Positions 1 to 13,556 of a stretch of DNA of 13,556 nt are shown in pieces (the stretch's first letter is position 1; each line of letters opens with the position of its first letter). This DNA is from an uncultured Leptospiraceae bacterium (GTDB lineage: Bacteria; Spirochaetota; UBA4802; UB4802). The notes under the pieces are model-generated. The model saw only the letters and a list, made by a program, of their open reading frames with translations, searched no databases and was not told where the DNA came from. The DNA lies in the NCBI GenBank assembly GCA_964345775.1, contig CAYFSO010000084.1, positions 1-13,556 of the forward strand. The letters are read 5' to 3'. Both the position numbers and the translations under genes were made by a program.

Positions 1-63
1 ATATATTATTGTTATAAAGAACTGTTTTCCATTCCCAAGAATCCGGAAAGAGTGACAAATAAT

Positions 64-100
64 AAAAAAGGGACGGTGTGAATACCGTCCCTTTTTAAAA
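64..100. terminator. Bidirectional rho-independent terminator: A-run (64-69), stem GGGACGGT (70-77) / ACCGTCCC (84-91), 6-nt loop, T-run (92-96). It terminates glnN read from the minus strand and probably also a plus-strand gene ending just upstream of the window.
   Basis: Perfect 8-bp GC-rich inverted repeat flanked by A6 on one side and T5 on the other, located immediately 3' of the glnN stop (128-130). Confidence 0.65.
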
Positions 101-127
101 ATGTATACAGTGTAACTGTTGAATTCT

Positions 128-2296
128 TTAACTGATGAAAAGCATTTCCCAGAACCTGGGAAGCGGCCAGATGGAATCATCAATGTACCCTTCGAGTTCA
201 TCAACGTCTTCGCGCATCTTTTCCATTAAGGTCTTGATCTCGTAGCAGAAGTAACAGGCGCTGTCCTCTTCATCCTCGATGGAATGTGCGTGTTCCAAAC
301 GCTTTTTCAATTCTTTCACGTTTTTAAGGATATTGTTGATAAGGGATGCCACGGTGGCAAGAAGCTCTTTCTGTTCGCCCGCTTCCGCGTCCTTGCCAAG
401 TATATCAAACAGTTCATCCAGTGATGTTGCAAGTTCCTTCTGGTATCGAATGGCTGCCGGTATAACTGATGCTGATACCATCTCAACCAGTGTTTTCGCC
501 TCTATGTCAAGCTGCTTGATATAACGTTCCATGCGTATGTTGTACCGTGATCTAAGCTCAACGGGTGTGAGGACGTTATACTTTTCAAAAAGCTTGATAG
601 CCTTATCAGTTACCAGGTCTAGCAGGGCTTCACAGGTTGCCTTCTTGTTTGGAAGACCCCGTTTTTCAGCCTCCTTCTCCCATTCCTTTGAGTAGTTATC
701 TCCCATGAAAAGCACCGGCTTAACAGTTGAGATCTCTTCCTTGAAAACCTCCAGCGCAGCCTTGTTGACGTCACCGCCCTTCGATTCGATCTTATCAGAA
801 AGATAATCCAGGCTTTCGGCCACAATAGTATTGAGCACCGTTGCGGGGAAGGATATGGAATGTGATGAGCCAACCGCCCTGAATTCGAACTTGTTACCGG
901 TAAAGGCAAACGGGGATGTCCTGTTCCTGTCGGTATTGTCCTTGCTGAGTACCGGCAGCGTGTTGAGCCCCAGGTCGATGATGGCACCGTTAGTAGCATC
1001 GGTGATCTTGCCCTGCTCGATGTCGTCAAGTATGCCGGTAAGCTGTTCGCCCAGGAAGACCGATATGATGGCAGGTGGCGCCTCGTTGGCCCCCAGCCTG
1101 TGGTCATTACCTGATGATGCAACAGAGGCCCTCAGTATGTCCGCGTGATAAAACACCGCGCGTATGGTGGCGATGAGGAACATCAAGAACTGGATGTTGT
1201 CCTGCGGTGAATTACCGGGATTCAGCATGTTCCCGCCAAGGTCGTCCGACAATGACCAGTTGAGATGTTTACCTGAACCGTTGATCTCTGCAAAAGGTTT
1301 TTCATGAAGCAGTACCGACAGATCATGCCTTGATGCAACACTCTTGAGTATTTCCATCACAAGCTGGTTATGATCAACGGCGATATTGGCTTCTTCAAAT
1401 ATTGGAGCTATCTCGAACTGGCTTGGTGCCACCTCGTTGTGCCTTGTCTTGGCCGGTATGCCCAGCTTGTAAAGTTCCTCTTCCGCGTTATGCATGTACG
1501 AGATCATGCGTTCCTTGATGCTGGCGAAGTAATGGTCTTCAAGCTGCTGGCCCTTGGGTGGTGCCGCGCCAAGTACGGTCTTTCCGGCCAGGAGAAGATC
1601 CTGTCTCTTGTAATAGAAGTCCTTGTCTATGCAGAAATATTCCTGCTCGGCCCCAAGGGTTGCTATGACCCTGCTTACCTTCTTATTGCCAAGCAGTTTC
1701 AATGCCCTTATAGAACTTTCATTTATGACCTTTATTGATCGTAACAGTGGTGTCTTCTTATCCAGCGCGTCCCCGGTGTATGAAAGGAACACGGAGGGGA
1801 TACACAGTGTAGACCCGATCCCGCTATTCAATATAAACGCGGGGCTTGAAGGGTCCCACGCGGTATACCCACGGGCTTCAAATGTTGAACGGATACCGCC
1901 GCTTGGGAAGCTTGACGCGTCCGGTTCACCCTGTACAAGCTGCTTGCCGGAAAACCGTTCAATGGGGATACCGTCATCCATCATCTCCAGGAAGGAATCG
2001 TGTTTCTCGGCAGTGTTCCCGGTCATGGGCTGAAACCAGTGGCAGTAATGGGTGGCTCCTTTCCCGATTGCCCATTCCTTCATGGCGTGGGCGACCGCGT
2101 TTGCCACTTCCTCGTCCAGCTTTTCGCCTTCCTCTATGATCCGTGCCAGTTTTTTGCTCAGGTTGGCAGGTAGTTTATCCTGGATCACCCTGAAATTGAA
2201 GGTGTCTTCACCATAATAATTCGAAACGGGAATATTCTTTTCCCGCATTATGGGATATTCACGTTCTGATGCTGGAATCCTTGAGTCTCTTTTCAT
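128..2296 (-). CDS. glnN: Glutamine synthetase type III (GlnN), ~722 aa
   Basis: Length (~720 aa) and N-terminal region (…VSNYYGEDTFNF…LPANLSKKLARI…) fit the large GSIII family recalled from Bacteroides/cyanobacteria, and conserved GS catalytic-domain blocks are present. Start moved from the track's GTG (2317) to ATG 2296, which sits 4 nt after an AGGAGG SD (2301-2306). Confidence 0.88.
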   Translation of the reverse strand: MKRDSRIPASEREYPIMREKNIPVSNYYGEDTFNFRVIQDKLPANLSKKLARIIEEGEKLDEEVANAVAHAMKEWAIGKGATHYCHWFQPMTGNTAEKHDSFLEMMDDGIPIERFSGKQLVQGEPDASSFPSGGIRSTFEARGYTAWDPSSPAFILNSGIGSTLCIPSVFLSYTGDALDKKTPLLRSIKVINESSIRALKLLGNKKVSRVIATLGAEQEYFCIDKDFYYKRQDLLLAGKTVLGAAPPKGQQLEDHYFASIKERMISYMHNAEEELYKLGIPAKTRHNEVAPSQFEIAPIFEEANIAVDHNQLVMEILKSVASRHDLSVLLHEKPFAEINGSGKHLNWSLSDDLGGNMLNPGNSPQDNIQFLMFLIATIRAVFYHADILRASVASSGNDHRLGANEAPPAIISVFLGEQLTGILDDIEQGKITDATNGAIIDLGLNTLPVLSKDNTDRNRTSPFAFTGNKFEFRAVGSSHSISFPATVLNTIVAESLDYLSDKIESKGGDVNKAALEVFKEEISTVKPVLFMGDNYSKEWEKEAEKRGLPNKKATCEALLDLVTDKAIKLFEKYNVLTPVELRSRYNIRMERYIKQLDIEAKTLVEMVSASVIPAAIRYQKELATSLDELFDILGKDAEAGEQKELLATVASLINNILKNVKELKKRLEHAHSIEDEEDSACYFCYEIKTLMEKMREDVDELEGYIDDSIWPLPRFWEMLFIS

Positions 2297-2318
2297 GTAT
2301 CCTCCTCTTGTAAACACG

Positions 2319-2333
2319 TACTAACAGTTAGTA
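2319..2333 (-). promoter_or_regulatory. Perfect 7-bp inverted repeat TACTAAC-A-GTTAGTA in the glnN 5' leader, 23 nt upstream of the start codon. Candidate operator or leader RNA hairpin.
   Basis: Read directly from the sequence. Arms are exact reverse complements with a 1-nt spacer. Confidence 0.3.
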
Positions 2334-2420
2334 GTGCCATGTATTATGAAAGAATATTTTTTCGACGTGAAAAAGTAAAGCTAATAAGTACTATTCATGG
2401 TATCAAGATGGCTCCTTACT

Positions 2421-2440
2421 ACATAAATGTCAATTTATGT
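2421..2440 (-). promoter_or_regulatory. 20-bp palindromic element ACATAAAT-GTCA-ATTTATGT, ~130 nt upstream of glnN. It contains AAATTGACA on the coding (minus) strand. Candidate operator and/or -35 region.
   Basis: 8-bp perfect inverted arms. The same 9-mer AAATTGACA recurs upstream of glnB (7275-7283). Confidence 0.3.
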
Positions 2441-2513
2441 GATGATAAAGCTCCTGTTTCACTGTTTATTTAACATTTATGTAATATATCCTCCATTTGC
2501 TCGTAATTTTGAA

Positions 2514-2540
2514 CATCCCCCACGTTGTACATGGGGGATG
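2514..2540 (-). terminator. GC-rich hairpin (stem CATCCCCCA / TGGGGGATG, 9-nt loop), 10 nt after the amt stop. Possible terminator or partial attenuator between amt and glnN.
   Basis: 9-bp stem with 5 consecutive G:C pairs. The trailing U-tract on the minus strand is weak (UUCAAAAUU), so termination may be partial. Confidence 0.4.
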
Positions 2541-2549
2541 CTGTATTGC

Positions 2550-3995
2550 CTATTTCAATGTGAACGATTCGAAATCAGGGTATGCTTCCATGCCGTGTTC
2601 GGCGATATCCAGTCCCCGCAATTCCTCGTCGCGGCTTACCCGTATGCCTACAACAGCATTGACGATCACCCATATAACCCAGCTGAGTATAAAGGTAAAT
2701 GCGCCAACTGATACCACTCCCACTATCTGGTCTGCAAAAGAATTAATGCCACCTCCGTAGAAGAGTCCCAGCGGTGGCTGGCCGTCGCCGCCCGCAAGTG
2801 GTGCCGAGGCAAAAAGGCCTACTGCCAGGGTTCCCCAGATCCCGTTTATGAGGTGTACCGAAATGGCACCTACGGGATCATCTATCCTCCACCTGTCAAA
2901 AGCGATAACAAAGACAACAACCAGTATGCCGCCGATGAAACCAATGATCACAGAGGCCCCGGCGCTTACGAAGGCACATGGGGCGGTTATTGCCACCAGT
3001 CCGGCAAGTGAGCCGTTCAATATCATGGAAAGGTCTGGTTTTCCAAGTGCCAGCCAGGCTGTCACGGTGGCTGCGATTGCTCCCGATGCCGCAGCCAGGT
3101 TGGTGGTAACCGCGATCCTGGCGATATCATTGGGAGATGCTGACATGGTTGACCCGGGGTTGAAACCGAACCATCCGAACCACAGTACGAACACGCCAAG
3201 TGTTGCCAGTGTCATGCTGTGCCCGGGAATGGGGTTTACCGACCCGTCCGGGTTATACTTGCCGATCCTGGGGCCAAGCACAAGGGCTCCTGCCAGCGCA
3301 GCCCAGCCGCCAACTGAATGCACCACCGTTGAGCCGGCGAAATCCCAGAACCCCCTTTCCTGCAGCCATCCGCCTCCCCATATCCAGTGACCGGTGATGG
3401 GGTACATGATGCCGACAAGCATTGCCGAAAAAATTATATACGAGATGAACTTTATCCGTCCACCAACCGCACCGGACACAATGGTTGCTGCAGTTGCGGC
3501 GAAAACCAGCTGGAAGAAGAACTTGGCAAAAAGCGGTACCGATGCCCAGCCCATTGCCGAGTAGACCCCCTCGTATGCTTCTCCCACAAGGGGACTGTTG
3601 TCAGCTCCACCCAGCATCCAGAGACCCCTGTAACCAAGGAATCCGTTGCCGTCCCCGAACATGAGACCCCAGCCGATAAACCAGAATGCTATGGACGCAA
3701 TTGAGAAAACTATGAAGTTCTTGGCACTTACGTTTACAGAGATCTTTGCAGGCTGCAGGCCTGTCTCTACCATGCCGAAACCAAGGTTCATGAAGAATAC
3801 CAGTATTCCCGCAAGAAGTACCCAGATGGTATCGGCAATAACCGTGCTGTTCTGCATGATCACCGTTAACTGGTCGATCTTTTCCATAACTTCAGGTGTT
3901 ATTGTGGCAGAAGGGGCAACTTCTTCTGCGATTACCATTCCGGCACCAGTTAGAACCAGAAGTGCCGTTGCCATTAGTATACGTACAATTCTCAT
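2550..3995 (-). CDS. amt: Ammonium transporter (Amt/AmtB family), 481 aa, with N-terminal signal peptide
   Basis: Multi-TM protein with hallmark Amt motifs (…GAVAERIKF-like 'GAVGGRIKF', '[26 protein letters not shown]', 'FGFNPGS'). AGGAGG SD lies 7 nt upstream of ATG 3995. Only 14 nt separate it from the glnA stop. Confidence 0.9.
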
Positions 3996-4009
3996 CGTTT
4001 GCCCTCCTG

Positions 4010-5476
4010 TTATGCTTCGTAGTATAGAGAGTATTCCCAGGGATGAGGCCTGAGAGATACCTGGTCAATTTCGCTGATACGCTTGAATTCTATGTAGCTT
4101 TCGATCAGCGATCTCGAGAAGACGTTCCCCTTCAGCAGGAACTCGTGATCCTGTTCAAGGCCGTCTATTGATTCCTTGAGGCTGCCGGGTGTGGAGCGAA
4201 TAAACATCTTCTTCTCCGGCGGCAGTTCGTAAATGTCATCATCGATTGGATCGGGCGGCTCGATCATCTTTTCGATACCGTCAAGACCTGCCATGATCAT
4301 GGCGGCGAAAGCAAGGTAGGGATTCACCGTTGAATCCGGACACCTGAACTCTATCCGCTTTGCCTTTTCGCTTTCGCTGTACATGGGTATACGTACCGCC
4401 GCAGAACGGTTTCGTGCCGAGAACACCAGGTTGATGGGTGCCTCGTATCCCGGAACAAGTCTCCTGTAAGAGTTAGTGGTAGGGGCGGCGAAGGCAAGTA
4501 CCGCTTCTATATGGGCAAAGATACCGCCAATGAAGTAGCGTGCCTCGTCGCTCAGGTCGGCGTACTGGCCGAAATCGTAGAACATGTTTTTGCCGTCCTT
4601 CCACAGGCTTATGTGGGTGTGCATGCCGGAACCGTTGTCCATGAATATGGGTTTCGGCATGAAGGTTACTGTTTTGCCGTACCTGTGGGCCACGTTCTTT
4701 ACAAGGTACTTGTATTTCAGCAGCGTGTCCGCCTGTTCAACCAGCTCTTCAACATCCAGCCCGATCTCGGTCTGCCCGGCGGTGGCAACCTCGTGGTGAT
4801 GCAGGTTGGCCTGTACGCCGCAGCTTCGCAGTACCTCAACCATCTTTGACCTGAGATTGTGCAGCTGGTCGTGGGGTGCCACGGGGAAATACCCCTGCTT
4901 GTACCCGATCTTGTATCCCAGGCTGCCTTCTCCCTTCTTGGCGGTGTTCCAGTATCCCTCGGCGGAGTCCACCTCGTAGAAGGCCCTGTTCTGGGTCTGC
5001 TCGTAGGACACGTGGTCGAAGATGAAGAACTCCGGCTCAGGTCCGAAAAAGGCGGTGTCGGCAATACCGGTTGAACGCAGGTAGTCGATGGTCTTGAATG
5101 CCACGTACCTGGGGTCCTTTTCATACCTTGTCCTCTTCACTGGATCCACGATGTCACAGAAAAAGCTCATGGTCCTGTGATCGAAGAAGGGGTCAATAAA
5201 GGCGGTGCTGGGGTCAGGCCGCATCAGCATATCGCTCTGGTTGATGGACTGGAATCCCCGTATGGAGGAACCGTCAAAACCGGTACCAACGGTGAACAGG
5301 TCCTCGTCCGCCTTTTCCGCCGTTTGCGTGTAATGGTGGATCCTGCCGAACAGGTCGCAGAATTTCATGTCCACGAACTCTATGTTCTTTTCCTTGATAA
5401 TCTGCAGTATCTCGGAGATGGTTATATGCTCGTTTCGTTTTTTTACCGTGTAGATTTCATCAAATATGGCTTCCAT
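4010..5476 (-). CDS. glnA: Glutamine synthetase type I (GlnA), 488 aa, with a ~20-aa N-terminal extension relative to E. coli GlnA
   Basis: Collinear with E. coli GlnA blocks recalled from memory (FVD-KF-D, DGSSI, GPEPEFF, HHHEVA, KPxFxDNGSGMHxHxSL, [28 protein letters not shown], RIEFRxPD). The Tyr in 'DIYELPPE' corresponds to the adenylylation-site Tyr (E. coli NLYDLPPEE). SD AAGGAGAAGG precedes ATG 5476. Confidence 0.9.
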
Positions 5477-5509
5477 CTTCCTTCTCCTTGTTCAATTGGT
5501 TGCGTCCTG

Positions 5510-6787
5510 TCATTCCAGTTCCTTCTTGACGGGAGCGGTTTTGCCGCCGTCGGCTATACCCGTGAGGTCAACCCCGGTTGCGTTCTTGATCTGCTCAAGG
5601 AAGGTAACCACGCTTGAAGTGACGTCTCCCACGTGATTTGGAATGCCGCCGTTACCCATCACCACCAGTTTCTCCACTTTCAGGTTGTCGGCGATGACAC
5701 CGGAGATGCTGTCAACGATGTTGGGCAGTATGTGCAGCATGAAAAGTTCCCTGTTGCTGCCGTCGCCCCATTCTTCCTTCATCTGCTTGACGGCGTCTGC
5801 CATGGCAAGTCCCTGTTCTTTCAGGTACGAAGCCTGTCCGAATGCCTTCAGCTCGTCCGCCTTCTTCCCGGCCTCGGCCGGTATGACAAGCTCGGCGTGG
5901 TATTTCCTGGAGTTCACGTCCTTGCGGATCTCTTCAAGGTCCTTTTGCTGGCTAAGCTCTTCAAGCCTGCGTGAATACTCTGACTTCATCTCAAGCTTGT
6001 TGGTCTGTTCGTACAGTTCAGCCTTGCGGTTGCGGTAACCGGTCTCGTATTCCTTTATGGCCATCTTCGACTTGTACTCAACATCAGACGCCTTCTTGAT
6101 GGATTCGGACTCAACGATCTTCGCTTCTGATTCGGATTGTGCTTCCTTGATACGGGCGTCCCTCTGTACCACCGCGTTTCTCTGGCGTCCAACCGCTTCC
6201 AGGTAGCCCTGTCCGTCCCTCAGGTCCTCGATCTTTATTGAGTCAAGGGTGAAACCAAGCTTGTTCAGCTCAATGCCTCCCTTTTCATATACTTCTTCTT
6301 CAAGTTCGATACGCCTGTAGTTGGCATCTTCCGGGGTGTATCGCGCAAGGATACCCCGCATCACACCTTCAAGGGTGCTCTTGGCGATGGTCTCTATCTC
6401 GTGGGGAGCCTTGCCAAGCAGCCTCTCAACCGCGTTTTCAAGCCCGCCGTTTTCCCTGGATGCTATCTTGATATGGGCGATGGCGGTTATATCAAGGGGT
6501 ATCATACCCTCGGACATGGCCCGTGATATCTCGAAATCCAGGGGAATAGTTGCAAGTGACAGGCGGGAGACCTTTTCCAGTATGGGTGTTCTCAGTCCCC
6601 AGCCACCCCGTATCACGCGGTACCCCACCACGTCACCGGACTTAAGCTTTCGCTTTCGTCCCGAAAAAATCAATATTTCATTTGGTTCACAGATCTTCAG
6701 GTTGGCCTTCAGGTATAAAAGAAAAGCCGCTATGGCCATTATGATTAATGAACCAGCAAGTGCCCAGTCAATTGATCCTGTATTCAT
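5510..6787 (-). CDS. Flotillin-family / SPFH (band-7) domain membrane protein, ~425 aa: N-terminal TM helix, SPFH domain, long E/K/A-rich coiled coil, flotillin-like C-terminus
   Basis: N-terminal hydrophobic helix (ALAGSLIIMAIAAFLLYL), an SPFH-like core, a ~150-aa heptad-like charged coiled coil (EAQSESEAKIVESESIKKASDVEYKSK…), and C-terminal 'KLVVMGNGG' typical of YqiK/FloT-like flotillins. Start set to ATG 6787 (GGAGG SD 5 nt upstream); the track's ATG 6799 lies inside that SD. Gap to the glnB stop is 29 nt and to the glnA start 33 nt. Confidence 0.78.
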   Translation of the reverse strand: MNTGSIDWALAGSLIIMAIAAFLLYLKANLKICEPNEILIFSGRKRKLKSGDVVGYRVIRGGWGLRTPILEKVSRLSLATIPLDFEISRAMSEGMIPLDITAIAHIKIASRENGGLENAVERLLGKAPHEIETIAKSTLEGVMRGILARYTPEDANYRRIELEEEVYEKGGIELNKLGFTLDSIKIEDLRDGQGYLEAVGRQRNAVVQRDARIKEAQSESEAKIVESESIKKASDVEYKSKMAIKEYETGYRNRKAELYEQTNKLEMKSEYSRRLEELSQQKDLEEIRKDVNSRKYHAELVIPAEAGKKADELKAFGQASYLKEQGLAMADAVKQMKEEWGDGSNRELFMLHILPNIVDSISGVIADNLKVEKLVVMGNGGIPNHVGDVTSSVVTFLEQIKNATGVDLTGIADGGKTAPVKKELE

Positions 6788-6816
6788 TGTTACCTCCATT
6801 AGTTATTACACTGAAA

Positions 6817-7158
6817 TTATCCAATAGCCCTCGAGCCGCGTTCACCGGTTCGAATGCGTATACACTCATCGATGGGAATGACAAATATCTTTCCGTCTCC
6901 GATCTCACCGGTCTTGGCACCGCGCGTGATTGCCTTGATGGTGGGCTCCACGTAATCGTCGTTAACTGCAACTTGAAGCTCCACCTTCTTTAATAGCTTG
7001 ATCTCGTGCTTGATGCCACGGTACGTTTCGGGATAGCCTTTCTGTCGTCCGGCACCGATAGAGTTGACAACAGTCATGAGATTAACGCTGGCCTCGTTCA
7101 GTTCTCTCTTCACATCGGCCAGCCTCTCGGGTCGAATAACTGCCACAACCAGTTTCAT
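6817..7158 (-). CDS. glnB: Nitrogen regulatory protein PII (GlnB/GlnK family), 113 aa
   Basis: MKLVVAVIRPE… start typical of PII. T-loop GAGRQKGYPETYRG retains the Tyr51-equivalent uridylylation residue. The C-terminal 'IRIRTGE' PII signature is present. GGAGGAGCTG-ATG SD. The track's longer ORF (start 7188) is rejected in favour of the SD-preceded ATG 7158. Confidence 0.9.
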   Translation of the reverse strand: MKLVVAVIRPERLADVKRELNEASVNLMTVVNSIGAGRQKGYPETYRGIKHEIKLLKKVELQVAVNDDYVEPTIKAITRGAKTGEIGDGKIFVIPIDECIRIRTGERGSRAIG

Positions 7159-7452
7159 CAGCTCCTCCTTCGAAATTAAATGATTCATGTTTTCGTTTTC
7201 TGAAAATAACGCGTTATATGCAATCTGAAACGAAAATGATTGATATAATTATATTCAATACCATCACCGGTGATTGTCAATTTTTGAAATTGAGAAGGGG
7301 CATGTTTCGGGTTTATTTAACAAGCGTGTAATTTGTTCGTAACATGTTCGTAATAAACGGGCTTTTTGCGCAGATGAATTGACATAATTGTATTTTATTC
7401 ATAACGTGTGTAAAAATATCCAGGTATACTGGAAAATGGAACATGTATTGAA
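7159..7452. promoter_or_regulatory. AT-rich divergent control region between glnB (minus) and rsmA/ksgA (plus). It contains a 12-bp perfect palindrome ATCACCGGTGAT (7263-7274), an inverted repeat TCAATTT-TTG-AAATTGA (7277-7293), the 9-mer AAATTGACA on the minus strand (7275-7283), direct repeats TGTTCGTAA at 7334-7342 and 7345-7353 (11-bp period), and an inverted repeat TTTTCGTTT (7200-7208) / AAACGAAAA (7238-7246).
   Basis: All repeats read directly from the sequence. No canonical sigma-54 (GG-N10-GC) element was found. The sigma-70-like candidates are imperfect (TTGACA-21-TATAAT on the minus strand; TTGTAT-17-TAAAAAT on the plus strand for ksgA). Confidence 0.4.
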
Positions 7453-8280
7453 ATGAACACGGGCGAATTAAAAGAACTGCTGCGTTCCGAGGGCATTCAT
7501 CCCAGTAAGAAGCTGGGACAGAACTTTCTTGTGAACCATGGAATGGTGGAGAGGATCGTTGAGTCATGCAACCTGGGAAGTGCTGACAGGGTGCTCGAGA
7601 TAGGCCCCGGCGCGGGTGCGCTTACGGGACTGCTTGCAGAGAAAGCAGCGCACGTGACCGCCGTTGAGATCGACTCGGGGCTGGTGCGCCTGCTGCGTAA
7701 ACATTTCGGTGACAGGGAAAACCTTGATATTCTGCACGCTGATATATTGAAAACAGGTATACCGGGTGATGTGAACAGGGTTATAGGAAACCTTCCGTAT
7801 TACTGTTCCTCGGAGATCCTTTTCCGGGTGGCGGCACAGGAATCGGTGACCATGGCATGTTTCATGCTGCAGAAGGAGATGGCCCAGCGCATTGCGGCAG
7901 AACCGGGGGACAGCAATTACGGTGCACTTACCGTGAACCTGAAGCTCTATTTTGACGTGGAATATCTCTTTAACATTGACAGGCAGTCCTTTTTTCCGCA
8001 GCCGGATGTTACCTCGACGTTTATAAAGCTTACCAGGATAACACGTGGGCTGAACGAAGAGGAGAAGAAGTTATTTCATGAGCTGGTAAAATCCGCCTTC
8101 TGGGGCAGGCGAAAGACCATAAAAAAGGCCCTTACCGATTCTCCCCACCTTGATTGGACCGTGGATGATGTGGCACAGTTGCTGGAATGGGCAGGCTATG
8201 AAGAAACTGACAGGGGAGAGACACTTGAGATGGAGGACTTCATGTTGCTGGCCCGTGCCGCCTGGGACATGGAACTGTGA
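7453..8280 (+). CDS. rsmA: 16S rRNA (adenine1518/1519-N6)-dimethyltransferase RsmA/KsgA, 275 aa
   Basis: KsgA/Erm-family motifs 'LGQNFL' and the SAM-binding 'VLEIGPGAGALT', and a conserved 'NLPY' catalytic motif (GNLPYY). Confidence 0.9.
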   Translation: MNTGELKELLRSEGIHPSKKLGQNFLVNHGMVERIVESCNLGSADRVLEIGPGAGALTGLLAEKAAHVTAVEIDSGLVRLLRKHFGDRENLDILHADILKTGIPGDVNRVIGNLPYYCSSEILFRVAAQESVTMACFMLQKEMAQRIAAEPGDSNYGALTVNLKLYFDVEYLFNIDRQSFFPQPDVTSTFIKLTRITRGLNEEEKKLFHELVKSAFWGRRKTIKKALTDSPHLDWTVDDVAQLLEWAGYEETDRGETLEMEDFMLLARAAWDMEL

Positions 8281-8281
8281 T

Positions 8282-10678
8282 ATGACTGAAAAGACCATTG
8301 AAAAGATATTATGCAGGGTGGAAAAGCCCGCCCGGTACATGGGGGGTGAGTTGAACAGCCGTGTAAATAAAGAGGCACTGGTGCGGATGGGGCTGTGCTA
8401 TCCCGACCTCTACGAGGTGGGCATGGCCAATAACGGCATACAGATACTCTACGACGCGGTAAACGGCATGCAGAACGTGGCCTGTGAGCGGGTTTTTGCC
8501 GTTGCACCCGACCTTGAAAAGGCCCTGCGTGAAGAGAATCTTCGTTTATATACACTTGAAACGTACACCCCCCTCAAAGATCTTCACCTGCTGGCATTCA
8601 ACGTGGCCCATGAGCTCCTTTACACCGGCATTCTGCAGGTGATGGACCTGGGTGGCATACCCCTGCGGTCGGCAGACCGAAAAGAGGAACACCCCGTCAT
8701 CATGGCCGGCGGCGAGTCCGTATCCAACCCGGCCCCCCTTATGCCCTTCGTTGACGCATTTTTCATGGGTGACGGGGAGGAGGGCATAGTTGATATATGC
8801 CGGGTGCTGCTCAATGCAAAAGAAGAAGGCCTTTCCCGTGACAGCCTGCTGCAGCGGCTTGCCGGCATAGAGGGGGTGCTGGTACCCGGCAAAAACAGCA
8901 GGGTGCGAAAGCGGGTATTCAGGTCAACAACAGGCTCTGACCCCCTGAAGCCGGTGGTCCCTTCCATCAGGATCACCCAGGAGCGGGTGGTGGTGGAGGT
9001 AAACCGGGGCTGCCGCAACCTCTGCAAGTTCTGTCACGCCGGCTACTATGAGCTTCCCTACAGGAAATTCTCGTGGGAATGGGCCCGTGACAGGGTGTTT
9101 GCCATGCTCGATAACACCGGCTACGACGAGGTTTCCTTCGCCTCCCTCTGCCTGAACGATTACCGCCACCTGGTGGAGCTACTCAACGGGGTACTGCCCG
9201 GTCTCACCGGGCGGGGCGTGTCCGTTGCCCTGCCGTCCCTGCGGGTGGAACCCGAAACGGTGCCGGTGATCGAGCTGGTGTCCGACGTGCGAAGGGCCTC
9301 GCTCACCTTCGCGGTTGAGTCGGCTACCGACCAGCTGCGCAGGATCGCCTTCAAGCGGCTGCATACCGCTGATATAATATCCATTATACAGGAGCTTTAC
9401 AACCGTGGCTGGCAGCGGGTGAAGCTCTATTTCATGATCGGCCTGCCCGGCTACCGTGACCATGACGAGGCGGACGATATTATTGAACTGTTGAACGAGA
9501 TATACAGCATCGGAAAGAACCGGCTGCAGCTGAACGTCACCGTGTCCCCCTTCGTGCCCAAGCCCCATACCCCCTTTCAGCTGGAGGAACAGGCCAACAC
9601 CGCCTACCTGCGTGATACAATACAGCGCATAAAACGGGGTGTGCCCCGAAAGATCCAGGTGAAAAATCACGACGTGTACCATTCCCTGCTGGAGGGGGTG
9701 CTCTCCCGCGGTGACGGCAACCTTGCCGACGTAATAGAGGATGCCTACCGGGCGGGAAGCAGGCTTGACTCGTGGTCGGAGTATTTTTCTTTCGCAACAT
9801 GGGAGCAGGCCCTTGAAACCCGTGTCCCCGGCTGGCAGGAGTACCTCAACAAGCGTATGCAGGACGGGAACCCGTGGGACGTGGTTGAAACCGGCTTCGA
9901 GAAGCTGGTGGCGGCAAAAGGCCGCTCAACCTGGGACGGAAACTCCCTGCCCCGGTCATTCAACACAGGAAAGGACACGCTGAACAAAGAGGCGGTGCAG
10001 CAGGCCATGCGAAAGTTCGAGGAGAAGTACCGGGTTGAAGGATGCGTGCGCCTGTCACTCTCCAAGACCGGCATGTCCCGTTTTATACCACATATCGACT
10101 TCATGGAAATACTGAAGCGGGCACTTCGCATGGCGCACGTGCCGGTGTCCTTTACCCGGGGATTCAACAAGCGTGAGCGTATATCCATGGGGTACGCGCT
10201 GCCCCTGGGTACCGAAAGTGAAGCAGAATTCTGCGACGTGGAGCTGTACCGGTCAATAGACCCGAAATCGCTGCCGGGCCTGTTGAACCCCCTGCTTCCA
10301 CATGGTATAATGGTGACCGATGCCGGCATGGTGGAGGACGGGTCATCCCTTACCGCCGACGTGTCATACATGGAGTACCTGGTTACCACGGAAGACGCGG
10401 GTACGGCCAGGAAACTTGTCTCGGGCATGGAAAAAAGACCCTCATTTGATAAGAAAACCAAAAAAGGGTTGAAGACGGTGGCCTTCGATGATGCAATACT
10501 GCACTGGGGCCCGGTAGAAGGCGGTGTGCTGCTGCATCTCCCGGCAGGTCTTTCACAGTCAATACGTGCCGACAGCATCGTGCTGCAGGTGACAGGGCAT
10601 GATGATCTTTCGGCATTCAGAATAATAAAAAGAGCCCAGTTCCGAACATCGGACAGGGGCCCTGCTCAGGTCAGTTAA
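8282..10678 (+). CDS. Fused radical SAM protein: N-terminal TIGR03960-like radical SAM domain (CxxxCxxC = CRNLCKFC) plus C-terminal DUF2344/TIGR03936-like domain, ~798 aa
   Basis: N-terminus 'EKPARYMGGE' typical of the TIGR03960 family as recalled. The radical-SAM cysteine triad is at 'NRGCRNLCKFCHAGY'. The C-terminal ~200 aa (RLSLSKTGMSRFIPHIDFMEILKRALRMAHVPVSFTRGFN…) resemble DUF2344 proteins, which are usually encoded by a separate adjacent gene. Start set to ATG 8282, one nt after the ksgA TGA; the track's extension to 8150 overlaps ksgA and is rejected. Confidence 0.78.
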   Translation: MTEKTIEKILCRVEKPARYMGGELNSRVNKEALVRMGLCYPDLYEVGMANNGIQILYDAVNGMQNVACERVFAVAPDLEKALREENLRLYTLETYTPLKDLHLLAFNVAHELLYTGILQVMDLGGIPLRSADRKEEHPVIMAGGESVSNPAPLMPFVDAFFMGDGEEGIVDICRVLLNAKEEGLSRDSLLQRLAGIEGVLVPGKNSRVRKRVFRSTTGSDPLKPVVPSIRITQERVVVEVNRGCRNLCKFCHAGYYELPYRKFSWEWARDRVFAMLDNTGYDEVSFASLCLNDYRHLVELLNGVLPGLTGRGVSVALPSLRVEPETVPVIELVSDVRRASLTFAVESATDQLRRIAFKRLHTADIISIIQELYNRGWQRVKLYFMIGLPGYRDHDEADDIIELLNEIYSIGKNRLQLNVTVSPFVPKPHTPFQLEEQANTAYLRDTIQRIKRGVPRKIQVKNHDVYHSLLEGVLSRGDGNLADVIEDAYRAGSRLDSWSEYFSFATWEQALETRVPGWQEYLNKRMQDGNPWDVVETGFEKLVAAKGRSTWDGNSLPRSFNTGKDTLNKEAVQQAMRKFEEKYRVEGCVRLSLSKTGMSRFIPHIDFMEILKRALRMAHVPVSFTRGFNKRERISMGYALPLGTESEAEFCDVELYRSIDPKSLPGLLNPLLPHGIMVTDAGMVEDGSSLTADVSYMEYLVTTEDAGTARKLVSGMEKRPSFDKKTKKGLKTVAFDDAILHWGPVEGGVLLHLPAGLSQSIRADSIVLQVTGHDDLSAFRIIKRAQFRTSDRGPAQVS

Positions 10679-10750
10679 CAGGTGGACAGCGTGCAATGTA
10701 GTGTAATGGTGTAAAATGGAATATTCTGACAAACAATACAGGAGGAACGT

Positions 10751-11515
10751 ATGAGCAAGTTATGGTATGATCTTGAAGACAAGGTTGCAGTGGTTACCGG
10801 CGGCAGCCGGGGTATCGGACTGGAGATAGCACGTGAGCTTTTAAACCAGAAGGCGAAGGTGGTCATCTGCGGACGAAAGCAGGAGGGCCTCGACGGGGCG
10901 GCAAACGAACTGAAGGGGGGCGACTCCCTGCTGACAGTACAGGCGCATATTGCCAAAGAAGAGGACGTTGATAAACTGTTCGACGCCGCACTTGATAAGT
11001 TCGGCAAGGTTGACATCCTCATCAACAACGTGGGCATGAACCTTCCCACCGGGGGCATTGTTGACGTTGAACTGTCCCAGTGGCAGAAGATCCTGGAATC
11101 AAACCTCACCGGTACCTTCCTGTGTTCACGCAGGGCGGGTAAGATCATGCGTGACCAGAAGTTCGGCAAGATGGTCAGCGTGTCGTCGGTTGCCGGTCAC
11201 AAGGCGTCACCGGGCATGAACGTGTACGGTATTGCCAAGGCGGGCATCGAGATGATGATGAAGAACATGGCCTTTGAGCTTGCCGGCTACAACATACAGG
11301 TGAACACGGTGGCCCCCGCCATGGTGCGCACCGATTTCAGCAAGCCCTTCTGGTCAAACGACGAGATACACGACATGGTGGTAAAGAACATCCCCATGGG
11401 CAGAATAGCCGAGGTTGAGGACGTGGTGAAAGTTGTGCTCTTCCTGGCCTCTGACGGCTCGTCCTTCGTAACCGGCCAGACCATCATGGTAGACGGCGGG
11501 TCCATGGTGATATAA
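10751..11515 (+). CDS. SDR-family NAD(P)-dependent oxidoreductase (FabG-like short-chain dehydrogenase), 254 aa
   Basis: TGGSRGIG cofactor motif, NNVG, catalytic S…YxxxK (YGIAK), and C-terminal 'IMVDGG'. GGAGGA SD lies 5 nt upstream. Confidence 0.85.
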   Translation: MSKLWYDLEDKVAVVTGGSRGIGLEIARELLNQKAKVVICGRKQEGLDGAANELKGGDSLLTVQAHIAKEEDVDKLFDAALDKFGKVDILINNVGMNLPTGGIVDVELSQWQKILESNLTGTFLCSRRAGKIMRDQKFGKMVSVSSVAGHKASPGMNVYGIAKAGIEMMMKNMAFELAGYNIQVNTVAPAMVRTDFSKPFWSNDEIHDMVVKNIPMGRIAEVEDVVKVVLFLASDGSSFVTGQTIMVDGGSMVI

Positions 11516-11654
11516 CGGCAACAAAGAATTGCCACGGAGGCGCAGAGATTCGGAGGATGTCGTTCTTGTTATCGATTTGTTGTTTTATTCGGTTTGGTGA
11601 TGTTAACAGGGGTTCAGGGGATATATGTTTTTATACATTTTCGATCTCCGTATC

Positions 11655-13265
11655 TCAGTGTCTCTGTGGCGAACCCCATTTCAGCTCCATGCAGTCATTC
11701 CCATCCATGTACTTCACCGGGAATTCTTCTGAGTCGGCGGCGAATACCGGTGATTTTCCCCCGGTATCGCCGAGGGCCCTGCGTATCTCCGCCGGGTGGC
11801 GAACCCCCTGTATGGAGGCGGGGTAGCGCATGTTGCCGGTTCCCTGTATCCAGTCCATCCGCAGGCAGTCCCGGAAGAAGGTGTACTGCGCGGGGAATTT
11901 TTCACCAATGTACTCAAGCAGGCCGCCTGAAAGCACACCCCCGTCCTTCTCACTGGTGGACCATCCTCTTGACTTCCAGAAAGCGGCAAGCCTTCCGTAC
12001 ACCTGGAAGGGATCCTCGTTCGAATGCAGGTTTTCAAGCTCCGGCAGGGTGATGGAAAAATGCCCGGAGTTGAAGAGGGAGTTTACAAGTCCTTCAATAT
12101 GGTGCAGCATATCCATTTCTTCACTGTTTATCCACGGGGTTTCCCGTATTTCATAGGGAGGTTCCGGTGAATACCGCATGGAAAGGGCCTCTGCCTGTTC
12201 ACGCATGGCTGTCCCCGGCAGCAGTTTCAGAAAACCCAGCTGCAGGTGATGGGGCCCTATGCCGTAGAGCACGTTGAACGAACTGGCAAGGGACTCAAGG
12301 GTGTCATGGGGAAGTCCCGCCATGAGGTCAAGGTGTACATGAATGCGGGTATGTTTTACCAGGTGCCGTACCCCGTCAAGATGGCTCTCCTTTACGGGGG
12401 GACGTGAAACGGCCTCCAGGGCCCGGTTGTTCAGTGATTGTATCCCAATCTCGAACTGAAACAGCCCGGCAGGCACCTTCTCAAGCAGCCGCAGGTCTTC
12501 ATTGTCAAGCAGGCCGGGATAGATCTCGAAGTGGAACCGTGTACCGGGGGCCCTCTCCAGCAGGTATTGCCATATGGCGCGGGCGTGTTCTTTGTTTGCG
12601 TTGAAGGTGCGGTCTACCAGCTTTACCACGTCGGGGTGCATCGCCAGCAGGCTGTCAATCCCGTCCTTCACCCTGTTCAGGTCTTTGAACTGCAGCTTCT
12701 GGTCTTCCCGGGAGGAGATACAGTAGCCGCACCTGAAGGGGCATCCCCGGCTGGTCTCGTAATACACGTAGCGGCGGGAAAGGCGCCCGGCGTCTTCGGG
12801 TATGTAGGGGCAGGGGATGTCATTGAAGTGGGGGTTTGCCCGGTGTATGATCTTTTCGTCCACCCTGAACCGGTTCTCTGCCAGGCGGTAAAACCCCGCC
12901 TCGCCGGGACCGCAGACAATGCAGTCGATATAAGGATGACGCTCAAGCCAGCGTTCGGGGTTGTAGCTCACCTCAGGGCCGCCAAGCACGATGACCGGCT
13001 TCGGAGTAAGCCCGGCAAGAGCGGGCAGTAGCTTTTCCATGTACCCGGAATTCCATATGTATACCGAGAGGGCCACCACATCCGCACCCAGATGTGCTGC
13101 CTCACGAATGATGTCATCACGCGGTGCCTTGATGGAGTACTCCCGTATAACGAAGTTGTCCCCCGTGCCGGCGCAGTAATTACGCAGGTAATACAGGGCC
13201 GGGTTGGAGTGACTGTACCGGGCGTTCACGGCCAGCAGGAATACGGTTTGGGGTTTGGTGTTCAT
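11655..13265 (-). CDS. B12-binding-domain radical SAM protein (class B-like) with DUF4080-like C-terminal region, 536 aa
   Basis: N-terminal Rossmann-like B12-binding region (LLAVNARYSHSNPALYYL… VVALSVYIWN), radical-SAM triad 'SRGCPFRCGYC', and a long uncharacterised C-terminal extension. No obvious SD. A small ORF lies 37 nt upstream on the same strand. Confidence 0.8.
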   Translation of the reverse strand: MNTKPQTVFLLAVNARYSHSNPALYYLRNYCAGTGDNFVIREYSIKAPRDDIIREAAHLGADVVALSVYIWNSGYMEKLLPALAGLTPKPVIVLGGPEVSYNPERWLERHPYIDCIVCGPGEAGFYRLAENRFRVDEKIIHRANPHFNDIPCPYIPEDAGRLSRRYVYYETSRGCPFRCGYCISSREDQKLQFKDLNRVKDGIDSLLAMHPDVVKLVDRTFNANKEHARAIWQYLLERAPGTRFHFEIYPGLLDNEDLRLLEKVPAGLFQFEIGIQSLNNRALEAVSRPPVKESHLDGVRHLVKHTRIHVHLDLMAGLPHDTLESLASSFNVLYGIGPHHLQLGFLKLLPGTAMREQAEALSMRYSPEPPYEIRETPWINSEEMDMLHHIEGLVNSLFNSGHFSITLPELENLHSNEDPFQVYGRLAAFWKSRGWSTSEKDGGVLSGGLLEYIGEKFPAQYTFFRDCLRMDWIQGTGNMRYPASIQGVRHPAEIRRALGDTGGKSPVFAADSEEFPVKYMDGNDCMELKWGSPQRH

Positions 13266-13302
13266 GGGTTCATGATGGGGTTGGGGTGTAATAATATCAA
13301 TA

Positions 13303-13527
13303 TTATTTCAGGCTTTTAATCTCCTCAATTGACAAACCGGTAATAGAAGATATTTTTTCAACAGGCATATTTTCTTTTAAGAGCGCTTTTGCAGTCTGAA
13401 TGGCTTTGCGATGCATGCCTTTCTGGACTCCTTTTTGCATCCCTTTTTCAATACCTTTTTTAACCCCTTCCTGCATGGCTTCTTTTTTCAATTTCTCGCC
13501 GTATTTTTCCAGTTTCGTCGCAAACAT
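13303..13527 (-). CDS. Small (74 aa) lysine-rich protein with K-G repeat block (KKGIEKGMQKGVQKGM) and C-terminal 'ISSITGLSIEEIKSL' tail. It resembles the C-terminal (DUF4351-like) module of Rpn/'transposase_31' PD-(D/E)XK family proteins. It may be stand-alone or a remnant.
   Basis: GAGGAG SD lies 9 nt upstream of the ATG. No in-frame stop occurs between the ATG and the window edge, so a longer protein cannot be excluded. The C-terminal motif matches the conserved tail of Rpn-family proteins recalled from memory. Confidence 0.45.
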   Translation of the reverse strand: MFATKLEKYGEKLKKEAMQEGVKKGIEKGMQKGVQKGMHRKAIQTAKALLKENMPVEKISSITGLSIEEIKSLK

Positions 13528-13556
13528 GGTTCGTATCTCCTCTACCTGTTTTATTT

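Follow-up and report, generated by a model that had tools for sequence, protein, structure and literature searches.

PII, Amt and glutamine synthetase (GS) are the classical trio of nitrogen sensing, uptake and assimilation. In the 13,556-nt stretch of DNA analyzed here (the window), a gene for a flotillin-family protein lies among the genes for these three, and the question is whether it belongs there and, if so, what it may contribute.

Arrangement of the four genes

Translation of the minus strand of the window places the genes for PII, flotillin, GS (glnA) and the ammonium transporter (amt) head-to-tail in this order, with intergenic gaps of 29 nt (PII-flotillin), 33 nt (flotillin-glnA) and 14 nt (glnA-amt) and a Shine-Dalgarno site before each of the four genes, with the gaps exactly as an earlier sequence-only reading of this DNA had given them. 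The features referred to below are, in the direction of transcription:

7317–7354, minus strand: four direct repeats RTTAM with an exact 11-nt period (ATTAC-n6-GTTAC-n6-ATTAC-n6-GTTAA)
7275–7280, minus strand: TTGACA, a -35-like box about 37 nt downstream of the RTTAM repeats
6817–7158, minus strand: gene for a PII signal protein of a divergent clade (113 aa; Pfam P-II)
5510–6787, minus strand: flotillin-family SPFH gene (425 aa; Band_7 and fold match)
4010–5476, minus strand: glnA, type I glutamine synthetase (488 aa; TIGR00653, Gln-synt_C, Gln-synt_N)
2550–3995, minus strand: amt, ammonium transporter (481 aa; Ammonium_transp, TIGR00836)
2512–2542, minus strand: 14-bp G+C-rich hairpin directly 3' of amt (RNA folding)

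The glnA product scores 640.9 bits against TIGR00653 GlnA (cut-off 429) and matches Pfam Gln-synt_C (E = 3.5e-130) as well as Gln-synt_N, and the amt product scores 406.7 bits against TIGR00836 (cut-off 343) and matches Pfam Ammonium_transp with E = 3e-118 (395 bits). For PII, the start at 7188 given in the list of open reading frames was replaced by the ATG at 7158, which is preceded by GAAGGAGGAG; the flotillin start codon is preceded by GGAGG, and the N terminus of the protein agrees with the MNTGS of its homologues.

From this arrangement, the four genes are predicted to be co-transcribed. The sequence-only reading had named an internal promoter or terminator as grounds against a shared transcript; none is predicted, and the three internal gaps, which fold no more strongly than shuffled controls, are too short and unstructured to hold one. 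A consensus scan of the window found promoter-like and terminator-like sites to be no more numerous than in shuffles, the minus-strand terminator-like matches being few, weak stems within coding sequence. The further claim that no terminator occurs until after amt stands insofar as a strong hairpin follows that gene (-23.2 kcal/mol, z = -4.62, with none of 200 shuffles equally stable) and is the probable end of the transcription unit; it is a hairpin only, however, with a tail (UUCAAAAUU) that holds no canonical U-tract, which is why the terminator scan missed it.

Recurrence and regulation of the gene set in related genomes

We surveyed the best 80 of 330 genome matches together with 8 metagenome loci, giving 83 loci after removal of duplicates, and defined the module as a flotillin at least 38% identical to the window protein lying on the same strand as, and no more than 6 kb from, PII, glnA and amt; the window locus, with all four genes together, falls under this definition. 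The four genes lie within 6 kb on one strand in 71 of the 83 non-duplicate loci, and the remaining loci are cut by contig ends, except for one (L058) in which an unidentified 1.6-kb gap separates PII from flotillin. Across the 83 loci, nearly every flotillin at 38–89% identity adjoins PII, glnA and amt on the same strand; in L008 and L030, it stands 0.9–1.3 kb away from the other module genes. The module is found in at least six phyla (Spirochaetota, Desulfobacterota, Gemmatimonadota, Acidobacteriota, Chlamydiota and Planctomycetota), and all carriers seen are metagenome-assembled genomes: no cultured carrier turned up among the matches in a 5.8-billion-protein set and in the genome scan, all of which bear MAG or metagenome names.

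Gene order varies among the non-duplicate loci, with AMT-PII-GLNA-FLOT in 47 of 83, PII-FLOT-GLNA-AMT in 17, AMT-PII-FLOT-GLNA in three and GLNA-AMT-PII-FLOT in one, the others being partial or extended variants that are nearly all cut by contig ends. The flotillin gene always lies downstream of PII and directly adjoins it in three of the four orders. Flanking genes are wholly different from locus to locus, and clustering of all open reading frames at 80 loci leaves only the flotillin, GS, PII and Amt families as conserved (80, 75, 74 and 69 loci, respectively), with no fifth conserved gene in these neighborhoods. In some lineages, GS or Amt has been swapped for a distant paralogue (33–39% identity) and the link to flotillin is kept. 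Distance-matrix correlations, uncorrected for shared phylogeny, are 0.76 for FLOT-AMT and 0.74 for FLOT-PII, compared with 0.54–0.61 for pairs without the flotillin.

The neighborhood search that the sequence-only reading had proposed therefore came out in its favor: it had granted that homologues might never stand beside gln or amt genes, and the opposite was found, co-occurrence being almost without exception. Taken by itself, the window could not have ruled against the chance insertion of an unrelated flotillin gene into the nitrogen operon of one lineage, but the recurrence of the module across phyla, in several gene orders and between different flanks, refutes this explanation and leaves it with practically no probability. 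Because the four-gene set recurs in at least six phyla, the flotillin clade of the module appears to be dedicated to ammonium assimilation. At the level of genome comparison, such linkage shows a shared function, and it is silent on which protein the flotillin touches and on whether it forms a closed cage.

The link to nitrogen genes has a boundary. At 39–40% identity to the window flotillin it fades, with L089 carrying amt-PII-X-flot, that is, amt-PII linked to flotillin with glnA absent, and with L090 and L091 lacking the link; the next flotillin clades (32–37% identity) stand in operons composed of a gene for a protein of about 200 aa followed by two Band_7 genes, without nitrogen genes. 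This upstream gene of about 200 aa accompanies the flotillins of neighboring clades, and negative controls at 32–39% identity show no nitrogen-gene link.

Upstream of the module, two kinds of regulatory element are seen. In 13 loci, an exact sigma-54 promoter (TGGCAY-n5-TTGCW) precedes the first module gene by 37–137 nt, and in one further locus by 230 nt; 15 of the 20 plus-strand matches to this pattern are near the module start (about 1.2 expected by chance in the whole set), 14 of them upstream and one, in L059, 27 nt into the predicted first gene. The same scan of the related loci found no sigma-54 promoter before the flotillin gene. The clade of the window carries the 11-nt-period repeat element instead: RTTAM-n6-RTTAM-n6-RTTAM has 12 matches in 2.6 Mb of related loci, and all 12 sit 180–237 nt upstream of the first module gene, all in Spirochaetota. 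In L001, an OmpR-type Trans_reg_C gene lies directly upstream of the module, and we regard the repeats as a place where a winged-helix (OmpR-type) activator may bind. TTGAC recurs at the same relative place in the Spirochaete upstream regions compared (window, L009, L010, L012–L015 and L017–L019); TTGACA at 7275–7280 is a weak candidate for a -35 element, the -10 being unclear and the consensus scan having missed it.

Several other candidates were rejected. With up to two mismatches, TGGCAC-n5-TTGCW gives 8 matches in the window, where 7.85 are expected, and none on the minus strand upstream of PII; on this ground we hold the window's clade not to be sigma-54 driven, unlike many of its relatives. 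No Rfam family reaches gathering score anywhere in the window, which disposes of a riboswitch or leader RNA upstream of PII, and a consensus sigma-70 match at 7414–7387 has a -35 box that is not conserved in the 88–89% relatives. The region also holds a 9-bp inverted repeat (7190–7198/7228–7236) that is not conserved in L009 or L017.

The flotillin and PII proteins

The sequence-only reading had made the flotillin assignment hang on SPFH similarity, and this similarity is clear by profile HMM, by comparison with solved-structure sequences and by predicted fold. Pfam Band_7 (PF01145) matches residues 37–223 over profile positions 3–175 of 176, with E = 1.1e-16 and 61.8 bits against a curated cut-off of 23.6, placing the protein in the SPFH/Band 7 superfamily. 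All five matches among PDB sequences are flotillin-1 or flotillin-2 (E = 6e-32 to 9e-9), the best being human flotillin-1 (E = 6e-32); by sequence, the protein is closer to flotillins than to stomatin, prohibitin or HflK/C, and its homologues are annotated 'flotillin' by JGI. The only NCBIfam match is the FloT model NF058507, at 131.8 bits, far below the equivalog cut-off of 700, and the protein, though flotillin-family, is therefore not a FloT orthologue.

An AlphaFold2 model of the monomer (mean pLDDT 72.5, pTM 0.43, C-terminal 60 residues below 50), which is of moderate confidence and has oligomer size outside its reach, contains an N-terminal TM helix (8–29), an SPFH domain (37–191), a 146-residue helix (195–340), a helix at 343–369 and a C-terminal domain with a helix at 385–404, the chain ending in KKELE. 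This is the flotillin order of anchor, SPFH domain, long coiled coil, second coiled coil and C-terminal domain, and human flotillins have likewise been described with five domains. The best Foldseek matches of the model are chains of the flotillin complex (409–431 alignment columns, E = 4e-17), with further SPFH fold matches to HflK/C-FtsH (7wi3, 9cz2) and stomatin-aquaporin (9zd2). Residues 1–7 hold no Lys or Arg and residues 27–50 hold seven; from this distribution around the TM helix and the positive-inside rule, the bulk of the protein, that is, the SPFH domain and the long helices, is predicted to face the cytoplasm, with the one N-terminal helix as anchor. Two C-terminal elements were discarded as sources of specificity: the LEQ-K-x-x-TG-x-D helix, tried as a clade-specific docking motif, does not explain the nitrogen specificity because it is shared with a neighboring clade that has no nitrogen link, and the (P)KEL(E/D) tail is present in about a quarter of loci only.

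The closest known system is the eukaryotic flotillin-1/flotillin-2 complex (PDB 9BQ2, 9L3G), which gives both the best sequence match and the best full-length fold match and has the same domain order, although identity is only 24%. The human complex is a 44-mer dome on the cytoplasmic leaflet with a 30-nm membrane disc and has been proposed to sequester membrane proteins. As with other members of the SPFH superfamily, the window flotillin most likely forms a large oligomer, shaped as a ring or dome, at the inner membrane face; whereas the eukaryotic complex is a 1:1 hetero-oligomer, the window holds a single flotillin gene, so its product is presumably a homo-oligomer. The two also differ in the membrane anchor, which is lipid-modified in eukaryotic flotillins and a true N-terminal TM helix here, in the length of the first coiled coil (189 residues versus about 146) and in genomic setting, eukaryotic flotillin genes giving no hint of a client and the window flotillin being linked to nitrogen genes.

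Among bacterial proteins, FloT/YuaG and YqiK (SPFH2) share with the window flotillin an N-terminal anchor, a cytoplasmic bulk and a comparable length; we know of no defined dedicated client set for either FloT or YqiK. The hallmark operon partner of SPFH2 flotillins, an NfeD-like gene of the YuaF/YqiJ type (Hinderhofer et al., 2009; PMC2636767), occurs neither in the window nor in 80 related loci, which sets these operons apart from that type. HflK/C-FtsH and stomatin-aquaporin-1 (PDB 7WI3, 7VHQ, 9ZD2) are SPFH assemblies solved with a specific membrane client, as is proposed here, and are significant fold matches at a sequence identity of 12–18%; HflK/C, however, is a periplasm-facing hetero-oligomer with a protease client.

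The PII product had been called GlnB. It matches Pfam P-II (PF00543) over its full length (E = 6.7e-25, 87.8 bits), and the family assignment holds; at 101–102 bits against the NCBIfam PII models, below their equivalog cut-offs of 181–202, it is a divergent PII and not a GlnB equivalog. In the numbering that we take from E. coli GlnK, the T-loop keeps R47, the residue that plugs AmtB, and has His rather than Tyr at position 51, with LLKK in place of FLPK after the loop; it is thus not a canonical T-loop with Tyr51. Position 51 is His, Gln, Glu or Thr in most of the 80+ module PIIs aligned, and in Gemmatimonadota RQK is missing from the module PII T-loop; L039 and L044 have a second PII, whose T-loop is canonical. 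The module resembles glnK-amtB systems in the retained R47, in the adjacency of amt and PII in most related loci and in the upstream sigma-54 promoters of many lineages. It differs from glnK-amtB and glnA operons in its fourth conserved gene, the flotillin, and in its altered PII, and in the window, flotillin and glnA stand between PII and amt.

Possible roles of the flotillin

The reading that we favor, at somewhat better than even confidence, is that the flotillin is an integral, co-expressed member of a conserved module and a membrane scaffold that organizes Amt with the divergent PII and GS. An oligomeric flotillin cage would mark out a membrane patch holding Amt trimers, with the PII regulator and GS retained there as well, and under nitrogen limitation, ammonium entering via Amt could then be sensed and assimilated where it arrives; the flotillin may touch Amt, PII or GS directly. 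The sequence-only reading had likewise suggested a scaffold for the Amt-PII complex, or else a membrane-tethered GS. The loss of stomatin seen in overhydrated stomatocytosis has a connection with the Rh-associated ammonium channel (RhAG), a case that forms no part of the evidence here. A precedent comes from Arabidopsis, in which AMT1;3 partly co-localizes with Flot1 nanodomains and Flot1 knock-down alters the ammonium-triggered removal of AMT1;3 from the membrane (reviewed in PMC8644385), so that there too a flotillin is tied to an Amt-family transporter, in a manner responsive to ammonium and to a GS mutant. The plant case, however, is a shut-off by endocytosis in a eukaryote; neither an operon nor a PII is involved, and the link was made by microscopy and knock-down, not through conserved linkage of genes.

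Instead of an Amt scaffold, the flotillin might serve the divergent PII as its membrane receptor or regulator, with PII docking on or leaving the flotillin assembly according to 2-oxoglutarate/ATP status; the supply of free PII for Amt and GS would be set in this way, a sequestration switch like that of AmtB-GlnK with a dedicated sink. That the module PII is a clade of its own with a non-canonical T-loop (down to the loss of RQK in Gemmatimonadota and the canonical second PII of two loci), that flotillin always follows PII, that L089 has amt-PII linked to flotillin in the absence of glnA and that the FLOT-PII correlation is 0.74 all fit this idea; yet the commonest gene order puts glnA between PII and flotillin, the FLOT-AMT correlation is at least equal and no PII-binding motif was identified in the flotillin. 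We judge it unlikely, although it ranks first among the alternatives, and it overlaps with the scaffold explanation without excluding it.

Next in rank, and improbable in our estimation, is a general role in membrane maintenance during nitrogen starvation, in which a merely co-regulated flotillin would control fluidity or lipid domains, or reduce back-leak of NH3 through the bilayer, with no specific protein contact. In the literature searched, bacterial flotillins are mostly discussed as general organizers of membrane domains and fluidity, and futile NH3 cycling is a recognized cost of Amt-driven uptake (bioRxiv 10.64898/2026.05.09.723968). Co-regulation alone, however, seldom holds a gene in the same operon across four rearrangements and six phyla and while GS and Amt are exchanged for paralogues, and the closest flotillin clades, which would be expected to share generic functions, have no nitrogen-gene link.

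Bacillus flotillins are reported to act with FtsH, and the flotillin of the module, like these and like HflK/C, might bring in a membrane protease, so that Amt or membrane-bound GS is degraded or protected as nitrogen status shifts. SPFH relatives solved with FtsH are indeed among the fold matches, and plant Flot1 contributes to the removal of AMT1;3 at high ammonium (PMC8644385), but no protease gene (FtsH, NfeD/ClpP-type) is conserved in or beside the module at 80 loci, and HflK/C faces the periplasm, whereas the window flotillin is predicted to face the cytoplasm; such a role in quality control or turnover ranks lower again and is doubtful. We are equally skeptical of a bolder form of the scaffold reading, in which a closed flotillin dome would enclose Amt trimers and PII, possibly with a GS dodecamer, as a membrane-attached micro-compartment for ammonium assimilation where incoming NH4+/NH3 would be trapped beside GS before leaking back and PII would gate the channel from inside. 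If true, a bacterial flotillin would for the first time have a cargo defined by genetics, and the SPFH cage would form a metabolic compartment of a new kind.

The architecture had been thought uncharacterized, and the literature agrees: full-text searches found no description of a flotillin linked to a PII/GS/Amt module, and both ammonium and nitrogen go unmentioned in the 2009 survey of prokaryotic SPFH operons (PMC2636767). In the one paper found to have flotillin, GlnK and AmtB together, flotillin is an unrelated assay example, and matches in the Flavobacterium and picocyanobacteria literature are irrelevant to the link.

The function of bacterial flotillins has long been in question, as has the identity of what SPFH cages apart from HflK/C-FtsH contain or stand next to, and one cause is that a flotillin gene does not normally point to any particular client. 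The clade described here is linked as a whole, in the genome, with Amt, PII and GS, three proteins that are well understood, and the question is therefore open to concrete experiments on four defined proteins. For nitrogen regulation, the PII-Amt-GS core gains a fourth conserved member in at least six phyla of high abundance in sediments, soils and marine systems, and this member comes with a PII clade without the canonical modification site. Set beside the plant AMT1;3-Flot1 pair, the module hints at a coupling between flotillins and Amt-family transporters that may be ancient or may have arisen repeatedly.

Gene content and layout of the cluster

The sequence-only reading had placed a flotillin gene at 5510-6787 among genes for PII, GS and Amt, separated by 29, 33 and 14 nt and each preceded by its own ribosome-binding site. 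Reading of the minus strand gives the same coordinates and gaps for a head-to-tail cluster in the order PII, flotillin, glnA, amt, with a GGAGG-type ribosome-binding site ahead of every start codon, and profile searches bear out all four identities, the SPFH-family membership of the flotillin product included.

Features of the window
128-2296, minus: type III glutamine synthetase (GSIII_N, Gln-synt_C, Gln-synt_C-ter)
2512-2542, minus: 14-bp hairpin immediately 3' of amt (-23.2 kcal/mol, z = -4.6)
2550-3995, minus: amt, ammonium transporter (TIGR00836, 407 bits)
4010-5476, minus: glnA, type I glutamine synthetase (TIGR00653, 641 bits)
5510-6787, minus: flotillin gene, 425 codons (Band_7/SPFH, 61.8 bits, E = 1.1e-16, profile search)
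6817-7158, minus: PII gene (P-II, 87.8 bits, profile search)
7317-7354, minus: RTTAM repeated four times at an exact 11-nt period (ATTAC-n6-GTTAC-n6-ATTAC-n6-GTTAA), TTGACA box downstream
7453-8280, plus: rRNA adenine dimethylase (RsmA/KsgA), divergent from the operon (domain search)
8150-10678, plus: radical SAM protein with Radical_SAM_N2 and DUF2344 (domain search)
10751-11515, plus: short-chain dehydrogenase (domain search)
11655-13265, minus: B12-binding radical SAM protein with DUF4080 (domain search)

None of the three intergenic gaps folds more stably than shuffled controls, and a consensus scan of the window found no excess of promoter- or terminator-like sites within the cluster. The type III GS gene lies 253 nt downstream of amt, past the hairpin, and two GS types are therefore encoded consecutively at this locus; amt followed by the type III gene is retained in two related loci (L009 and L017, gap 343 nt), and in a third (L020) that gene lies upstream on the opposite strand. 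By domain search, the flanking genes (7453-13265) have no relation to nitrogen; the TTG start listed at 8150, which gives a 131-nt overlap with the RsmA gene, is probably too far upstream.

Recurrence and boundary of the nitrogen linkage

Genomes scanned at one per species yielded 330 flotillin relatives, the best 80 of which were fetched. The closest, with flotillins 88-89% identical, are MAGs that carry the label uncultured Leptospiraceae, so that the window probably derives from an uncultured Leptospirales bacterium. Homologues at 68-71% identity, on three separate contigs, keep the PII-flotillin-glnA-amt order within entirely different flanks, and at 46-53% the linkage is kept with the orders changed to glnA-amt-PII-flotillin and amt-PII-glnA-flotillin. 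When the window PII, GS and Amt were used as tblastn queries, all three were found adjoining the flotillin gene on the same strand in nearly every locus with sufficient flank, mostly with gaps of 7-60 nt, and all four genes fall within 6 kb in 71 of the 83 non-duplicate loci. This strongly recurrent linkage excludes a chance insertion of the flotillin into a nitrogen operon. The commonest order is amt-PII-glnA-flotillin (47 of the 83), followed by PII-flotillin-glnA-amt (17), amt-PII-flotillin-glnA (3) and glnA-amt-PII-flotillin (1); four further loci have one of these orders plus a second glnA, or plus a second PII and glnA. Wherever the set is incomplete, a contig end interrupts it, except in L058, where a 1.6-kb gap runs from PII to flotillin. 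Clustering of all ORFs of the 80 loci yields flotillin, GS, PII and Amt as the only conserved families; neither a further component nor an NfeD-like partner emerged.

The carriers, all uncultured in both protein searches and genome scan, are labelled Spirochaetota, Desulfobacterales, Syntrophales, Gemmatimonadota, Acidobacteriota (Vicinamibacteria), Chlamydiota and Phycisphaerales, to which the protein search adds KSB1 and Sedimentisphaerales. The flotillin-linked GS of Desulfobacterales is a distant paralogue (37-39% identity to the window GS), as is the Amt of Syntrophales (33-36%; L057, L059, L062, L063, L068, L072, L074, L078, L081); GS at 36-39% is found across a Desulfobacterota and Chlamydiota set (L021, L024-L027, L029, L037, L039, L041, L043, L044, L046, L052). 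Different GS and Amt subfamilies have probably been exchanged into the same module, and because paralogues stand in for GS or Amt in some lineages, the linkage tracks function rather than a single inherited block.

When 1.84 billion cluster representatives were searched exhaustively, the nitrogen-linked clade reduced to a few 50%-identity clusters, with other flotillin clades at 32-37% identity coming next. At 39-40% identity the linkage is only partly kept: in one Rhodothermales genome the order is amt-PII-[195-aa protein]-flotillin, and two Bacteroidota-like contigs have only a gene of ~200 aa with the flotillin. The next clades, at 32-37%, have [~200-aa protein]-Band_7-Band_7 operons and no nitrogen genes, and the nitrogen link is thus a trait of one well-bounded clade. 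The small gene, directly upstream of the flotillin in five loci of the neighbouring clades (32-40%), is absent from the nitrogen-linked clade, which appears to have lost this usual partner.

Upstream genes of ~195-225 aa, none with a Pfam match
L089, 7377-7964
L090, 7303-7953
L091, 7354-7959
L092, 4717-5388
L093, 6393-7004

This small gene may correspond to the NfeD-like partner of SPFH2 operons.

Predicted regulation of the module

An exact search for the sigma-54 promoter pattern TGGCAY-n5-TTGCW on the plus strand of 1.3 Mb of loci gave 20 matches, 15 of them near a module start (~1.2 expected by chance for the whole set) and none directly before the flotillin gene. Thirteen loci (Spirochaetota, Desulfobacterales, Syntrophales) have the match 37-137 nt ahead of the first module gene, L011, L016, L021, L025, L031, L037, L039, L041, L062, L074, L078 and L081 among them; one more has it 230 nt ahead, and in L059 it lies 27 nt into the predicted first gene. 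The pattern is absent from the window and its own clade, and the same module therefore appears to be wired to different regulatory systems. The RTTAM repeats of the window resemble the direct repeats recognised by regulators of the OmpR family, actinomycete GlnR boxes among them. The three-repeat form has 12 matches in 2.6 Mb, all 12 in Spirochaetota and 180-237 nt ahead of the first module gene; outside the window, the repeats precede the modules of L001/L012, L002/L019, L009, L013-L015, L017 and L020, and in L001 an OmpR-type regulator gene (Trans_reg_C) adjoins the module. As predictions, the promoters and repeats speak for one nitrogen-controlled unit to which the flotillin belongs. An inverted repeat with two perfectly matching 9-bp arms (TTTTCGTTT / AAACGAAAA, 7190-7198 and 7228-7236), ~30-80 nt ahead of the PII start codon at 7158, shows no obvious conservation in the 88-89% relatives.

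The flotillin and its candidate clients

The 425-aa protein is a flotillin at the family level. Its sole NCBIfam match, the FloT model, scores 132 bits, far under the equivalog cut-off of 700, and we therefore rejected a FloT orthologue; sequence matches among solved structures are all flotillin-1 or flotillin-2 (best E = 6e-32). An AlphaFold2 monomer model of moderate confidence (mean pLDDT 72.5; roughly the last 60 residues poor) begins with a helix (8-29) and an SPFH domain (37-191); one helix of 146 residues (195-340), another helix (343-369) and a short helix at the C-terminus follow. This layout agrees with that of human flotillins, described as having five domains and assembling into a 44-mer dome at the cytoplasmic leaflet. 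The top Foldseek matches are human flotillin complex chains, aligned over the full length (E = 4e-17, 24% identity), with prohibitin, HflK/C, stomatin, erlin and vault lower down. Since residues 1-7 have no Lys/Arg and residues 27-50 have seven, the positive-inside rule would place the bulk of the protein in the cytoplasm. A tail at the extreme C-terminus, (L/V/I)P-K-K-E-L-(E/D/G) (window 5510-5524), is found repeatedly in Spirochaetota, in Gemmatimonadota and in certain unclassified lineages, and Acidobacteriota share a different one, ARGPLGHKGH; both are conserved, lineage-specific tails.

The module PIIs (window and L006-L088), always upstream of the flotillin, form a divergent group in which R47 is retained, residue 51 is no longer Tyr (His in the window) and FLPK becomes LLKK. 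Gemmatimonadota have lost the RQK motif, which is part of the ATP/2-oxoglutarate site; the second PII of two Desulfobacterales loci (L039, L044) is canonical (GRQKGHKEIYRGAEY). Distance-matrix correlations are highest for flotillin-Amt (0.76) and flotillin-PII (0.74), followed by flotillin-GS (0.67) and the pairs lacking flotillin (0.54-0.61), a co-divergence signal that is suggestive only, because the values are uncorrected for phylogeny.

Most likely, we infer, a homo-oligomeric flotillin ring or dome facing the cytoplasm would delimit a membrane patch with Amt trimers in it and retain PII and GS at that site. Uptake, sensing and assimilation would thereby be coupled when nitrogen is limiting. 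The fold supports this mechanism, as do the SPFH assemblies solved with membrane clients (HflK/C-FtsH, stomatin-aquaporin) and, as a parallel, the link of the plant ammonium transporter AMT1;3 to Flot1 (PMC8644385). The flotillin might instead serve as a sequestration receptor for PII. A generic membrane role in nitrogen starvation is less well placed, given that the nitrogen link is specific to one clade, and a turnover adaptor is weakened by the lack of a conserved protease gene in the 80 clustered loci.

Both ingredients, a flotillin clade and a PII-Amt-GS operon, are known as kinds. The sequence-only reading had considered their combination uncharacterised, and this is consistent with a systematic survey of prokaryotic SPFH operons that mentions neither ammonium nor nitrogen (PMC2636767) and with a search of the full-text literature, most subscription journals lying outside it, that found no bacterial flotillin/SPFH protein tied to glnK, amtB or glnA; an earlier description may exist elsewhere. 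What makes the module particularly notable is that a bacterial flotillin here has a defined set of candidate clients: Amt, PII and GS.
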